A stretch of 64,000 bases of DNA from an uncultured Acidobacteriota bacterium (GTDB lineage Bacteria; Acidobacteriota; Thermoanaerobaculia; Gp7-AA8), in assembly GCA_963822445.1 (NCBI GenBank), contig CAWGHO010000003.1, positions 384,001-448,000 on the forward strand, written 5' to 3'. The position numbers and the translations under genes are program-made. Within the stretch, counting starts at the first letter, position 1; each line of letters begins with the position of its first letter. This document shows positions 1 through 64,000 of this stretch, piece after piece. The notes under the pieces are model-generated. The model saw only the letters and a program-made list of their open reading frames with translations, was not told where the DNA came from and did not search any database.

Positions 1-8
1 TCCACCAG

Positions 9-752
9 ATGGGATCGATCCCGATGATCACCTGGGAGCCGTGGGTGGTCGATTTCGACGAGCGGATCCGCACGAACCTCAAGCCGCGCGCTGAACGGGA
101 GTACGCGTCACTGAGCGCGATCGCGAGAGGGGATTACGACTTCTACATCGTGCCCTGGGCCAAGGCCGCCGCCGCGCATCGCAAGCCGATCCTGCTCCGC
201 TTCGCACACGAGATGAATGACCCGTACCGCTATCCATGGGGACCGCAGAACGGCAACCGGCCGGAGGAGTTCGTGGCGGCGTGGAAGCACGTGCATCTGA
301 TCTTCCAGAAGATGAGCGCGACGAATGTGCTGTGGGTCTGGTCGCCGCACGTCTCGATGCCCTGGTTCGAGTATTACTACCCGGGCGCGGAATACGTGGA
401 TTGGCTGGGCGTGGGCGTGCTGAATTACGGCGACGTGGCGTCGTGGTCGCGCTGGTGGAGCTTCCACCAGATTCTGGAGAAGGCCTACCCGACGCTGGCG
501 CGCATGCAGAAGCCGATCATGATCTGCGAGTTCGGCACGCTGTCGAAGGGCGGGGACATGACGGAGTGGTACCGCCAGGCGTTCTACCACATGAATCACA
601 CGTACAGCCGCGGCGTGAAAGCGGTGGTGTTCTTCAACCAACCAAACGACATCACGATCTCCCCCGAGTTCCCGCTGGACTGGAGCCTGATGCAGAGCAC
701 GCGCTCCGCGCAGCTGGTGGGGCAGGAGATGGCCAAGATGTCGGCGATGTGA
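9..752 (+). CDS. Glycoside hydrolase family 26 (beta-mannanase-like) catalytic domain, probably 5'-truncated by the window
   Basis: Motifs LRFAHEMN (acid/base Glu), WVWSP, YYPGAEYVDW and KPIMICEFG (nucleophile Glu); frame is open back to the window start. Confidence 0.85.
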   Translation: MGSIPMITWEPWVVDFDERIRTNLKPRAEREYASLSAIARGDYDFYIVPWAKAAAAHRKPILLRFAHEMNDPYRYPWGPQNGNRPEEFVAAWKHVHLIFQKMSATNVLWVWSPHVSMPWFEYYYPGAEYVDWLGVGVLNYGDVASWSRWWSFHQILEKAYPTLARMQKPIMICEFGTLSKGGDMTEWYRQAFYHMNHTYSRGVKAVVFFNQPNDITISPEFPLDWSLMQSTRSAQLVGQEMAKMSAM

Positions 753-756
753 GCGT

Positions 757-862
757 GTCAGTCGTTAGTGGTTAGTCGTTAGTGATTAGTAGGCCCCGCC
801 CTTCCGAACGTGAAACGGGCGGGGGTCTACTAACGACTAATCACTAACGACTAACCACTATT
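757..862. repeat. Inverted pair of tandem heptamer arrays (GTTAGTS x5 ... SACTAAC x5) around a GC-rich hairpin
   Basis: gtcagtc gttagtg gttagtc gttagtg attagta - gccccgccc..gggcgggg - tactaac gactaat cactaac gactaac cacta, between convergent genes. Confidence 0.9.
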
Positions 863-867
863 CAGGC

Positions 868-3369
868 CTACAACTGCGCGGCCCGCGGTACCCGGTCCTC
901 CGCCCGTTTCGGCAGGAACTTCTCAGCGAACTCCGCGGCGGAAACGGGCTTGCTGATCAGGTAGCCCTGGATCTCGCGGCAATCGTGCCCTTCAAGGAAC
1001 CGGCACTGGATCTCCGACTCCACGCCCTCGGCGATTGTTCGGAGGCCGAGGTGGTTGGCGAGCATGAGGATGGCGGTGATGATCCACTCGTCGTTATCGC
1101 CGCTGACGATGTCCTGCACGAAGCTGCGGTCGATCTTTACCGTATCGACCGGGAAGCGCTTCAGGTAGCTGAGTGACGACTGCCCGGTACCGAAATCGTC
1201 GACGGCGATGGCTATGCCCATCTTCCGCAGCTCGTGGACCATGGCCAGGCTGCGATCGCTGGTCTGCATGGCCACCGTCTCCGTGATCTCCAGCTCCAAG
1301 CGGATCGGCGCGAGGCCCGTCGCCGACAGCACGCGCTCCACCATCCCGACGAAATCGCGCTGGTAGAACTGTCGTGCCGAAACGTTCACGCCCATTCGCG
1401 GCGGCGCACCTCCCTGCGTCTGCCACTGCACCATCTGCTCGCAGGCCTTGCGCAGCACGACTTCGCCGAGCTCGGTGATCAGACCGCTCTGCTCGCAGAC
1501 GGGGAGGAAGCCCGCCGGCCCGAGGAGCGTGCCGTCGGGGCGCTGCCAGCGGACGAGCGCCTCCGCGCCGGAGATCGAGCGCGTCATCATGTGCACCTGC
1601 GGCTGGTAATGCAGCACGAACTCATCGCGCTCCAGCGCGGTGCGGATCTGTTCCTCCAGCGACATCCGGCCGATGGCCCGCCGCGCCTCGCGCGTGCTGA
1701 GCTGCACGTTGTTGCCGCCGGTCTCCTTCACGCGATACATCGCCCCGTCGGCGTGGTGGATCAGCGCGTCCGGCGTCTCGCCGTCGTCCGGAAAGATCGC
1801 CGCGCCGATGCTCGTCGTCACGTAAAGCTCATCGCGATCGACGCTCACCGGCTCGCCGACGCGGGTGAGGATCTTCTTCGCCAGCGTCTCCGCTTCATCC
1901 GTCGCCGTCAGCTCCACCAGGATCAGGAACTCATCGCCGCCCACGCGGGCGACCGTGTCATCGGCGCGCAGCGAGTCATGCAGCCGCTGGGCAACGCACT
2001 TCAGAACGCGATCGCCGACCGCGTGTCCGAACGTGTCGTTGATCGACTTCATGTTGTCGAGGTCGAGGAAAAACACCGCCATCCGCGTGTTGTTGCGCCG
2101 CGCGTGGGCGAGGCCGACGGTCAGCCGGTCCAGGAACAGCGCGCGGTTCGGCAATCCCGTGAGCGCGTCGTGGTACGCCTTGAACGCGATCTCTTCCTCG
2201 GCGCGCTTGCGGTCGGTGATGTCGAGCAGGATTCCTTCGAGCAGCGGCTGCTCGTTCTCGCGCACGACGCGGCGGACATTCTCCAGTGCCCACACCGCGT
2301 TTCCATCGCGTCCGCGCAATTCGACTTCCTCGTTCGCGACGGCGCCCTGCTCGCGCAGGCGGCGGACCATCGAGTCGCGGTGATTCGGGTGGAGGTAGTC
2401 GATCGTGCCGCCGGCCAGGAACTCTTCGCGCGACGCGTAACCGAACAGCTTCGCGCAGGCTTCGTTGCAATCGACGATGTGGCCATCCTCGTTCGCGACG
2501 TAAACACCGGCCAGGTTCCGCTGGAAGAGCAGCCGGTACTTCTCCTCGGACACGGTCAGCTCGTGGGTCCGCTCTTCGACGCGCGCCTCGAGCGTGCGAT
2601 TCAGATCGGCGAGATCGTCGTACGCGCTGGCGACGCGATCGACCATGCCGTTGAATGCACGGGCGAGCTGCCCGACCTCGTCTTCGCTCTTCACATCCGC
2701 GCGTTGCGTGAAATCCCCCGCGGCAATGGCTTCGGACGTCTGGGCGATCCGCTTCAAAGGTCCGGTGATGACGGTGCTGAGCCAGACGACCGCGGCTGTG
2801 CCGAGGAGGAAGGCCAGGAGGGTGACCATGGCGATGGTGGCCCGGCTGCGGGCGGCGTCCGCATTCGCGCTCTTCAACGAAACGCCCGTATAGAGATGTC
2901 CGATGACGCGCCCGCGGTGCCGGACGGGGGACATGGTCTGGTAAATCGCGCCATCCGTGGTCACCCCGCCGACGATGTCCTCCGACGGCGAGCGCGCCAC
3001 ACGGCCCGCCTGCAGAGACTGCTGGGGAACTTCGACCGGCTTCATGGCTACGCGATCGAATGTTGCATGACGCGCAACGAGCTCGTTGAAGCTGGCGAAG
3101 ACCTGCCCCTTTTCATCGAGCAGGATCAGATAGACCAGATCGGGATTGGTGCGGACGCCGGTGAGGGCCGCGGCGACCGCGGCCCGGCTTTTGGCCTGCA
3201 GCCCCTCGGCGACGCTGTACGCGGCCATGCCGCTGACGGCCGCGCTCTCCTGCACCACCGCGCCGACGATCTGGCGGTGCAGCCGCGGGGGAAAATAGGA
3301 GTAAATGGCAATCGAGACGATCGCCAGAAGGATCGTCATCAAAACGGCAATTTTGGTGCGGATGGACAT
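868..3369 (-). CDS. Membrane HAMP-PAS-GGDEF-EAL diguanylate cyclase/phosphodiesterase
   Basis: Two TM segments, HAMP (DEVGQLARAFN), PAS, intact GGDEF (ARVGGDEF), EAL (AEALVRW, DDFGTGQSS). Confidence 0.93.
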   Translation of the reverse strand: MSIRTKIAVLMTILLAIVSIAIYSYFPPRLHRQIVGAVVQESAAVSGMAAYSVAEGLQAKSRAAVAAALTGVRTNPDLVYLILLDEKGQVFASFNELVARHATFDRVAMKPVEVPQQSLQAGRVARSPSEDIVGGVTTDGAIYQTMSPVRHRGRVIGHLYTGVSLKSANADAARSRATIAMVTLLAFLLGTAAVVWLSTVITGPLKRIAQTSEAIAAGDFTQRADVKSEDEVGQLARAFNGMVDRVASAYDDLADLNRTLEARVEERTHELTVSEEKYRLLFQRNLAGVYVANEDGHIVDCNEACAKLFGYASREEFLAGGTIDYLHPNHRDSMVRRLREQGAVANEEVELRGRDGNAVWALENVRRVVRENEQPLLEGILLDITDRKRAEEEIAFKAYHDALTGLPNRALFLDRLTVGLAHARRNNTRMAVFFLDLDNMKSINDTFGHAVGDRVLKCVAQRLHDSLRADDTVARVGGDEFLILVELTATDEAETLAKKILTRVGEPVSVDRDELYVTTSIGAAIFPDDGETPDALIHHADGAMYRVKETGGNNVQLSTREARRAIGRMSLEEQIRTALERDEFVLHYQPQVHMMTRSISGAEALVRWQRPDGTLLGPAGFLPVCEQSGLITELGEVVLRKACEQMVQWQTQGGAPPRMGVNVSARQFYQRDFVGMVERVLSATGLAPIRLELEITETVAMQTSDRSLAMVHELRKMGIAIAVDDFGTGQSSLSYLKRFPVDTVKIDRSFVQDIVSGDNDEWIITAILMLANHLGLRTIAEGVESEIQCRFLEGHDCREIQGYLISKPVSAAEFAEKFLPKRAEDRVPRAAQL

Positions 3370-3486
3370 TGTTCAATGGGCGCGCTTTAGTAAACTCCGC
3401 ACCCAGGTAGCAGCGCCGCTCGTAGCTGATCGAGCCCGCCCGGATAGCAAAGACAAAGCCACGTGACCAAGTCCCTTCGAGTAAGG

Positions 3487-5286
3487 ATGTTCGTGCGTGC
3501 CTGGCTCGCCCTCGGGCTTGCCTCTGCCTTCGCTGCGGCCGCTTCGGCCGGGACGATCACCGGGACGATCCGGGCCGCCGATACCGGCCTTGCGCTCGGC
3601 GGAAAAGTGGCTGCCGCGTATGACACAACCGGTACTTTACGCGGAACCGCAACCAGCGATGTGACGGGCGTCTATGTTTTGACCCTGCCGGCCGGATCCT
3701 ACCGGGTCTTGGCCTACGACCTGGACGGCGTTTACGCGACGATGTTCGACGCCAACGCGGAGTCCTTCGAGACCTCGCCGGTGACGACGATCGGGACTAC
3801 GAACAGCGTCCAGCGCGACTTTTCTCTCGTCGCCGGAGGGACGATTTCCGGGACTGTGACCGCCACGAGCGGCGCGCCACGCGCCGATGCGGTGGTCGAG
3901 GCCTACAACCTCTCCGGAACGCGGCGCGGGTTCACTACGACCAACGCCCAGGGTCAGTTTTCGCTGGTACTTCCGCCGGGCGACTACAAGCTCCTCGCCT
4001 TCGACTCGACGCCGCAGTTCTCCTTCAGCTTCTTCCGCGACGCCATCGCCTTCGCTGATGCCTTGCCGATCACCGTGCGGGCCGCGCAAGGGAGCGCCGC
4101 GACTTTCCGGCTGCCGCTGGCCGGACGGATCACCGGCGGGGTGATCGATGCCGCGACCGGTCTGCCGCTGAATGGGATCACCGTTTACGCATACACCGCC
4201 GCTGGCTCACTGGTCATGGCCACGACCACGAACGCCAACGGCTCGTTCGCTTTTTCGCTGCCGCCCGGGTCGTATCGAATCGTGGCCGCCGATTTATCGC
4301 GGCATTTCGCGACCGGCTTCGGTGGCAACACGAACGCCTTCGCGACCTCGACAGTGATCAACCTCAGTGCTGCAGGGCAGGCTGGTGCGCAGATCTCGCT
4401 GGCACCCGCGGCGACGATCGAAGGCCGCGTGGTCGATGCGTTCGGTGCTCCGGTCGCGAACGTCACCGCGGCCGCGTACAACCTCGACGGCACACTGCAT
4501 TCATCGGCGCTCACCAAGGCTGACGGCACTTACGAGCTGCTGGTCGCTCCCGGCGCGTACAAGCTGGTGGTGTTCGATGCGCAGTCGGTCTACGCGACGC
4601 GATTCTTCGGCGGCGCGCGTGAGTTCGCGGCCACCAGCTCGGTGGCCCTCGCCTCCGGCCAGCACCTGCGCGGATTCGACTTCAGCGTCGTTCTCGGCGG
4701 TATCGTCACCGGAACCGTTCGCGAGGGCTCGGCGACACGCGCGGGAATCACCGTCGCTGCCTACGACGCCGCCGGCTCGCTCGTGGCCACCGCCATCACC
4801 GATGCGAACGGCGTCTACAGGTTCGTCGTGCCGCCCGGCGACTACCGCATCGTCGCCTTCGACGTCGACCTTCGCTATGCGCCTTCGTACGACCAGGGAG
4901 CGAACAGCTTCGATCAGACAGTGCCCCGTACGGTGAGCGCCGGCGGAACGGTGAACGTCGACATCTCCCTCCGCCGCGGCGTTGCCGTAGCGGGGGACGT
5001 CGTCGATGCAACCGGCCATGGTCTGAGCGGCGTGAATGTGTTCGCCCTGGATGCCGCGGGCAATCGCGTCGCCGGCGGTGTTGCGTCAGACGGAACGTTC
5101 GCGTTCGCCGTCCCGGCCGGGGCGTACAAGTTCGTGGCGATCGACAGTGCAGGCCGCTATGGGGTGACTTACTGGCAGCGCGCCAAAACCCTTGCCGCCG
5201 CGGAATGGGTGACCGTGTCCGCGCAAACGCCGCGGATCACGTTCGTGCTCGAGCCGGCGTTGCGCCGCCGCGGTGTAAGACATTAA
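3487..5286 (+). CDS. Secreted protein with about six carboxypeptidase-regulatory-like (beta-sandwich) repeats
   Basis: Signal peptide (ALGLASAFAAAASA); repeated GxIxGxV...VxAYxxxG...GxYxxxLPxGxY units; ends RRRGVRH; start uncertain (3463/3487/3493). Confidence 0.8.
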   Translation: MFVRAWLALGLASAFAAAASAGTITGTIRAADTGLALGGKVAAAYDTTGTLRGTATSDVTGVYVLTLPAGSYRVLAYDLDGVYATMFDANAESFETSPVTTIGTTNSVQRDFSLVAGGTISGTVTATSGAPRADAVVEAYNLSGTRRGFTTTNAQGQFSLVLPPGDYKLLAFDSTPQFSFSFFRDAIAFADALPITVRAAQGSAATFRLPLAGRITGGVIDAATGLPLNGITVYAYTAAGSLVMATTTNANGSFAFSLPPGSYRIVAADLSRHFATGFGGNTNAFATSTVINLSAAGQAGAQISLAPAATIEGRVVDAFGAPVANVTAAAYNLDGTLHSSALTKADGTYELLVAPGAYKLVVFDAQSVYATRFFGGAREFAATSSVALASGQHLRGFDFSVVLGGIVTGTVREGSATRAGITVAAYDAAGSLVATAITDANGVYRFVVPPGDYRIVAFDVDLRYAPSYDQGANSFDQTVPRTVSAGGTVNVDISLRRGVAVAGDVVDATGHGLSGVNVFALDAAGNRVAGGVASDGTFAFAVPAGAYKFVAIDSAGRYGVTYWQRAKTLAAAEWVTVSAQTPRITFVLEPALRRRGVRH

Positions 5287-5324
5287 TCGGTGTGGTGCAG
5301 GCCTCCGGCCTGCCTCTCGTCGCC

Positions 5325-5822
5325 TTACACACGCGGCACAGCAATTTCAGCGACGCTCGCGTTCGGCAGCTTCAACAATTCCTGCGGCGCGAGCCGCGCC
5401 TTACTGCTGCGGTTGCCGCCGCCGATGATCACCCGCGGCGCTTCCATCACTTTCTGATCGATGTAAAGCGGCAGATCGGCCGGCAAACCGGCGATGGAGA
5501 CACCTCCGATGAGCATTCCCGTGAGCTCAGCGGTTTCTTCCGCGGATGCAAACGACATCTGCTTGACCCCGGTGATCTCGCGTAGGCGCTTGTTGACGTC
5601 GAGCCGCGTATCGGCGCGAACGAGACAGGCCACATAGCGCCGCGGATTCGTCTTCAGTACGACCACGATCGCATTGCACGCCTCGGTCGCCGCAATTCCG
5701 TAATGCGCGCAGAACTCGGCCGTGTCCGCCAGCTCCGGCGCGCACGCGAGCACTTCGTAATCGATTTCGTTTGCGTCCAGCGATTCGCGCACGCGTTCGT
5801 CGAGGATTGATTTGTCAGGCAT
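5325..5822 (-). CDS. YbaK/EbsC (aminoacyl-tRNA editing) family protein
   Basis: SFASAEET.ELTGMLIGGVS and IIGGGNRSSK motifs; RBS GAAAGGGG. Confidence 0.8.
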   Translation of the reverse strand: MPDKSILDERVRESLDANEIDYEVLACAPELADTAEFCAHYGIAATEACNAIVVVLKTNPRRYVACLVRADTRLDVNKRLREITGVKQMSFASAEETAELTGMLIGGVSIAGLPADLPLYIDQKVMEAPRVIIGGGNRSSKARLAPQELLKLPNASVAEIAVPRV

Positions 5823-5892
5823 TTGGCCCCTTTCTTACAGCAGTCCGTCGGCATGCATCACGCAATTGTTTTGCATCGGAGGAAAAACGCCA

Positions 5893-6486
5893 ATGCCCAA
5901 CGCCATCACGATGTTGAAATCCGACCACGCCACGGTCAAGAGACTTCTCCGCGAGCTTTCGGAGACCACCGAGCGCGCCGTCAAACAACGCGAACAGCTC
6001 GTTTCGCAGATCGAGCGCGAGCTCAAGACGCACGCCCAGGCCGAAGAGGAGATCTTTTACCCCGCATTCAAAGCGGCGGCTGAGAAGTCGGAAGCGGTCG
6101 ACCTGTTTTACGAGGCCGCCGAAGAACATCACGTCGTCGACATGGTCCTCCCGGCCCTGAAGGTGGCCAACCCGAAGTCGAAGGAGTTCACCGCCAAGGC
6201 CAAGGTGCTCAAGGACCTGGTCGAGCATCACATCAAGGAAGAAGAAGGACAGATGTTCGCCGCCGCGCGGCAGTTGTTCGATGAGGAAGAGCTGCGCGAG
6301 CTGGGGGACATGATGCAGGCCCGCAAGGACGCCATCGAAGCGATGTGGGACAACCCGCTGCTCCGCCCGGTGAAGAAGCTTCAGGGCCTGGTGCACAAGG
6401 CCCTGCCCACGAAGGTGAAAACCGCGAAAGCCACCGCCCTCGGCAAGGGAATGATGCGCGAGCTGGGGAGAGAGGAAGTGCGGTAA
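5893..6486 (+). CDS. Hemerythrin/HHE cation-binding domain protein
   Basis: DH..V, H..AEEEIFYP, EEH, HHIKEEE motifs; RBS GGAGG before ATG 5893. Confidence 0.88.
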   Translation: MPNAITMLKSDHATVKRLLRELSETTERAVKQREQLVSQIERELKTHAQAEEEIFYPAFKAAAEKSEAVDLFYEAAEEHHVVDMVLPALKVANPKSKEFTAKAKVLKDLVEHHIKEEEGQMFAAARQLFDEEELRELGDMMQARKDAIEAMWDNPLLRPVKKLQGLVHKALPTKVKTAKATALGKGMMRELGREEVR

Positions 6487-6495
6487 CGCGCTCGC

Positions 6496-6570
6496 GCAGG
6501 AACGAGCAACGAGGCACGAGGTACGAGTGAAGTCTTTACTCGTGCCTCGTCCCTCGTGCCTCGCACCTGC
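6496..6570. repeat. Inverted pair of tandem heptamer arrays (HACGAGG x4 ... CCTCGTG x4)
   Basis: gcagg aacgagc aacgagg cacgagg tacgagt - gaagtcttt - actcgtg cctcgtc cctcgtg cctcgca cctgc, between convergent genes. Confidence 0.88.
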
Positions 6571-8261
6571 TAGGCCACCAACTCCTCCACCGCCCGCGGC
6601 TCGGCCACGAAATACCCCTGCACGTAATCGATGCCGATCTCCTCGCACATTGCGAACTGCTCGGCCGTCTCCACCCCTTCGGCCACGATGTCCAGGCCGA
6701 GGTTGTGGGCGAGGGTTGCCACGGTCGTCACCATTTCGCGGTGCTCGACCGACGTGGCGATGCCGGCGATCAGCGTCCGATCGATCTTCAGCGACGTGAA
6801 CGGATAGCGCAGCAGGGAGACCAGCGACGAATAGCCGACGCCGAAATCGTCGATGCACAGTTGAATGCCCAGCGAGCGCACCGCGTGCAGCGCGCGCGCC
6901 GCTGATTCCGGATGCGCGGCAATGGCCGTCTCCGTGACCTCCAGGCGCACGCGGCGCGGCGGAACGCCGTTGCTGCGCACCGTGCGATCGATGCGCTCCA
7001 CGAGATCGGGCTGCTGCAGCTGCATCGCCGACAGATTCACGTTCACGATCGCGTCGTCGAGCTTGTGGTTCCACTCGATCAGATCGCGGCACACGCGATC
7101 GAGCACCCACTCGCCGATTTCCAGAATGCTCCCCGTCTCCTCGGCCACCGGAATGAACGCCGCCGGCCCGATCGCGCCGCGCGTCGGATGATTCCAGCGC
7201 AACAACGCCTCGAAGCCCGCCAGGCGGCGCTCGCGCATCGTCACGATGGGCTGGTAGACGAGATGAAGCTGATCGCGCTCGATGGCGCGGCGGAGATCCA
7301 TCTCGATCTGCATCCGTTCGAACGCCTCCACGCGCATGGCGTCGTGGAACAGCTCCGAGCGAGCCTTGCCCGCGGCCTTCGCGCGGTACATGGCCGTGCC
7401 CGCGTCGCGCAGCACTTCGCCGGCCGCGTGGTACTGCCGCCGCGAGCAGGCGATGCCGATGCTCGCGGTCGTGTAGATGTCCTGCCCCTGAATGGAAAAG
7501 GGAACGGCGATCGCGCCGCCGATGCGGTCGGCGATCTCCGTCGCGCCGGTCTCGTTCGCGCCGTCGAGCAGGATTCCGAATTCGTCGCTGGTCAGGCGCG
7601 CGACGAGATCTGCCGGCCGGATCGCCGCACGGATGCGATGTGCGGTCGCGGCGAGGAGCGTGTCGCCGGCTCGGTGGCCGAGGCTGTCGTTGATGATGTT
7701 GAAGCGATCGAGGTCGAGGAGCAGCACCGCGAAGGGGCGGGCCGAATCGACGGCCAGCTCGACCTGCTGCTCGAACTGCTTGCGGTTCGGCAGCGTGGTC
7801 AGCTCGTCGCGCATCGCTTTCGCCTGCGCGAGGGAGAGCGCTTCGTGGAGGATGCGCGCGCGCAGCTCCGCGCTCGCGCGTGCCGCGGTGAACTCCAGCA
7901 CCGCGCGGACGACTTCGTTGTCCTCGAACGGCTTGTCGCGCATCACGGCAAGCCAGCCGACCAGCGCTTCGCCGTCGGCGAGCGCGATGCCGGCGTACTG
8001 TCCGTCGGAGTAGTACCCGCGCTCGATCACCTCACGGCAGGGGCGACCGGAAAGCGCGAAGTGATCCGCCTCGAACGGACCGCCTTCGCCGTGAAAGGCC
8101 ACCGTGCGTCCGCGCAGCGGCTCGCGATCGGTGAGCTCCGCCACGAACGCAAAGTCCGCTTCCAGCATCTCCGCGAGCTCGCGGAGGAGCGCACTGAAGA
8201 AGCAGTCGGATGCCGTGGCGGAAATGCCGCGGACGAGTCGTAATAGATGCGGCGAAGTCAT
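6570..8261 (-). CDS. GAF-like + degenerate GGDEF (TSDEF) + EAL protein, probable c-di-GMP phosphodiesterase
   Basis: LTTLPNR, DLDRF..INDSLGH, ARLTSDEF, FEALLRW, DDFGVGYSS. Confidence 0.88.
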   Translation of the reverse strand: MTSPHLLRLVRGISATASDCFFSALLRELAEMLEADFAFVAELTDREPLRGRTVAFHGEGGPFEADHFALSGRPCREVIERGYYSDGQYAGIALADGEALVGWLAVMRDKPFEDNEVVRAVLEFTAARASAELRARILHEALSLAQAKAMRDELTTLPNRKQFEQQVELAVDSARPFAVLLLDLDRFNIINDSLGHRAGDTLLAATAHRIRAAIRPADLVARLTSDEFGILLDGANETGATEIADRIGGAIAVPFSIQGQDIYTTASIGIACSRRQYHAAGEVLRDAGTAMYRAKAAGKARSELFHDAMRVEAFERMQIEMDLRRAIERDQLHLVYQPIVTMRERRLAGFEALLRWNHPTRGAIGPAAFIPVAEETGSILEIGEWVLDRVCRDLIEWNHKLDDAIVNVNLSAMQLQQPDLVERIDRTVRSNGVPPRRVRLEVTETAIAAHPESAARALHAVRSLGIQLCIDDFGVGYSSLVSLLRYPFTSLKIDRTLIAGIATSVEHREMVTTVATLAHNLGLDIVAEGVETAEQFAMCEEIGIDYVQGYFVAEPRAVEELVA

Positions 8262-8284
8262 TCGGGACGATTGGATGCCCGAAA

Positions 8285-8300
8285 CTGTAACCGGTTACAG
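8285..8300. promoter_or_regulatory. Perfect 16-bp palindrome, LacI-family-like operator
   Basis: CTGTAACCGGTTACAG, about 24 bp upstream of the EAL gene start; partial second copy AACCGGTTAC at 8334-8343. Confidence 0.6.
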
Positions 8301-8328
8301 AAATTTCCCGCGGTGACCTGTCTCACGG

Positions 8329-9318
8329 TCAGGAACCGGTTACGACAACGACACGGCCGCGCACGCGTCCACCAAGAATGTCATCTGACAGTTCGTGAAT
8401 GCGCGAAAGCGGTTCCTTTCGGGAAAGACTCGCCAATTTCGTCGCATCGATGTTGCGGGCGAGCCGCGACCACGCTTCGATCCGTTTCGGCTTCGCCGTG
8501 TGAATCGAGCTGACGCCGAGGAGCGACACGTTGCGGAGGATGAGCGGCCACACCGTCGTGTTCAATTCATGACCGCCGGCCATGCCGCAGCAGGCGATGG
8601 CGCCTTCGTACGCGGTCTGGGCGAAGAGATTCGCCAGGGTCTGGCCGCCGACCGTGTCGACGCCGCCCGCCCATTTCTCCGATTGCAGCGGTCCGCCCTT
8701 CTTCGCGAGCTCGTCGCGCTCGAGGATCGACGAAGCGCCAAGCCCGCGAAGGTAATCCGCTTCCTCGGGGCGGCCCGTCGACGCCGCGACGCGATAGCCG
8801 AGCTTCGCCAGCAGCAGCACCGCGATCGATCCCACGCCGCCGGCGGCTCCGGTCACGACCACCTCGCGCTCCGACGGAACGACGCCCGCCTGCTCGAGAG
8901 CCATGACGCAGAGCATGGCCGTGAAGCCGGCCGTGCCGATCTGCATAGCCTGCTCGAGCGACAGGCCCTCGGGCAGCGGCACGAGCGCGTTCGCCGGCAC
9001 GCGCTGGCGTTCGGTGTAACCGCCCCATTCCGTTTCGCCGAGGCCGTGGGCGAGCCCGATCACGCGCTGGCCGGGCTTGAATTCATCCGTCGTCGACGCG
9101 CCGACCGTGCCGGCCAGGTCGATGCCGAGGACCATGGGAAAGCGTCGAATGATCTTCCCCCGCCCCGTCACCGCCAGCGCGTCCTTGTAATTGAGCGAGG
9201 AGTACTCGACGTCGACCGTGACCTCGCCGTTCTGCGGCAGATCGTCGTCGGTGAGCGTTTCGAGGGAGGTGGTGTATCCATCCGCCGTCTGGCGGGCGAT
9301 GAGTGCGCGGAAGGTCAT
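8329..9318 (-). CDS. acuI: YhdH/AcuI-family NADPH oxidoreductase (acryloyl-CoA reductase-like, MDR)
   Basis: YSSLNYKDALA, GIDLAG, IGTAGFTA, TGAAGGVGS, PLILRNVSLLGV. Confidence 0.88.
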   Translation of the reverse strand: MTFRALIARQTADGYTTSLETLTDDDLPQNGEVTVDVEYSSLNYKDALAVTGRGKIIRRFPMVLGIDLAGTVGASTTDEFKPGQRVIGLAHGLGETEWGGYTERQRVPANALVPLPEGLSLEQAMQIGTAGFTAMLCVMALEQAGVVPSEREVVVTGAAGGVGSIAVLLLAKLGYRVAASTGRPEEADYLRGLGASSILERDELAKKGGPLQSEKWAGGVDTVGGQTLANLFAQTAYEGAIACCGMAGGHELNTTVWPLILRNVSLLGVSSIHTAKPKRIEAWSRLARNIDATKLASLSRKEPLSRIHELSDDILGGRVRGRVVVVTGS

Positions 9319-9330
9319 TTGGGAATCTTA

Positions 9331-9354
9331 GTGGTTGCGGGGTTGCTGGGTTGC
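9331..9354. repeat. Single-arm tandem octamer array (GGGGTTGC-like x3)
   Basis: gtggttgc ggggttgc tgggttgc; same unit as the arms flanking the four-helix-bundle gene. Confidence 0.65.
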
Positions 9355-9391
9355 CGAAGGATTTCCGCGTCCGCACCCGTCCAACGGGTAC

Positions 9392-10773
9392 ATGAACAAA
9401 CTGATCGTCGCCTGCGTCGTCCTCATTTCCATCGCCGTCTCGGTGCGCGCCGAACCGGCGCGCAGGAAGTATCTCGTCGCAACGGAGAGGCCGTTTCGCG
9501 AGGAAACACTCGGGAAGAGACAGTACGTGCGCTTCGCGGGCGTGGCTGGTTACGCCGTCGAGCTCTCGGATGAGGAAGCGAAAGCGCTCGCCGCGACGAG
9601 CGGGGTTCGGTATGTGGAGCCGGATGTCGAGCGCTACGTCTCGGCGATCCCGGCAGCGCACCTCGACGTCGCGCAGATGACTCCCTGGGGCGTCAGCAGC
9701 GTCAACGCGCCGTCGGTCTGGTTCCTCACGCGCGGCGAGGGCGTCCGGGTCGGAATCATCGACACGGGAATCGATCTCGGGCATCCCGATCTGCAGGCGG
9801 CGTATGCCGGCGGGTACGACTTCGTGCACAACGACACCGTTCCCGAAGAAGAAGCCGAAGGCGACGCCTTCGGACATGGCACGCGCATGGCCGGCATCAT
9901 CGCCGCGTCGGACAACGGCTTCGGTCTCATCGGTGCCGCTCCCGTCGCGCCAACGTGCTCGTCATCGCTGCGGTCGGCAATCACGCGTCCTGGGTTCGCT
10001 ATCCCGCGGCATACCCATCGGTGGTGGGTGTAGGAGCGATGGATCGCACGCGCCGCATCGCGTCGTTCTCCAACACCGGTGCCGAAGTCGATTTCGTGGC
10101 GCCCGGCGTCGATCTCCTGTCGACGATCATCTCGGGCAAAGGCCGCGTGGGCAACATCACGCTCGACGACGGGACGTCATTGACGGCTCGCCCCTTCGCG
10201 TACTCGAGGATGGGCGAGGCCGCGGGCATGCCTGTCGATTGCCTCCAGGGCAACTCGGCCGATTTCCCTCCCGCCACCATGCAGAACGTCGCCCTCGTTC
10301 TTCGCGAGGGACCGTCGATTCCGGTGAAGGCGACGAACGCCGTCGCCGCGAAGGCCGCTGCGCTCGTGGTGATCAATTCCTCACCGGACGACATGCCGAT
10401 GCGCGGATCGCTGGGATTCGCGGACCCGAAATGGCCGGTGGCCGTCAGCGTGTCCCGGCAGAGCGGCCAGATCCTCCGCGAGCGGGGAGGGGCTGTGCTC
10501 GTCGACTCCTACGAGACCGACTACGACGCCTCGGACGGCGCGTCGCTGTCCGCGCCACACGTCGCCGCGATCGCCGCGCTCGTCATCGCGCTGCGTCCGG
10601 ACCTCAACGCCGACGAAGTTCTCGCCCTTCTCGCATCCACCGCAACCGACCTCGGCGACGCGGGCCGCGATCCGGTGTTCGGCCACGGCCTCGTCGACGC
10701 GTACGCCGCGGCGGAGGCGGCGGTGCCGGAACGGATGCCGGTGAAGAAGCGGAGGAGGAGCGCCAGGCAGTGA
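9392..10773 (+). pseudogene. Subtilisin-like S8 peptidase with PA-like insert, broken by an internal deletion/frameshift near 9944
   Basis: Signal peptide, IIDTGID (Asp) and HGTRMAGIIAA (His) in one frame; VIAAVGN, YPAAY and GASLSAPHVAA (Ser) in another; the segment normally between GxAP and VxAAGN is missing. Confidence 0.8.
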
Positions 10774-10785
10774 AACGGTGCGCTG

Positions 10786-11541
10786 CTACTTCCTCACCGT
10801 CCTCGCCAGATACTCCCGGATCCGCGCGTGCGTTTCCGGCGAGCGCCATTCATCGCGCACGGCGTCATCGAGCTCGTTCGCGTAGTGCTTGGCGCGGTCG
10901 ATGGCTTTGTCGCGGAGCTGGCGTTTGGCGAGCTTGAACGCACCCGGTGGAAGCGCGGCCAGTTGCGCGGCCACTTCGGATGCGCGGGTCAGCAAGGACT
11001 CGGGAGCCGCGACTTCGTCGATCAGGCCGAGGCGGAGGGCTTCGTCGGGAGGGACGGTTTTGGCGGTGTAGATCAGCGCCTGCAGGTGTTGCGGTGGAAC
11101 GGAGAAGCGGACCACTTCGAGCACCGCCGGGGGGAAGGGGACGCCGACCAGCAGCTCGGGCATGCCGATGCGGGCGTTGCCGGCGGCCATGATCCGGTAA
11201 TCGCCGGTGAGGGTGAAGATGCAGCCGCCGGCGATGGCGTGACCGTTCACCGCCACGACCAGCGGCTTCGGAAGGGAGAAGAGGTCGAGCATCATCCGCG
11301 ACAGCGCGGGGACGAAGCGGGAGACGTACTCATCGCCGCCGTCGGTCAGGCGAAAGAGATCCACGCCGGCGGAAAAGATAGAGCCCGTGCCGGTGAGGAT
11401 CACCGCGCGCACGCCGTCGTCGAGGGCGATCTCGGCGACGACGCGGGCCAGTCCGTCGAGCAACTCGACGTCCAGCGCGCTCGCTTTTCCATGAGCCAGG
11501 CGAAGGGTGACGATTCCGTCGTTGTTACTGCGCTCGATCAT
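10786..11541 (-). CDS. Enoyl-CoA hydratase/isomerase (crotonase) family
   Basis: FSAGVDL, AVNGHAIAGG, GMPELLVG, EALRLGLIDEV. Confidence 0.9.
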   Translation of the reverse strand: MIERSNNDGIVTLRLAHGKASALDVELLDGLARVVAEIALDDGVRAVILTGTGSIFSAGVDLFRLTDGGDEYVSRFVPALSRMMLDLFSLPKPLVVAVNGHAIAGGCIFTLTGDYRIMAAGNARIGMPELLVGVPFPPAVLEVVRFSVPPQHLQALIYTAKTVPPDEALRLGLIDEVAAPESLLTRASEVAAQLAALPPGAFKLAKRQLRDKAIDRAKHYANELDDAVRDEWRSPETHARIREYLARTVRK

Positions 11542-12084
11542 CTAAAGACTCCTCATCGCTTCGGCGATCTCCTCGACCTTCGTCGAAGGATCGAACAATC
11601 GCACGACGTCGCCGTCGCGGTCGAGCAGATACAGCCGGATGGTGTGATCGACGACCGGCCCCGCGGCCGAGCCGGTGTCGCGGATCTGATACGTCGCCGC
11701 GAACGCCTTGACCACCGCGTCGATCTGCGCCTTCGAGCCGGTCAGCCCTTTCGCCGGCACGGCCGAGAAGTAGGAGAGGTATTGCTTCAGCAACGGCGGC
11801 GTGTCCCGCGGATCCACGCTGACGAAGAGCGTGGGGATGTCCTGCGCCTTCGCGCCGGCCAGGCGATACGCGCGGGCGACGCGGGACATCATCGTCGGGC
11901 AGGCGTCGGGGCAGTGCGTGTAGCCGAAGAACAGCAGCGCCGGACGGCCGCGCAAGGACTCGCTGCGGAAGACGCGGCCGTCGTGATCGACCAGCGTGAA
12001 CGCGCCGATGTCGAGGAGCTTCTCCTGTTCCGCCGGCTGCGCGCAGGCCGCGAGCAGAAGCAGGGCGAGCGCGCTAATCCTCAT
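11542..12084 (-). CDS. SCO1/SenC family copper chaperone lipoprotein
   Basis: Lipobox LLAAC, FFGYTHCPDACP, SVDP, DHT; overlaps the upstream gene stop. Confidence 0.9.
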   Translation of the reverse strand: MRISALALLLLAACAQPAEQEKLLDIGAFTLVDHDGRVFRSESLRGRPALLFFGYTHCPDACPTMMSRVARAYRLAGAKAQDIPTLFVSVDPRDTPPLLKQYLSYFSAVPAKGLTGSKAQIDAVVKAFAATYQIRDTGSAAGPVVDHTIRLYLLDRDGDVVRLFDPSTKVEEIAEAMRSL

Positions 12085-12730
12085 CGCGCACCGGAACCTC
12101 GATCGTTTCCCGCGAGCCGTCTTCAAAGGTCACCGTGAGCTCGATCGTATCGCCCGCGCGGAGCGGTTTGACCAGGTCGATGAGCATGAGATGCGCGCCG
12201 TCGGCGGGCGGTGCGGCGATCCGCTCGACCTTGTTCATCGACATCACGCCGTCCACGGTCTTCATCTCATGCAACTCGACCACACGCGCCGCGGGAGTGG
12301 TGACCGCGGTGATGGCCGAGGGGAGGGACACGACGTACGCCACGGCGGTGGTCTGCATGGGGTGCGATGCGCGCGCCCAGATCTGCGTCCGCGGCGGCTC
12401 GAGGGAGAGGATGTATTCGGCGATGGCCATCCGCTCGCGTTTGGGAATGTCGGGATAGGCGGGCATGCCCGTGCGCCCATCCGCCACGCCGAACGCGATC
12501 GTCGCGGCGATCCCCTCGGCCGTCTTGGCCCCGGCGAAGTGCTTCACGTTGCGAAGATCGCGCGGTTTGATCGTGGAGAGCGGCGCGGAGAAGCCCTTTC
12601 CGTCCGCGTTCTCACCATGACACGCGGCGCAGCCGTAGGCGAGGTAGAGCTCCCGGCCCGTCTTGACCTCGGCGCCAGGGCCGCAGGCGGTGAGGGCGAT
12701 CAGGGCGAGGAGAAGGAATGCGCGCGTCAC
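12074..12730 (-). CDS. Cytochrome c - PCu(A)C copper chaperone fusion lipoprotein
   Basis: Lipobox LTAC, CAACH and distal Met (GMPAY), then VELHEM...MSM...HLMLIDL..PL..GD. Confidence 0.82.
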   Translation of the reverse strand: MTRAFLLLALIALTACGPGAEVKTGRELYLAYGCAACHGENADGKGFSAPLSTIKPRDLRNVKHFAGAKTAEGIAATIAFGVADGRTGMPAYPDIPKRERMAIAEYILSLEPPRTQIWARASHPMQTTAVAYVVSLPSAITAVTTPAARVVELHEMKTVDGVMSMNKVERIAAPPADGAHLMLIDLVKPLRAGDTIELTVTFEDGSRETIEVPVRDED

Positions 12731-12984
12731 AGCCTCAGAGTACCAATCCCGACCGCCCGCCCGGTCGATTTAGACGTCCCCACGGACTCACTGAAGGACC
12801 GCTTTGCGGACAGACGCGCTTCGGTTAGTATCGCCGCCGGTCAGCCCAGCCCCAATCCAACAACGGAACACGAACCAATAACGAGAGAGGTCTTGTGGCG
12901 CACGCGTCCCATCGTCGTGCCGGGAGGGGTGGCGGGCGGGTCTTCATCAACGTCGCCGGTCGAACGGACCGCCGCTGACCGACC

Positions 12985-13524
12985 ATGTGGCGCCGCTTCA
13001 TTGCTCTGGTCGCGTTGCCGCAGCTTCTCTGCGCCGCGGCCGCGTTGGCCGACATCACCAGCGCCAGCCTCGAGATTCAGGGCGCGGGATTGCGTCTGGA
13101 AACGGTGTCCGTCACGACCGGGCTCGATATCCCGACCACCATTCAGACCTCGTTCGGCAACAGGACTAACGATCAGTCTCCATCTGTCCCCGGTCTGCTG
13201 GCCGTCGGCGATCTGACGGGTCCCGGAATCGAAATCCCGATTCAACTCACGACCACGCCGGGCTATCGCTTCAACATCCCCGGTCTCACCCGTCTTGGCG
13301 ATTACTACCTCCAGAACGTACGCCTGATGAATGGCAACGACGTCATTCAGCGCGCGACGCCATCGCTCGCGAAAATTACAGTCGCGGATCTATTTCAAAC
13401 GTCGCTGTCGGTGAAACAGCTCACGCCGGAAGAAATCCGCGCGCGCGGCATCGTAGTCGATTCAAGAAATTACGACGTCTATGACAGGCGCGAAAAAAGG
13501 CAATGTCATTTATTACCTCTATGA
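12985..13524 (+). CDS. Secreted beta-rich N-terminal fragment, frame-broken against the Rhs body
   Basis: Signal peptide MWRRFIALVALPQLLCAAAALA; protein-like sequence up to RNYDVYD; removing one A from A6 (13493-13498) fuses it to the next ORF. Confidence 0.7.
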   Translation: MWRRFIALVALPQLLCAAAALADITSASLEIQGAGLRLETVSVTTGLDIPTTIQTSFGNRTNDQSPSVPGLLAVGDLTGPGIEIPIQLTTTPGYRFNIPGLTRLGDYYLQNVRLMNGNDVIQRATPSLAKITVADLFQTSLSVKQLTPEEIRARGIVVDSRNYDVYDRREKRQCHLLPL

Positions 13525-16500
13525 CGTCAGTGGACAGCTGCGCCACGTTGTCGATCCCCTGGGGCGGCGGACCACGCTGAGCTACAACGAGCACGACTTC
13601 GTAAGTGAGATCGAAGACTGGCGTGGGCGCAAAGTCACCTACGCGTATGAGGCCGGCCGTCTGGTGTCCGTGAAGGGGCCGGAGGTGCAGAGCGCGGAAG
13701 GCTTCAGCGGGCGTCCCGAAACGCGTTATGGCTACCAGCCCATCGAGGCCGGTCTCACGGCACACACCGACTTCGCGGCAAACCTGAAGACGATCATGAA
13801 TCCCGGCGTTTCCGCCGCGCGGGTAACGTTCGAATACGACTTGTCGACGAACGCCGCGAAGCGCGATCGCGCCACGAGTCAGACCTGGGCCACGGGCGAA
13901 ACGGCGCAATTCCAGGTAACGCAGACCAGCGATCGGTTACCGACCCAGGTCACGATCACCGATGTCCTCGGACAGAAGCGGATCTACGAACTGTCCGGCG
14001 TAGTCCGGCGGCATGTTGCGAAGACCACTCTGGAGAACGTGCCGGTGTTCGAGAGCGACGAATCGCTCGCGCAGGCGCCGCTGAACGCCGACGCCGAGCC
14101 GCAGACCCTCGTTGTGGAAGTCCTCGAACGAAACCCTCATGGCCAGGCCACGCGGATCAAATCACCGCACGACCAGGAAACGACCACGACTACCGAGCCG
14201 GCGGGCGGAGGTGCAGTCGGAACGCGAATCAAAGAAATCGTTCAAAAGCTGGGTCAGGAGACTCTCGCGACGGCCATCCAGTTCGATGTTCTGGAAGGGG
14301 CGGGCAACAACCCTTTGAGCATTGGACGTGCCGCAAATGGCGGAACACCGGAGATGCGCGAGTCGCCTATCGCCACGCGCAACCGGCTCGAAGTGTTGGT
14401 GACTGACGACGACGTGAAGACCCTGCAGAAATTCGACCCGCACGGGCAGTTGCTGAGGGCGGCTCAGCAGGACGCCGGCGGAAGCGCCGAGACGGGCGTG
14501 CAGGAGTATCAGTACTACGACGCCAGCGCGGCGCCGATCGCCCGCGGACGGATCAAATCAGTTACCCGCCCTGACGGAGCGGTATCGCTTCTGTTCAACT
14601 ACGCCACAACCGCGCTCGGCGGCGACCGCACGACCATCACCGACGCTATCCGAGGCACGGTAACAACGGTCGACCGCGACGCTCGAGGGCTCCCGACGCG
14701 AAGCGCGATCACGAAAAACGCGGCCACGCTCAGCGACGTGACGTTTGCATACGACGCGAACGGCCTGCTCAAAGCCTCGACCAGGCAGCAGGAAACGCTC
14801 GGCGAAGTGGTCACCCGCATGGCGTACGACGACATGTTGCGCGAGACCGAGGTTTCCACGACTCAGACACGCGTCGGCGGCTCGCCTGCAACCGTGACCG
14901 CGAAGACGGTGTGGGACCTTTCGAATCACACGATCACACGGACCGATCCCTTCGCCGGCAGCGAAAGCACCGCGGCAAGAGAGATCACCACGCTCGACTC
15001 GTTGGGCCGGACTGCGGAAGTGAAGCGTGTGTCGGCGGCCGGCGATGCGCAAACGCTGCGCGTCTTCCGATACGACCGCCAGGGACAACTGTCGTACGAG
15101 ACGGACCGTACCCGCTGGGGCATCGTCCGCGTCTACGATCCGTTCGGCCGGCAGACGCTGAGCGTGGATTCGCGCATGCAGCGGCACGAAGCGAAGTGGA
15201 CGCCGTGGGATCAGCCGGAGACCGAACAGCGTCTCGATGGGGGCCTCGTCCAGCAGGGAGGCACACCCTCGGTCGTCAGCAACGTGAAGCGCATCTTCAC
15301 GCGGAACGGGCAGTTGCGGGCCATAAATGAAGAGCTGATCGCCGGTACGCAGTTCCGTTCGACCCGCTACGGATGGGCGAACGGCGGACGCGAGACCAGC
15401 GTTCGCATGGGAGCTATCGCCAGCCTGGACGAGCCATTGAGAGCGGACACCGTCGTGCGTCTCACCGAGAGCCACGTCGACGCGGCGGGGCGGACGACCG
15501 ACTTCAAGGTCGGAGAGGGGAGAGGGATCAGCGGCACCTTCACCGAGTTCGGTTTGTACGGTCACACCGAGACGGCATCGAATGAATACACGGGCATGCT
15601 GCCGTCCGCGCAACACGTGCGCGAGCCGCGCACGGGAGCGAGTTTCATCACCATTCACGCCTACGACGGGTTGGGACGGCCGGCCACGACTGTTGCACCT
15701 GGTGGCTACGAGATTCAACGGACGTTCGACGAGGTGGGCAATGTCCTTTCGACGGAAACCTCGGGTCGCGATGATCTCTCGCAGGCCCGATACGACTCGC
15801 GAGGGCTCGTCATTGAACAGATGCACCCCGATTCAACCTCGATTGAGTACCAGTACGACGCCCTCGGCAATCTCACCAGGTATCGCGACGAGCGGGGGAA
15901 AGACACCACCTATGAGACCGATGGTCTCGGCCGCGTCATCAAGGCGAGGTATCCGGACGGAACCTGCGAAGCGACGATCTTCGAGAACGGATCCGGGCTG
16001 ACCGCTGCCACGCGCGATCGCGCCGGGCAATGGCTGATTTATCGATATGCCGGTTATCTCGTCGACGAGATTCGCCTCGGTCCGATAGGCGCAGCAGCGG
16101 AGTGCACCTCGCCGATCACGGCAGCGCCGTGGTCGGAGGAGGTGTTCGTCAAGTACGGGTACGACCTCGCGAATCGTCTCGTCAGCATTCGAAGTGCGAC
16201 CGCGGGTGCCGAGTGGGCTGATTACGACCGCGGCGGAAGGCCGCACACGACGCGTTCGATCCGCTATAAAGACGGAACGGGTCTCACGAGCGGCGAGATC
16301 CTCGACGTTCACAGCCAGCGTCACGTCTGGTCGATTTTCAACGGTGAGCGCACGCGGTATCGGATGCCCGTGCCGGGAACTACCGTCGCCGAGAACGCGT
16401 CGGCCTCCGATTGGAGAAGCTGGATCGACGAGCAGCGCGATGCGGTGGGCAACGTGATCAGTCAAAAGGCGATCACGACCGAATCGAGCGACGCGGTGGG

Positions 16501-17323
16501 TCCTTTCATCTCCCAGGCCTTCGCACGAGGTGTCGGACGTCTTGCTTCGCGGGTACTGCCGTTGTCGGGGAACGCGTCGCTCAAGGCGCTGTATGGCTAC
16601 GCCGAAGCGACGGTTGTCCCGCCGGCGCCCGATGTCCCGACGGTCCCGAGTGCGCCTGCACCGCACTCGGGTCTCATGGGCCGCGCAGAATTCTCTGTTG
16701 GCAACGCGACGATTGCCGGCAGCGTGGTGACGCGTGACGCCGTAAGGCGCGTTTTCGACTCACAGCTCCTCGGGCTTGGAAATCGCTTCTCGCGTTTCGA
16801 TTATGACGACCGCGATCGACTGACGGAATCGATCCTCGCGTCCCTGCCGCAGGCCGCGACTGCCCCGAAGATCGGCGACACACTCGACGCGGCCGACTTC
16901 AGGTCGCACCGCACCGTGACGCGTTTTTCCGCGGACGAACGAGCGCGGCTCGGCGTGGCGACTGCGCGTGAGATTGAGTTGCCGTCGTTCGTCGCAACAC
17001 CGAACGACGCCCATCAGATCGAAAACCTGGATCTGGACGGTCCTGACGATCTCGAGTTCGCCTTCAGCGGCGGCCGGCGAACCAGTGACGGTTCGTGGGA
17101 CGCCAAGTACGACCCGCTCGGGCGACTCGTCCAGCTCACGCGCATCTCGCCGGAACCGGATCAGCCAGCGCGGTTCGAGTACGACTACAACCCACTGAAT
17201 CGGCTGGTCGGACGTCGCGTCTGCACGAACACCGATGCGAACCCGTGCGCGCTCGAGACCAGAACGACCGTGCTTGCGCGCGACGGTCTGCCGGCGCACG
17301 CCACATTCGTCTGGATCCCATAA
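13481..17323 (+). CDS. Rhs/YD-repeat protein body (fragment)
   Basis: Many YD..G repeats (YDVSGQL, YDRQGQL, YDGLGR, YDALGNL, YDPLGRL); no credible start of its own; frame break at about 17313. Confidence 0.88.
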   Translation: MTGAKKGNVIYYLYDVSGQLRHVVDPLGRRTTLSYNEHDFVSEIEDWRGRKVTYAYEAGRLVSVKGPEVQSAEGFSGRPETRYGYQPIEAGLTAHTDFAANLKTIMNPGVSAARVTFEYDLSTNAAKRDRATSQTWATGETAQFQVTQTSDRLPTQVTITDVLGQKRIYELSGVVRRHVAKTTLENVPVFESDESLAQAPLNADAEPQTLVVEVLERNPHGQATRIKSPHDQETTTTTEPAGGGAVGTRIKEIVQKLGQETLATAIQFDVLEGAGNNPLSIGRAANGGTPEMRESPIATRNRLEVLVTDDDVKTLQKFDPHGQLLRAAQQDAGGSAETGVQEYQYYDASAAPIARGRIKSVTRPDGAVSLLFNYATTALGGDRTTITDAIRGTVTTVDRDARGLPTRSAITKNAATLSDVTFAYDANGLLKASTRQQETLGEVVTRMAYDDMLRETEVSTTQTRVGGSPATVTAKTVWDLSNHTITRTDPFAGSESTAAREITTLDSLGRTAEVKRVSAAGDAQTLRVFRYDRQGQLSYETDRTRWGIVRVYDPFGRQTLSVDSRMQRHEAKWTPWDQPETEQRLDGGLVQQGGTPSVVSNVKRIFTRNGQLRAINEELIAGTQFRSTRYGWANGGRETSVRMGAIASLDEPLRADTVVRLTESHVDAAGRTTDFKVGEGRGISGTFTEFGLYGHTETASNEYTGMLPSAQHVREPRTGASFITIHAYDGLGRPATTVAPGGYEIQRTFDEVGNVLSTETSGRDDLSQARYDSRGLVIEQMHPDSTSIEYQYDALGNLTRYRDERGKDTTYETDGLGRVIKARYPDGTCEATIFENGSGLTAATRDRAGQWLIYRYAGYLVDEIRLGPIGAAAECTSPITAAPWSEEVFVKYGYDLANRLVSIRSATAGAEWADYDRGGRPHTTRSIRYKDGTGLTSGEILDVHSQRHVWSIFNGERTRYRMPVPGTTVAENASASDWRSWIDEQRDAVGNVISQKAITTESSDAVGPFISQAFARGVGRLASRVLPLSGNASLKALYGYAEATVVPPAPDVPTVPSAPAPHSGLMGRAEFSVGNATIAGSVVTRDAVRRVFDSQLLGLGNRFSRFDYDDRDRLTESILASLPQAATAPKIGDTLDAADFRSHRTVTRFSADERARLGVATAREIELPSFVATPNDAHQIENLDLDGPDDLEFAFSGGRRTSDGSWDAKYDPLGRLVQLTRISPEPDQPARFEYDYNPLNRLVGRRVCTNTDANPCALETRTTVLARDGLPAHATFVWIP

Positions 17324-18708
17324 CGGACCGCCTTCTTTCGATCTTCGAGGCTGAGAAGTCCACGGGCGCCGGCGGCGATGAATACGCCGGCCTTCAGCGT
17401 CAGTACATCCACGGTGACCGTGCCTACGACGATCCCATCGTGGTGATCACGCCGAACGGCACCTTCCACCCCATCCTGGACGAAGCGGGGACAGGCAACC
17501 TGATCGCCGTACTCGACGACGCTGGCGTGCTGGTCGAGCGTGCCTTCTACGGTGACTCCTACGGCGCGTCCCCGCGATTCCTGCACGGCCCGGTCGTCCA
17601 GCGCATGACCCGCAAGGTCACGAAAAACCAGCAGGGCGAGATCACCGAAGTCGTCTTCACCGCGAACCTCTCCGACGCCGTCCGCGCCGATACGGTCGTA
17701 GCGGGCACCGTCCTTCGCTCCGTCGCCGGCGACGCAACCGCCGCCCTTTCCACCGTCGAGCCCACCCTCGATATCGCCGACCCCCACACCCTCCGCTGGA
17801 CACTGAACGCCGCTCAATGGAACGCCCTGACCAGCGCTGCCGGCGTGACTGCGATCGAGATCGCAATCACGAAGGAGCTGCGTGCGGTCGGGTGGGGAGA
17901 GGCCGAGGTCCTCCGGCCGCCAGGTTGGCTGGTGACACTCGTCGGCTTGACCTCCACCGCCACCGACTCGGTCGTCCATCGCCAGTCGATCGCCGCGTTC
18001 GAGACGGCGACGGAACAAGAGACGACGCTTTTGGCAATCTCCGATCTGTACTTAGTGGCTTCGACGGAATCTCGAAGCCGAATCCTCACTGGTTGGAAGA
18101 GTGCGCCGTTTGTAGAGCCGGCGACGGGCTTTGCGTTTCTGCGTGACCGCTGGTACGACGCATCATCAGGGACGTTCTTAGGTCCTGATCGGCTTGGGTA
18201 CCGCGACTCGTCGAACTTGTATGCGTTCTGCGGTGGCGACCCGGTCAACTGCTCCGACCCGAGCGGCCTGGGTGGAGTTGGCGAAGCCGTGATGATGGCT
18301 CGCGAACGCCAGCGGCTGAAGACGCCGGAGCAGAGGCGGGCGGAGCATCGTGAACTCGGGAGTCTGACCGTCGGTTTTATTCCGGTCGCTGGAGAGATTC
18401 ACGATGCCTCACAGGCGATCACGGGATATGACCTAGTCACCGGTGAGCGTCTGTCGTGGTGGGGACGTGGACTCACGGCAGGTGCGTTCTTCGTGCCGTT
18501 CGTCGGCGGGAAAGTAGTGCGTGACGCCGCGGCTGAGGTGGTTCGTCCGCTCAGGGGATTCCTCAACGACGTCAACCCGTTCCGCTGGTTTGATGACATT
18601 GGTGATGCTGCAGCGAGAGGTCTGAATGAAGGCGCAGTCGAGGCTTATCAACATCTGATGGCGAACAGAGGGTGCTCGAGTTCTTCCGTGATCTACGCGG
18701 AATGTTGA
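17314..18708 (+). CDS. Rhs-associated core + PT-TG-like pre-toxin domain; toxin tip apparently missing
   Basis: RWYD..SGTFLGPD.LGY.DSSNLYAFCGGDPVNCSDPSGL, then GFIPVAGEIHDA..AITGYDLVTGERLS; joins the upstream ORF by one added G (TGG GAT CCC = WDP). Confidence 0.85.
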   Translation, partial: DPITDRLLSIFEAEKSTGAGGDEYAGLQRQYIHGDRAYDDPIVVITPNGTFHPILDEAGTGNLIAVLDDAGVLVERAFYGDSYGASPRFLHGPVVQRMTRKVTKNQQGEITEVVFTANLSDAVRADTVVAGTVLRSVAGDATAALSTVEPTLDIADPHTLRWTLNAAQWNALTSAAGVTAIEIAITKELRAVGWGEAEVLRPPGWLVTLVGLTSTATDSVVHRQSIAAFETATEQETTLLAISDLYLVASTESRSRILTGWKSAPFVEPATGFAFLRDRWYDASSGTFLGPDRLGYRDSSNLYAFCGGDPVNCSDPSGLGGVGEAVMMARERQRLKTPEQRRAEHRELGSLTVGFIPVAGEIHDASQAITGYDLVTGERLSWWGRGLTAGAFFVPFVGGKVVRDAAAEVVRPLRGFLNDVNPFRWFDDIGDAAARGLNEGAVEAYQHLMANRGCSSSSVIYAEC

Positions 18709-18717
18709 CATAACCCA

Positions 18718-19002
18718 TTAGGCCGAACGTCGCCGTCGACTGCTGACCTGTTCTACGTGACGGCTGGTGACGAGCGCATCGATGAGGGCGATAGCGATAT
18801 CGCGATCTTTGCGTTCGAGTTTTTCAAGATCTCTGAGTGTGCCGATGCGAAGAGCGAGATGGCGGGGAATCGTGATGTGGTGCTGGCGGGGAGCGCCGAT
18901 CGTCAGGCGCATGTGGCTTTCGGTCTGACGGGTGGCGGTGTAGCCGATCCGGCCAAGGCGCCGGGCGAGCTCGTCGCCCGAAAGATCGCGAGGCAATCTC
19001 AA
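18718..19002 (-). pseudogene. hicA: HicA-family toxin, altered (ESH instead of GSH) with a foreign C-terminus
   Basis: MRLPRDLSG.EL...L...GY...RQTESHMRLT...HHITIP.H..LRIGTL; TTG start overlaps the stop of the hicB-like gene. Confidence 0.7.
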
Positions 19003-19211
19003 CCGGTGATCACTTCCTCGCGCGTGAAATGGAGTCTGACCACGCGGGGAATGGCGGCGTCTTCGAAGTGGCAGCGAACGGCGTCGCGAACGTTCTGTTC
19101 GGGCGCGGCGACGTCGTCGGCTTCCGTGAAGATCGATTCGCCTAGTGCACGTGCACGTGCGGTGTAGCCGCCGTCAGGTGCTTCCTCGACAAGGAAAATG
19201 AGCTCGTTCAT
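18999..19211 (-). CDS. hicB: Short HicB-like antitoxin
   Basis: ELIFLVEEAPDGGYTARA..LGESIFTEADD....NVRDAVRCHF; coupled to hicA; 6-nt duplication gives TARARA. Confidence 0.75.
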   Translation of the reverse strand: MNELIFLVEEAPDGGYTARARALGESIFTEADDVAAPEQNVRDAVRCHFEDAAIPRVVRLHFTREEVITG

Positions 19212-19232
19212 CGAGCCCTGATGTTACCCCTT

Positions 19233-20112
19233 CCACCCGCCCGCCCCGTTCTCGTGTCCGCAACGGCCGTCGTCTGTGGCGGCCGCCCAAGATGGTGTTG
19301 TGGTCTGACACGGCCGCGCGCTGTGTTGCTACGCGCGCTTCCGCGCGCTCGGTCATCGTGAGTGCACGCCTGGAGCTCGTTGCGCGTGAATCGCGGCCGT
19401 GCAGCCAAACACAGTCTTGGGCGGACCCCGGTTCATCGCGGTCTCACGTGTGCGGCCCTCGCGCTCGCGCGCGGCCGCCGGGCGCTGCACGGCTCGTCGT
19501 TGCGCGTCGCCGCTACCGTCCCGCCAGATGCATCGGCGCCTGCGTTGATCGAAGTCGCGCTGTAGTTGACGCAGCGCCGCCCAACGAAATCGCGAGCGCC
19601 ACTCCATCGCATCGGCGCTGCGCAATTAAGCGCGGCCAAGCCAGGGCGGCGGCGCTCGCCACGCCGCGCGGTGCGATCGTCAACGCGGCCGGGTGGTGGA
19701 GGCGTTGACGATCGTGTCGCGCGGCACTACCGCGCTCGCGAAGAAGTTGGGTGGGAGCTTCGCCGCCGGCGCGGGGAGCGTGGGTGGTGGCCAGCGCCGC
19801 GCGTGGTGCGCTTGTGCGCGCGAAGGGCGGGTGTGTGGTGGCCGCGCGCGCTGCGCACCACGTGGCGCAGCTGCCAGAGGCGGCTGCGTGCGGCGAAAGC
19901 GAGAGGGAACGTGCGACCGGATCGCCGCACCGCGTCGATGCAGCACGTCACGCCGGAGGGGTTGCGCGGGTGGCGCGCGTGCGGCCGGAGCGAACCGAAG
20001 TCCGGCCAATGCCCGCTTCGATCGCGCGTGCGCAGACACGCGTCGGATCGCAAGCGCGCATTGGCCGGCAGCGACGCAGCGAGAACCGTGTGGCCGCGGG
20101 GCGGGCGGGTGG
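19233..20112. mobile_element. 880-bp non-coding element bounded by perfect 16-bp inverted repeats (MITE-like), with internal long hairpins
   Basis: CCACCCGCCCGCCCCG (19233-19248) and CGGGGCGGGCGGGTGG (20097-20112); no credible ORF inside; no target duplication seen. Confidence 0.45.
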
Positions 20113-20115
20113 GGA

Positions 20116-20178
20116 TCAGCGAAGGCCGCGTTGCTTGAGCAGTCGCACGACCCGCCGGTAGAGCGGAGATGGTTGCAT
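20116..20178 (-). CDS. Candidate 20-aa basic peptide or gene remnant (MQPSPLYRRVVRLLKQRGLR)
   Basis: AAAGGAGG Shine-Dalgarno 8 nt before the ATG; stop lies 3 nt from the element's inverted repeat. Confidence 0.35.
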   Translation of the reverse strand: MQPSPLYRRVVRLLKQRGLR

Positions 20179-20446
20179 GAAGTTGTCCTCCTTTCAGTTG
20201 GTCTCTGAGCGAAACATGTTCGGCAGTTCTGTGAGATCGCCTAATGTCCGAAAAAGCACGTCGGCCTTCGTCTCGAGAATGTTGTGCCGCGATCGACGAA
20301 GCTCAAGTCCTCCGCCACCCAATCGACTTGACCTTCGTCGATCGCGGCACGGCGGAGGAAGTAAGCCGAAGGCCGACGAAGCGCCGAACTGCTGCCTTGG
20401 GCCTCTGAAGCTGCTCTTTCCTTAGCTGCTAAAGTGAGTGACATCG

Positions 20447-21925
20447 ATGGCAGCTAAGAAGAGAGCAGCGATCCTCTTCGTGCTGGTGACGATCGTCGCC
20501 AGTTCTAGCGCCTTCGCCTCGATCCCGCGCTCGGCGGTGCTCGATCCGCCGCCGATCGAGACGACAGAGTTCGCTCCTCATCAAGATCTTCCGCTCCTCA
20601 CAGCGCACGGGTACGACGCGTTCCTGCCCACTAACCGCGTGTCGGACGAAGTCGCTCGTTTAGAAAAAACTCGCGCCTGGGGTTCGCGAGTCGGAGCGGA
20701 ACTTTTGCGTCTGCCCGAGAAGGGGCTAAGTCGAGCGCTGCGTCAGGGTTACGCGAAAGGTAGCTCAGAAAACGCAGAAGAGATCAGAGACTTGGCAATC
20801 GCAGATCTCTATCTGGTCGCGGCGACGGAGTCAAAGACGAAGTTATTGACGGGGTTCAAGGCCGCGCCGTTCATCGAGCCGGCGACCCGCTTCGCCCTCT
20901 TCAGGAACCGCTGGTATGACGGCTCGACCGGAACGTTTCTCAGTCCTGACCCGATGTCGTACGAGGACTCCTCGAACGTGTACGCGTTCTGTGCCGGTGA
21001 TCCGATCAACTGCGAGGATCCTCTCGGCCTCGCGCTACAGACGAAGAACGGCGGCACGAACTGGCTTGGGAACCTCGGCGACACCGCGCAGGTGCGGAGC
21101 GGTCCGTGGTACGTGCGCAACAGCCCGCAGACGCTTTCCGCGGGTCTCGACTTCTTCGGGAACACGCTCTCTGAGCTTCTGATGCTGGACGCTTGGGCGG
21201 ACGCGAATGTTGTCATGGGTGACTCATCGCGATCCGCGGGCGAACGGACGTGGGCAGCGACGAAGGGTATTGGCATCACGGCGATGAACCCTGTCGGGGG
21301 TGAGATCGCCGGAACTACCGGCAAGGTTTTGCTTAAAATCCCTGGTACAAAGACGCTCGCCAGCAAGATAGCGAATAGTGGAGTTGGTCGGGTTCTCACC
21401 GCGGAGGTGAACCCCCTGCGGTGGTTCGATGATGTAGGCGAAGCAGCGGGACGAGGTCTCAACGAAGGAGTCGCCGAAGCCATTCAGCAGTTAGCACCGA
21501 ACTTGACGCGGATCGCCGCGTTTGATGCTGCGCGTTCAATGCCTGGCCGCAACGTTGCGTACCGCGCATTCAACGCGAAGGATGCTGAACGATGGGCGCG
21601 AGGGCTCGGAATTGAGGCGAAGAACCCGGCCGGTGAATGGTCCTTGGGTGAATACATCGCATTTGGCTCGCGGCCACCTTCTTGGACGAATGACCCATGG
21701 ATCGCGACGACTACTGACCTCGACCTCGCACGCGCGTTTAACGAACAAGGGAAGCAGCTGGGAATCGCAGCGATTGATCTGAATCTCGTACGGAGGCCAC
21801 AGTTGCGAGCGTGGGACGTGTACCCGCGCGGTTCCGGTGAGCTATATCACTTCTCGATCTGGCAACAAGAACTTTCGGTTTACCAACGGATTCCGCGAGA
21901 AGCGATCATTGGATGGGTTCCATGA
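20447..21925 (+). CDS. Short Rhs-core protein with signal peptide and C-terminal ADP-ribosyltransferase-like toxin domain
   Basis: KKRAAILFVLVTIVASSSAFA; RNRWYD..TGTFLSPDP..Y.DSSNVYAFCAGDPINCEDPLGL; tip has YRA...WIATT...QQE...IPREAI. Confidence 0.8.
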   Translation: MAAKKRAAILFVLVTIVASSSAFASIPRSAVLDPPPIETTEFAPHQDLPLLTAHGYDAFLPTNRVSDEVARLEKTRAWGSRVGAELLRLPEKGLSRALRQGYAKGSSENAEEIRDLAIADLYLVAATESKTKLLTGFKAAPFIEPATRFALFRNRWYDGSTGTFLSPDPMSYEDSSNVYAFCAGDPINCEDPLGLALQTKNGGTNWLGNLGDTAQVRSGPWYVRNSPQTLSAGLDFFGNTLSELLMLDAWADANVVMGDSSRSAGERTWAATKGIGITAMNPVGGEIAGTTGKVLLKIPGTKTLASKIANSGVGRVLTAEVNPLRWFDDVGEAAGRGLNEGVAEAIQQLAPNLTRIAAFDAARSMPGRNVAYRAFNAKDAERWARGLGIEAKNPAGEWSLGEYIAFGSRPPSWTNDPWIATTTDLDLARAFNEQGKQLGIAAIDLNLVRRPQLRAWDVYPRGSGELYHFSIWQQELSVYQRIPREAIIGWVP

Positions 21926-22190
21926 ATCACGAGTTGAACGAATTGGCGGAACGCTCGAGGAGGTAGCGCTGAAAGGACTCAAGGAGATCCTTGACCGGCT
22001 TCGGCAGATGTTGGCGGACGAAGAATACGCCCCATTCTCGGCGAAGCTTGGGACATCCAAGAGCGGCTTCGAAAGATCTTCGGCCCGACGTGGTAGGAGA
22101 TTGCGCCTTCTTCGACCCCGCGACCGCGGCGTCGCGGTCGCCTCGTCGTGGCGCTTTAGTCTCAGGCAGGGACGCGGTGTGCAAACGTAG
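21922..22190 (+). pseudogene. Probable cognate immunity gene, frame-broken
   Basis: ATGA overlap with the toxin stop; MNHELNELA continues as TLEEVALKGLKEILDRLRQML if one G is added at about 21948. Confidence 0.5.
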
Positions 22191-22258
22191 AATGTTCGCG
22201 AGCCGCGAGCATCATCAGGCAGCGCCGTACGTCGTGGACCGTGGCGGACAGTCGCGAC

Positions 22259-24478
22259 TCACTTCACCGCCCTCCTCCTCCCCACCCCTCTCGTCAACAC
22301 CACCTCCGTGGTCTCTCCCGACCGTCGCGGAATCGTGATCGTCGTCGCGTGAACGGTGCGGGTGAAGACCGACGCGCCGGCGACGTCCCAGGAGCCGGGG
22401 ATGGTGAGCTGGAACGATCCCACCGCGGTAGCGGTGGGGTCGGCGATGGAGAGGTGCAGGGTGCGCGTGGCGGGCTCGGTGATGTAGATCGTGGCGGGGG
22501 CGGAACTCTGGAAGCCCTCCAGGCTCGCGCCGGCGGTCCAGAAGGTGATGCCGGTGGCGCGGGTGCGGAGGTCGCGCACGGCGGAGACGCGCTCGTTGTT
22601 CGCCAGAATCACCAATGGCCGGGCGGCGGCCCAGGTGCGCATCTGCGTGGCGGTGACGTTCGGGACGATCACGTACTCCGCGCTGGCATGAACCGGCACA
22701 GTGCCGTGGTCGAAGGCCAGCGTGACGAAGGGATGGGTCTTCGGCGTGGCGTCGGTGTTGCCGCCGAGCGCGGCCCAGGTGCCGGTGCGCGTCTGCCGCG
22801 AGACGCGAACGTCGGTCGAGGTCGGGAACCAGTAGCCGACGCCTTCGAGCGCGGCCCAGTCCGTGCCGCGCGTGACCTGCGAGCTCGCGTTCATCAGCGG
22901 CCACTGATTGACGATCGTCTCCACGCGATTCGGGCTCGTTGAGGTGATGCTGTTGGTGAGGAAGGCGATGGCGTCGTCGAAGAAGAACCAGGCTTTCTTT
23001 GCGGTGAGCGTGGAGTTGAGCGGCGCGAGCTCCATCGCCGTGACGCCGTTGCGGCCGTCGCTCGTTCCGCCGGCCAGCGTGTTCCTGCCGAAGCCATAGA
23101 TCGCGCTCGCGGCGTCGGGCTTGAGCTCGACGGTCGTGCCGGGCAGGCGGGTCCAGTCGAGCGCGGGGAAGATCTCCCGGCCGAAGTATTCGTTGCCCTT
23201 CAGCACGAGATGGAAGCGGCCGTCGGACTGGCGCGCGCCGAGAAGGTTCTCCTCGTTGGTGCTCTCTCCGGATTTCGTGCGGGTTGAGAACATCTTCACC
23301 GAGGCGAACCAGCCTTCGCGGCGGTGCACGGTGTAGTCGGAGGCGAAGTAGTGGCGATGCCCGCTCGGCCAGGCCGCGGCGTGACGCGCGCTCTCGATCT
23401 TCGCGGCCAGGCCGGCCAGCTCGATGCTCATCGTGCCCTGCCAGGTCTCGAGCATCTTCGCGGCGGCGGCGCGAATCTCTGCGGCGCGCGGCGATTCGAT
23501 CTCCGAGGCTTGGAGAAGTGCGGCCAGGCCGTTGAAGCCGGTCGTGGTTGGACGGGCGACTTCGCGGCCGACAACGGAGACGTCGAAGTAGTCGCCATGC
23601 AGCGACCAGGCGACGCCGTCGGCGATGTAGTCGTTGAAGGAGGAGAGCGCGTCGGTGCTCAGACCGATGGAAGTCGCGCGCGTGATCAGCGCGTACTTCG
23701 CAACGTCGTTCGCAAACGCGCCGCCGTAGCCGCCGGTGTAGAGCTGCGGCCCGTGCTGATGGAAGGAGCGATCGCGCTTGATGCCGTCGCCGTTGGCGGG
23801 ACGGGTGACGGAGCTCATGGCCGTGCCGACCGCGGCGAGCATGGTCTCGTCGTCTTTGAGCAGCGCGAGCGAGAGATGGGTGAAGCAGGACCAGACCAGG
23901 TTCTGGCCGGTTGGTGTCGGTCCGACGAGCCCGCGCGTCGCCGGTGAGCTGCCGATGCGCAGATGAATGGCGGCGACGAGGTCGTCGTAGGTCTGCTGAT
24001 TGACTTCGCCGCGCATGAGGACGAGGGTCGGGCCGAGGTCGAGGGGGATGCCCATCGTCCAGAACCACCAGTTGCCGAGGGGGAGGATGGTCGCGCCGTA
24101 GAAGCGCTTGACCTGCGCGAGGGACGCGTCGATCTGCCCGAGCAGCGCGCGGTTTTTGTAAAAGGCCTGGCCGGGCGTCTGGTAGGCACGGGCCATGACG
24201 ATCAGCCGCTGGGTGTGCGCCCACGGCGACCAGGATCCGTCAGGGGAGTCGGTGTAGTCGATGTCGCTCCACGTTCCGTCGGAGAGGAGAAATCCGGGCG
24301 CGGTGACGTGCCGGGCGGAGGCCTCGAGGTCGGCCAGGGCGTCTCTCATCCGCGTAGAAGATCGGTCCGCTCCCGCCGCCGTGTGGTAGGCGATGAACTG
24401 GGCGCGGACGCGGTCGATGTCGGCAGCGCTGGCGGCGCCGCTGGCGAGGATGAGGATGCCGAGGAGGAGGTTTTTCAT
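22259..24478 (-). CDS. Polysaccharide lyase family 8 (chondroitin/hyaluronate/xanthan lyase-like)
   Basis: Signal peptide; NWWFW.MGIP, TGQNLVW, DG...D.SFHQHG..LYTGGYG, GREVAR, WTRLPGTT, KKAWFFFDD; ends RRRAVK. Confidence 0.92.
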   Translation of the reverse strand: MKNLLLGILILASGAASAADIDRVRAQFIAYHTAAGADRSSTRMRDALADLEASARHVTAPGFLLSDGTWSDIDYTDSPDGSWSPWAHTQRLIVMARAYQTPGQAFYKNRALLGQIDASLAQVKRFYGATILPLGNWWFWTMGIPLDLGPTLVLMRGEVNQQTYDDLVAAIHLRIGSSPATRGLVGPTPTGQNLVWSCFTHLSLALLKDDETMLAAVGTAMSSVTRPANGDGIKRDRSFHQHGPQLYTGGYGGAFANDVAKYALITRATSIGLSTDALSSFNDYIADGVAWSLHGDYFDVSVVGREVARPTTTGFNGLAALLQASEIESPRAAEIRAAAAKMLETWQGTMSIELAGLAAKIESARHAAAWPSGHRHYFASDYTVHRREGWFASVKMFSTRTKSGESTNEENLLGARQSDGRFHLVLKGNEYFGREIFPALDWTRLPGTTVELKPDAASAIYGFGRNTLAGGTSDGRNGVTAMELAPLNSTLTAKKAWFFFDDAIAFLTNSITSTSPNRVETIVNQWPLMNASSQVTRGTDWAALEGVGYWFPTSTDVRVSRQTRTGTWAALGGNTDATPKTHPFVTLAFDHGTVPVHASAEYVIVPNVTATQMRTWAAARPLVILANNERVSAVRDLRTRATGITFWTAGASLEGFQSSAPATIYITEPATRTLHLSIADPTATAVGSFQLTIPGSWDVAGASVFTRTVHATTITIPRRSGETTEVVLTRGVGRRRAVK

Positions 24479-24558
24479 GGTTCCGGGGTTACGAGGTTTC
24501 GGGGTTACGGGGTGGTTGTCGGGTTGTCGGGTTGTCGAGTTGTCAGGTTGTCGGGTGG
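24479..24558. repeat. Composite single-arm octamer array: GGGGTTAC-type units followed by GGGTTGTC-type units
   Basis: ggttcc ggggttac gaggtttc ggggttac ggggtgg | ttgtc gggttgtc gggttgtc gagttgtc aggttgtc gggtgg, abutting the PL8 ATG. Confidence 0.9.
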
Positions 24559-24565
24559 CTCGAAA

Positions 24566-24592
24566 CTGAAAAGGCCGGCGTACGCCGGCCTC
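24566..24592 (-). terminator. Rho-independent terminator of the cold-shock gene
   Basis: Minus strand AGGCCGGCG-TA-CGCCGGCCT followed by TTTCAGTTT. Confidence 0.7.
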
Positions 24593-24616
24593 GTCGCGTG
24601 TATCTGTGGTTGTGAG

Positions 24617-24820
24617 TTAGACGGGAACGACGTTCGACGCCTGGAGTCCTTTCGGGCCCTGGACGAGATCGAACTCGACCGAAGCTCCCTCGGGCAGGCT
24701 GCGGAAACCCTTGGCCTGGATGGCGCTGAAGTGAACGAACACGTCCTCGCCCTTTTCCGTCGTGATGAAACCGAAACCCTTGGCGTCGTTGAACCACTTG
24801 ACCTTACCTGTGCTGCGCAT
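24617..24820 (-). CDS. Cold-shock protein (CspA family)
   Basis: [15 protein letters not shown] (RNP1), DVFVHFSAI (RNP2), 67 aa. Confidence 0.96.
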
Positions 24821-24954
24821 CCTTCGGCGTTCTCCCTTGATAGTTATTGCTGGTGCCGAGCGCAACTTCGGCAACATTCAATAAATTTCTGTTTCTGGTG
24901 GGTCGGGGACTTTCCGACGAGCGGCGCGTCTCAGGGTGAAACAAGGGAGGTTTC

Positions 24955-26226
24955 ATGCACACGCTCATGACCCTGCTCCTCGCGGCCACGATCGCCGCCG
25001 GCCCCCTCACCTGGAATGACTCGATCCGCGATGTCTACGTCGATGGGAAGCTCGACCGGACGGCGCAAACACTCACGAGCAGCTCGCCGCGGATGATCGC
25101 GGTGGTCTGCGGCGACGAGGTGTTGCTCTTCGATCCGGAGTCGAAGGCGGTGTCGCGGATGGCGAAGGCGCAGTTTGCGTTCGCACCGGACCGGACGACT
25201 GCCACGACGAACGCGACGGCCGAACCGGCCGGCACGCTGGTGTCGCCGGACGGGACGACGTTCGTGGCCAGCGCCGCGGGAAAGACGGTCATCGTCGCGC
25301 CGCATCAGAGCAAAGCGGGCGCGATGACGATCGACGAGCTCTGGGAAACGGCGCCGGTCTGGAAGAAGATCGCCGAGACGTACGAGCCGGACGGCGCGAT
25401 CGTCGACCGCCTCCGCGCGATCAAGGAGCCGGTGCGGCTGCAGGTCGTGCTCGCCACGTGGTGCGGCGACAGCCGGCAGCATGTGCCGCGGCTGCTGAAG
25501 GCGATCGAGCGGGCGAACAATCCTCATCTCACCGTCGAGCTGACGGGGATCGGTCCGGAGTTCCTCTCGCCGATGGCGGTCGTGCAGAACGAGAACATTA
25601 CGAATGTTCCGACGGTGATCGTGCGCCGCGGGTCCGCGGAGATCGGCCGCTTCGTCGAGACGCCGGCGGGCGCGACGGTCGAGAGCGACATCGCCGACAT
25701 CGCGGAAGGAAAGGCGAAGGTCCATCCGGGACGCTACGAACGCGGCGCGCTGCTGTCGTCGGGCACGTATCTGTTGCGCGACGCGCGCCGGCGGCATGAG
25801 GGAACGGAGCGCTTCGAGGTGTACGAGCGGCCGGGCGGCGGGGTGATCGCGCACAGTCTGATCGCCAGGCCGAACGGAACGAGCGTGGAGACCTGGGCGG
25901 CGATCGACGGCGAGAAGAAGCCGCGCTTCGTGGAGGTCACGCATCGCGCCTCAACGGCGACGCGTACGCGCTATCGCCGCGCTGGCGATACGTGGGCGGC
26001 GCATTCGCGCGGCGCGGACGGCGGGATCATCGACCAGACCGTGGCCATGCCGGACGCGGTGATCGCACCGGCTACCATCACCTATTCATGGGCTCGTGAC
26101 GCGGCGCGCATCTACGTGACCGGTGAGAACGGGATCGGGGCGATGAAGCACGTCGCGTTCAGGATGAATGGCGAGAACGTGCGCCTGGCCGATGGGTCGA
26201 CGCGGACGCTGGTCAAGCGGCAGTGA
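24955..26226 (+). CDS. Secreted protein with thioredoxin-like (WCGDS) domain
   Basis: RBS GGGAGG, signal peptide, ATWCGDS..HVP and ITNVPTVIV motifs. Confidence 0.75.
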   Translation: MHTLMTLLLAATIAAGPLTWNDSIRDVYVDGKLDRTAQTLTSSSPRMIAVVCGDEVLLFDPESKAVSRMAKAQFAFAPDRTTATTNATAEPAGTLVSPDGTTFVASAAGKTVIVAPHQSKAGAMTIDELWETAPVWKKIAETYEPDGAIVDRLRAIKEPVRLQVVLATWCGDSRQHVPRLLKAIERANNPHLTVELTGIGPEFLSPMAVVQNENITNVPTVIVRRGSAEIGRFVETPAGATVESDIADIAEGKAKVHPGRYERGALLSSGTYLLRDARRRHEGTERFEVYERPGGGVIAHSLIARPNGTSVETWAAIDGEKKPRFVEVTHRASTATRTRYRRAGDTWAAHSRGADGGIIDQTVAMPDAVIAPATITYSWARDAARIYVTGENGIGAMKHVAFRMNGENVRLADGSTRTLVKRQ

Positions 26227-28432
26227 AGTAGACGTTCTGCTCGCGGCCGCACGCGCCGCACTGCCGCGTGACGATGGTCATCTCGCGCTCTGCATACCGC
26301 GCCCGGGAAATCTCGGGCGCGGAGTAGACCGCGGCGCCGCACAGGCAGCCGGTATGGGCCAGGTGCTGGTCGATCTGGTGAACGGGCAGCGCGGACGCGG
26401 GCGCTTCGCCGGGCCGGAACGAGGGCACGACCAACACCGGGTGGCGCTTTCGCGTCGCCAGGAACAGGCAGACGCCGACGAACACGGCCAGGATCACGAA
26501 TCCACCGGCCCACTTCACGATCGGCGACATCGGCTCATCGACCGGCTTCGGCTGTGCGCCTTCGGGCACGAGCCGGTAACCGATCTCGCTCCAGATGGCA
26601 TTGAGCTTGGTGAGATGCTCGGCCACGTCTTTGGCTTCGACATGATCGCGCCGCGCGCGCAGTGACTGGCGGAGCGTCACGGTCTTGCCGTTGCTGTCGA
26701 CGACATACTCGTAGCGGAACGCCGGGGTTTCCGTCACCGAGGTGGTCTTGTCGATGTCCATCTCCTCGGGGAAGTTGAAGGTTACGCGCTGTTCCACGTC
26801 GAGCGGATGATCGAAGGCCAACGGCATCGTTCGGATCATCGTGTCGGGACGGGAGAGATGCGACTCGAGCACGCGCGGGTACCAGCTCCAGTTCCCTTCC
26901 TTCCAGAGCTCGGGGATGCGATAGCGCTCGGTGACGACGATGACGTTCTGCAGACGATCATCGCTGATGCGCGGCAGGCCGAGGGCTTCGATCTTCGGCT
27001 GATCGATGGCCAGCTCGTTAATGCGATTCCCGGCGTAGTCCTCGATGGCCAGGCTGGCGAGGAACGAGCGCATTGAGTCGGCTTCGCCGCCGGCGTAAGT
27101 CGTCTTCACTTCGAGCGTGGTCGGCTTCGCGTAGTCGGTGGTGTTGTAGGTCTGCTCGACGCGGGTCTTCGCACGCGCGGCGGGGTTGATCGTGGTGAGC
27201 GCGGTCGTTTCCGCGCGGACGATCAGCGCGCTGCCTTCGCTCGGCGTGTCGATGGTGCTGAGCGTTCCGCCCTGATCGGAGATCGTGCCGTCGACCCAGT
27301 AGGTCTTGCCGCTGTCGATGACCTGAGCGATGACGTGATCGAAGAGGAAGGGCGAGGGGAGTTTCTCGGAGAGCCTGTGACGGAGGCGCGTGTTGACCAG
27401 CGCGGGATACGCCTCGAGGCCGAGCTCACGCAGGAGCGCGACGAGGAGCAGCGTCTTGTCCTTGCAATCGCCCCAGCGCGCGTCGAGGGTTTCCCACGGC
27501 TGGTGCGGCTCGTGGGAGTTGCGGCCCATCTCGATGCCGAGGTAGCGGATGTCGTCCTGGACGAAGCGGATGGCGGCGGTGATGCGCGCGTCGCGGGTTG
27601 GGTGTTCGGTGGTGATGCGTTCGGCGAGTTGCTTCACTTCAATGGTCGAGCGCTCGTCGAGGCGGAACATTAAGTCGGCCCAGACCGCGACTTCGTTCCA
27701 TGACGTGAAGTCGGTGACCTGGACGGAATCCCATGGCTCGAACCAGGTGGGGACCTCGTCGTCGACGGAGAAGGGGGCGACGTCGCGGCGCTCCCAGATC
27801 AGGCCGGATTCGGTGACTTTTGGTGCGAAGCCCTTCCAGTGGAGTGCGGCCGCCGCACTCCATACCAGCCGGTGGCGGATGCGCGCCGAGGGGACGGCCG
27901 AGCTGAGATCGAGCTCGGTGGTGAAGCGGCCGTTCAGAATCGGGTTCGCGCCGTCGAGCGACCAGGAGTAATCGATGATGTCGCCGGGGCGCACGTCCTT
28001 CACGAAGATCAGCGCGGTACGCTCGCCGTCGTAGATGCGGCGGTCGGAGTCGTCCTCTTTTTCGATGACGCGGATCGCGGACGGGCTGTAGGCGCGGATG
28101 CGCGTGCCGTTGCGGATGACCGAGACGTCGTGCAGGGTGAAGCGCTCGAAGGATGGATCGAAGTCGAGCTCGAGCTCGGAGGCGTTCTGCACGCCGCTCG
28201 GGGAGAGGACTTTGCGGACCGTGCGGAAGTAGTGCGATTCCGAGCCGTCGCCGGCAAGGACCTGGTGGTCGTTGAGCAGGTCGTACAGGCCCCAGCGGAC
28301 GTTCTGCTTATTAATGGTGGGGTTGGCGTCGACGGACAGCTGCTCGACCCAGTCCGGCGCCGGACGGATGTCGACCTGCGCGGACACGCCGACCGCGAGA
28401 CACATCAATAGGAAGAGGACCGTGGACCGCAA
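26213..28432 (-). CDS. DUF3857 + transglutaminase-like protein with C-terminal TM and Cys-rich tail
   Basis: DVRPGDIIDY, FVQDDIRY, GDCKDK (Cys), FDHVI (His), WVDGT (Asp); TM, then CLC...CGAC. Confidence 0.88.
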   Translation of the reverse strand: MRSTVLFLLMCLAVGVSAQVDIRPAPDWVEQLSVDANPTINKQNVRWGLYDLLNDHQVLAGDGSESHYFRTVRKVLSPSGVQNASELELDFDPSFERFTLHDVSVIRNGTRIRAYSPSAIRVIEKEDDSDRRIYDGERTALIFVKDVRPGDIIDYSWSLDGANPILNGRFTTELDLSSAVPSARIRHRLVWSAAAALHWKGFAPKVTESGLIWERRDVAPFSVDDEVPTWFEPWDSVQVTDFTSWNEVAVWADLMFRLDERSTIEVKQLAERITTEHPTRDARITAAIRFVQDDIRYLGIEMGRNSHEPHQPWETLDARWGDCKDKTLLLVALLRELGLEAYPALVNTRLRHRLSEKLPSPFLFDHVIAQVIDSGKTYWVDGTISDQGGTLSTIDTPSEGSALIVRAETTALTTINPAARAKTRVEQTYNTTDYAKPTTLEVKTTYAGGEADSMRSFLASLAIEDYAGNRINELAIDQPKIEALGLPRISDDRLQNVIVVTERYRIPELWKEGNWSWYPRVLESHLSRPDTMIRTMPLAFDHPLDVEQRVTFNFPEEMDIDKTTSVTETPAFRYEYVVDSNGKTVTLRQSLRARRDHVEAKDVAEHLTKLNAIWSEIGYRLVPEGAQPKPVDEPMSPIVKWAGGFVILAVFVGVCLFLATRKRHPVLVVPSFRPGEAPASALPVHQIDQHLAHTGCLCGAAVYSAPEISRARYAEREMTIVTRQCGACGREQNVYFTAA

Positions 28433-28447
28433 GACGCGAATTGTAAA

Positions 28448-29098
28448 TTATTTGCTCTTACTTGCCCATCCACAGATTGGGCATCCGGCCGCTTCATGGC
28501 CGCGCGCCGGGCAGTGCTCACGGCCGAAATAGATGATCTGCAGGTGGCGCCGACTCCACTCGTCCCGCGGAAAAACCTTCTTCAGATCCGCCTCGGTCTG
28601 CTCGACGTTCTTGCCGCGGGACAGTCCCCAGCGCTCGGCCAGTCGATGGATGTGCGTGTCGACGGCGAACGCCGGCTCGCCGAAGGCCTGGCTCATGACC
28701 ACGCTCGCGGTTTTGTGGCCGACGCCGGGCAGCCGCTCCAGCGCTTCCATGTCGCGCGGTACTTCGCCGCCGTATTCGTCGACGAGCGTCTGCGCGAGCT
28801 TCTTGATGTTGCGCGCTTTCGTCGGGGAGAGTCCGCAACTGCGGATGGCCTCGAGGATTTTCTCTTCGCTCAGCCTGGCCATTTCCGGCGGTGTGCTGGC
28901 GAGTTTGAACAGCGCGGGCGTGACTCGGTTGACCTGCGCGTCGGTGGTTTGCGCGGAGAGAAGCACGGCGACGAGCAGCGTGAAGGGATCTCGATGGTCG
29001 AGGGGAATGGGCGGCGTGGGATAGAGCTCGTCGAGGATCTCGCCGATCTTCTTCGCCTTGTCCGCGCGCTTCAACGCGTGTCCTCGAGATCGCGCCAT
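28448..29098 (-). CDS. nth: Endonuclease III
   Basis: LLSAQTTD, HhH LPGVGHKTA, VDTHIHR, C-x6-8-CxxC Fe-S region. Confidence 0.93.
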   Translation of the reverse strand: MARSRGHALKRADKAKKIGEILDELYPTPPIPLDHRDPFTLLVAVLLSAQTTDAQVNRVTPALFKLASTPPEMARLSEEKILEAIRSCGLSPTKARNIKKLAQTLVDEYGGEVPRDMEALERLPGVGHKTASVVMSQAFGEPAFAVDTHIHRLAERWGLSRGKNVEQTEADLKKVFPRDEWSRRHLQIIYFGREHCPARGHEAAGCPICGWASKSK

Positions 29099-29583
29099 TG
29101 CGCGACGAAATCGGGGATGGCCGGCGACTCGAGGTCTTTGGCGACGAGGGCAACGACTTCACGCGGCGCGATGGTGCCGCTCGGGCCGCGGATGACCGCG
29201 CGCATGTGCCCGGCCGCGCAGAACACGCCTTCCTTTTCGACGATGTGCTCGAGGTAGAACCATTTCTCGTCCCAGCCGACGAGCCGCGAGCGGACGTCGA
29301 ATCGCTCGAAGGGCATGACCGAGCGGCGGAAGCGGATGATGCAGCCGCCCATGATCGGCCGCCAGCCGCGGCGGATGACTTTGTTGAAGAGTCGCATGCG
29401 GCCGAGGAGCTCCATGCGGGCGACGTCCATGAAGCTGATGAAACGGCCGGCGTTGAGATGAAGGTTGAGATCGCAGTCCTGGGGGAGAACGGTGAAGCGC
29501 ACGACCGATTCGTCGAGCGCGCCGATGCGCGAGCGGAAACGGCTCGCGAGCATGACCAGGAGGAAGCGGAAGAGGAGGAGCAC
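29071..29583 (-). CDS. Hot-dog fold thioesterase-like protein
   Basis: DCDLNLHLNAGRF...MD.AR and WDEKWFYLEH. Confidence 0.82.
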   Translation of the reverse strand: MLLLFRFLLVMLASRFRSRIGALDESVVRFTVLPQDCDLNLHLNAGRFISFMDVARMELLGRMRLFNKVIRRGWRPIMGGCIIRFRRSVMPFERFDVRSRLVGWDEKWFYLEHIVEKEGVFCAAGHMRAVIRGPSGTIAPREVVALVAKDLESPAIPDFVAQWRDLEDTR

Positions 29584-29593
29584 GGAGGTTCTC

Positions 29594-29707
29594 CAGTTTA
29601 TCCCGCGCGAAGACGCGGGATCTCTCCGTGCACGAACGATCCTCGTGTTTGGGCGGCAGCCGTCGCGGTGTAACCGGAGATCCCGCGTCTGCGCGCGGGA
29701 TAAACTG
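29594..29707. repeat. REPIN/MITE-like inverted doublet of REP-like hairpins (copy A)
   Basis: CAGTTT-ATCCCGCG-CGAAGA-CGCGGGAT-CTC ... GAG-ATCCCGCG-TCTGCG-CGCGGGAT-AAACTG. Confidence 0.92.
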
Positions 29708-29713
29708 AAGAAG

Positions 29714-29890
29714 ATGCACGACGACCCCCCACCGCGCGAGCTTCCGGAGCGAACCGGCAGGCATCTCTGTGTGAAGTGCCTCGCGCAGATTCCGGGCGAG
29801 GAGTACTTCCGGAACGATCACATCTGCGATGCGTGCGCGGCGAGCGATGAATATCCGCTGGCGTCCACGCCCGAAGAGAAGAAGAAGTGA
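29714..29890 (+). CDS. Small (58 aa) Cys4 zinc-ribbon-like protein
   Basis: CVKC-x14-CDAC; stop overlaps the GTG of the next gene (GTGA). Confidence 0.65.
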   Translation: MHDDPPPRELPERTGRHLCVKCLAQIPGEEYFRNDHICDACAASDEYPLASTPEEKKK

Positions 29891-30972
29891 CGCGGGTCGC
29901 GGTCGTTCATGACTGGCTCACCGGCATGCGCGGCGGGGAGGCGGTGCTGGAAGGCATCCTCGAGGTCGTGCCCGACGCTGAGCTCTTCACCCTCTTCCAC
30001 TTTCCCGGTTCCGTTTCGAAAGCGATCGAATCGCGGACCATTCACACATCGGAACTGCAGACCCTCGCCGGCCGCGTCGGCGACTATCGGCGGCTCCTGC
30101 CGTTCTTTCCGCGCGCCGCGCGCAAATGGGACTTCTCGCGATTCGATCTGATCATCTCCTCGAGCCATTGCGTCGCGAAAGGCGTCGACGCGAAGGGCAA
30201 GCCGCACCTCTGCTACTGCCACACGCCGATGCGGTACATCTGGGACCGGTTCGACGATTACTTTCCGCGCTCGCGGCCGTTGCAGCGCGCGGCGATGACG
30301 TCGATTGCGCCGTGGCTGCGGCGGTGGGATGTGTCGACCTCGAAGGAAGTCACGCAGTTCGTCGCGAACTCGAGCTTCGTGCGCGATCGCATCCGCCGCT
30401 ACTACGATCGTGACGCGGAGGTCATTCATCCGTTCGTCGCCGATGAATTTCTGAACGCGCCACTCGCCGACAGTCGCGATGACTATCACCTCGTCGTTTC
30501 CGCGCTGGTCCCGTACAAGCGCGTCGAACTGGCGATCGACGCCGCGGTGGCCAGCGGCAAGAAGCTGGTGATCATCGGCGGAGGTCCGCTGCTCGACAAA
30601 CTACGTCAGCGCGGCCGCACCAACGTCGAGCTGCTCGGGCCCGTACCAACGGCCGTGATCATCGAGCGGCTGGCGCGGGCGCGGAGCCTCATCCTGCCAG
30701 GGGTGGAGGACTTCGGCATCACTCCGCTCGAAGCCATGGCCCTCGGCACCCCCGTGGTCGCGCTCGGCGAAGGGGGCGTGCTCGACTCCGTGCCCCCCGG
30801 CCGCACAGGAATTTTCTTCGACCGGCCGGAGGTAGACTCGCTTCGCCGCGCTCTCGATGAAGTCGAGGCGCGTCAATGGGATCGGGCCGCATTGCGAGCG
30901 CACGCCGCGACGTTTTCGCGGGAGCGTTTCCGAGGCCGGATCAGCGGGGCGATTCAGAAACTGGTCGGATGA
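29887..30972 (+). CDS. Glycosyltransferase family 4 (WbaZ-like)
   Basis: HDWLTGMRGGE, CHTPMRYIWD, EDFGITPLEAMA. Confidence 0.92.
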   Translation: MTRVAVVHDWLTGMRGGEAVLEGILEVVPDAELFTLFHFPGSVSKAIESRTIHTSELQTLAGRVGDYRRLLPFFPRAARKWDFSRFDLIISSSHCVAKGVDAKGKPHLCYCHTPMRYIWDRFDDYFPRSRPLQRAAMTSIAPWLRRWDVSTSKEVTQFVANSSFVRDRIRRYYDRDAEVIHPFVADEFLNAPLADSRDDYHLVVSALVPYKRVELAIDAAVASGKKLVIIGGGPLLDKLRQRGRTNVELLGPVPTAVIIERLARARSLILPGVEDFGITPLEAMALGTPVVALGEGGVLDSVPPGRTGIFFDRPEVDSLRRALDEVEARQWDRAALRAHAATFSRERFRGRISGAIQKLVG

Positions 30973-32378
30973 TCGAGAAAAAACACAGAGCACTCGCGTC
31001 GGTCTACCTGATCAACGACGCCGTGGCGTCGAACCTGGCCATGCTCTGCGCCTGGTTCCTCCGCTTCCAGTTCGAGGTCATCCCGGTCACCAAGGGGCAG
31101 CAGGAGCTGACCACGTACCTGAAGATGCTGCCGATCGTGACGCTGGTGTTCCCGCTCGCGTTCGCTGTGCAGGGCCTTTATCGCATTCGTCCGACGCGGG
31201 GGAAGACCGAGGAGTCGCTGGCGGTGGCGATCGGGTCGGTGGTGGCCACGATCATCCTGTCCGGCGTTTTGCTGTGGGTCCGGCCGGGGCCGCGCGACGT
31301 GCTGTACTCACGCGCGACGCTGGGCCTCTTCCTGATCTGCGCGATGGTGTTGACCATCCTCGGCCGCACGCTGGTGCGGTTCATCGTCGAGCGCCGTCAT
31401 CGCGCTGGGAAAGACCTCGATCGCGTGCTCATCGCGGGCAACGGCGATCTCGCCCGGGCGGTGCTGGAGCGGATGAAGGAACATCGCGATCAGCTCGGCT
31501 TCCGGATGGTCGGATATCTGCGCAATGGCGATGAGGCGACGCTGCCCGGACTGGAATGCCTGGGGACGGTCGGCGAAGCGGAGGCGGTGGTGAAGGCGCA
31601 CGAGATCGACCATGTGTTCGTCGCCCTGCCGCATGCGTCGTCCGAAGCGATGATGGCGTTGCTCGATCGTCTGACGCGGACTGCCGTGTCGATTCACGTC
31701 GTGCCCGATCTGCTGCAATTCATGGTCTTGCGCTCGCGCGTCGAGGATCTCGATGGCTTGCCGACCATCAATCTGTCCGAGACGCCGCTCGAGGGCTGGA
31801 GCCGTTTCGTGAAGCGCGCGTTCGATCTCGCTCTGGCCGCCGCGGCGCTGATCATCCTGTCGCCGGTGATGCTGGCCGTCGCGATTGCCATCTGGCTGGA
31901 AGACCGCGGGCCGGTGCTCTATCGCCAGATCCGCATGGGTCTCGATGGCAAGCCGTTCCCGATGGTGAAGTTCCGCTCGATGCGCGTCGGCGCGGAGAGC
32001 CAGACCGGGGCGGTCTGGGCGGAAAAGGACGATCCTCGGCGCACGCGCGTGGGTGGTTTCATCCGGGCGTGGTCTCTGGACGAGCTGCCCCAGCTCTGGA
32101 ACGTATTGGTCGGCGACATGAGCGTGATCGGCCCGCGGCCGGAGCGTCCGGAGTTCGTCGAGCAGTTCCGGGCGGAGTTCCCACACTACATGCTCCGCCA
32201 CAAAGTCCGCGCCGGCATGACCGGCTGGGCCCAGGTGCATGGCTGGCGCGGCAACACCTCGATCCGCATGCGCATCGAGCACGACCTGTACTACATCGAG
32301 AACTGGTCGCTGCTGCTGGATGTGAAGATCCTGTTCATGACGCTCGTGCATGGGTTGCGGCATGAGAATGCGTACTGA
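30969..32378 (+). CDS. wcaJ: Undecaprenyl-phosphate sugar phosphotransferase (WcaJ-like)
   Basis: N-terminal TMs, KRAFD, KFRSM, DDPRRT, SLDELPQLWNVL.GDMS.IGPRPE, GMTGWAQV. Confidence 0.9.
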   Translation: MIEKKHRALASVYLINDAVASNLAMLCAWFLRFQFEVIPVTKGQQELTTYLKMLPIVTLVFPLAFAVQGLYRIRPTRGKTEESLAVAIGSVVATIILSGVLLWVRPGPRDVLYSRATLGLFLICAMVLTILGRTLVRFIVERRHRAGKDLDRVLIAGNGDLARAVLERMKEHRDQLGFRMVGYLRNGDEATLPGLECLGTVGEAEAVVKAHEIDHVFVALPHASSEAMMALLDRLTRTAVSIHVVPDLLQFMVLRSRVEDLDGLPTINLSETPLEGWSRFVKRAFDLALAAAALIILSPVMLAVAIAIWLEDRGPVLYRQIRMGLDGKPFPMVKFRSMRVGAESQTGAVWAEKDDPRRTRVGGFIRAWSLDELPQLWNVLVGDMSVIGPRPERPEFVEQFRAEFPHYMLRHKVRAGMTGWAQVHGWRGNTSIRMRIEHDLYYIENWSLLLDVKILFMTLVHGLRHENAY

Positions 32379-32424
32379 TTCTTCGTGGTGTAGAAGAGTT
32401 GACACGCCGAGGTAGGATTGGTTC

Positions 32425-32661
32425 ATGGCAGACGACGTGATTCTTGGCGCACTCCTAAAACTGCAGCGTGAGGTGCTCCGGCGCTTCGATGCGGTGGACC
32501 AGCGGTTCGATGCCCTGGAACAGCGATTCGATACCGAGCACGACTTCGTCACCGGCAATTTCGACGCGATCTACCATCGCTTTGATCGACTCGAGGACGA
32601 GTACCAAGCACTGCGTTCCGCAGTAAAACGCATCGAAGACGGCCAACAGCCGCCGATGTGA
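32425..32661 (+). CDS. Small coiled-coil hypothetical protein
   Basis: Heptads RFDAVDQ RFDALEQ RFD; TAGGAT 6 nt upstream of the ATG. Confidence 0.65.
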   Translation: MADDVILGALLKLQREVLRRFDAVDQRFDALEQRFDTEHDFVTGNFDAIYHRFDRLEDEYQALRSAVKRIEDGQQPPM

Positions 32662-32718
32662 GCGGCCGCGTTCACGGGGATCTTCGTCGGAATTGACTCA
32701 CCGAGGTAGGATCGGCGC

Positions 32719-32904
32719 ATGGCGACTGAGACTGATGAACTGGCCGTCCTTCGAGTCGACATCCTTGACCGCCTGGAGATGATCTCGAGAACACTCATTC
32801 GAATCGAGGCGGAGTCTCTGAAAATCAAGTCGTCCATCGGTCGGATCGAGAACCGAGTGGCGACTCTCGTCGAGACTCAAGCCAAGCGCGACGGTTCCCC
32901 CTGA
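32719..32904 (+). CDS. Small coiled-coil hypothetical protein
   Basis: Amphipathic heptad pattern; upstream 31 nt are 26/31 identical to those of the previous gene. Confidence 0.55.
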   Translation: MATETDELAVLRVDILDRLEMISRTLIRIEAESLKIKSSIGRIENRVATLVETQAKRDGSP

Positions 32905-32993
32905 GCCTTTGCGCCTTCCGTGCGCCACATCACCCGCCCCTGTGCTCCGCCCGCGCAAAACACGACACGCGCCCGTACTAGAATCCGCCCCCC

Positions 32994-34283
32994 ATGGGTA
33001 AGCAATCGGATGCTCTCTTTCAACGTGCTCAGGAAGTAATCCCCGGCGGCGTCAACTCGCCCGTTCGGGCGTTTCGTGGTGTGGGCGGCACGCCGCCTTT
33101 CATCGAGATGGCGCAAGGGGCGCGCATCTTCGACGCGGACAACCTTCAATACATCGACTGTGTCGGTTCCTGGGGACCGATGATCCTTGGCCACTGCCAT
33201 CGCTACGTCGTCGAAGCCGTGAAGAAGGCGGCTACGCGCGGGTTCTCCTTCGGCGCGCCGACGGCGGGGGAGATCGAGCTCGCGGAGATGGTCATTCAGG
33301 CCGTGCCTTCGATGGAAATGGTGCGGCTGGTCAGCTCCGGTACCGAAGCGACGATGAGCGCGCTGCGGCTCGCGCGCGCGGCCACGGGACGCAAGAAAGT
33401 CCTCAAGTTCGAAGGCGGCTATCACGGTCATGTCGACTCGCTCCTGGTCAAAGCCGGATCGGGCGGCGCGACGTTCAACGTTCCCGACTCCGCCGGTGTC
33501 CCGGAAGAACTCACCAACCTGACGCTCATCGCCCGCTACAACGACATCGAGGACGTCCGCGCGAAGATGAGCAACGAAGTCGCGGCGATCATCGTCGAGC
33601 CGGTCGCGGGCAACATGGGCTGCATTCCGCCCGAGCCCGGATTCCTGAAAGGTCTGCGCGACGTCTGCGATCAGCACGGCGCGCTGCTGATCCTCGACGA
33701 AGTCATGACCGGATTCCGTGTCGCGTACGGCGGCGCGCAGGAGCGCTACGCGATCCGCCCCGACATCACCACCCTCGGCAAGATCATCGGCGGCGGCATG
33801 CCCATCGGCGCGTACGGAGCCTCGCGCAAATTGATGGAGCTGGTCTCGCCGCTCGGTCCGATGTACCAGGCCGGCACGCTCTCCGGAAATCCTGTCGCCG
33901 TGGCGGCCGGCCGCGCAACCTTGAGCGTCCTGAAGAACTCCGCGATCTACGACGATCTCGAAGAGCGCGGCGCGGAGTTCGAAGACGGCGTGCGCAAGGC
34001 CGCCGACAAGCACAACGTGCCGATCACCTTCAATCGCGTCGGCTCGATGTGGACGCTCTTCTTCACCGAGGGGCCGGTCATCGACTTCGACACGGCGAAT
34101 ACGTCGAATCGCGAGAAATTCGCGCGGTTCTTCCACCTCATGCTCGCTGAAGGTGTGTACCTGCCGCCGTCGCAACTCGAGGCCGCGTTCTTCTCAGCGG
34201 CCCATGCAAAGAAAGACATCGGGCAGATGGTCGAGCGCGTCGACCGCGTATTGAAGAAGGTGGCCTGGGAGTTCGGGACCTGA
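32994..34283 (+). CDS. hemL: Glutamate-1-semialdehyde 2,1-aminomutase
   Basis: PGGVNSPVRAF, SGTEATMSA, GYHGH.D, DEVMTGFR, GKIIGGGMP, YQAGTLSGNP. Confidence 0.97.
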   Translation: MGKQSDALFQRAQEVIPGGVNSPVRAFRGVGGTPPFIEMAQGARIFDADNLQYIDCVGSWGPMILGHCHRYVVEAVKKAATRGFSFGAPTAGEIELAEMVIQAVPSMEMVRLVSSGTEATMSALRLARAATGRKKVLKFEGGYHGHVDSLLVKAGSGGATFNVPDSAGVPEELTNLTLIARYNDIEDVRAKMSNEVAAIIVEPVAGNMGCIPPEPGFLKGLRDVCDQHGALLILDEVMTGFRVAYGGAQERYAIRPDITTLGKIIGGGMPIGAYGASRKLMELVSPLGPMYQAGTLSGNPVAVAAGRATLSVLKNSAIYDDLEERGAEFEDGVRKAADKHNVPITFNRVGSMWTLFFTEGPVIDFDTANTSNREKFARFFHLMLAEGVYLPPSQLEAAFFSAAHAKKDIGQMVERVDRVLKKVAWEFGT

Positions 34284-36878
34284 TTACTGCAGCGGTGCCG
34301 AGTCGTACTGGAACAGCGAGATGTAGTCGCTGGGGTCGGGCACGGTGTTCATCAGCAGCCCCTTCTTCGTCACGGCGGCGATGCCGTAGTTGCGCGAGGG
34401 TGGCGTGAACAGCGAGATCGGTTTCCCGGGGACGACCCGGTCGCCGTCGTAGTTCAAGGGGATGCTCGCCCGGTCGTTCTGAAGCGTGCGGACGAGTAGC
34501 TCGGAGCCGTCGAGGCCCCATACGAACCCGACCAGACCTTCTGTCGTGATCTGCGTCGTCCGGCCTCCGTCGACGCGCCGCATGTAGAGCTCATCGCGCC
34601 CGGAACGATCAGACATGTAGACGATCCACCGCCCATCCGGCGAGAAGTCCGCTCCAGTCTCCATGGCCTCGGTGGCGACGAGCGGGCGCCGCTTATCTGG
34701 CGCATCGACCGGGACCAGCATGATGTCGCCCTGGTTTTCATCTGTGAATTCACCGGCCAGCAGCGTGTCGCCCGCGGGAGAGATGTCGTACAACGCCTTG
34801 TCCCTGGTGCTTTTCCAGATCGGGACGGCGGGAGTCGCGCCGTCTTCGGCCTGGGCAAAGATGTCGTACGGACCGTCTCGATCGGAGACGAAGTAGATCC
34901 GGTCGCCGGTGGGGCTCCAGACCGGATCGACGTTGTTGGAAAGACCGGACGTGACGCGGGTGCGGATCCCGCGGGCCAGGTCGACGACGTAGATGTCGTT
35001 CGCGCCCTTGACCGGATCGAACTTCTCGGCCGCCACGCGGGTCTCGTCAGCGGAAAGCACTCGCATGAACGAATCGGCGTCTTCGAGGATCTTTTCCAGG
35101 CGGCGGGCATTGCGGTCATACCAGCCCCACTCGACGGTACGGTCGCTCACCGGACGGTAGAGGACCGCCCCGGTAGCGGCCACGGACGCATCGGAGTTCG
35201 CCTCGGGCTCGTAGAAATAGACACGCTCGACGACCCTGCGAGGCTGTCCCAGCAGACGGAGGTCGTCTTCGTCGAGCTCCTGCGCGTACATCGCTCCGTC
35301 GCGCACGAAGTAGACATGTCCCTGCGCCAGTCCGACCAGGCTGTCGGCGCGCATGACCATCTTCTTCAGTTTTCCGTCGATCGATCCGGCCCAGATCTCG
35401 TTCTTCTGCGAAGCGATCGTGTGAATGACGTAGAGAAAGCGTTTGCCGTCGGAGAGGAACCGAGGCATCGCATGGAACGACTCGCGCTTCTTTTGATCGA
35501 TGGTGGTGACGACGGTGGTGTCGCCGCCCGCGATCGGCAGTGCATGGAGCCCGTCGCCGATGTTCCGGCTGTAGACGAGCGTGCCGTTCGGGCTCCAGGC
35601 TCCGTGCACGACACGGAAGTTGCGCTGGATGACCTCCGGCGGTCCACCGTCGACGGCGATTTTGTTGAGCTGGCGGCCGGCCTGGCTGCGGCTGGTGTAG
35701 GCGATCCACTTCGAGTCGGGCGACCAGGCCACGAGGTAGTCCTCGCGGCTCGTGGTGAGGCGCCTGGCCTCGAAGGCATCGGTGGGCCGGATCCAGATTC
35801 CCCCTTCGTCCTTCGAATTGTTCGCCAGAAACGCGATCTTGCTGCCGTCGGGTGAAAGGACGCCGCCGTTGAAGGAGAACCCCTTGGGCGGCACCAGCGA
35901 GAAAGCTACACGTGGTCTCGGCGCATTTCGCGCGCGCCACAACATGGCCGTGACGCCGGCGAGTGCGAGCGCAAGGATGATTGCGGCGGCCGTGGCGAAC
36001 TTCGCGGCGCGACCGGTCGCCACTTTCTGATCGGGCGGCGTCGTCGCGATCCACTTCAGTTCCTCGGCCACGTCATGCGCGCTCTGCCAGCGATCATCGC
36101 GGTCTTTCTCGAGGCATTTCTGGATGACGTGATCGAGCGCCGCCGGCGTCAGCGGGATGAGCTGGGAGATCGGCTTGGGCTGCGCGGCGACGATCGCGGC
36201 GATCAGCGACGTTCTGGTCTTGCCGTCGAAGGCCCGCTTGCCGGTAGCCATCTCGTAGAGCACCGCGCCGAGGGCGAAGATGTCGGTGCGGGCGTCGGCT
36301 TCTTCGGCTTCGAGTTGCTCCGGAGCCATGTACTGGAACGTGCCGAGGATCGTGCCTTCCTGGGTGAGAGTCTTGTCGTGTCTTTGCGTCTCGCCGTCGG
36401 GTGACACCTGCGCCGTGGCCGTCTTGGCAAGTCCGAAGTCGAGCAGCTTGGCGCCGGCCTTGGTGATCATCACGTTGGCCGGTTTGAGATCGCGATGGAC
36501 GATGCCGGCGCGGTGCGCGCGATCGAGCGCGTCCGCGATCTGCGCGCCGTACTTGAGGACGTCGGGCAGCGGCAACGGCCCTTTGTTCAGACGGTCGGCG
36601 AGCGTTTCGCCTTCCATCAGCTCCATCACCAGGTAGCCGTCGCCGACGTCGTACAGCGTGCAGATGTTCGGATGATTGAGCTGGGAGATGGCCTTGGCTT
36701 CCCGCTCGAAGCGCACCTTCAACTGCGAGTTGCGCGCGAACTCCTCGGGCAGGACTTTGATGGCCACGCTGCGATCGAGGCGGGTGTCTTTCGCGCGGAA
36801 GACTTCGCCCATCCCGCCGGCGCCGATGCGGGAGACGATCTCGTAGGGGCCAAGGCGGCTGCCGGGAGTCACATCCAT
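34284..36878 (-). CDS. Hanks-type Ser/Thr kinase with TM and TolB-like (PD40) beta-propellers
   Basis: GAGGMGEV, VAIK, HRDLKPAN, DFGLAK, YMAPE; TM; repeated WSPDG. Confidence 0.93.
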   Translation of the reverse strand: MDVTPGSRLGPYEIVSRIGAGGMGEVFRAKDTRLDRSVAIKVLPEEFARNSQLKVRFEREAKAISQLNHPNICTLYDVGDGYLVMELMEGETLADRLNKGPLPLPDVLKYGAQIADALDRAHRAGIVHRDLKPANVMITKAGAKLLDFGLAKTATAQVSPDGETQRHDKTLTQEGTILGTFQYMAPEQLEAEEADARTDIFALGAVLYEMATGKRAFDGKTRTSLIAAIVAAQPKPISQLIPLTPAALDHVIQKCLEKDRDDRWQSAHDVAEELKWIATTPPDQKVATGRAAKFATAAAIILALALAGVTAMLWRARNAPRPRVAFSLVPPKGFSFNGGVLSPDGSKIAFLANNSKDEGGIWIRPTDAFEARRLTTSREDYLVAWSPDSKWIAYTSRSQAGRQLNKIAVDGGPPEVIQRNFRVVHGAWSPNGTLVYSRNIGDGLHALPIAGGDTTVVTTIDQKKRESFHAMPRFLSDGKRFLYVIHTIASQKNEIWAGSIDGKLKKMVMRADSLVGLAQGHVYFVRDGAMYAQELDEDDLRLLGQPRRVVERVYFYEPEANSDASVAATGAVLYRPVSDRTVEWGWYDRNARRLEKILEDADSFMRVLSADETRVAAEKFDPVKGANDIYVVDLARGIRTRVTSGLSNNVDPVWSPTGDRIYFVSDRDGPYDIFAQAEDGATPAVPIWKSTRDKALYDISPAGDTLLAGEFTDENQGDIMLVPVDAPDKRRPLVATEAMETGADFSPDGRWIVYMSDRSGRDELYMRRVDGGRTTQITTEGLVGFVWGLDGSELLVRTLQNDRASIPLNYDGDRVVPGKPISLFTPPSRNYGIAAVTKKGLLMNTVPDPSDYISLFQYDSAPLQ

Positions 36879-36894
36879 GCGGTGGAGGCCGCCA

Positions 36895-37833
36895 TTATGC
36901 CTCGGTGCGCTCGCGAACCGACAGCCAGCTCCCGAACCATCCCGCGAGCATCCCGCCGCCGATCAGCGCCGCGACTTTCTGCCACGGAAGGAATCCGCGG
37001 AACAGAAAGCCCCAGACGATCGACGTCGACGGATCGAGCATCCGCCGCGACATCTCGAACAAGGCGAAGAGGAGAACGACGGAGAGGACGCCGCCAAGCG
37101 TTCCCTGGATAAATCCCTCGATCAGAAACGGGCCGCGGATGATCCGTTCCGTCGCGCCGACGAGGCGCATGATCTCGATCTCCTCGCGATAGAGCATCAT
37201 CGTCAGACGGATCACGTTGGCGATCGTGAACGCGGCCGCGACGGCGAGCACGCCGCCGGCTACGAGTCCGATCACGTTGATGAGATGGACGAGGCGGCGC
37301 AGGCGCTCGATCCACTCCCAGTCGTACTGCACCTGATCAACGCCGGGCATCGCTTTGACGATGCCCATCTGCTGTGCGAAGACCGCGGAACGGGCCAAGG
37401 TGGGTGTGATGTCGACTTCGAAGGATGGCGGGAAGGGATTCTCCTCGAGCTGGCTGATGACTTCCGCGAGATTCGCGAAGTAGCTCTTGAAGCGCGCCAG
37501 GGCCTGGTCGCGCGTGACGAAACGGCGTCCGGCGAGTTCGCGCTGCGAGGCGAGGTAGCTATCGACGGCGCGGATCTGTGCCTCATTCGCCGCGGAATCG
37601 AAATAGATGATGACGCGCGACTTGCCCTGCCATTCCTCGGCGGCGCGGCCGAGGTTTTCGGCGATGAGGAGAAAGCAGCCGACGAGCAGCAGGGAGATGG
37701 CGATCATCGTCACGGCCACGAAGCTGGTGCGCTTCGAGACCCAGATGCGGCGCAGGGCTTCGCGGAAGAAGTAGGAAAAGGTGTTGGAGGGGATATCCGG
37801 TTCGCGACGGCCTGGGATGAAGTCTTTCGGCAT
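36895..37833 (-). CDS. ftsX: Cell division permease FtsX
   Basis: Four TM segments, ENPFPPSF, EIEIMRLVGAT..IRGPFLIEG; downstream of ftsE. Confidence 0.92.
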   Translation of the reverse strand: MPKDFIPGRREPDIPSNTFSYFFREALRRIWVSKRTSFVAVTMIAISLLLVGCFLLIAENLGRAAEEWQGKSRVIIYFDSAANEAQIRAVDSYLASQRELAGRRFVTRDQALARFKSYFANLAEVISQLEENPFPPSFEVDITPTLARSAVFAQQMGIVKAMPGVDQVQYDWEWIERLRRLVHLINVIGLVAGGVLAVAAAFTIANVIRLTMMLYREEIEIMRLVGATERIIRGPFLIEGFIQGTLGGVLSVVLLFALFEMSRRMLDPSTSIVWGFLFRGFLPWQKVAALIGGGMLAGWFGSWLSVRERTEA

Positions 37834-37843
37834 CGGGGCTTTT

Positions 37844-37957
37844 CAGTTTATCCCGCGCGAAGACGCGGGATCTCTCCGTGCACGAACGAGGATCGCGCGT
37901 GGCTTCGGTCGTCTCGGTGTAGCGGGGAGATCCCGCGTCTGCGCGCGGGATAAAATC
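37844..37957. repeat. REPIN/MITE-like inverted doublet (copy B), between ftsE and ftsX
   Basis: First 46 nt and a 29-nt right arm are identical to copy A, with the same arm spacing; the central 36 nt have diverged. Confidence 0.92.
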
Positions 37958-37963
37958 AAAGGC

Positions 37964-38677
37964 TCAACCGATACCGAACAACCCTGCCTCGCGCTGGATC
38001 CGCGGCTCGATCACGCGCGCCTTTTCGTCGGCGATGCGGCCGTGCTCGAGGGTGATCACGCGGCGGCCGCTGGTGCGGATCAGATCGCGATCGTGCGTCG
38101 CCAGGAGTACCGTCGATCCGCGCAGGTTCGCCTCGGCGAAGATCTGCACGATCTCCGTCGAAAGGTCGGGATCGAGATTGCCCGTCGGCTCGTCGGCAAC
38201 GAGCACGAGCGGATCATTGATCAGCGCGCGGGCGATGGCGACGCGCTGCTGCTCGCCGCCGGAGAGCTGCGGCGGATAGGCATTCAGCTTGTGATGCAGG
38301 CTGACCATGCGCAACGCCTGATACGCCTTTTTCTTGTGCTCTTTCGGCGGGACGTTGAGGACGGTGAGGATGAAGGAGAGGTTCTCGAAGACGGTCATCC
38401 GCTCGATGAGCTTGAAGTCCTGGAAGACCATGCCGATCTCGCGGCGGAAGTAGGGGAGCTGCGATTTCTTCATCGACGCGAGATTGCGGCCGTTCACGAC
38501 GATCTGTCCTTCGGAGGGCTCCATCTGCCGGAGGATCAGCTTGAGGAGCGTCGATTTGCCGGCGCCGCTGGGCCCGGTCAGGAAAACGAACTCGCCCTTG
38601 TCGATGTGAAAGGTCACGTCGTACAGCGCGGTCGAGTAACGGTCGAAGCGCTTGGTGACGTGGTAGAAGTGGATCAT
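37964..38677 (-). CDS. ftsE: Cell division ATP-binding protein FtsE
   Basis: GEFVFLTGPSGAGKST, IGMVFQDFKL, LSGGEQQRVAIARA, ADEPTGNLD. Confidence 0.95.
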   Translation of the reverse strand: MIHFYHVTKRFDRYSTALYDVTFHIDKGEFVFLTGPSGAGKSTLLKLILRQMEPSEGQIVVNGRNLASMKKSQLPYFRREIGMVFQDFKLIERMTVFENLSFILTVLNVPPKEHKKKAYQALRMVSLHHKLNAYPPQLSGGEQQRVAIARALINDPLVLVADEPTGNLDPDLSTEIVQIFAEANLRGSTVLLATHDRDLIRTSGRRVITLEHGRIADEKARVIEPRIQREAGLFGIG

Positions 38678-38712
38678 GGCGGCTGTCCTGCGCTGTAGTT
38701 TACCTCGCGTTC

Positions 38713-39194
38713 CTTAGTTCACCCCTTTGAGTTCACCCCGCGCGAAGACGCGGGGTCAATGGAGCAACCTTCGGAATGTCCGATTGGTACGTGTACATCA
38801 TCAGCAACAACGCGCACACGCTGTACACAGGTGCTACGCACGACCTGCCGAAGCGGATTCAACAGCACAAGGAGCGCACGTACGCGACGTCTTTCACCGC
38901 GAGGTACACGTTCGACCGGTGCGTGTACTACGAATGGGTCGGCGCGCAGACAGCAGCCATCGAGCGCGAACAGCAGATCAAACGGTGGCCGCGGAGGAGG
39001 CGCGTGGCGCTGATCGAGAGCGTGAATCCAAACTGGATCGATCTGAGTGCGCGATGGGCGCTCGATCGAGTGCTTTCGTAGGTTGGTTTCCGCTCTCAGT
39101 TCACCCCGCGCGAAGACGCGGGGTCAATGGAGCAACCTTCGGGATCTAGCAGGTTGCGCCGCTGATCCCGCGTCTTCGCGCGGGATAAACTAAG
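38713..39194. mobile_element. GIY-YIG cassette flanked by REP-like hairpins
   Basis: Identical 45-bp direct repeats at 38730-38774 and 39098-39142, inverted third copy at 39151-39191, partial copy at 38716-38725; outer ends CTTAGTT / AACTAAG are inverted. Confidence 0.7.
38776..39081 (+). CDS. Small stand-alone GIY-YIG nuclease family protein
   Basis: YVYI...LYTG.T.DL..R..QH...FT..Y...VYYE...AIEREQQIKRW.R...LIE..NPNW.DL. Confidence 0.92.
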   Translation: MSDWYVYIISNNAHTLYTGATHDLPKRIQQHKERTYATSFTARYTFDRCVYYEWVGAQTAAIEREQQIKRWPRRRRVALIESVNPNWIDLSARWALDRVLS

Positions 39195-39201
39195 AAACCC
39201 C

Positions 39202-40389
39202 CTACGAACCCCGCAAAGCCACCGCCACCGGCGTGCGCACCGCGCGAATCGCGGGGAACAACCCGCCGATCAAGCCGATGATCAGCGCGTAGGCGATGGC
39301 CCAGGTCATGAGGCGGGCGTTCACGTCGAAGGCGAAGGCGACCTGGCTGAAGGTCTGCCAGTTCATCGTCGCGGTGCGGTAGCCGTCGAAGGCCAGGTAC
39401 GCGCCGATGGCACCGACGGCGCCGCCGACCAAAGCCAGGAGCAGAGCCTCGAAGACGACGGAGATCATGACGGCGCTGCCGCGGAATCCGAGGGCTTCGA
39501 GGGTTGCGATCTCGCGGGCTCGGGCGGAGACGGCGGTGTACATCGTGTTGAGCGCGCCGAAGATCGCGCCGAGTCCCATCAGCGTGCAGACGAACACCGC
39601 CAGCCCACGGACGAGACCCTGCAGCGTCTTCGACTGCTCGGCGTAAAACTCCGTCTCGCGCTGGATCTTCAGATTCACGCGCGGGTCGGCGGTGAGGGCG
39701 TCCTTGAACTGATTGAAGCTGCCGGCCGAGGCGAGTTTCACGAGAACGGTCTGATAAGAGTTGCCTCGCTGGTACGCGGGTGCGAGCACGGCTGCATCGG
39801 CCCAGACCTCCGATTCGGAGATCCCGCCGCTGCCTTCGAAGAGGCCAACCACCTTCCAGCGCGTCTGGCCGAACTTCATCTCCGTCCCGACATCAGTCTT
39901 CGCGAACTGCGAATGCGCGGAGCGTCCCACGATGACCTCGTTCGTTCCCCAGCGGAACATCTGCCCTTGGACGATCTTGATCTCCGGCCGCACGGCGAAT
40001 GCTTCCTGCGTCACGCCGCGCATGGGCACGTTCGCGCTGGTGCCGGTCGACCGTTTCTCCAGATCGACGAGCACGAACAGCTCCGGTGACGCCATCGGCT
40101 TGTCGCCCTGTCGCGCGACGGCGGGCGCGTTGCGAATCACATCCACTTCATCGCGCGCGAGCACGCTGGACATCTCGCTGTCCGAGCCGCCGCGCAGCAC
40201 GACCACCGAATCCGGCGAGCCGGCGACGGTCATCACTCGCGCAAACCCTTCACCGATGGAGAGCACGCCGACGAGCACGGCGACGACACCCGCGACTCCG
40301 AACACTGCGGCGGCCGCGGACCCGAACCGCGCGGGAAGAGTGCGCAGGTTGAAACCGATCAGCGCCGCGATCTGTGAGAACCAGTTCAT
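39202..40389 (-). CDS. MacB/FtsX-family ABC permease
   Basis: N-terminal TM, periplasmic domain, GALNTMY..V..R.REIATL.ALGF, GGLFPAIRA. Confidence 0.9.
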   Translation of the reverse strand: MNWFSQIAALIGFNLRTLPARFGSAAAAVFGVAGVVAVLVGVLSIGEGFARVMTVAGSPDSVVVLRGGSDSEMSSVLARDEVDVIRNAPAVARQGDKPMASPELFVLVDLEKRSTGTSANVPMRGVTQEAFAVRPEIKIVQGQMFRWGTNEVIVGRSAHSQFAKTDVGTEMKFGQTRWKVVGLFEGSGGISESEVWADAAVLAPAYQRGNSYQTVLVKLASAGSFNQFKDALTADPRVNLKIQRETEFYAEQSKTLQGLVRGLAVFVCTLMGLGAIFGALNTMYTAVSARAREIATLEALGFRGSAVMISVVFEALLLALVGGAVGAIGAYLAFDGYRTATMNWQTFSQVAFAFDVNARLMTWAIAYALIIGLIGGLFPAIRAVRTPVAVALRGS

Positions 40390-40392
40390 CGA

Positions 40393-41543
40393 CTACTCCC
40401 TCCGCAGCGCGTCGACGGCGTTGAGGCGCATGGCCTGCAGCGCCGGCAAGAGGCCGGTGATGATGCCCAGAAGAACCACGAAGACGATGCCGCGAATGAT
40501 CTCGTCGGTCGCGAAGTAGAAGACCGGCAGCGCGCCGCCGGTCGGGTCGCCGCCCTTCACCATCAGCCATCCGATGAGCAGGCCCAGGCCTCCGCCGACT
40601 CCGGTGATCAGCAGCGATTCGACGAGCACCATCATCAAGGTCTGCGCGTCGGTGAAGCCGATGGCTTTGAGCACGCCCAGCTCGCTGGTCCGCTCGCGCA
40701 CCGCCTGGGCCATGGTGTTGCCGGCCACGAGGAGGATGGTGAAGAAGACCGCGGTGAGGATGGCCGTGACGATCGCGCCGATGTTGCCCATCTGCTCGGC
40801 GAATCCCTGCATGAACGCTTTCTCGGTTTCCGTTCGGGTCTCGTGCGGCGAATTGGCGAAGCGCTCGTCGATGGCTTTCACCACCGCTTCGGCGAACTTC
40901 GGGTCCTTCACCTTGATGTTGTACCAGCCGGTCAGACCCTCGCCGCGGAGTCGGTTCTCATCGAGGTAGTCGTGGCGAAAGTACATCGACGCCTCTTCGA
41001 CGTTCTCCGTCGCGCCGGTGTAGATGCCCACCAGATCGAACGTCCAGGTGTTGCCGCCGCTTTTCGGCGTGTTCCAGGTGGCCTGGATGGGGATCTTCTG
41101 GCCGACCTTCCAGCCGAAGCGCTCCGCGAGATCACGGCCGGCGATCGCGCCGGTGCGCGTCTTCAGCCACGCTTCCTTTTCCGCGGGCGTGAGCAGGTAC
41201 TCGGGGTAAATCAGAAAGAACTCTTCAGGGTCGACAGCGACCTGCCCGAATGGCGAGCGATTGTCCTGATACAGACCGCCGAACCAGGACGCCTGCGTCG
41301 CCACGGCCACTCCTTCGATCTGCTCGATGCGCGCCTCGTACGCCTGCGGCAACGGTTGAATGAGGCTGATGCGATTGCGGACGACGAGGCGATCCGCGCC
41401 GGCCACGCTCACGCCCATCTGAAAGGCCTGGCGGATCGCGGCGAGATAGCCGAAGAGGATGAACGCGACCATGATCGAGAGCACGGTCAGGATCGTGCGC
41501 GTCTTGTGGCGCTTGAAGTTGGACAGGATCAGGCGCAGGAACT

Positions 41544-41547
<4 letters not shown>
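40393..41547 (-). CDS. MacB/FtsX-family ABC permease
   Basis: RTILT, NTMAQAVRERTSELGVLKAIGF, GLLPALQAMRL..VDALR. Confidence 0.9.
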
Positions 41548-42227
<680 letters not shown>

Positions 42228-43448
42228 GCTGTTTCTCCCTACTTTTTCGACTTCCACGTTTTCCCCATCCACCAGCTCCGGCCCTTCGATCACGACCTGC
42301 TCGCCGCCGCTGACCCCGGACGCGAGACGCACCACGTCGCCTTCGGTGCTCATGACCTTCACCGCGCGGCGCTCGACCTTCTCGTCCTTCAGGACGAAGA
42401 CGATGTCGTTGTTGCCGTCGCGGCGGATGGCGGCTTTGGGGATCTCCACGGACGTCGTCACGCGGCTCGGCGCGGTATCGCTGGTGATGAACGAGACCTT
42501 CACGGCCATGTCCGGCAGGATGCGCTGGTCGCGCTGATCGAAAGCGATGCGGACTTTCACCGTCGCCTTCTGGCGATCGGCGGTCGGCACGGCGGTGATG
42601 ACGTGGCCGGGGATGCGCCAGTCGGGATAGGCGTCGAGCACCGCTTCGATCCGCTGATTCGGCGTGACGCGGTTGATGTAGGCCTCGTTCACGTCGACTT
42701 CGATCTCCAGCGAGTCCATGTCGACGATCGTGCAGATGCCGGTGCGGGTGAAGCCGCCGCCCGCGGAAACGGGGGAGATCATCTCGCCGGGCTGCGCGTC
42801 CTTCGAAACGACGATGCCGTCGAACGGCGCGCGGATGATCGTGTCTTCGACGTTCTGGCGCTGCAGCGCGGTCTGCTGCCGGGCGGTGTTGAGCTGATCG
42901 GCCTGCGCGTTCAGTCTCGCCTTCGTCGCGTCGAGTTGCGCTTTCGCGCGATCGACGTCGGCCTTGCTCGAGATCTCGCTCTGCGCGAGCCGCGCCGCGC
43001 GCTCGTATTCGAGCTGCGCCTCGCGAATGCGCACGCGCGTCTCTTCGAGCGCACTCGCCGCCGCCTGCGCCTCGGCCTGAGCGACCGAAAGCCCGCGCGA
43101 AACGTAAGAGGCATCGAGACGCGCCAGCTCCTGACCGGCTTTCACGCGCATGCCTTCCTCGATGAAGACCTCGATGACTTTGCCGGTGACTTTCGAGGAA
43201 ACCGTGGCTTGCCGGCGCGCGGTGACATATCCGGTCGCGTTCAGCACCGCGCCCTGCGATTGACCGGCGGCGATCGCTTTCGCGGGAGCGACGCGGACCT
43301 CTTTGCCGCCGCCGCGGAGGAGGGTCCAGGCCAGTCCGCCGAGCACGAGAATGGCGACCGGCACGATCACCAGCCATTGCGAGCGCCGCGGACGATCCTC
43401 ATCGGCGCGCTGGATCCGCAAACCCTCGAGTGCAGCCTTGTCGACCAT
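42228..43448 (-). CDS. MacA-like periplasmic adaptor (efflux MFP); runs in frame into the ATPase in this sequence
   Basis: TM, ATGYVTARRQATV, coiled coil, IRAPFDG, LPDM; no stop before the ATPase; start 43448 or 43460. Confidence 0.88.
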
Positions 43449-43479
43449 TGGACGGGCCATTATCGACACTAAGCGTCCG

Positions 43480-43496
43480 GTAACAAGTTGTGACAA
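43480..43496 (-). promoter_or_regulatory. OmpR/PhoB-type direct repeat upstream of the efflux operon
   Basis: Minus strand TTGTCAC-AAC-TTGTTAC (10-bp period), 15 nt upstream of GATAAT. Confidence 0.5.
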
Positions 43497-43547
43497 AGGA
43501 AACGGTGGCGTTACCGGTGCTGGATGGCCGTTACCTCGCGTGCGACC

Positions 43548-45142
<1,595 letters not shown>

Positions 45143-45146
<4 letters not shown>

Positions 45147-45820
45147 CCAGAATCCTGATTGTCGAAGACGATCCGGCGATGTCCGTCGCACTGCGCGACG
45201 GATTCGAGTTCGAGAAACATGTCGTGACGATGGCCGCCGACGGCGACGAGGGCTTCCGCCTGGCCAGCGACGGCGATCACAACGTGATCATCCTCGACGT
45301 GATGCTGCCGAAGAAAAGCGGCCTGGATGTGTGCAAGGAGCTGCGGCGGAACGGCAAGCAGACGCCGATCATCATGCTCACCGCCCGCGGTCAGGAGATC
45401 GACAAGATCGTCGGTCTGAAGCTCGGCGCGGACGACTACGTGACCAAGCCGTTCAGCTTCATGGAACTGCTGGCGCGAGTCGAAGCGGTGCTGCGACGCA
45501 TGGCGCGCACGGCGGCCGGCGATGAGTACAAGTTCGGCGAGATTCAGCTCGACTTCCGCACGTACCAGGCCTTGAAGACAGGCGCGCCGCTGGACCTGAC
45601 GCCGCGCGAGTTCCGCATCCTCCGCTACTTCATCGATCACACCGATGAGGTGGTGAGTCGCGAGGCGCTGCTCAATCACGTGTGGGGTTACGACAGCTCG
45701 GCGTTCACGCGCACAGTCGACACGCACATGGCCCGTCTGCGGCAGAAGATCGAGAACGTGCCCGGGGAGCCGAGGCACCTGATCACGGTGCATCGGGTCG
45801 GGTACAAGTTTGTGCCGTGA
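45143..45820 (+). CDS. OmpR-family response regulator
   Basis: [23 protein letters not shown], winged helix [12 protein letters not shown]; ATGA overlap with the kinase. Confidence 0.95.
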
Positions 45821-45822
45821 AG

Positions 45823-45912
45823 CGGGTTGGCGAGTTGTCGGGTGATCAGGTTGTCAGGTAGTTCTTTTCCGTCTGACACCGGACAACCTGACAACCCGAC
45901 AACCTGACAACT
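45823..45912. repeat. Inverted pair of tandem octamer arrays (CRGGTTGT x5 ... GACAACC x4-5)
   Basis: cgggttgg cgagttgt cgggtgat caggttgt caggtagt ... ggacaacc tgacaacc cgacaacc tgacaact, between convergent genes. Confidence 0.9.
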
Positions 45913-46729
45913 AGTGCGCGAAGCGCTCGAGCACTCCCAACATCAGCGCGATGAATTCCTTCTTCACGCGGGCCGTGGTGTCCATGACCTCCTGGTGCGT
46001 GAGCTTCTGCTTGAGGATGCCCGCGGCCATGTTGGTGATGCAGGAGATGCCGAGGACGGGGATGCCCATGTGGGACATGGCGATGACCTCGGGGACGGTG
46101 GACATGCCCACCGCATCGGCGCCGAGCGTGCGGAACGCGCGGATCTCCGCGGGCGTCTCGTAAGTCGGGCCGGAAAGCGCGAGATACACACCTTCCTGCA
46201 GTTTCAGATTCATCTTCGCCGCGACTTCCTTGGCGATGCCGCGCAGCGATTCGGGATAGGCCTCGCTCATGTCCGGGAAGCGGACGCCGAGTGCTTCGAC
46301 GTTCGGGCCGCGCAGCGGATTCACGCCCATGAAGTTGATGTGATCGGAGATGAGCATCAGGTCGCCGGCCGAGTACGACGTGTTCACGCCGCCCGCGGCG
46401 TTCGTGACGATGAGCTTCTTGATGCCGAGGCGGCCGAGGACGCGGGAGAGGAACATGACTTCTGCCATGTCGTAGCCCTCGTAAAAATGCACGCGGCCCT
46501 GCATCACGGCGACGTCGATGCCATTCGCTTTCCCGAGGATCATCCGGCCCTGGTGGCCCAGGACCGTCGATGCGCGGGCGCCCGGAATCTCGTCGTAGGG
46601 GATCGTCACGCTGGTCTCGACTGCTTCTACGAATTCGCCGAGGCCGGACCCGAGGATCACGCCGACGTGGGGCTGGACGGTGCTTTTGCTGCGGATGTAG
46701 TCGACCGCGGTCGTGATCGCGTCAATCAT
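45911..46729 (-). CDS. punA: Purine-nucleoside phosphorylase (trimeric type)
   Basis: ILGSGLG, GRVHFYEG, TNAAGG, GPTYETPAE, GADAVGMSTVPE, ITNMAAG. Confidence 0.94.
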   Translation of the reverse strand: MIDAITTAVDYIRSKSTVQPHVGVILGSGLGEFVEAVETSVTIPYDEIPGARASTVLGHQGRMILGKANGIDVAVMQGRVHFYEGYDMAEVMFLSRVLGRLGIKKLIVTNAAGGVNTSYSAGDLMLISDHINFMGVNPLRGPNVEALGVRFPDMSEAYPESLRGIAKEVAAKMNLKLQEGVYLALSGPTYETPAEIRAFRTLGADAVGMSTVPEVIAMSHMGIPVLGISCITNMAAGILKQKLTHQEVMDTTARVKKEFIALMLGVLERFAH

Positions 46730-46799
46730 GGCGGGCGAGTATAGAGGAGGATCGTTTATCCTTGCGGCCGGTTCCAAATCGCACAAGACGGAGTAAGCA

Positions 46800-48200
46800 A
46801 TGGAGCGTTTCACTGCGCTGATCGGGTTCGTTGCGATCCTGCTGATTGCGTTCGCCATTTCCACCAACCGGCGGGCCATCAAGTGGAAGCCGGTGTTCTG
46901 GGGCCTCGTCCTTCAGATCATCGTGGCCATCCTGGTGCTCAAGGGGGTCTGGATCGCGAACGCGCTCGCTCCGATCGCCCTGCCGCTGGAGCGATGGGGC
47001 GCGGCGCTGATCTTCATCCTCGCGGCGATCATCGCCACCCAGATCGCGAAACGCATTGCTCCCGGAGCGCGGCGCATCCTCTGGATTGCCTTCGGCGTCT
47101 TCGCGCTCTACCTCTTCCTGGCCTTCAACCTCCTGGCCTTCCTCTTCGAGACGATGAAGGAAGTGGTGAACCGGCTGATCGGATTCACGGCCGAGGGGGC
47201 GAAGTTCGTCTTCGGGAATCTCGCGGTCGGTGAGCAGCCGATCGGCTTCGTGTTCGCCGCGCAGGTGCTGCCGACGATCATCTTCATCGCCTCGATCTTC
47301 GCGATCCTCTACTACATCGGTGTGATGCAGCACGTGGTGAAGTTCTTCGCGAAGATCATGACCCGCTTCATGGGCGTGTCCGGCGCGGAATCGACGTCCG
47401 TGGCCGCGTCGATCTTCATGGGTCAGACCGAGGCGCCGCTGACCATCCGGCCGTTCCTGCCGGACATGACCCGGTCGGAGCTGATGACCATCATGACCGC
47501 GGGCATGGCTCACATTTCCGGCGGGATCATGGCCGCATACGTTCTGATCGCGAAGGTCGACGTCATCCACCTCCTGACCGCGGTGATCATGACCGCGCCG
47601 GGCGCGATCATGATGGCCAAGATGGTCGTGCCGGAGGAAGAAGAGCCGAAGACCGGCGGCGACGTGGAAGTGGTGGTGCCGCAGCAGGACGTGAACGTGA
47701 TCGACGCCGCCGGACGGGGCGCGATCGAAGGGTTGCATCTCTCGTTGAACGTGGCCGGAATGCTGATCGCGTTCATCGCCCTCGTGGCCATGGTGAACGG
47801 GATGTTCGGCTACGTGCACGGTTTCCTGGCCTGGTTCCCGGCCAGCCTTGACATCCTCCTGGGCTGGATCTTCCGTCCCATCGCCTGGGCCATGGGTGTT
47901 GCCTGGAAGGACAGCCTCCAGGTCGGCAACCTCCTCGGCACGCGCATGGTGCTGAACGAGTTCGTGGCCTTCGCCAAGCTCGGCCCCATCGCCGACTCCC
48001 TCGATCACCGCAGCTTCGTCATCGCCACGTACGCCCTGTGCGGCTTCGCGAATTTCTCGTCCATCGCCATCCAGATCGGCGGCATCGGCTCGCTCGCGCC
48101 CACGCGACGCGGCGATCTGGCGAGGCTGGGGTTGAGGGCGATGATCGCGGGAACGCTGGCGAATTTCTTGACGGCGACGATTGCGGGGATGTTGTTGTGA
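46800..48200 (+). CDS. nupC: NupC/CNT concentrative nucleoside transporter
   Basis: VLPTIIF, IFMGQTEAPL.IRP, NEFVAF, YALCGFANFSSI. Confidence 0.93.
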   Translation: MERFTALIGFVAILLIAFAISTNRRAIKWKPVFWGLVLQIIVAILVLKGVWIANALAPIALPLERWGAALIFILAAIIATQIAKRIAPGARRILWIAFGVFALYLFLAFNLLAFLFETMKEVVNRLIGFTAEGAKFVFGNLAVGEQPIGFVFAAQVLPTIIFIASIFAILYYIGVMQHVVKFFAKIMTRFMGVSGAESTSVAASIFMGQTEAPLTIRPFLPDMTRSELMTIMTAGMAHISGGIMAAYVLIAKVDVIHLLTAVIMTAPGAIMMAKMVVPEEEEPKTGGDVEVVVPQQDVNVIDAAGRGAIEGLHLSLNVAGMLIAFIALVAMVNGMFGYVHGFLAWFPASLDILLGWIFRPIAWAMGVAWKDSLQVGNLLGTRMVLNEFVAFAKLGPIADSLDHRSFVIATYALCGFANFSSIAIQIGGIGSLAPTRRGDLARLGLRAMIAGTLANFLTATIAGMLL

Positions 48201-48203
48201 GCT

Positions 48204-48243
48204 TGGGTTGCGGGGTTACGGAGTTTCGCGGTTACGGGGTGGA
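48204..48243. repeat. Left tandem octamer arm (GGGGTTRC-like x5) of the four-helix-bundle element
   Basis: tgggttgc ggggttac ggagtttc gcggttac ggggtgga. Confidence 0.88.
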
Positions 48244-48307
48244 TCCGAGGTAGACTCGCGGTCCCACCTGCGCCGGTCGCGTTTCACGCCTTCCGACCCA
48301 ACCGCGT

Positions 48308-48766
48308 ATGTCTTCATTTCGGGAACTTCATGTGTTCAGGCTCGCGCTTGGACTGATGCGAATGGTGTACGCCGAAACGGCGGCGTTTCCCAGTCACGAG
48401 TTGTACGGCCTCACGTCGCAGATGCGACGCGCATCGATTGGCATTCTCAGCAGCATCGCCGAAGGTGAAGGGCGCCTGACGCCCGGCGAGTGGCGCCACA
48501 TGCTCAGTCAATCACGCGGGTCGCTGTTCGAAGTGGAAGCGCAGGCGCTCGCGGCTCACGATCTCGGATATCTCGACGAGGAGAGGCTCGCGAAACTCGA
48601 GCGTCAGATTCGCCGCGTCGGGAAGGCCCTGATCGGCTTCATCCGCTTCGTCCAGTCAAAGGAGGAAACTCCACCCCGTAACCCCGCAACCTCGAAACCC
48701 CGCAACGTCACCGAAGCAGCGCCAGCAACCCCGCAAAATCACCAGGCACATCCGCCTGAAACGTAA
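48308..48766 (+). CDS. Four-helix-bundle protein (23S rRNA IVP / Avd-like family)
   Basis: SFRELHVF..A..L...VY..T..FP..E.YGLTSQMRRAS..I..SIAEG.GR...RGSL.EV.....A.DLGY; reads through the right repeat arm and overlaps rluD. Confidence 0.92.
   Translation: MSSFRELHVFRLALGLMRMVYAETAAFPSHELYGLTSQMRRASIGILSSIAEGEGRLTPGEWRHMLSQSRGSLFEVEAQALAAHDLGYLDEERLAKLERQIRRVGKALIGFIRFVQSKEETPPRNPATSKPRNVTEAAPATPQNHQAHPPET
48670..48707. repeat. Right (inverted) tandem octamer arm of the four-helix-bundle element
   Basis: tccaccccgt aaccccgc aacctcga aaccccgc aac; inner 14 nt are perfectly complementary to the left arm. Confidence 0.88.
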
Positions 48767-49649
48767 GCGTGCTCCCGCGATGCTCAAAGGTGATCCTCCA
48801 CGCATGCAACATCTGCCTTTCGATAGCGGCGATCGCTTTCTGGATCTTCTTGTCCGGGATGCCGCGCCATTGGGGGCCGGAGTAGACGGGGTCGCCGATG
48901 ATGGGGTGGCCCAGATGTTTCAGATGCACGCGGATCTGGTGGGTGCGGCCGGTGCGGAGGGAGCAGCGGATCAGCGAGGCGTGGCGGAGGCGTTCCACCA
49001 CTTCGTAGTCGGTGATCGCGCGGCGGCCGGTCGGGACGACGGCCATGCGCTTGCGGTTGTGCGGGTCGCGACCGATCGGGGCTTCGATCGTGCCGCGTGA
49101 CTCGGTCGGCGTTCCGTAGACCAGGGCCAGGTACTCCTTGCGGACCTTGTCCGTGTTCCAGGCCGTGGTCAGGGCGCGGTGGGTCTCGTCATTCTTCGCG
49201 ATCACCATCACGCCGCTCGTGTCCTTGTCGAGCCGGTGGACGATGCCCGGGCGGATCTCGCCGCCGATGCCGCTCAGGTCCTTGACCCTAAACAAAAGCG
49301 CGTTGACGAGCGTCTGATCGGCATGTCCGGCCGCGGGATGCACGACGAGACCTGCCGACTTGTCGATCACGACGAGATTCTCATCTTCGAACAGCACCGT
49401 CAGGGGCAGATCCTGGGCTTCGACGGTCGAAGGGGCAGCGGGCGGAATGTCGATCTCGATCTGCTGCCCTTCCTCCACGCGATGGGAGGGTTTGCCTACG
49501 GTCCGGGAGTCGACGCGCACCGATCCGGACTCGACCAGGCGGGCCAGAAAACTCCGGCTGAAGTCGGGGAAGAGCTCGCCCAGAGCGCGATCGAGACGGG
49601 CGCCGGCCTGCGCGGGACTGGTCTTCGCGGCGCGCGTGGTGTCGGTCAT
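48708..49649 (-). CDS. rluD: 23S rRNA pseudouridine synthase (RluA family with S4 domain)
   Basis: RLD..L...SRS S4 domain, GLVVHP, RPGIVHRLDKDTSG, TGRTHQIRVH, GDPVY. Confidence 0.93.
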   Translation of the reverse strand: MTDTTRAAKTSPAQAGARLDRALGELFPDFSRSFLARLVESGSVRVDSRTVGKPSHRVEEGQQIEIDIPPAAPSTVEAQDLPLTVLFEDENLVVIDKSAGLVVHPAAGHADQTLVNALLFRVKDLSGIGGEIRPGIVHRLDKDTSGVMVIAKNDETHRALTTAWNTDKVRKEYLALVYGTPTESRGTIEAPIGRDPHNRKRMAVVPTGRRAITDYEVVERLRHASLIRCSLRTGRTHQIRVHLKHLGHPIIGDPVYSGPQWRGIPDKKIQKAIAAIERQMLHAWRITFEHRGSTLTFQADVPGDFAGLLALLR

Positions 49650-49786
49650 GTGACGCTCTTCACGCGTGGTGCGTATAGGAATGGTGACAAAGCTAGTGAC
49701 ACCTCGAGAGTTCGTTTAGAATGCCGGTCCAGCATAAAAATGCCGTTCATCGTTATCACATCTCGTTTTGGGTTAAAGGGGAGAAT

Positions 49787-50809
49787 ATGTCCATGAAAAA
49801 ACTTGCTGTTGCGGCGGCCCTGACGTTGTGCGCGTTCAGCGCGACCGCGAGCAACTTCCGCGGTGCCGATCAGGTTTATATCCCGGCCGCAGGCAACTTC
49901 CAGGGTGCGAGCGGACGCTTCGTGTCCGACGTTTACCTGGCGAACCTCGAGACCGACGTCGACGTCGAGGTTTCGGTGATCTTCCAGCAGCTCGGTGCTG
50001 GCGGCGGAGCGGGCACTGAGTTCAAGAACATCATCACCCTCAGGGCCGGCGAGCGTAAGGAGTACAAGAACTTCCTGCAGAGCGTGCTCGGCCTCACCGC
50101 CGGCAACGAGTTCGGCCAGCTCATCTTCAACGGCTGCCTCAAGGGCGCCAGCTGCGGACCCGAGACGCAGAACACGGACGGCGTCAGCCCCAACTTCAAG
50201 AACATCAGCGCCACCAGCCGCGTGTACGCGATTCCCAACGCCCCGGCCGATCAGCGCCTGACCACCGGTCAGCTCTTCACCGGCATTCCCTGGTATCACT
50301 TCGTCAGCTCCCTCCAGGCCAGCAACGGCCTCGACAAGGTCTTCATCACCGGCCTTCGCCAGACCGGCAACCCCGGAGAGGCGGGCACCTACCGCAGCAA
50401 CATCGGGCTCGTGAACGCGTCGCAGTACTCGCGCTCCACGATTCACGTGACCCTCTACCAGGGCACGACGGCTCTGGCCGACAAGAAGGGTGAGTTCGAG
50501 GTCGTTCTCGAGCCGCTCGGCTCGGTGCAGCAGGGCTTCTCGCAGATGTTCGGCACCGGAGTCACCGGTGAGAACTACTTCGTGATCGTCGAGCAGCGCA
50601 ATCCGGAGCCGGTCGGCGCCGTTCCGTCGACCTGCGTGCAGGGCTGCCCGGCGTTCCTCGCGTACGGCTCGGTGCTCGACAACGGCACCAGCGACGCGAC
50701 GACGCTCGAAGCGCAGTACCTCAAGCCGCTCACCGACGCGGCGATCGTCGTGATCTACCCGGGCAGCAGCTCCGGCAAGGCCGGCGTGCGCCGCAGCGTC
50801 CGCCACTAA
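49787..50809 (+). CDS. Secreted hypothetical protein
   Basis: RBS GGGGAG, signal peptide MKKLAVAAALTLCAFSATA, strongly biased codon usage, AYGSVLDNGTSDAT, ends RRSVRH. Confidence 0.85.
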   Translation: MSMKKLAVAAALTLCAFSATASNFRGADQVYIPAAGNFQGASGRFVSDVYLANLETDVDVEVSVIFQQLGAGGGAGTEFKNIITLRAGERKEYKNFLQSVLGLTAGNEFGQLIFNGCLKGASCGPETQNTDGVSPNFKNISATSRVYAIPNAPADQRLTTGQLFTGIPWYHFVSSLQASNGLDKVFITGLRQTGNPGEAGTYRSNIGLVNASQYSRSTIHVTLYQGTTALADKKGEFEVVLEPLGSVQQGFSQMFGTGVTGENYFVIVEQRNPEPVGAVPSTCVQGCPAFLAYGSVLDNGTSDATTLEAQYLKPLTDAAIVVIYPGSSSGKAGVRRSVRH

Positions 50810-50832
50810 GCCATCGCACTCAGTGATTTGTG

Positions 50833-50864
50833 AGGCCGCGCCATTCCGGCGCGGCCTTTTTTTT
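50833..50864 (+). terminator. Rho-independent terminator
   Basis: AGGCCGCGCC-ATTCC-GGCGCGGCCT followed by a T run. Confidence 0.9.
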
Positions 50865-50913
50865 GCGCCGGGCCGACGACTTTTTTGCGCCTCGCGCAAT
50901 ACATTTCGCCTCG

Positions 50914-51645
50914 ATGGAACCCCGTACCCGACGCGTGCAGCGGGTGCATCTCGCGCAACCGCTACTGGCTCGCCTGGGCACGACCCAGGTGCTCATCGTC
51001 GACGTCAGCGTCCTCGGTGCGCGCGTCGAGCATCACGTTCCACTGGCCGCGGGCGGCAACTCCGCGTTTTCGTTCAAGTGGGAGGACCACGAGATCGTCA
51101 GCCAGTGCCGGATCGTGCGGTCGCGGCTGGAGCGGATGTCCGTCGGCACGGATGGCCTGACCGTTTACCACTCCGGGCTCGAGTTCGAGGACATGGCTGA
51201 CGACACCCGAGGCCGGCTGAAGGCGATGATCGCCCGCTTCATCACCCGCGCGCTGGAAGAGCAGAAGCTGAACGCGCGGGGAGTCGTCCCCCAGCACGAC
51301 GTGAACAAAATGCCCATCTTCCGCTTCGGCGGCCAGCTCACCGCCGACACGAAAGACAAGCGCGCCGTGGTCCCGTCGTATCTGCCCGCCTCCCGGCTCA
51401 TCAAAGAGACGGGCTACATCTGCTACAACCTCGAGAACAACAGTTGGCGCCGCAAGCGCACGCATGACCCCGGTCAGCCGATGGAAGGCTTCACGATTTC
51501 GGCGACCGAGGACCTCACCCAGGCCCAGTTGTTATGCGATGCGTACGTCCGTTCAGACCACTCCGGAAGGCGCCTGATTCAGCTCTTCGCCCAGCTCAGC
51601 ATTGTCGACGGCGAAGGGGTTCAACTGACCCGTTTCGAGCCCTGA
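50914..51645 (+). CDS. PilZ-domain-containing protein
   Basis: RRVQRV (RxxxR) and DVSVLGA (DxSxxG), GLEF; TACATT 8 nt before ATG 50914. Confidence 0.72.
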   Translation: MEPRTRRVQRVHLAQPLLARLGTTQVLIVDVSVLGARVEHHVPLAAGGNSAFSFKWEDHEIVSQCRIVRSRLERMSVGTDGLTVYHSGLEFEDMADDTRGRLKAMIARFITRALEEQKLNARGVVPQHDVNKMPIFRFGGQLTADTKDKRAVVPSYLPASRLIKETGYICYNLENNSWRRKRTHDPGQPMEGFTISATEDLTQAQLLCDAYVRSDHSGRRLIQLFAQLSIVDGEGVQLTRFEP

Positions 51646-51731
51646 AAAGGGAATCGTTTCCGGCCTGTCCGCGTTGTCCGGAACCGTAGCGCTGTGTTAG
51701 ACTTCGACGGCTTTCGAGCAGCTTTCTTTCG

Positions 51732-51758
51732 AAAGCGGCCTTTCCGGCCGCTTTTTTT
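51732..51758 (+). terminator. Terminator/attenuator hairpin in the rimP leader
   Basis: AAAGCGGCC-TTTCC-GGCCGCTTT plus T run, 14 nt before rimP. Confidence 0.8.
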
Positions 51759-51772
51759 GTTCTAGGGGTGAA

Positions 51773-52240
51773 ATGAGCGGGATTCCCGAACAGGTCGAGC
51801 AGCAGATCCAGCGGATTGTCGAATCCGAAGGGCTGGAGCTCGTCCACATCGACTACAGGAAGCAGGGCCGCGGTTACCTGCTCCGGGTCGATATCGACAA
51901 GGAAGGCGGCGTCAACATCGACGACTGCCAGCTCATTTCGACGCAGATCTCGACGTGGCTCGACGTCGACGATCCCATCCCGGCGGAGTACGAACTGCAG
52001 GTCTCGTCGCCGGGCCTCGACCGGAAGTTCTACAAGACATCGGACTACCAGAAGTTCATCGGCCGTCTCGTGCGCGTGAAGACCAGCAAGGCCATTCGCG
52101 GCCTGCACGTCATCGTCGGCCGGCTGAAGGAGTTCGATGGAGAGCGGGTCGTCGTGACTGATCCGGTGGTCAAGAAAGATCCCGATTACACGATTCCGCT
52201 TGCTGAGATCAAAGAGACACGTCTGGAAGTGGAGATCTAA
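51773..52240 (+). CDS. rimP: Ribosome maturation factor RimP
   Basis: LRVDIDKEGGV.IDDC, Y.LQVSSPGLDR; first gene of the nusA-infB operon. Confidence 0.95.
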   Translation: MSGIPEQVEQQIQRIVESEGLELVHIDYRKQGRGYLLRVDIDKEGGVNIDDCQLISTQISTWLDVDDPIPAEYELQVSSPGLDRKFYKTSDYQKFIGRLVRVKTSKAIRGLHVIVGRLKEFDGERVVVTDPVVKKDPDYTIPLAEIKETRLEVEI

Positions 52241-52243
52241 CGG

Positions 52244-53806
52244 ATGTTCAACGACAAAGACATCAAGGCGCTGGCGTACGAGAAGTCGATCGACGTCGAT
52301 CGCGTCTACAAGGCCCTCGAGGATGCCCTCGCGACTGCTGCGCGCAAGTATTACAAGACGCGCGAGCCGCTCGAGGCCGTTCTCGATCGCAGCAACGGCG
52401 GAGTGACCATCTTCGCCGTCAAGGAAATCGTCGAAAACGAGGACCAGATCGAGGATCCGCAGGCCCAGTGGCCGCTCGACGTGGCCCAGAAGATCGATCC
52501 CGGCGTGCAGACGGGCGGCATCGTCAAGCTCGACTACATCAGCAAGGAAGTCGTCGACGTCGTGAAGGATCCGAACACGCAGATCCGCACGTACGAGGCG
52601 CAGAAGATCGACCCCGAAGTCGAGCAGGGCGACGAGGTCAAGATCCCCCTGACCACGCCTCCCGCGGACCTCGGCCGCATCGCCGCGCAGTCGGCCAAGC
52701 AGGTCCTGTATCAGAAGGTCCGCGAGGCCGAGCGGGAGAAGGTCTTCAACGAGTTCAAGGACAAGATGGGCGAGCTCGAGAACGGCTACGTGAAGCGTTT
52801 CGAGCGCGGCGACATGATCATCGACCTCAACGGCAAGACCGAGGGGATCATCCCTCGCTCGCAGCAGTCGCGCGCCGAGCGTTACTCGCAGGGCGACCGC
52901 ATCAAGGCCGTGATCGTCGACGTCCACACCCAGCCCAAGGGACCGCAGGTGGTGCTCTCGCGCACCGACCCGCGTCTGCTCATCAAGCTCTTCGAGATGG
53001 AAGTGCCGGAGATCTACGACGGAACGGTCGTGATCAAGGGCGCCGTCCGCGAGCCGGGTGAGCGCGCCAAGATCGCCGTCTCTTCGCGCGAGCGCGACGT
53101 CGATCCGGTCGGCGCCTGCGTCGGCATGAAGGGCTCCCGCGTGCAGTCGATCATCCGCGAGCTTCGCGGCGAGAAGATCGACATCATTCCCTGGCACGAC
53201 GACATCGTGAATTACGCGCAGAACGCCCTGGCGCCTGCGAAGATCACCCGCGTCTCCGTCACCTCCGATGACGGCGCGCACCGTCCGCATCTCGACGTCA
53301 TCGTCGACAACGATCAGCTCTCGCTGGCCATCGGCAAGCGCGGTCTGAACGTCCGTCTGGCCGCCGAGTTGATCGGCGCGAAGATCGACATCAAGTCGGA
53401 AGAGGAAGTGAAGGGCGAAGTCGCCGACGCGCTCGCGGCCATGCTGCAGGAAGCGATGGCCGAGTCGCGCTCCCAGACCGCCGTTCGCGACATCGAGAAC
53501 CTTCCCGCGGAGTGGGCGCAGCTTCTCGAAGACGCCGGCTACGACGATCTCGACTCGGTGATCAACGCCTCGGTCGAGGATCTGACCGCGATCGAAGGCG
53601 TCGATGAGGACATGGCCGCCCAGATGATCGAGATCGCCCGCAAGAGCGAGCAGGTCGATGAGGGCGGGGACGACGACGACGAGTCCGACGAGGACGAAGG
53701 CGAAGACTCCGACGACGATTCCGAAGAGGAAGAAGAAGTCGAAGAAGAAGAAACCGAAGAGGAAGAAGCCTCGGACGAGAAGCAAGCCGAAGCTTCTGTT
53801 GAGTGA
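52244..53806 (+). CDS. nusA: Transcription termination factor NusA (duplicated NTD segment, acidic tail)
   Basis: GRIAAQSAKQV, S1 domain, REPGERAKIAV, DPVGACVGMKGSRV, SLAIGKRGLNVRLA. Confidence 0.97.
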   Translation: MFNDKDIKALAYEKSIDVDRVYKALEDALATAARKYYKTREPLEAVLDRSNGGVTIFAVKEIVENEDQIEDPQAQWPLDVAQKIDPGVQTGGIVKLDYISKEVVDVVKDPNTQIRTYEAQKIDPEVEQGDEVKIPLTTPPADLGRIAAQSAKQVLYQKVREAEREKVFNEFKDKMGELENGYVKRFERGDMIIDLNGKTEGIIPRSQQSRAERYSQGDRIKAVIVDVHTQPKGPQVVLSRTDPRLLIKLFEMEVPEIYDGTVVIKGAVREPGERAKIAVSSRERDVDPVGACVGMKGSRVQSIIRELRGEKIDIIPWHDDIVNYAQNALAPAKITRVSVTSDDGAHRPHLDVIVDNDQLSLAIGKRGLNVRLAAELIGAKIDIKSEEEVKGEVADALAAMLQEAMAESRSQTAVRDIENLPAEWAQLLEDAGYDDLDSVINASVEDLTAIEGVDEDMAAQMIEIARKSEQVDEGGDDDDESDEDEGEDSDDDSEEEEEVEEEETEEEEASDEKQAEASVE

Positions 53807-53874
53807 TGTTGACGCGGAGCGTCACCATGTAAAGCGAATCACGCGGCAGGCGAGCTAGACCCAAGGGAGATTGA

Positions 53875-56790
53875 ATGGCGGCAGCAGCAAAAATCAAAGT
53901 GAGCGACATTGCGAAGCGGATGGGCAAGTCCGAGAAGGACCTCATCTTCCAGCTTCAGTCGCTCGGCGCCGAAGTGTCGGATGCCAATCAGGTCCTCGAG
54001 CCTGAAGTCATCCAGGCGCTCATTACCGGCAAGAAGCTGAACACCCGGACGCGCAGCGTCATCATGCGCGAGGACAAGCCTCAGCCGGAAAAGAAGAAGG
54101 AAGCAGTTCGTCCGCCACGGCCGATCGTGCAGCCGCCTGCGCGGAAGAAGACCGAGGTTCCGAAAGAGGAGCCGGTGGTCACCCCGCCGCCGTCGGTGAT
54201 CATCCCCGAGTTCGTCGAAGCCGCCGAGGCCGAGGAGCGCGCCGCGAAGGAAGCGCCGACGCCGAAAGCGCGACCGAAGAAAGTCGCCGCCGAAGCCCCG
54301 GCCGCCGCTGCCGCACCGGAGAAGCGGGTCGACAAGCCCGTCGAAACACCGACGGCCGTCGAGACCGAGCGTCCCGCCGCCGCTGCGCCAGCGCATCCGC
54401 CGGCCCATGCGCCGTCGCCGTCCCATCATCGTCCCTCTCCGACGGGCCCGACCGGTCCGCGTGCGCGTGCGCCGCAGGCCGCGCGTCCGAACTACGCCGG
54501 CCAGACGCCGATGCAACAGCCGCAACGCCCCAGCGCTCCGCCGCAGGGCGCGCGACCGGGTGGTGCGCCGATGAGCGCACGTCCTTCCGGTCCCGGCGGT
54601 GCAACGCGGCCGATGGGTCCGGGTGGTGGTCCGGGAGCACGTCCGCCGATGGGCTCGCGTCCGTCAGGCGGCGGCCAGGGCATGCGTCCGGGCGGCCAGG
54701 GTTTCCGTCCGGGACAGGGTCCCGCGCGTCCGCCGCTCGCTCCGACTCCGCCGAGCATGCCCGGCGCGAACATCATCCGTCGCAAGAAGGAAGACGATCG
54801 CACCGAGGAGCACGACAAGAAGAAGGGGAAACGCGTCAAGACCGTTCGCGGCGCGGAGTTCGATCAGGAGCTGCTGACCAAGGGCCCGTTCAGCGGGAGC
54901 CAGGTCATCAACGACGACATCGGTCCGGACATCGTTCTCCCCGAGCTCGAAGATCCGAAGCGCGTCTCCGCGCGCCGCGATGCGCGTAAGCAGGCCGCGC
55001 CGACGGGCAAGGTCCTCGAGTTCAAGAAGCCGACCGGCAAGGTCGCGCTGACTGAAGGCGTGACCGTGAAAGAGCTCGCCGAGAAGCTCGACGTCAAGGC
55101 CAGCGATCTCATGAAGCATCTCTTCATGAAGAAGGGCCTGATGGTCTCCATCAACCAGCCCCTCGGCGCCGACCTCGCGCTCGAGCTCTCCCGTGAGCTC
55201 GGCATCGACGCGGAGATGGTCTCCTTCGAAGAGGCCGTCGAGCTCGAAGCGATGGAGAAGACCGCAGCAGCGGGCACCGGCACCACGCCGCGCGGCCCGG
55301 TCATCACCGTCATGGGTCACGTCGACCACGGCAAGACCTCTCTGCTCGACGCCATCCGCGAGACCAACGTCGCGGCCGGTGAAGCGGGCGGCATCACGCA
55401 GCACATCGGTGCGTATCACGTCGAAAAGCGTGGCCGGAAGATCGTCTTCCTCGACACGCCGGGCCACGAGGCCTTCACGATGATGCGTGCGCGCGGCGCG
55501 AAGGTGACGGACATCGTCATCCTGGTCGTCGCGGCCGACGACGGCGTCATGCCCCAGACCAAGGAAGCAATCGACCACGCCAAGGCGGCCAAGGTGCCGA
55601 TGATCGTGGCCATCAACAAGATCGACAAACCGAACGCGAACGTCGAGCGCGTGCGCCGCGAGCTCGCGGATGCGAACGTCCTCGTCGAGCAGTGGGGCGG
55701 CGACGTCGTTTCCGTCGAAGTCTCCGCGGTCAAGAAGCAGGGCATCGACGATCTCCTCGACATGATTCTGCTCACCGCGGACATGCTCGATGCGAAGTCG
55801 AACCCGGAGATGCCCGCGAAGGGCGTCGTCCTCGAAGCGCAGAAGGAAGTCGGCCGCGGCATCGTCGGCACCGTTCTCATTCAGGACGGCACGCTGAAGA
55901 TCGGCGACCCGTTCTTCTCAGGTACGACCTGGGGCCGCGTCCGCGCAATGGCGGACGAGCGCGGCAAGCGCATCAACGAAGCGGGTCCCGCGACGCCGGT
56001 CCAGATCACCGGATTCGACGACGTCCCGAACGCCGGCGACTCGCTGTCGGTGGTTGACGACGAAACGCAGGCGCGCATGATCGGCCAGCTCCGCCAGGAG
56101 AAGGCCCGTGAGGCAGCGCAGAACAAGGGCGGCCGCATGTCGCTCGATCAGCTCTTCCAGCGCATGCAGTCCGGCGGCGTGAAGGAGCTGAACCTGATCG
56201 TGAAGGGCGACGTGCAGGGCTCGGTGGAAGTGCTCAACGACACGCTGCGCAAGCTCTCCACGAACGAGGTCAAGGTCAACGTCATCCACTCCTCGGTCGG
56301 CGCGATCTCGACGAACGACATCCTTCTGGCCACGGCGTCGGAGGCCATCGTCATCGGCTTCAACGTCCGTCCGGAGCGCAACGCCGCGGATCTGGCGGAG
56401 AAGGAAGGCGTCGACGTACGGATGTACACGGTCATCTACAACCTCGTCGATGAGATGAAGGCCGCGATGACCGGTCTGCTCGATCCGAAGTTCCAGGAAG
56501 TCTTCCAGGGCCGCGCGGAAGTGCGCGAGACCTTCAAGGTGCCGAAGATCGGCGTCATCGCCGGCTGCATGGTCACGGACGGCGTCATTCCCCGGACGGC
56601 AAGCATCCGCCTGCTGCGAGACAACCGGGTCATCCTCGAAGGCAAGATCGGCTCGCTCCGGCACTTCAAGAACGACGTCTCCGAAGTCCGCCAGGGCTTC
56701 GAGTGCGGCATCGGCATCGAGAGGTTCCAGGACGTGAAGGTCGGCGACATCATCGAGGCGTTCAAGACCGAGAAGATGGAGTCCGTACTT

Positions 56791-56796
<6 letters not shown>
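53875..56796 (+). CDS. infB: Translation initiation factor IF-2
   Basis: [36 protein letters not shown]. Confidence 0.98.
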
Positions 56797-56894
<98 letters not shown>

Positions 56895-56898
56895 AGTC

Positions 56899-57207
56899 AT
56901 GATCGTCTGCGTCGCACTGTTCGAGCTGCACATCGAGTACGCGCAGTCCCTCAAGGAAAAGCGGATGGTGGTGCGGAGCTTGCGCGACAAGCTCCGCCGC
57001 CGTTTCAACATCTCCGCGAATGAAGTCGCGTATCACGATCTCCATCAGCGCGCCCGTTTGGGCCTGAGCTTCATCGCCGATCGCCGCGACTCGGCAGACT
57101 CATTGCTGGATACAATCCAGGGCTTCGTCGAGTCGCACGCCGATGCCCGCCTGATGGGATGGACCAGCGAGAAGCTGGATTTCGATGAAGAAGCCGACCT
57201 GACATGA
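56899..57207 (+). CDS. ylxP: DUF503 (YlxP-like) protein
   Basis: AQSLKEKR.VVRSL...LR.RFNIS..EV..HDLHQRA.LG; typical position between infB and rbfA. Confidence 0.88.
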   Translation: MIVCVALFELHIEYAQSLKEKRMVVRSLRDKLRRRFNISANEVAYHDLHQRARLGLSFIADRRDSADSLLDTIQGFVESHADARLMGWTSEKLDFDEEADLT

Positions 57208-57590
57208 AGAAAACACGCAGAACCTCCAGAGTGGGTGAGAACGTGCGGGATGCGCTGTCCGAGGTCCTGCGGCGCGACATCAGCGACGTGCGGATCGGCT
57301 GGTCGTCCATCAGCGAGGTCGAGGTCAGCCCCGATCTCCACTACGCCAAGGTCTACATGACCGGCCTGAAGGAAGAAGACACCCAGGCGGACGTGGAGAT
57401 GCTGCGCAAGCTCGCTCCCAAGATCCGCCACTTCCTCGGCAAGCGTCTCAAGCTCAAGTACACGCCGGAGCTCGACTTCCGCTACGACGAGACGGCCATG
57501 AAAGCGTTGCGCGTGGAGACGCTGCTGCGCGATGTGATTCCGCCGAATCCCGAGAACGAGCATCTCGAGAGCGACGACGACGAGTCGTAG
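57204..57590 (+). CDS. rbfA: Ribosome-binding factor A
   Basis: V.VSPDL.YAKVY, LKLKYTPELDF.YDE. Confidence 0.93.
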   Translation: MKKTRRTSRVGENVRDALSEVLRRDISDVRIGWSSISEVEVSPDLHYAKVYMTGLKEEDTQADVEMLRKLAPKIRHFLGKRLKLKYTPELDFRYDETAMKALRVETLLRDVIPPNPENEHLESDDDES

Positions 57591-58142
57591 TTACTTCTTC
57601 ACAAAGACGTGCTCGCGGTAGTACCGCAGCTCTTCGATCGACTCCTCGATGTCGGCGAGCGCGCGATGCAGCTCCTTCTTCTTCGGCGACTCGTACCGGC
57701 CGCCGTACCACTCCTTGGCCAGGACCTTGATCGAGCTCACGTCCACGACTTTGTAGTGGAGAAAGTCTTCGAGTTCGGGCATGTACTTGGCGATGAAGCG
57801 CTTGTCCTGGCCGATCGAGTTGCCGCAGAGCGGAGCCGTCTTCTTGTAGCAGTACTTCTTGATGAAGCTCAGGGTCTGCCGTTCCGCTTCGGCCGTGGTG
57901 ACCCCTTCGGCACGGATGCGGTCCAGAAGCCCGCTCTTCCTGTGGGTGCTCTGGTTCCAGCGGTCCATCTTCTCGAGGCGCGCCTCGCTCGTGCGGATGG
58001 CCAGGACCGGTCCCGTGGCTACGATCTCGAGGTCGTAGTCGGTGATGATGGTGGCGATCTCGAGAAGGGTGTTGTGCACCGGATCGAGTCCGGTCATCTC
58101 GCAATCGATCCACACCAGATGCTTCTTGCTTCGTTTGAACAA
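57591..58142 (-). CDS. orn: Oligoribonuclease
   Basis: LVWIDCEMTGLD, H.KSGL, PLCGNSI.QD..F, DVSSIK, HRALADI.ESI.EL.YY. Confidence 0.95.
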   Translation of the reverse strand: MFKRSKKHLVWIDCEMTGLDPVHNTLLEIATIITDYDLEIVATGPVLAIRTSEARLEKMDRWNQSTHRKSGLLDRIRAEGVTTAEAERQTLSFIKKYCYKKTAPLCGNSIGQDKRFIAKYMPELEDFLHYKVVDVSSIKVLAKEWYGGRYESPKKKELHRALADIEESIEELRYYREHVFVKK

Positions 58143-58185
58143 GCGTCTTTCCCGCGCGGCGGATTCTATCGATACTGAACGTCTG

Positions 58186-58653
58186 ATGGCTGCCGATCCC
58201 CGCTTCTGCTCGAACTGCCGCGTCGAATTGCCGGCGAAAGCGGACGCCTGCCCGGCCTGCGGCGTCTTCGCCGGCGACCTTTACGACGAGCGGATGCATC
58301 GCCCGCGCACGCGGTTCGCGATGTTCGCCACGCTGCTGTTTCTCGCGCTCGCGGCCGCGGGTGCGGCGGTCTGGTGGAGCTCTGGGCGGCCACTTACGGT
58401 GCGCCGGCCGCAGACGGCGCAACCGATACCGCAACCGCCACGGCCTTCCGGCCCGGTGAAGAATGAGATCGAGGCTATTCGCATCGTGCGGCGGCACCTG
58501 GTCGAGTCGAAGGGCCTCAAGAACGAATGCGTGGTGCTCCTCGGCCGCGGCCTGAGCAGAGGTGCCTACACGGTGAGAGCACGCGACCATTGCTCGGATA
58601 CGCGGCTCGGCGACTTCCGCGTCAACGCCAAAACGGGCGAGGTCACGCGTTAG
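58186..58653 (+). CDS. Zinc-ribbon + single-TM hypothetical protein
   Basis: CSNC-x10-CPAC, one TM, Pro-rich linker, Cys pair; stop overlaps the convergent gene. Confidence 0.7.
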   Translation: MAADPRFCSNCRVELPAKADACPACGVFAGDLYDERMHRPRTRFAMFATLLFLALAAAGAAVWWSSGRPLTVRRPQTAQPIPQPPRPSGPVKNEIEAIRIVRRHLVESKGLKNECVVLLGRGLSRGAYTVRARDHCSDTRLGDFRVNAKTGEVTR

Positions 58654-59906
58654 AGCTCTTCGATCCGGAGCGTGGCCTTGTGCTCTCTGCACGGCACCTC
58701 AGGCTGGCACTTCGCGCAGTCGGGGAAATCGATCGATGCCGCGTCGCGATCGAACTGCTCCTCCATCAGCCGGCGCATCTCTTTCGCCGAGACACGCGCA
58801 CTGATCGTCGCGCCGCAGCCCGGGCAGATGGTCACGCCGGCGGGAATCTCGGCGTCGCAGTCGTCGAAGCCGCAGACGTACCGCCGTGTTTTCGAGACCG
58901 TCCAGATCGAGGTTCCGGCGACGGCGACGCCCACGACCGCGAAGATCTTCCAGAGCTCGACGCTTTCACCGACCATTGCCGCGATCGTCGCCAGCAACAG
59001 CCCGGGCAACACCGTCAGAATCAGCCCTTCGACGAGACCACCATGGCGAACGGCGGCGACGGTCTCCCCCTCGTTTCGCTTCGGATCGTCATCGGCGTCG
59101 TACTCCGGCTCCTCGACGTTGTTCTTATCCGGCTCCACCACGTCGATGAGCTGGTACTCCCATCGCGGCGGCCGCTTGGCCTGAATCGCAAGCGCCTCGA
59201 GCCATGACGGATCCGATTCGATCTCGCGCAACGCATCCCGGAACCACGCCTGCTGGTTCGGCTCCAGCTCGCGCGCGATGGCCTTCCTCTCCTCGCGATC
59301 GCCGCGCGCGGCTGCCTGCAGCGCCAGCAGCCAGGCCATGGCCTGCGGCGGAAGATAGCCGGCCTTGGACACCGACCAGCGCGTTCCGTTGGCGTCTCCC
59401 GACGATCGATAGCGATCGGTGTTGTTGGTCGTGAAGACGCCGAAGCCGAGGTAGATGGTGGTGAGGTCGGTGAGGAGCTCTTCCCGGTCGCGGGAGTCGG
59501 CGAAGAGGTTGTGATGCGTGCGGAACGCATGCGCAACTTCATGGGCCATCACCCCAACGGCCGCCTCGGGATCACCGAGTTGCTGGACGTGCACGCCGAA
59601 GAAGCACTGACCGTCGATGATCCCCGCGAACCACCCCGCCGTTCCACTGTCCCACGCTTCGCTCTCGCCTTCGAATCCGGCGAGGGAGAAGGAAAGATGC
59701 TCGAGGTCCGCCTGGGCCATCAATCGCTGGGTGAGGCGATGAACGTCGGCGACGGAGCCGCTCCAGCGATCCGGAAAGTATTTCGGCGACGGCAGGAGGA
59801 TGGGCGCGAGAACGAATCGCTCCCAGCCCATCCGCTCGATCAGCTTGCGCAGGTAGCGCCCGAGCCATTTCCGTTCCTCGGCCGAAGGAAGACTGCTGAC
59901 GATCAT
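58650..59906 (-). CDS. Hypothetical HExxH metallopeptidase-like membrane protein with zinc ribbons
   Basis: MAHEVAH...EELLTD, two TMs, C....C...CPGC and CAKC....C..H. Confidence 0.7.
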   Translation of the reverse strand: MIVSSLPSAEERKWLGRYLRKLIERMGWERFVLAPILLPSPKYFPDRWSGSVADVHRLTQRLMAQADLEHLSFSLAGFEGESEAWDSGTAGWFAGIIDGQCFFGVHVQQLGDPEAAVGVMAHEVAHAFRTHHNLFADSRDREELLTDLTTIYLGFGVFTTNNTDRYRSSGDANGTRWSVSKAGYLPPQAMAWLLALQAAARGDREERKAIARELEPNQQAWFRDALREIESDPSWLEALAIQAKRPPRWEYQLIDVVEPDKNNVEEPEYDADDDPKRNEGETVAAVRHGGLVEGLILTVLPGLLLATIAAMVGESVELWKIFAVVGVAVAGTSIWTVSKTRRYVCGFDDCDAEIPAGVTICPGCGATISARVSAKEMRRLMEEQFDRDAASIDFPDCAKCQPEVPCREHKATLRIEEL

Positions 59907-59935
59907 TCGTGTCCGTCGATACTAAACTCCTTCCC

Positions 59936-62428
59936 ATGTCTCTCGTAACCGGCTCGCGCGTGGGCGTCTACGAGATCGTCGGCCTCCTCGGCGCCGGCGG
60001 AATGGGGGAGGTTTACCGCGCGCATGACACGCGCCTCGATCGCGATGTGGCGATCAAGGTTCTACCGGAGCGTTCGACCGGCGATCGCGAGGCCGTGGCG
60101 CGATTGCAGTCCGAGGCGCGAACGGCTTCGGCGCTGAACCATCCGAACATCCTTACGATCTACGACGTCGGCGTCATCGACTCCGAACCGCCTCGCGACT
60201 ACATCGCCATGGAGTACATCGACGGCGAGACGCTGCGCGAACGCCTCGGCCGCGCACGCGAACAGGAACCGCTCCTCGACGTGCTGATTCAGGTCGCCGC
60301 GGGGCTGGCAAAGGCTCACGAGGCCAACATCATCCATCGCGATCTCAAGCCGGAGAACATCATGATCACCGGCGACGGCTACGCGAAGATCCTCGACTTC
60401 GGCCTGGCCAAGCTGCTCAGCGGCGAGCTCGATGCGAACGCGAAAACGGCGGCGCTCACGTCCGCGGGAAGAGTCGTGGGAACGCTCGGGTACATGGCGC
60501 CGGAGCAACTGAGCGGGCAAACGGTCGATGCTCGGGTAGACATCTTCGCCTTCGGGTGCATCCTCTACGAGTCGCTGACGGGACGACGTCCGTTCGCGAC
60601 GATCGAGCAACTCTTCTCCGGCAACGCCGCACCTTTGACGGCGCCGCTCGAGCTGCAGCGCATCGTCTGGCGGTGTCTGGCCCGCGATCCGGCTCGACGC
60701 TACGCGAGCATGCGCGACGTGCTGTCCGACCTGCGACGCCGGCGCGCACCGCGCGAGCGCGTGCCGTTGCGGCTCACACAGCTCACCTTCGACAAGCACG
60801 TCGAGCAATACCCGGCCATCTCGCCCGACGCCACGCGGGTGATCTTCAGCCGCGACGTGGGCAAGGTCCGCAATCTGTTCGTGACGACGATCGGCGAGGG
60901 CCGCGACGAGCAGATCACCTCCGGCGACTTCGACGACCTGCAGCCGTCGTGGTCGCCCGATGGCGAGGCGATTCTCTTCGTGCGAGGGAAGACGTCCGGC
61001 TCCCGCGTCGAGAGCTCCGACGTCTTCGGCCGCTACCTCGACGCGGACATCTGGCGTCTCGATCTCGAGTCAAAGAAAAGCACGCTGCTGATCAACGACG
61101 CCGCGAATCCATCCTGGTCGCCGGATGGGACCCGCATCGCGTTCGACGCCGGCCGCGGCGGTCCGCATCGCATCTGGATCGCAGACTCCCGCGGCCGCAA
61201 TCCGCAACAGCTCTCCAGCGACGACACCGACGCGGCGCATCACGTGCGTCCGCGCTGGTCGCCGGACGGCGCTCACGTCGTGTTTCAGAGCCTGGAGGGG
61301 ACGAAGTTCGACGTGCGCGTCGTGAGCGTGGAGAGCCGGCGCACCAACGCCGTGACCGATGACTACACGATGGACATCCAGCCGGTGTGGTCGCCGGACG
61401 GCGAGTGGATCTACTTCTCGTCGTACCGCAGCGGCGGCATCAACGTCTGGCGCATGCCCGTCGATCGCGAAGGGCTGCCCATCGGCGCGATGGAGCAGGT
61501 GACGGCGGGTCCGGGACATGACCTCGATCTCGACATCGCTCCGACGGGTCGGATCGTGTTCGCGATCCTCAAGCAGAACGCGGACATCTGGCGTTTGCCG
61601 GTCGATCCGCAGACCGGCGTGGCCACGGGACCGGCCGAGGAAGTGATCGCCACGACGCGGGAGAACTCGCGTGGGGCCTGGTCGCCGGAAGGACAGACCA
61701 TCGCCTTCAGCTCCGATCGCGGCGGCGAGATGAATCTCTGGCTGATGTCGTTAGCGGATGGACGCACACGGCAGCTGACGAAAGGCGCGGGCGGTGACTT
61801 TCAGCCGAACTGGTCGCCGGACGGAAAGAGCCTGGTGTTCTTCTCCGGCCGCAGCGGCACGCTCGACCTCTGGCGCATCGATGTCGAGCAGGGCTCGGAG
61901 CCGCAGCGGCTGACGCGCGGCGAAGGGATCAACATCAATCCGTTTTACTCGCCCGACGGAGCGAGGATCGCGTTCATGTCCGATCGCGACGGCCGTCTGG
62001 AAGTGTGGGTGATGAACGCGGACGGCTCGGGCGCGCGTGAGCTCACCACCTCCGGTGTGATCGGCCACTTTCTGCGCTGGTCATCGGACGGTCAGCGGAT
62101 CTTCTTCCGCTGCCCGACAGGATCGAAGCCGCGGACGATGACCGTTTCGCTGAACGGCGGCGATGTCGAGCAGACCGCGGAAGTCATCGGCGGCGCGCAC
62201 ATGTCGCTGTCTCCCGATCAGTCGCTGGTGATGGACGTCGTCGCGCACCGCACGCTGTGGGTCTCGCCGCTCAACGGTGAGCCGCCGCGCAAGGTCTTCG
62301 AGTTCGACGACCCCGAGAGCCGCATCGACTATCCGGTCTGGTCGCCGGACGGACGGTGGATCATGTTCGACCGCTTCGTTCCGCACGGCGGGGATGTGTG
62401 GATGGTGGAAAGCGAGGGGAGGGCGTGA
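59936..62428 (+). CDS. Ser/Thr kinase with TolB-like PD40 propellers (no obvious TM)
   Basis: GAGGMGEVY, HRDLKPEN, DFGLAK, YMAPE; about 10 WSPDG repeats. Confidence 0.93.
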   Translation: MSLVTGSRVGVYEIVGLLGAGGMGEVYRAHDTRLDRDVAIKVLPERSTGDREAVARLQSEARTASALNHPNILTIYDVGVIDSEPPRDYIAMEYIDGETLRERLGRAREQEPLLDVLIQVAAGLAKAHEANIIHRDLKPENIMITGDGYAKILDFGLAKLLSGELDANAKTAALTSAGRVVGTLGYMAPEQLSGQTVDARVDIFAFGCILYESLTGRRPFATIEQLFSGNAAPLTAPLELQRIVWRCLARDPARRYASMRDVLSDLRRRRAPRERVPLRLTQLTFDKHVEQYPAISPDATRVIFSRDVGKVRNLFVTTIGEGRDEQITSGDFDDLQPSWSPDGEAILFVRGKTSGSRVESSDVFGRYLDADIWRLDLESKKSTLLINDAANPSWSPDGTRIAFDAGRGGPHRIWIADSRGRNPQQLSSDDTDAAHHVRPRWSPDGAHVVFQSLEGTKFDVRVVSVESRRTNAVTDDYTMDIQPVWSPDGEWIYFSSYRSGGINVWRMPVDREGLPIGAMEQVTAGPGHDLDLDIAPTGRIVFAILKQNADIWRLPVDPQTGVATGPAEEVIATTRENSRGAWSPEGQTIAFSSDRGGEMNLWLMSLADGRTRQLTKGAGGDFQPNWSPDGKSLVFFSGRSGTLDLWRIDVEQGSEPQRLTRGEGININPFYSPDGARIAFMSDRDGRLEVWVMNADGSGARELTTSGVIGHFLRWSSDGQRIFFRCPTGSKPRTMTVSLNGGDVEQTAEVIGGAHMSLSPDQSLVMDVVAHRTLWVSPLNGEPPRKVFEFDDPESRIDYPVWSPDGRWIMFDRFVPHGGDVWMVESEGRA

Positions 62429-62446
62429 CGCCCTCCCCTCGATGTT

Positions 62447-64000
62447 TCAGGGCGTGGTGACGATCACGTCGTCGATGAATGTGTTGTTCCCGTACGCGCT
62501 GATGCCGAGGAAGCCCAGTTGCACGGTGGTTCCCTTGTACGCGGTCAAGTCGATGGTGTGCTGCTTCCAGCCCGTCGATCCGTCGTAACGATTCACCGCC
62601 GTGCCGACGTTCGTCCAGCCGGCGCCGGTCGATACCTGCACCTGCACCTTGTCGATGTACGACGAGTAGCCGGTGTCGTGGTTCATCCAGAACTTCAGCG
62701 TGGCCGTGGTGGCCGTGCCCGGAATCGCGAAGCCTGTCGTGCGGTAGATCCGCGTCTGCGATCCGCTCGAGGCATCGTACGAGTTGAACTTCGCCAGGTA
62801 GCTGCCGCCGTGCGGGGCCGTTGTGGGCAGGGTGCCCGAGGTGTTGAAGGTCCAGTTGCCGGCGGTTCCTGCCACATCGACGATGGCCCAGCCGGTGCTG
62901 ATCTCGAAGCCGTTTGAGAAGAGCGTGATCGGACCGCTGCAGGTGGCCGTGAAGTTCTTGCCGGTCGCATTCGCACCGCTGATCGTCACTGAGAGGCTCG
63001 CCGGCGAGAACGTGCAGCCGCTCTTCGAGGGCGTCACGGTGTAGGTCCCATTGGCGAGACCGGAGATGGTGTAGTTGTTCGAGGCGTCGCTGGTCGCGCC
63101 TTGCGATCCCGCGGTGACCGTCGCGCCCGGCGTTCCGGCGCTGCCGGAGATCGAGTAAGTGGCAACGGGCGTCGTCACGGTGCCGGTCACCGTGAAGCTG
63201 CCGGCGGCATAGCCCTGAACGCCGACCCACCATGTGCCCGAGGCGGGGTTGGTAGCGGAACAGGTCTCGTTGCCGGAGCCGCTGTACGGCCGGCAGATGT
63301 AGGACGACAGCGTCGGTTTCGCGTTGAACTGCGTGTAGATGTCGACGTCGCCGACGGCGTTCGTCGTCGCGAAGGTGAGGTTCGTGGCGCCCGCGGGAAC
63401 GGTGATGTAGTAGTACTTCCAGGCGCCCTGCGCCACGTTCTGGCCGGTCACCGGCACGCCGCTCGTGAGCTGGGTGTCGCCGCTGCCGCAGGAGGCGGTG
63501 AAGCTCGCGGTGACGTTGGCCGAGGTGATGGTCACGGAGCTCGAGGCGGGCGAGAAGGTGCAGCCCGACTTGCTCGGCGTGACTGTGTAAGTGCCCGCCG
63601 CGAAACCGGACATGGCGTAGTTGCCCGAGGCGTCGCTCGTGGTGGATGACGCGCCCGCGGTCACGGTCGCGCCCGAGGTCCCGACGTTGCCGCTGATCGA
63701 GAACGTCGGCGCCGTGCAGTTGGCGGTGAAGTTGACGCCGGTGACGTTCGCCGACGTGATCGTCACGGAGCTCGAAGACGGCGAGAACGTGCAGCCGCTC
63801 TTCGTCGGCGTGACCGTGTAAGTCCCCGCCGCCAGGCTGGCGATCGTGTAGTTGCTCGAGCCGTCGCTGGTCGTCGATCCGGAGCCGGCGGTGACCGTCG
63901 CGCCCGAAGTTCCGGCGCTGCCGGAGATCGAATACGTCGCCGTCGAGCTCGCGGTGATCGGCGCGGTCCAGATCTCTTCCTTGGAGTTGTTGCGGCGATC
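62447..64000 (-). CDS. 3' part of a large extracellular protein: three beta-sandwich repeats, PPC domain, MAM-like C-terminal domain
   Basis: Frame open to the window end; three SISG.AGT.GATVTAG...TYTVTP.KSGCTFSP repeats; WKYY.ITVPAGATNL...GDVDIY...GNETC (PPC). Confidence 0.82.
   Translation of the reverse strand, partial: DRRNNSKEEIWTAPITASSTATYSISGSAGTSGATVTAGSGSTTSDGSSNYTIASLAAGTYTVTPTKSGCTFSPSSSSVTITSANVTGVNFTANCTAPTFSISGNVGTSGATVTAGASSTTSDASGNYAMSGFAAGTYTVTPSKSGCTFSPASSSVTITSANVTASFTASCGSGDTQLTSGVPVTGQNVAQGAWKYYYITVPAGATNLTFATTNAVGDVDIYTQFNAKPTLSSYICRPYSGSGNETCSATNPASGTWWVGVQGYAAGSFTVTGTVTTPVATYSISGSAGTPGATVTAGSQGATSDASNNYTISGLANGTYTVTPSKSGCTFSPASLSVTISGANATGKNFTATCSGPITLFSNGFEISTGWAIVDVAGTAGNWTFNTSGTLPTTAPHGGSYLAKFNSYDASSGSQTRIYRTTGFAIPGTATTATLKFWMNHDTGYSSYIDKVQVQVSTGAGWTNVGTAVNRYDGSTGWKQHTIDLTAYKGTTVQLGFLGISAYGNNTFIDDVIVTTP

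Follow-up and report, generated by a model that had tools for sequence, protein, structure and literature searches.

A probable Ssn-type GIY-YIG nuclease gene set within its own family of tagged hairpin repeats in a Thermoanaerobaculia genome

A small gene for a single-domain GIY-YIG protein in a member of a Thermoanaerobaculia genus lies among copies of a hairpin repeat that recurs throughout the genome. Judged from sequence comparison, the locus is quite probably an Ssn/SRM module, that is, an Ssn-family single-domain GIY-YIG nuclease together with its own tagged hairpin repeat family. Such systems were described by Chenal et al. (Nat Commun 2025; PMC11893778), whose available text reports hairpin-flanked single-domain GIY-YIG proteins of the cd10448 group, named Ssn, in many phyla; their hairpin repeats go by the general name SRM, and by NTS in Neisseria. 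By its sequence, the finding is a new example rather than a new kind of system. An earlier note on this DNA had proposed a RAYT-independent, REP-like system, and the link between gene and repeats on which it was built proved real and general, while a system of this kind is already described in the available text of PMC11893778. New here are the AGTTYA tag, doublets whose collinearity with the cassette reaches to its start and stop codons, and two relatives that lost the gene and carry 85 and 195 repeats. The window, meaning the whole stretch of 64,000 nucleotides analysed here, corresponds to C3:384001-448000 of a 6.0-Mb, three-contig genome that is 94.7% complete.

The ssn-type gene (positions 38776-39081 of the window, plus strand, stop codon included) encodes a 101-aa single-domain GIY-YIG nuclease, referred to below as the window protein. 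Both of its neighbours, ftsE (37964-38677) and a MacB/FtsX-type permease gene (39202-40389), are on the minus strand, in agreement with the earlier note, which had described a 101-aa GIY-YIG gene opposed to the genes on either side. The Pfam GIY-YIG family (PF01541) matched residues 4-74 of the window protein (E 1.3e-14; 54.7 bits for a cut-off of 22.6), and neither Pfam nor the predicted model shows a second domain in it. The predicted structure (pLDDT 88, pTM 0.80) comprises one GIY-YIG core and C-terminal helices. Its nearest folds were those of UPF0213 BH0048, Slx1, UvrC-N and I-TevI, in a structure library that holds no Ssn structure. Furthermore, a PDB sequence search with the window protein returned only UPF0213 BH0048 (E 0.002) and no Ssn structure, and an NCBIfam search assigned no family.

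The gene is preceded by one 45-nt repeat unit and followed by an identical and an inverted copy, which together make up a REPIN-like doublet. The left unit, of the 'B' subtype (38730-38774, plus strand), is built of the tag AGTTC, a hairpin with stem halves ACCCCGCG and CGCGGGGT around the loop CGAAGA, and the tail CAATGGAGCAACCTTCGG, and it stops 1 nt short of the ATG. The second unit (39098-39142, plus strand), which is the left arm of the gene-less doublet, equals it in every letter over 45 nt, as the claim of two identical direct repeats had it; with looser ends, the match extends to 56 nt at 93%. The right arm of the doublet (39151-39194, minus strand) joins an 'A'-type stem to a 'B'-type tail. 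Taken as 39151-39191 or up to 39195, this inverted copy is 84-85% complementary to the direct units, and it forms the right end of the whole composite. A partial arm consisting of the tag and first stem half, CTTAGTTCACCCC (38713-38725, plus strand, 13 nt), matches the outer end of the right-hand arm (39182-39194). The third, inverted copy and the partial copy of the earlier note were both recovered in this repeat comparison, and the inverted cassette ends CTTAGTT...AACTAAG are present in the sequence. The compensatory pair said to distinguish the two hairpin variants is there as well (ACCCCGCG...CGCGGGGT versus ATCCCGCG...CGCGGGAT). The proposal that the upstream repeat supplies the ribosome-binding site holds in part: a GGAG lies inside the repeat, 11 nt before the ATG, but this spacing is long and makes its use only plausible. 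The window locus is accordingly a composite of partial arm, arm, ORF and ORF-less doublet. The 13-nt spacer of this doublet, TTCGGGATCTAGC (TTCGGGATC followed by TAGC), resembles the start TTCGGAATG of the adjacent ORF joined to its stop TAG.

Hairpins without a gene had also been reported elsewhere in the window, and they were found as pairs at 29602/29682 and 37852/37932. They belong to two gene-less inverted doublets of the same repeat family, one at 29594-29707, of the 'XY' arm type and sharing its arms with the genome's second cassette (see below), and one at 37844-37957, which fills the gap between ftsE and ftsX. An 18-nt hairpin core, searched with up to two mismatches, gave seven matches in the window versus a mean of 0.10 in 100 shuffles, and a count of seven was reached in none of the 100. 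Folded as single-stranded DNA, the doublets of the window lie between -40 and -49 kcal/mol (z -8.5 to -9.8), with -40 kcal/mol and z -8.5 for the one next to the gene (39094-39195), z -9.8 for the one at 29594-29707 and z -9.5 for the one at 37844-37957; the fold of the lone left unit is modest (-10.6 kcal/mol, z -1.9). An Rfam search with the repeat returned sub-threshold microRNA-hairpin matches only, with no CRISPR repeat family and no known RNA. A likeness of the repeat to type I-E CRISPR repeats was considered and dropped, since the units form inverted pairs rather than arrays. Among public sequencing runs, none holds more than 0.13 of the sampled words.

Counted over the whole 6-Mb genome, the hairpin makes up about 77 units, most of them joined in about 33 inverted doublets. 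The 77 units were obtained using blastn-short with two 48-nt arms, a count that misses two partner units found in the core scan; the core scan itself, with up to two mismatches, gave 83 matches in the whole genome, of which a handful with two mismatches are plainly unrelated. Among the 77 units are 33 convergent pairs with their tags outside, comprising 15 pairs of the 'XX' arm type (about 109 bp), 11 of the 'XY' type (114-116 or 147-151 bp, one of 234 bp and one of 413 bp, the last being the second cassette itself) and 7 that have a 'B' arm or an arm left without a type by the script. Eleven units are unpaired, two of them owing to the blast misses. No coding-like ORF spans 29 of 32 doublets, and many doublets lie within a few bases of gene ends. 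The tag reads AGTT(T/C)A, its first five letters, AGTT(T/C), being found in 75 of 77 units, and the bases -6 to -2 before it are weakly T-rich. The outer 30 nt or so of the units are almost invariant, and the doublet centres drift. Pairwise identity between doublets has a median of 0.79 and a maximum of 0.90, with no two near-identical; as identity peaks at 0.90, there is no sign of recent copying.

A Pfam scan of the whole genome gave three GIY-YIG matches, namely, the window gene, a 632-aa frame whose length suggests a UvrC-like protein, and one more small gene (C1:1118231-1118533, minus strand), the product of which is 54% identical to the window protein. This gene on contig C1 sits exactly between two inverted units, i.e., in the loop of a doublet, and both small GIY-YIG genes of the genome (2/2) lie between repeat units. 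The 'XY' doublets match the C1 cassette on both sides of its ORF, on one side from the tag up to the last base ahead of the GTG start and on the other from directly behind the TAG stop; 10-45 unrelated bases take the place of the ORF. Because the arms of gene-less doublets and cassettes agree as far as the two codons that bound the ORF, gene and repeats belong to one family: a doublet is either a form of the cassette that lacks the ORF, or the structure in whose loop the ORF sits.

The assignment to the Ssn family draws on the enzymes characterised by Chenal et al. (PMC11893778). According to the available text of that paper, SsnA of N. meningitidis (94 aa) binds its repeat only in single-stranded DNA and in a single orientation and makes its cut a few bases upstream, and the characterised Ssn enzymes leave double-stranded DNA uncut. 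Binding by SsnA depends most on the C after the palindrome and cleavage most on the three bases before it; the Y6A, Y17A and E64A mutations abolish cutting, and SsnA reduces transformation by repeat-bearing DNA. SsnA homologues are defined there by a blastp E < 1e-10 and at least 75% query cover. In the three rows of its Supplementary Data 4 returned by a term search, Thermoanaerobaculum aquaticum, the one member of the host's class among them, is without an ssnA homologue, and Acidobacterium capsulatum has one with no repeat enrichment. Our literature search for SsnA found only Chenal et al. (PMC11893778), and a search for literature linking GIY-YIG with REPIN, REP, MITE, RAYT, COG2827, UPF0213 or YhbQ found nothing relevant.

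The window protein is 43% identical over 86 residues (pairwise E 6e-20) to a 94-aa NTS-flanked protein of the genus Neisseria (L187), which stands proxy for N. meningitidis SsnA, its residues 5-89 of 94 being aligned and its numbering fitting Y6, Y17 and E64. Identity to six NTS-flanked Neisseria-genus loci was 41-43% (E 3e-17 to 4e-16). An alphaproteobacterial gene embedded in exact NTS arrays (L167) is likewise 43% identical to the window protein at the protein level and, used as a query, found homologues in 12 of 41 Neisseria-genus genomes; the exact NTS motif itself was met more than 129 times, in many phyla. The N. lactamica and N. mucosa genomes with NTS matches yielded only a UPF0213-like small gene and UvrC, and the small UPF0213-like GIY-YIG protein of N. 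lactamica, taken as a negative control, matched the window protein at only E 0.017. Residues Y7, Y17, R27, H31, E65 and N84 are invariant in an alignment of seven sequences that includes the window protein, and its Y7, Y17 and E65 align with Y6, Y17 and E64 of SsnA. Moreover, with 101 aa and a single GIY-YIG domain, the window protein falls below the 150 aa of the Ssn length test, and its gene is flanked by inverted copies of an oriented, tagged and genome-multiplied hairpin repeat.

The published degenerate SRM pattern, which is required within 500 bp on both sides of a gene, had no match in 38600-39300. It had 64 matches genome-wide, and 13 of the 15 commonest strings shown occur once, so that they include no repeat family. 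Around the alphaproteobacterial, Sphingopyxis and Neisseria genes, the pattern does pick up the repeats; it misses the present locus, which carries the tag AGTT(T/C)A in place of HGTCWY. Our system and the published Ssn/SRM systems are alike in their protein, which has one GIY-YIG domain, a length of about 95-100 aa and the same catalytic residues, in a gene flanked on both sides by inverted tagged hairpins that are also scattered through the genome, in a conserved C straight after the palindrome, and in a nuclease and repeat that co-vary. They differ in the tag, AGTT(T/C)A here versus the published (C/T)GTCA(T/C), and hence in the part that governs cleavage in Neisseria. The window-family repeats, unlike the published ones, are mostly 108-116-bp doublets that share arms of 45-58 nt with the cassette, and the host is a Thermoanaerobaculia genus. 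That the nuclease recognises the hairpin, as the earlier note supposed, draws support from its homology to Ssn enzymes studied in vitro and would hold by analogy with them.

Matches to the window protein were found in 26 of the 41 genomes searched (the genome of the window, G000, included) and in 19 of 24 genomes within the genus; the five same-genus genomes without a match are G005, G009, G010 (71% complete), G020 and one unpublished genome. Relatives carry between zero and three small GIY-YIG copies, with identities of 39-61%, and FtsE is 86-92% identical across the genus. With 48% identity to the window protein as the lower limit, 17 genes remain (15 in relatives and 2 in G000), and an inverted hairpin pair within about 100 nt brackets 16 of them, the exception being L037. 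The bracketing repeats vary in stem between genomes and keep their frame, which is (A/T)ATCC-stem-loop-stem-GGATCTCCGG for the proteins that we call 'alpha', the C1 product among them, and CCC-stem...GGGGTCAA/GGGGCCA for the 'beta' proteins, to which the window protein is counted. Canonical GTCAT-tagged repeats were detected by regular expression near 19 of 24 more distant homologues. In a maximum-likelihood tree of 38 proteins, from which the partial L033 was left out, the alpha plus beta clade had an SH-aLRT support of 95, the alpha clade 90, and beta with L016 96; the window protein branches alone inside the alpha plus beta clade. Repeat class, with labels assigned after seeing the flanks and shared by kin, changes four times on this tree versus a shuffled mean of 14.6, and none of 200 shuffles was as low. 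Within the alpha clade, too, stem sequence follows subclades. The suggested co-variation of hairpin sequence with protein phylogeny is therefore present, repeat type tracking the protein tree.

Comparison of the junction upstream of ftsE showed the cassette in none of 26 relatives (one of them unpublished), and the window cassette is for this reason regarded as a lineage-specific arrival. The junction is 18 bp long in G017, and in many relatives it holds other palindromic elements or an extra ORF, which we take to be CrcB-type; it is a variable spot and a hot spot for palindromic elements. At the ftsE-ftsX junction, the genes overlap or adjoin (-9 to +8 nt) in 12 of 26 relatives, and a doublet of the window repeat family is present in G000, G023 and G013. 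No target duplication was evident at this doublet insertion among the relatives compared. An alpha cassette outside the window lies between two genes which we presume to be lgt and aroC, names given from the flanking reading frames. This cassette is intact in six genomes (G000, G023, G012, G016, G001 and G090), with different arm stems in different genomes. In G018, an in-frame TGA makes the lgt-aroC gene a pseudogene; in G024, its ORF is replaced by another palindrome and both arms are kept; and in G013, a right-arm remnant is all that remains at the site. The lgt-aroC cassette is old and vertically inherited in the genus, its arms having changed along with the protein, and the window cassette arrived later and is lineage-specific.

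Copies of the main repeat variant, ATCCCGCGCGNAGACGCGGGATC, number 195 in G013, 85 in G024, 80 in G018, 72 in G023, 63 in G000, 55 in G090, 15 in G086, 8 in G012 and 5 in G014, with 0-3 in all others. The count is 0 in each of the five same-genus genomes that gave no match to the window protein, so gene absence goes with repeat absence. G024, however, is without an intact small GIY-YIG gene and G013 has a distant-type one only, and the two largest repeat populations (195 and 85) are orphans of their cognate gene. That G024 and G013 keep 85 and 195 copies after gene loss at the shared site argues against a need of the gene for repeat upkeep; spread or maintenance of the repeats by the nuclease, as put forward in the earlier note, stays conjectural. 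In G012, G001 and G016, the exact cassette-flanking variant was found at the cassette only, in a search of five genomes with a generic frame pattern; G016 holds many units of the same frame with other stems.

Four Y1_Tnp (RAYT-like) matches were found in the genome, all on contig C2. The repeat core was found within 1.5 kb of none of these four genes, the nearest unit being about 7 kb away. Two of them (L001 and L004) are flanked by other repeats, of the GGAGCGCCGGCG and GGAGTGCGGCGG types, and L002 and L003 showed no clear flanking inverted repeat. In the assembled 94.7% of the genome, no RAYT gene is flanked by the window repeat (AGTTTATCCCGCGCG units). The system resembles REP/REPIN-RAYT systems in its short extragenic palindromes, mostly in inverted doublets, in its single-copy, vertically inherited gene flanked by its own repeats, and in the orphan repeat populations left after gene loss. 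It differs from them in that the enzyme is a GIY-YIG hydrolase instead of an HUH/Y1 transposase, the tag is not GTAG, and the RAYT-like genes of this genome go with other repeats or with none seen. The CGTC/TGTC-tagged REP superfamily (Di Nocera et al. 2013; PMC3733652) offers a partial likeness; its members have an 8-9-bp GC-rich stem whose first pairs are A-T and T-A, together with a short loop and a short unpaired tail, and they form inverted pairs with no transposase gene attached. The A-type stem ATCCCGCG/CGCGGGAT fits the CGTC-REP stem, whereas the B type starts with AC/GT; the loop is 6 nt versus 4-5, and dimers are present. The window tag AGTT differs from CGTC, TGTC or CCTC, and the window arms run 15-25 nt past the hairpin, unlike the REPs of PMC3733652. 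UPF0213/YhbQ-like small GIY-YIG proteins (PDB 1zg2) and Slx1 offer the nearest solved folds, but the sequence similarity of UPF0213 to the window protein is weak (E 0.002), and the UPF0213-like gene of N. lactamica has no flanking repeats. Homing endonucleases of the I-TevI type, in which the nuclease domain is coupled to a separate DNA-binding domain and which cut double-stranded targets that lack the gene, differ in that the window protein is without such a second domain. In IS200/IS605 elements, subterminal hairpins are recognised in single-stranded DNA and the action is strand-specific; these are the two points of likeness, and IS200/IS605 elements are set apart by covalent tyrosine chemistry and a defined target tetranucleotide. 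In its available Discussion, PMC11893778 likens NTS-ssnA-NTS to an insertion sequence, IS200/IS605, REPs and BIMEs.

By analogy with SsnA, the enzyme would bind the repeat only as single-stranded DNA and in one orientation, recognising it through the hairpin, the C right after the hairpin (which the present units keep) and the short tag on the 5' side, and would nick a few bases 5' of the tag, in the T-rich stretch. Tags point outwards in the cassette and in every doublet, and predicted nicks would therefore fall just outside each end, one per strand at its 5' end. Cleavage, strand and site are those we infer from a 43%-identical enzyme. The likely role, on the same analogy, would be that of a selfish, partly domesticated nuclease-repeat pair that marks and cuts repeat-bearing single-stranded DNA, as in Neisseria; it would act on single-stranded DNA recombination and perhaps on repeat copying.

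Several explanations of how gene and repeats came together were weighed. Ssn may possibly be a mobilising enzyme, a reading about which we are doubtful, with the cassette autonomous, the doublets non-autonomous and the nicks starting the copying, as a GIY-YIG counterpart of RAYT/REPIN or IS200/IS605. The outward tags at both ends, the collinearity of doublets with the cassette ends, the spacer of the window doublet with its likeness to the two ends of the adjacent ORF, start and stop, the lineage-specific window cassette, the 0 main-variant copies in the five homologue-free genomes (one unpublished) and the slight preference for T at -6 to -2 ahead of the tag are all in its favour. GIY-YIG enzymes, however, hydrolyse DNA and form no covalent intermediate, so that strand transfer would need host functions; moreover, the genomes that lost the gene have the highest copy numbers, young copies are absent, and the ftsE-ftsX insertion shows no target duplication. 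A fuller version, in which the Ssn cassette is an autonomous mobile element of an undescribed class whose sole gene is a GIY-YIG single-strand nuclease, and the approximately 35 doublets are ORF-less derivatives copied after tag nicks, strikes us as rather unlikely. About as doubtful as mobilisation by Ssn is that the pair might serve the host by restricting single-stranded DNA, the repeats being address tags that spread otherwise and the nuclease trimming incoming or exposed strands. This is the only function experimentally shown for the family in the available text of PMC11893778, in Neisseria, and the single-copy aroC-linked gene, syntenic in six genomes and co-evolving with its arms, agrees with it, as do the near-invariant repeat ends, which next to drifting doublet centres suggest selection on the recognised unit. 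ComEC and DprA homologues are present in the genome, but they also match in 10-11 of 14 control genomes and so discriminate little; against this reading, too, the gene has a patchy distribution of 0-3 copies, has decayed to a pseudogene in G018 and is gone from G024 and G013.

It is unlikely that the repeats are targets instead of products, with the gene inserting into the loops of pre-existing doublets in the manner of homing. Both ORFs do lie exactly between arms, the window ORF adjoins an empty doublet, and 2 of about 35 doublets are occupied; yet the characterised Ssn enzymes do not cut double-stranded DNA in the available account of PMC11893778, the window protein has no extra DNA-binding domain such as that of I-TevI, and simple targeting has no need of the co-variation between arm and protein. 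That the units are ordinary REPs moved by RAYT-like tyrosine transposases, with the GIY-YIG genes as passengers, seems highly improbable: the genome does have four Y1_Tnp matches, but the repeat core is more than 1.5 kb from all four and the nearest unit about 7 kb off, L001 and L004 go with other repeats and L002 and L003 with no clear inverted repeat, and the window tag is not GTAG. Tight packing of doublets against gene ends genome-wide could let them land around small genes by coincidence, an explanation to which we give hardly any credence, as the bracketing involves 2/2 genes here and 16/17 close homologues (those two included), with repeats that differ in sequence between genomes.

Under the Ssn/SRM assignment, the genus bears on questions that the available text of PMC11893778 leaves open, namely, the function of Ssn outside Neisseria and whether Ssn spreads repeats. 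It is a natural experiment for both, with a co-varying syntenic cassette and a later second cassette, as well as ORF-less doublets collinear with the cassette and gene-loss sisters holding up to 195 repeats, and its record might allow repeat spread to be put to the test. Since the tag can drift, as it has here to AGTTYA, the published SRM search pattern counts too few systems of this kind. To users of enzymes, the alpha and beta types offer two candidate single-strand nucleases with distinct predicted sites. Finally, if the cassette were an autonomous element, the genus would record its life cycle, from arrival (the ftsE junction) through long residence with co-evolving arms (lgt-aroC) to the later stages of pseudogene (G018) and gene loss with orphan repeats (G024 and G013).

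A gene-less doublet, that is, an inverted pair of repeat units with tags facing outward (window 37844-37957), occupies the 130 nt that separate ftsE from ftsX and is presumably transcribed as part of the ftsE-ftsX operon. Of 26 relatives, 12 have the two genes overlapping or immediately adjacent (-9 to +8 nt). Where a relative has no doublet at this site, or has palindromic elements of another kind there, the sequence ..(G/T)(A/T)AAACT(G/C) often still closes the ftsE-ftsX gap on its ftsX side, 6-10 nt ahead of the ftsX start (loci L197, L199, L200, L204, L206, and L216), and may be what is left of the right arm of the repeat. Upstream of ftsE, the junction (window 38678-39201; loci L192-L217 in relatives) was found to be highly variable across the genus and measures 18 bp in the relative G017. 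An additional small membrane-protein ORF, which we take by eye to be CrcB-like, occupies this junction in many relatives, and that of further relatives holds palindromes of tandem 8-mers or GGAGT-footed hairpins.

Upstream of the ssn (GIY-YIG nuclease) gene at locus L014 of genome G016, three tandem copies of ~80 nt each comprise the left repeat arm and the initial ~25 nt of the ORF region, a duplication of arm and gene start that resembles the duplicated left arm in the window. On contig C2 of the window's own genome, two near-identical 162-bp doublets that share the same flanks lie 199 bp apart (C2:852756-853116), which is a local tandem duplication with the element included.

The same genome contains four RAYT-like (Y1_Tnp) open frames (C2:149470, 335771, 1162531, and 1610903), the last lying within a 567-aa frame that could reflect either a fusion or a spuriously extended reading frame. 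Two of the four are flanked by hairpin repeats of their own, and RAYT/REP and Ssn/SRM systems therefore stand side by side in one genome.

In some distant homologues of the nuclease (L218 in genome G086; L021 in G019), the ORF extends into a GTCAT-tagged repeat downstream, so that the C-terminal tail (e.g., ...DPSLRSG) is repeat-encoded. Among the matches listed (L038-L166), the exact 28-nt consensus of NTS, the Neisseria repeat, was found in many Proteobacteria records as well as in records labelled Dehalococcoidia, Planctomycetota, Nitrospirota, Gemmatimonadota, and Verrucomicrobiota. Such sharing of an exact 28-nt repeat over phyla, among these matches, represents a striking conservation of the repeat.

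Follow-up and report, generated by a model that had tools for sequence, protein, structure and literature searches.

What is a gene for a four-helix-bundle protein doing between the arms of an inverted tandem octamer repeat, at a junction of two unrelated protein genes, and how is it related to the gene-less arrays of similar units around it? The locus lies in a window of 64 kb (the whole stretch of DNA analysed) from an Acidobacteriota genome, called G000 below. PF05635, the family to which the protein belongs, is widespread, and heptamer repeats are described, in PMC4692102 and PMC4679880, as over-represented in bacteria without having received focused study. A literature search outside subscription journals and supplements found no link of PF05635 to dispersed tandem-unit hairpins outside rRNA.

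Results

A PF05635 gene enclosed by inverted octamer arms

The gene (48308-48766, plus strand, 152 amino acids) is located between a NupC-type nucleoside transporter gene, nupC, on the left (46800-48200, plus strand) and a convergent RluD-type pseudouridine synthase gene, rluD, on the right (48708-49649, minus strand), as the preliminary description of this DNA had it. Its product matched PF05635 (23S_rRNA_IVP) over residues 5-109 with an E-value of 1.6e-26 (93.1 bits against a curated cut-off of 33.8) and TIGR02436 ('four helix bundle protein') with 82.8 bits (cut-off 24), PF05635 being the sole Pfam match, with no Y1_Tnp. An AF2 model (pLDDT 84.7) placed helices at residues 2-24, 29-52, 59-85 and 91-120. 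Foldseek returned 2gsc as the best match of this model (TM 0.88-0.91, rmsd about 1 A), followed by 2rld and then by Avd (4dwl and 8ub7; TM about 0.8-0.85 with 10-12% identity), and the predicted fold is a four-helix up-down bundle like that of 2gsc and 2rld. Just Q39, R42, E53 and E76 are near-invariant, and no known catalytic motif was found in the protein. The homologue structure 2gsc holds five chains, and PMC4990558 describes it as a homopentameric toroid, after Lin et al. 2006; by homology to 2gsc, the window protein would likewise form a homopentameric ring.

The G-rich 5' arm (48204-48243, plus strand) begins 4 nucleotides past the nupC stop codon and consists of about five octamer units (GGGTTGC GGGGTTAC GGAGTTTC GCGGTTAC GGGGTGGA), while the C-rich 3' arm (48670-48706, plus strand) is its reverse complement. 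The paired segments (48207-48243 and 48670-48706) are 37 nucleotides long, carry about five GGGGTTRC units and are 86% complementary, with perfect pairing of the inner segment (GGTTACGGGGTGGA with TCCACCCCGTAACC), and an additional degenerate copy of the 3'-arm repeat, AACCCCGCAA, is found at 48727-48736. The bracket score of this gene was 49, while 300 shuffles averaged 18.7 and reached 29 at most, confirming the bracketing that had been proposed from the letters. Also confirmed was an open reading frame without a stop before the right arm: it translates that arm (TPPRNPATSKPRN) and runs into a 59-nucleotide overlap with the 3' end of rluD, the arm and the overlapping stretch together encoding the C-terminal tail of the protein. 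Rfam scanning detected no rRNA and no other family in the 64-kb window, and the 94.7%-complete genome gave 0 matches to the reverse transcriptase family RVT_1, in line with the absence of rRNA and reverse transcriptase noted before; a reverse transcriptase as the maker of the repeats was rejected on this ground.

Each paralogue has a repeat unit of its own

All six PF05635 genes of G000 were bracketed by inverted arrays, each with a distinct unit and with scores of 44-62 (no shuffle exceeding 29), versus 1 of 300 random small predicted genes with a bracket score of at least 36. The prediction of one cognate unit per paralogue was thus borne out in six of six cases, and the opposite outcome, paralogues generally lacking such arms, was not seen in this genome. 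Among the five units that had been listed as candidates to flank a paralogue, GTTAGTS, HACGAGG and GGGGTTRC do so in G000, but CAGTAGG and CRGGTTGT do not.

Four further inverted arrays had been placed near 757, 6496, 45823 and 56791, and all are real hairpins with differing units. They comprise GTTAGTS units at 760-860, with the arm of a cassette elsewhere in the genome (G000:C1:681621-681938); ACGAGG units at 6498-6563, with the unit of another cassette (G000:C3:1709643-1709957); GGTTGTCR units at 45823-45911, at the stop codon of a PNP gene; and CAGTAGG units at 56819-56894, for which no paralogue was found in G000. At the orthologous site of the 45823-45911 hairpin, the relatives G024 and G048 hold a PF05635 cassette with the unit GGTTGCGC. 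At 9331 and 24479, where gene-less octamer arrays had been reported, the repeats exist, but as single G-rich arms without an inverted partner. The first, GGTTGCGG in 2.8 copies (9333-9354, plus strand), lies in a divergent spacer. The second consists of two adjoining arms (24479-24556, plus strand; GGGGTTAC-type at 24479-24513 and GGTTGTCG-type at 24514-24556) lying directly against the start codon of a gene on the minus strand.

Gene-less hairpins carry the arms of resident cassettes

Throughout G000, tandem 7-8-nucleotide units occupy spacers, often as convergent inverted pairs. We counted 263 inverted tandem 7/8-mer pairs, the loop not exceeding 200 nucleotides in 250 of them, and arrays of at least 3 copies numbered 371 for period 7 and 397 for period 8 versus 10 for period 10. 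The arms of the six cassettes matched 59, 53, 46, 12, 10 and 4 loci in their own genome, and 65 of 92 foreign arms had no match in it. Within a family, dispersed copies have near-identical 31-nucleotide arms. The loops of these solo hairpins, by contrast, are unrelated among themselves and to cassette interiors, even within one family. No gene remnant was recognisable in the loops of 112 gene-less hairpins, the leader motif described below was present in one of the 112, and BLAST of solo loops against 98 cassette interiors returned 13-15-nucleotide matches plus one match of 21-28 nucleotides (interiors of L122 and L125).

With unrelated loops, the solo hairpins fit neither the simple copying of a MITE nor the deletion of a gene. 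A MITE or other non-autonomous transposon was accordingly rejected, the filled-versus-empty junctions examined showing no target-site duplication either, and so was derivation by gene deletion, given the single leader motif and mainly short BLAST matches. A RAYT as mobiliser was rejected as well: none of the four Y1_Tnp-like ORFs of G000 is flanked by unit arrays, three lying beside GC-rich palindromes and just one having a 7/8-mer array, non-flanking, within 1.5 kb. Hairpins have unrelated genes as neighbours, in every orientation and in the proportions of spacers generally; 33 of 233 sit at convergent gene ends versus 20% of all spacers, as counted with a crude ORF caller (4043 genes, about 79% coding), and a terminator role was rejected for lack of enrichment there.

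The dispersed families followed the resident cassette down to genome-specific detail. Three copies of GAATGCA in tandem matched 106 times in G000 and 78 times in G012, which are the two genomes with pure AATGCAG arms at the site-3 cassette, and had no match in 25 of the 35 genomes of the genus. The solo hairpins of G012 copy the composite arm of G012's own cassette, and only 3 of its 14 mappable solo hairpins are common with G000 at the orthologous site. Arrays of GTTCCTCGG numbered 171-1263 in 7 genomes with a site-7 gene of that unit (one of them degraded), and 22 genomes had none. As a reciprocal test, genomes were typed by the cassette unit at a single orthologous site, and in 8 of the 9 with AAAATTG or AATTGAG the dispersed family corresponded to that unit. 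The tie between gene-less arrays and resident cassettes that had been suggested from the window alone therefore holds across congeners, with exceptions. G016 had 247 GTTCCTCGG matches with no matching gene found, and G020 and the drafts G017, G007 and G022 had GAAAATT arrays with no matching cassette among those found; such absences are provisional because the genus matches were covered in part (109 loci of roughly 155 matches in 35 genus genomes). Moreover, relatives are non-independent samples, in which the dispersed family could have been inherited together with the cassette unit.

Per 400 kb, one PF05635-free genome contained 1 inverted pair and a second contained 0, versus 21 and 27 in G000, so that arrays equally common without the family, which would have spoken against the link, were not seen in these two. 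The genome G155, with 6 PF05635 genes, had no inverted pair in 400 kb.

Arms are constant in unit number and keep phased cores

The constant feature of the arms is their unit number and not their length in nucleotides: the median was 4.4 copies per arm, the same for 7-mers and 8-mers. With about 4.4 tandem units of 7-8 nucleotides, an arm holds a short core five times in phase. In one protein clade (clade A), all 29 cassettes had GA in phase and 24 of the 29 had GAA, over 17 distinct units and 6 sites, compared with 1 of 69 outside the clade, and this GAA core is kept while the other four unit positions turn over. A second clade had TTAG in phase in 7 of 9 cassettes versus 0 of 89 others. Arm order is also regular, with the G-rich arm first in 253 of the 263 pairs of G000, 88 of 93 cassettes in the genus and 17 of 18 phylum loci.

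Cassettes mostly reside at fixed gene junctions

In the genus survey, arms scoring at least 36 were present at 93 of 118 PF05635 ORFs, with 7 others lacking flanking sequence, and such arms were found at 18 of 29 PF05635 loci in a phylum sample where the family search detected PF05635 in 89 of 151 genomes. In a quick IQ-TREE protein tree (L036, L049 and loci with arm scores below 29 being excluded here and from the site, unit and junction comparisons), protein clades corresponded to genomic sites. Within one site the unit drifts, for example among AAAATTG, AATTGAG, AATTGTG and GGATTGA, with both arms of a cassette switching unit together over evolutionary time. By these patterns the gene cassettes are mostly old residents at fixed gene junctions, inherited vertically. 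Presence and absence at nupC-rluD point the same way: G042 and G048 share the window cassette, which looks like an old resident of this junction and no recent insertion. The idea of a mobile or self-propagating system is weakened for the gene cassettes, mostly vertical as they are, and may hold for the gene-less arrays that carry the resident cassette's arms. Similarly, empty arrays as copies agree with the shared arms, but for empty arrays as footprints there are two orthologous sites, and the 112 loops are without remnants.

Discussion

A reader of phased cores as the favoured explanation

The locus is best seen as one of six gene-in-hairpin cassettes in G000, each with a PF05635 gene in the loop of a stem of about 35 bp, and the results hint that protein and repeats act as a pair. 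The model that we favour, which we would put somewhat short of an even chance, is a REP/RAYT-like pairing in which the pentameric protein reads the phased cores of its own arms. A homopentameric ring, with one subunit per unit, would contact the five phased cores, and its target would probably be the single-stranded G-rich arm, in the manner of TRAP. Such recognition could keep arms and solo hairpins homogeneous and, with host enzymes, help hairpins persist or spread as a REP/RAYT-like partnership without a known transposase. In a transcript spanning both arms, the arms would pair and RNase III would probably cut the stem, as in rRNA intervening sequences (IVSs), and the G-first order may shield the C-rich arm from exposure as a Rho loading site. 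The wider claim that PF05635 proteins are sequence-specific pentameric readers, each paralogue maintaining and spreading its own hairpins with host enzymes and the rRNA IVS being a special case, is one that we hold rather doubtful. If true, PF05635 function and the heptamer excess would share one testable answer, and a new kind of protein-repeat selfish partnership would explain much of the bacterial heptamer-repeat excess. G000 offers six natural protein-repeat pairs for this purpose, with predicted cores GAA and TTAG and a predicted five cores per pentamer.

Competing explanations

Hairpins may instead be made and spread without the PF05635 protein, by slippage and template switching that perfect palindromes or by a transposase. 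Under this scenario, which we consider unlikely, small genes merely insert into hairpin loops or survive there, junctions just past stop codons being safe places, and the match of cassette arms and solo hairpins reflects shared descent plus gene conversion among dispersed copies. It accounts for five orphan groups of 89 hairpins that have no matching gene in G000 and show no sign of decay in arm complementarity (0.86-0.91 versus 0.875-0.954 in gene-linked families), and for the genomes noted above that have a family with no matching gene found. Like arms also enclose genes outside PF05635 in three places (an ABM-like ORF, an unassigned 120-aa ORF and a 336-aa ORF). At sites that a cassette occupies in relatives, the occupant in G000 is a HicB-like gene or an AbiEii-like nucleotidyltransferase ORF, and the nupC-rluD junction of other species contains hairpins of differing units, plain palindromes or nothing. 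rRNA IVSs, too, sit at helix tips. What such a protein-independent origin leaves unexplained is the bracketing of six of six PF05635 genes versus 1 of 300 control genes, the fixed copy number per arm and the phased GAA core kept through 17 unit variants at 6 sites, together with the near absence of hairpins from the two PF05635-free genomes sampled. Nor have the six paralogues, which keep six units within one genome, converged on the commonest family. The intact gene-free families, the loops without remnants and the lack of a sense-strand G-U excess (below) are counter-evidence to a strict dependence of the hairpins on a matching gene.

A second possibility, quite unlikely in our judgement, is confined to RNA: the cassette would be an mRNA intervening sequence whose stem is cut by RNase III, so that the message inside is freed or silenced and the cistrons on either side come apart, with solo hairpins as processing or stabilising sites and the protein as a passenger or RNA chaperone that has no part in repeat maintenance. 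Folding is consistent with it: arm pairing is present in the centroid structure as well as in that of minimum energy (z -2.34), and the gene is predicted to loop out in RNA. In Coxiella, RNase III cuts a 28-bp stem that has tandem heptamers next to the S23p ORF, which is thereby excised (PMC4990558). Short-leader cassettes, moreover, are placed exactly from one stop codon to the next start, and in 28 of the 47 the inner end of the arm is purine-rich and SD-like. However, arm mismatches showed no sense-strand G-U excess, with 90 wobble-type mismatches in the sense and 90 in the antisense direction besides 182 transversions, a test that is blunt because many mismatches stem from shuffled unit variants. 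The conserved leader motif TAnnnT-N5-10-C(n)CAC, interior to the 5' arm, further argues against a purely RNA-level role. It was found in 33 of 51 long-leader cassettes but in none of the 47 with a short leader, and 16 random windows out of 5000 contained it; the window cassette has it at 48251-48268 (plus strand) as TAGACT (48251-48256, a -10-like TAnnnT), 6 nucleotides and CCCACC (48263-48268). A scan of 48100-48850 found no sigma-70 promoter consensus. With this -10-like element of its own inside the 5' arm, the cassette may produce a transcript that lacks that arm. Conserved cores and near-identical dispersed arms are likewise unexplained by a purely structural role, and convergent gene ends are not enriched for hairpins.

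An ordinary regulator, with hairpins as operators of neighbouring genes and its own arms for autoregulation, would suit the existence of a separate unit for each paralogue and of matching sites scattered over the genome but is highly improbable, as sites turn over between species (the 3 of 14 common to G012 and G000), hairpin neighbours are unrelated genes in orientations typical of spacers, and near-identical 31-nucleotide arms indicate copying and not convergent evolution of sites.

Relation to known systems

TRAP is an 11-subunit ring that binds RNA at phased (G/U)AG triplets, one core per subunit, with variable spacers. An oligomeric ring with one short core per subunit would be the feature in common, as far as PF05635 binding is concerned; TRAP differs by its unrelated fold, its 11 subunits and its restriction to RNA. 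Avd, a pentameric protein of diversity-generating retroelements, is a nucleic-acid-binding ribonucleoprotein partner and has the same fold as the window protein (TM about 0.8-0.85 to 4dwl and 8ub7), but identity is 10-12% and the genome has no reverse transcriptase, with 0 RVT_1 matches where such a retroelement has one adjacent.

The STRR of cyanobacteria are arrays of heptamer repeats. These and the GGGAATC heptamers of Xanthomonas resemble the present arrays as intergenic tandem heptamers near an upstream ORF. Xanthomonas genomes have 70-75 'convergent' inverted pairs each, with the G-rich strand on both sides, according to PMC4692102, in which a four-helix-bundle or intervening-sequence protein has 0 occurrences; neither a tie to a protein family nor the rule of one unit per paralogue is given in that paper, and both distinguish the system described here.

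REP/RAYT (REPIN) systems are alike in having a single-copy gene between inverted copies of a repeat that belongs to it, extragenic hairpins with this repeat, scattered by the tens to hundreds, and several such gene-repeat pairs per genome. They differ in that RAYT is an HUH/Y1 tyrosine transposase, whereas the protein here is a four-helix bundle without a Y1_Tnp match, and in the make-up of the repeats, which in G000 are tandem 7-8-mers whose loops are unrelated. The rRNA IVSs of Coxiella burnetii and Leptospira carry the same family (S23p is a PF05635 protein) in the loop of an inverted-repeat stem of about 28-37 bp, and a terminal-inverted-repeat stem likewise surrounds the window ORF. In Coxiella, tandem heptamers (GACAGAT) adjoin the ORF start in strain-variable number (PMC4990558). 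By contrast, both arms here are tandem units throughout. The cassettes lie at protein-gene junctions (nupC and rluD in the window) and not in 23S or 16S rRNA helices, and six paralogues with units of their own are accompanied by hundreds of gene-less hairpins sharing their arms.

Inverted tandem arms enclose a PF05635 gene

The 152-aa gene at 48308-48766 (+ strand) matched PF05635 (23S_rRNA_IVP; E 1.6e-26) as well as TIGR02436 'four helix bundle protein', and it is flanked by convergent genes for a NupC-type transporter and an RluD-type pseudouridine synthase. The AlphaFold2 model of its product is a four-helix bundle (mean pLDDT 84.7), with 2gsc (XCC0516; TM about 0.9) as the top structural match, followed by 2rld and, in third place, the DGR protein Avd (4dwl, 8ub7; TM about 0.8, 10-12% identity). 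Inverted arms of 37 nt each (48207-48243 and 48670-48706; 86% complementary), consisting of about five GGGGTTRC-like units apiece, enclose the gene with a bracket score (the strength of inverted arms around an ORF) of 49, compared with a maximum of 29 among 300 shuffles, and upon folding as RNA the arms were paired in both minimum-energy and centroid structures (z -2.34). The enclosure reported in the preliminary description is real and beyond chance. Its statement that the ORF translates the right arm was also borne out, with read-through into rluD producing a 59-nt overlap, and neither rRNA nor reverse transcriptase turned up, given that no Rfam family was found in the 64-kb window and no RVT_1 in G000, the genome under study (94.7% complete). 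Of the other arrays it had listed, four (near 757, 6496, 45823 and 56791) proved to be genuine hairpins, but those at 9333 and 24479 are partnerless single arms. The stretch at 24479-24556 consists of two different single G-rich arms in head-to-tail order, each without a C-rich partner. They directly adjoin the start codon of a gene on the minus strand, and beyond them, at about 24565-24590, is a GC-rich stem-loop.

G000, in which the window spans C3:384001-448000, carries six PF05635 genes, all six of which are enclosed by inverted tandem arrays (cassettes), and each has a distinct unit, AATTGAA among them, as predicted by the earlier proposal of a cognate unit for each paralogue. Their bracket scores range from 44 to 62, while only 1 of 300 random small predicted genes scored at least 36. 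In five of the six cases, the cassette occupies exactly the junction from one gene's stop to the next gene's start, such as those where an ABC ATPase adjoins its permease and a membrane-fusion protein adjoins its CusA-like pump. A TTTCTGC array of 4.6 copies (G000:C3:653025-653056, outside the window) lies 1.25 kb from the cassette between the membrane-fusion and pump genes, inside the predicted CusA/CzcA-like pump ORF, in which it is read as RKQKAESRN.

Tandem-unit hairpins across the genome

Tandem Repeats Finder detected 371 period-7 and 397 period-8 arrays of at least three copies in G000, against 10 of period 10. The 7- and 8-mer arrays make up 263 inverted pairs, which fall into 42 unit families; loops are 60 nt or shorter in 244 pairs, and gaps measure 201-1500 nt in 13. 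Arm length and phase are defined for each family (e.g. GAATGCA x4 plus GAA), and loops within a family are unrelated to each other. The median number of copies per arm was 4.4 for 7-mers (31 nt) and 8-mers (35 nt) alike, with 377 of 526 arms holding 4.0-4.5 copies, and the constant quantity per arm is thus unit number rather than length in nucleotides. G exceeded C in the first arm of 253 of the 263 pairs (5 ties, 5 reversed), and the G-rich-first order recurred in 88 of 93 genus cassettes and 17 of 18 loci sampled across the phylum. Because an inverted repeat is identical from either strand, this order represents a true configuration bias. When spacers were classified with a crude in-house ORF caller, 155 hairpins lay in co-directional spacers, 45 in divergent and 33 in convergent ones, against 60%, 20% and 20% of all spacers; the median distance after a stop codon was 4 nt. 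At G000:C1:381000-381980 (minus strand), an ORF judged Ku-like by eye lies between two AAAGGCTC hairpins, and non-homologous end joining may be available in G000.

Cassettes are mostly inherited in place

PF05635 was present in 35 of 35 genus genomes, with 1-9 matches each among the matches listed. An HMM built from the six G000 copies recovered 118 ORFs from these copies and 109 loci fetched from relatives. Loci L015, L037 and L047 rest on the unpublished genomes G002 and G041. Arms scoring at least 36 flanked 93 of the 118, the remainder comprising 7 with weaker tandem arms, 7 without flanking sequence and about 11 flanked but armless. By outer flanks, 98 cassettes fell into 25 sites, and protein clades in a quick IQ-TREE tree coincided with sites, indicating that most cassettes have been passed down at a fixed position. 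The unit at a given site varies from species to species, yet the arms remain mutually complementary: AAAATTG, AATTGAG, AATTGCG, AATTGTG and GGATTGA at site 2; AATGCAG, AAGGCAG, AACGCAG, AATGAAG and AATTTCG at site 3; and ACGAGGK, GAGGTAT, GAGGGAT, AAAAGGT and GGGTGCT at site 1. Draft congener contigs often end in tandem arrays (L011 at G021:C393; many contig ends in G041); such arrays break assemblies, and cassettes may therefore be under-counted in drafts.

Two layouts were distinguished, 47 cassettes having a short leader (start codon a few nt past the arm) and 51 a leader of at least 45 nt. The motif TAnnnT-N5-10-C(n)CAC occurred in 33 of the 51 long-leader cassettes, none of the 47 short-leader ones and 16 of 5000 random windows; the window cassette has it as TAGACT (48251-48256) and CCCACC (48263-48268). 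In sequence it looks like a −10 box with a transcription start, and a consensus scan of 48100-48850 requiring both hexamers returned no promoter.

The preliminary description had proposed a presence/absence comparison at nupC-rluD. The PF05635 gene was absent from all 14 congener loci examined with convergent nupC and rluD, where the spacer was almost empty (3-28 nt; L016, L014, L010), held sequence not built from units, such as plain GC-rich palindromes (L002, L003, L007, L013), or held hairpins of other tandem units with no gene inside (L006, L008, L015 from the unpublished G002, L017, L018, L019). G042 and G048 have a PF05635 cassette exactly at this junction, with units GGTTGCGC and GGGTCCTC. 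Given this shared junction and the 14 loci without the gene, the window cassette is long established and has been retained patchily, rather than having arrived recently. The nearest relative of its protein, in G011 (L069), has arms GGGGTCAC/GGGGTTGC and occupies a different site. In L075 (G048:C8:79066-84021), two PF05635 cassettes 2.5 kb apart, with units GGGTCCTC and GGTTGCGC, flank the nupC-PNP pair; because their proteins belong to sister clades, a local duplication is suggested.

The adjacent site lies 3' of the PNP gene; a cassette is present there in G024 and G048, and G000 has the gene-less hairpin at 45823-45911. Site 11 provides a second such pair. G000 is empty at sites 7, 5, 13 and 22, which are occupied in relatives, and its host genes at site 7 overlap as TGATG. 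No target-site duplication was seen at the sites compared between G000 and relatives. Two positions of relatives' cassettes hold other small genes in G000 (C2:1362521-1362822 and C3:1119380-1120178). At one there is a HicB-like antitoxin ORF; at the other, an 83-aa ORF and a single array accompany an ORF resembling an AbiEii-like nucleotidyltransferase (E 6e-4, below cut-off). Small accessory genes seem to gather at such junctions.

Gene-less hairpins largely follow the resident cassette

The six 5' arms of G000's own cassettes matched 59, 53, 46, 12, 10 and 4 loci in G000, while 65 of 92 foreign arms matched none, and each of those that did match has its unit in common with one of G000's cassettes or an orphan family (gene-less hairpins without a matching PF05635 gene in G000). 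With at most one mismatch, (GAATGCA)x3 gave 106 matches in G000 and 78 in G012, the pair of genomes whose site-3 arms are made purely of AATGCAG; 4-35 in seven genomes with related or untyped arms; 1 in G047; and zero in 25 genus genomes. The gene-less hairpins of G012 reproduce the composite arm of its own cassette (three GAATGCA, then GAATnnn, GAATTGA and GAA), and their G000 counterparts have 4.4 pure GAATGCA units, as in the G000 cassette. Of 20 G012 hairpins fetched, 14 could be placed in G000 by both flanks, at positions with the same family (3), another family (1), other palindromes (2) or nothing (8).

GTTCCTCGG arrays numbered 171-1263 in the six genomes whose site-7 cassette has the GTTCCTCGG unit and were absent from 22 genus genomes; G047, whose site-7 copy retains the right arm only, has 869, and G016 has 247 matches, yet no matching gene was found among the fetched loci. 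At site 2, GAAAATT and GAGAATT counts were reciprocal between two arm types. Genomes with AAAATTG arms gave GAAAATT against GAGAATT counts of 13 and 1 (G000), 98 and 0 (G042), 66 and 0 (G006), 137 and 82 (G015), and 151 and 22 (G041, unpublished), and those with AATTGAG arms 0 and 29 (G010), 0 and 36 (G003), 27 and 61 (G002, unpublished) and, as the exception, 74 and 19 (G020); G024, with AATTGTG, gave 0 and 18. The dispersed family thus agreed with the site-2 unit in 8 of 9 genomes typed AAAATTG or AATTGAG, in a genome-by-genome comparison that includes non-independent kin and in which contig breaks caused by the repeats may have cost draft genomes some cassettes.

A possible partnership between protein and repeat

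One deep protein clade (29 cassettes, 6 sites, 17 distinct units) has in-phase GA throughout (29 of 29 cassettes) and in-phase GAA in 24 of them, usually as five GAA per arm, with three or four different bases at each of unit positions 4-7; at least three GAA occurred in 1 of 69 cassettes outside it. The GTTAGTC-cassette clade keeps TTAG in 7 of 9 cassettes, compared with 0 of 89 others. The solved homologue 2gsc has five chains, and PMC4990558 describes it as a homopentameric toroid, citing Lin et al. 2006. Matching five phased cores per arm to five subunits per ring would be the simplest fit. Our best explanation, held tentatively and at slightly less than an even chance, is that protein and repeat act as partners, with the protein recognising its own arms.

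Several observations count against such a partnership. The 89 hairpins of orphan families are no less intact than the 125 of gene-linked families, and arm mismatches of sense and antisense wobble type are equal (90 each; 182 transversions). As to whether arrays are equally common without the family, as the preliminary description asked, two PF05635-free genomes had 1 and 0 inverted pairs per 400 kb, against 21 and 27 in G000, but G155, with six PF05635 genes, had zero in 400 kb, and G066, with five, had 3. Like arms also enclose three non-PF05635 genes in G000 (C2:654246-654687, C3:1661433-1661785 and C1:1142775-1143857): a 120-aa ORF without a Pfam match, one of 95 aa that is ABM-like (E 1.6e-4, below cut-off) and one of 336 aa that looked hydrolase-like by eye.

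The preliminary description was right in part: its view of gene-less arrays as possible footprints was weakened, since none of 112 gene-less loops contained recognisable gene remnants, and simple decay of cassettes into gene-less hairpins is unsupported. Four Y1_Tnp (RAYT-like) ORFs (G000:C2:149470-149685, 335771-336001, 1610903-1611130 and 1162531-1162779) have no flanking unit arrays and are therefore not obvious mobilisers. Three of the four lie beside GC-rich palindromes, similar to those in the nupC-rluD spacer of L003, L007 and L013.

Comparison with known systems

Our search, which covered papers without their supplements, found none linking PF05635 to dispersed tandem-unit hairpins. 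For Xanthomonas, PMC4692102 reports inverted 'convergent' heptamer pairs, with no protein link and no occurrence of 'four helix' or 'intervening sequence' in the text examined; for Beggiatoaceae, PMC4679880 reports TAACTGA repeats. REP/RAYT follows a similar logic, but its defining transposase is absent from the PF05635-repeat pair. The closest known system is the ORF-bearing rRNA intervening sequence (IVS), of which the Coxiella example (PMC4990558) has a 28-bp stem, carries tandem heptamers next to where S23p begins and is excised by RNase III. The element described here is a novel variation on this IVS-type element.
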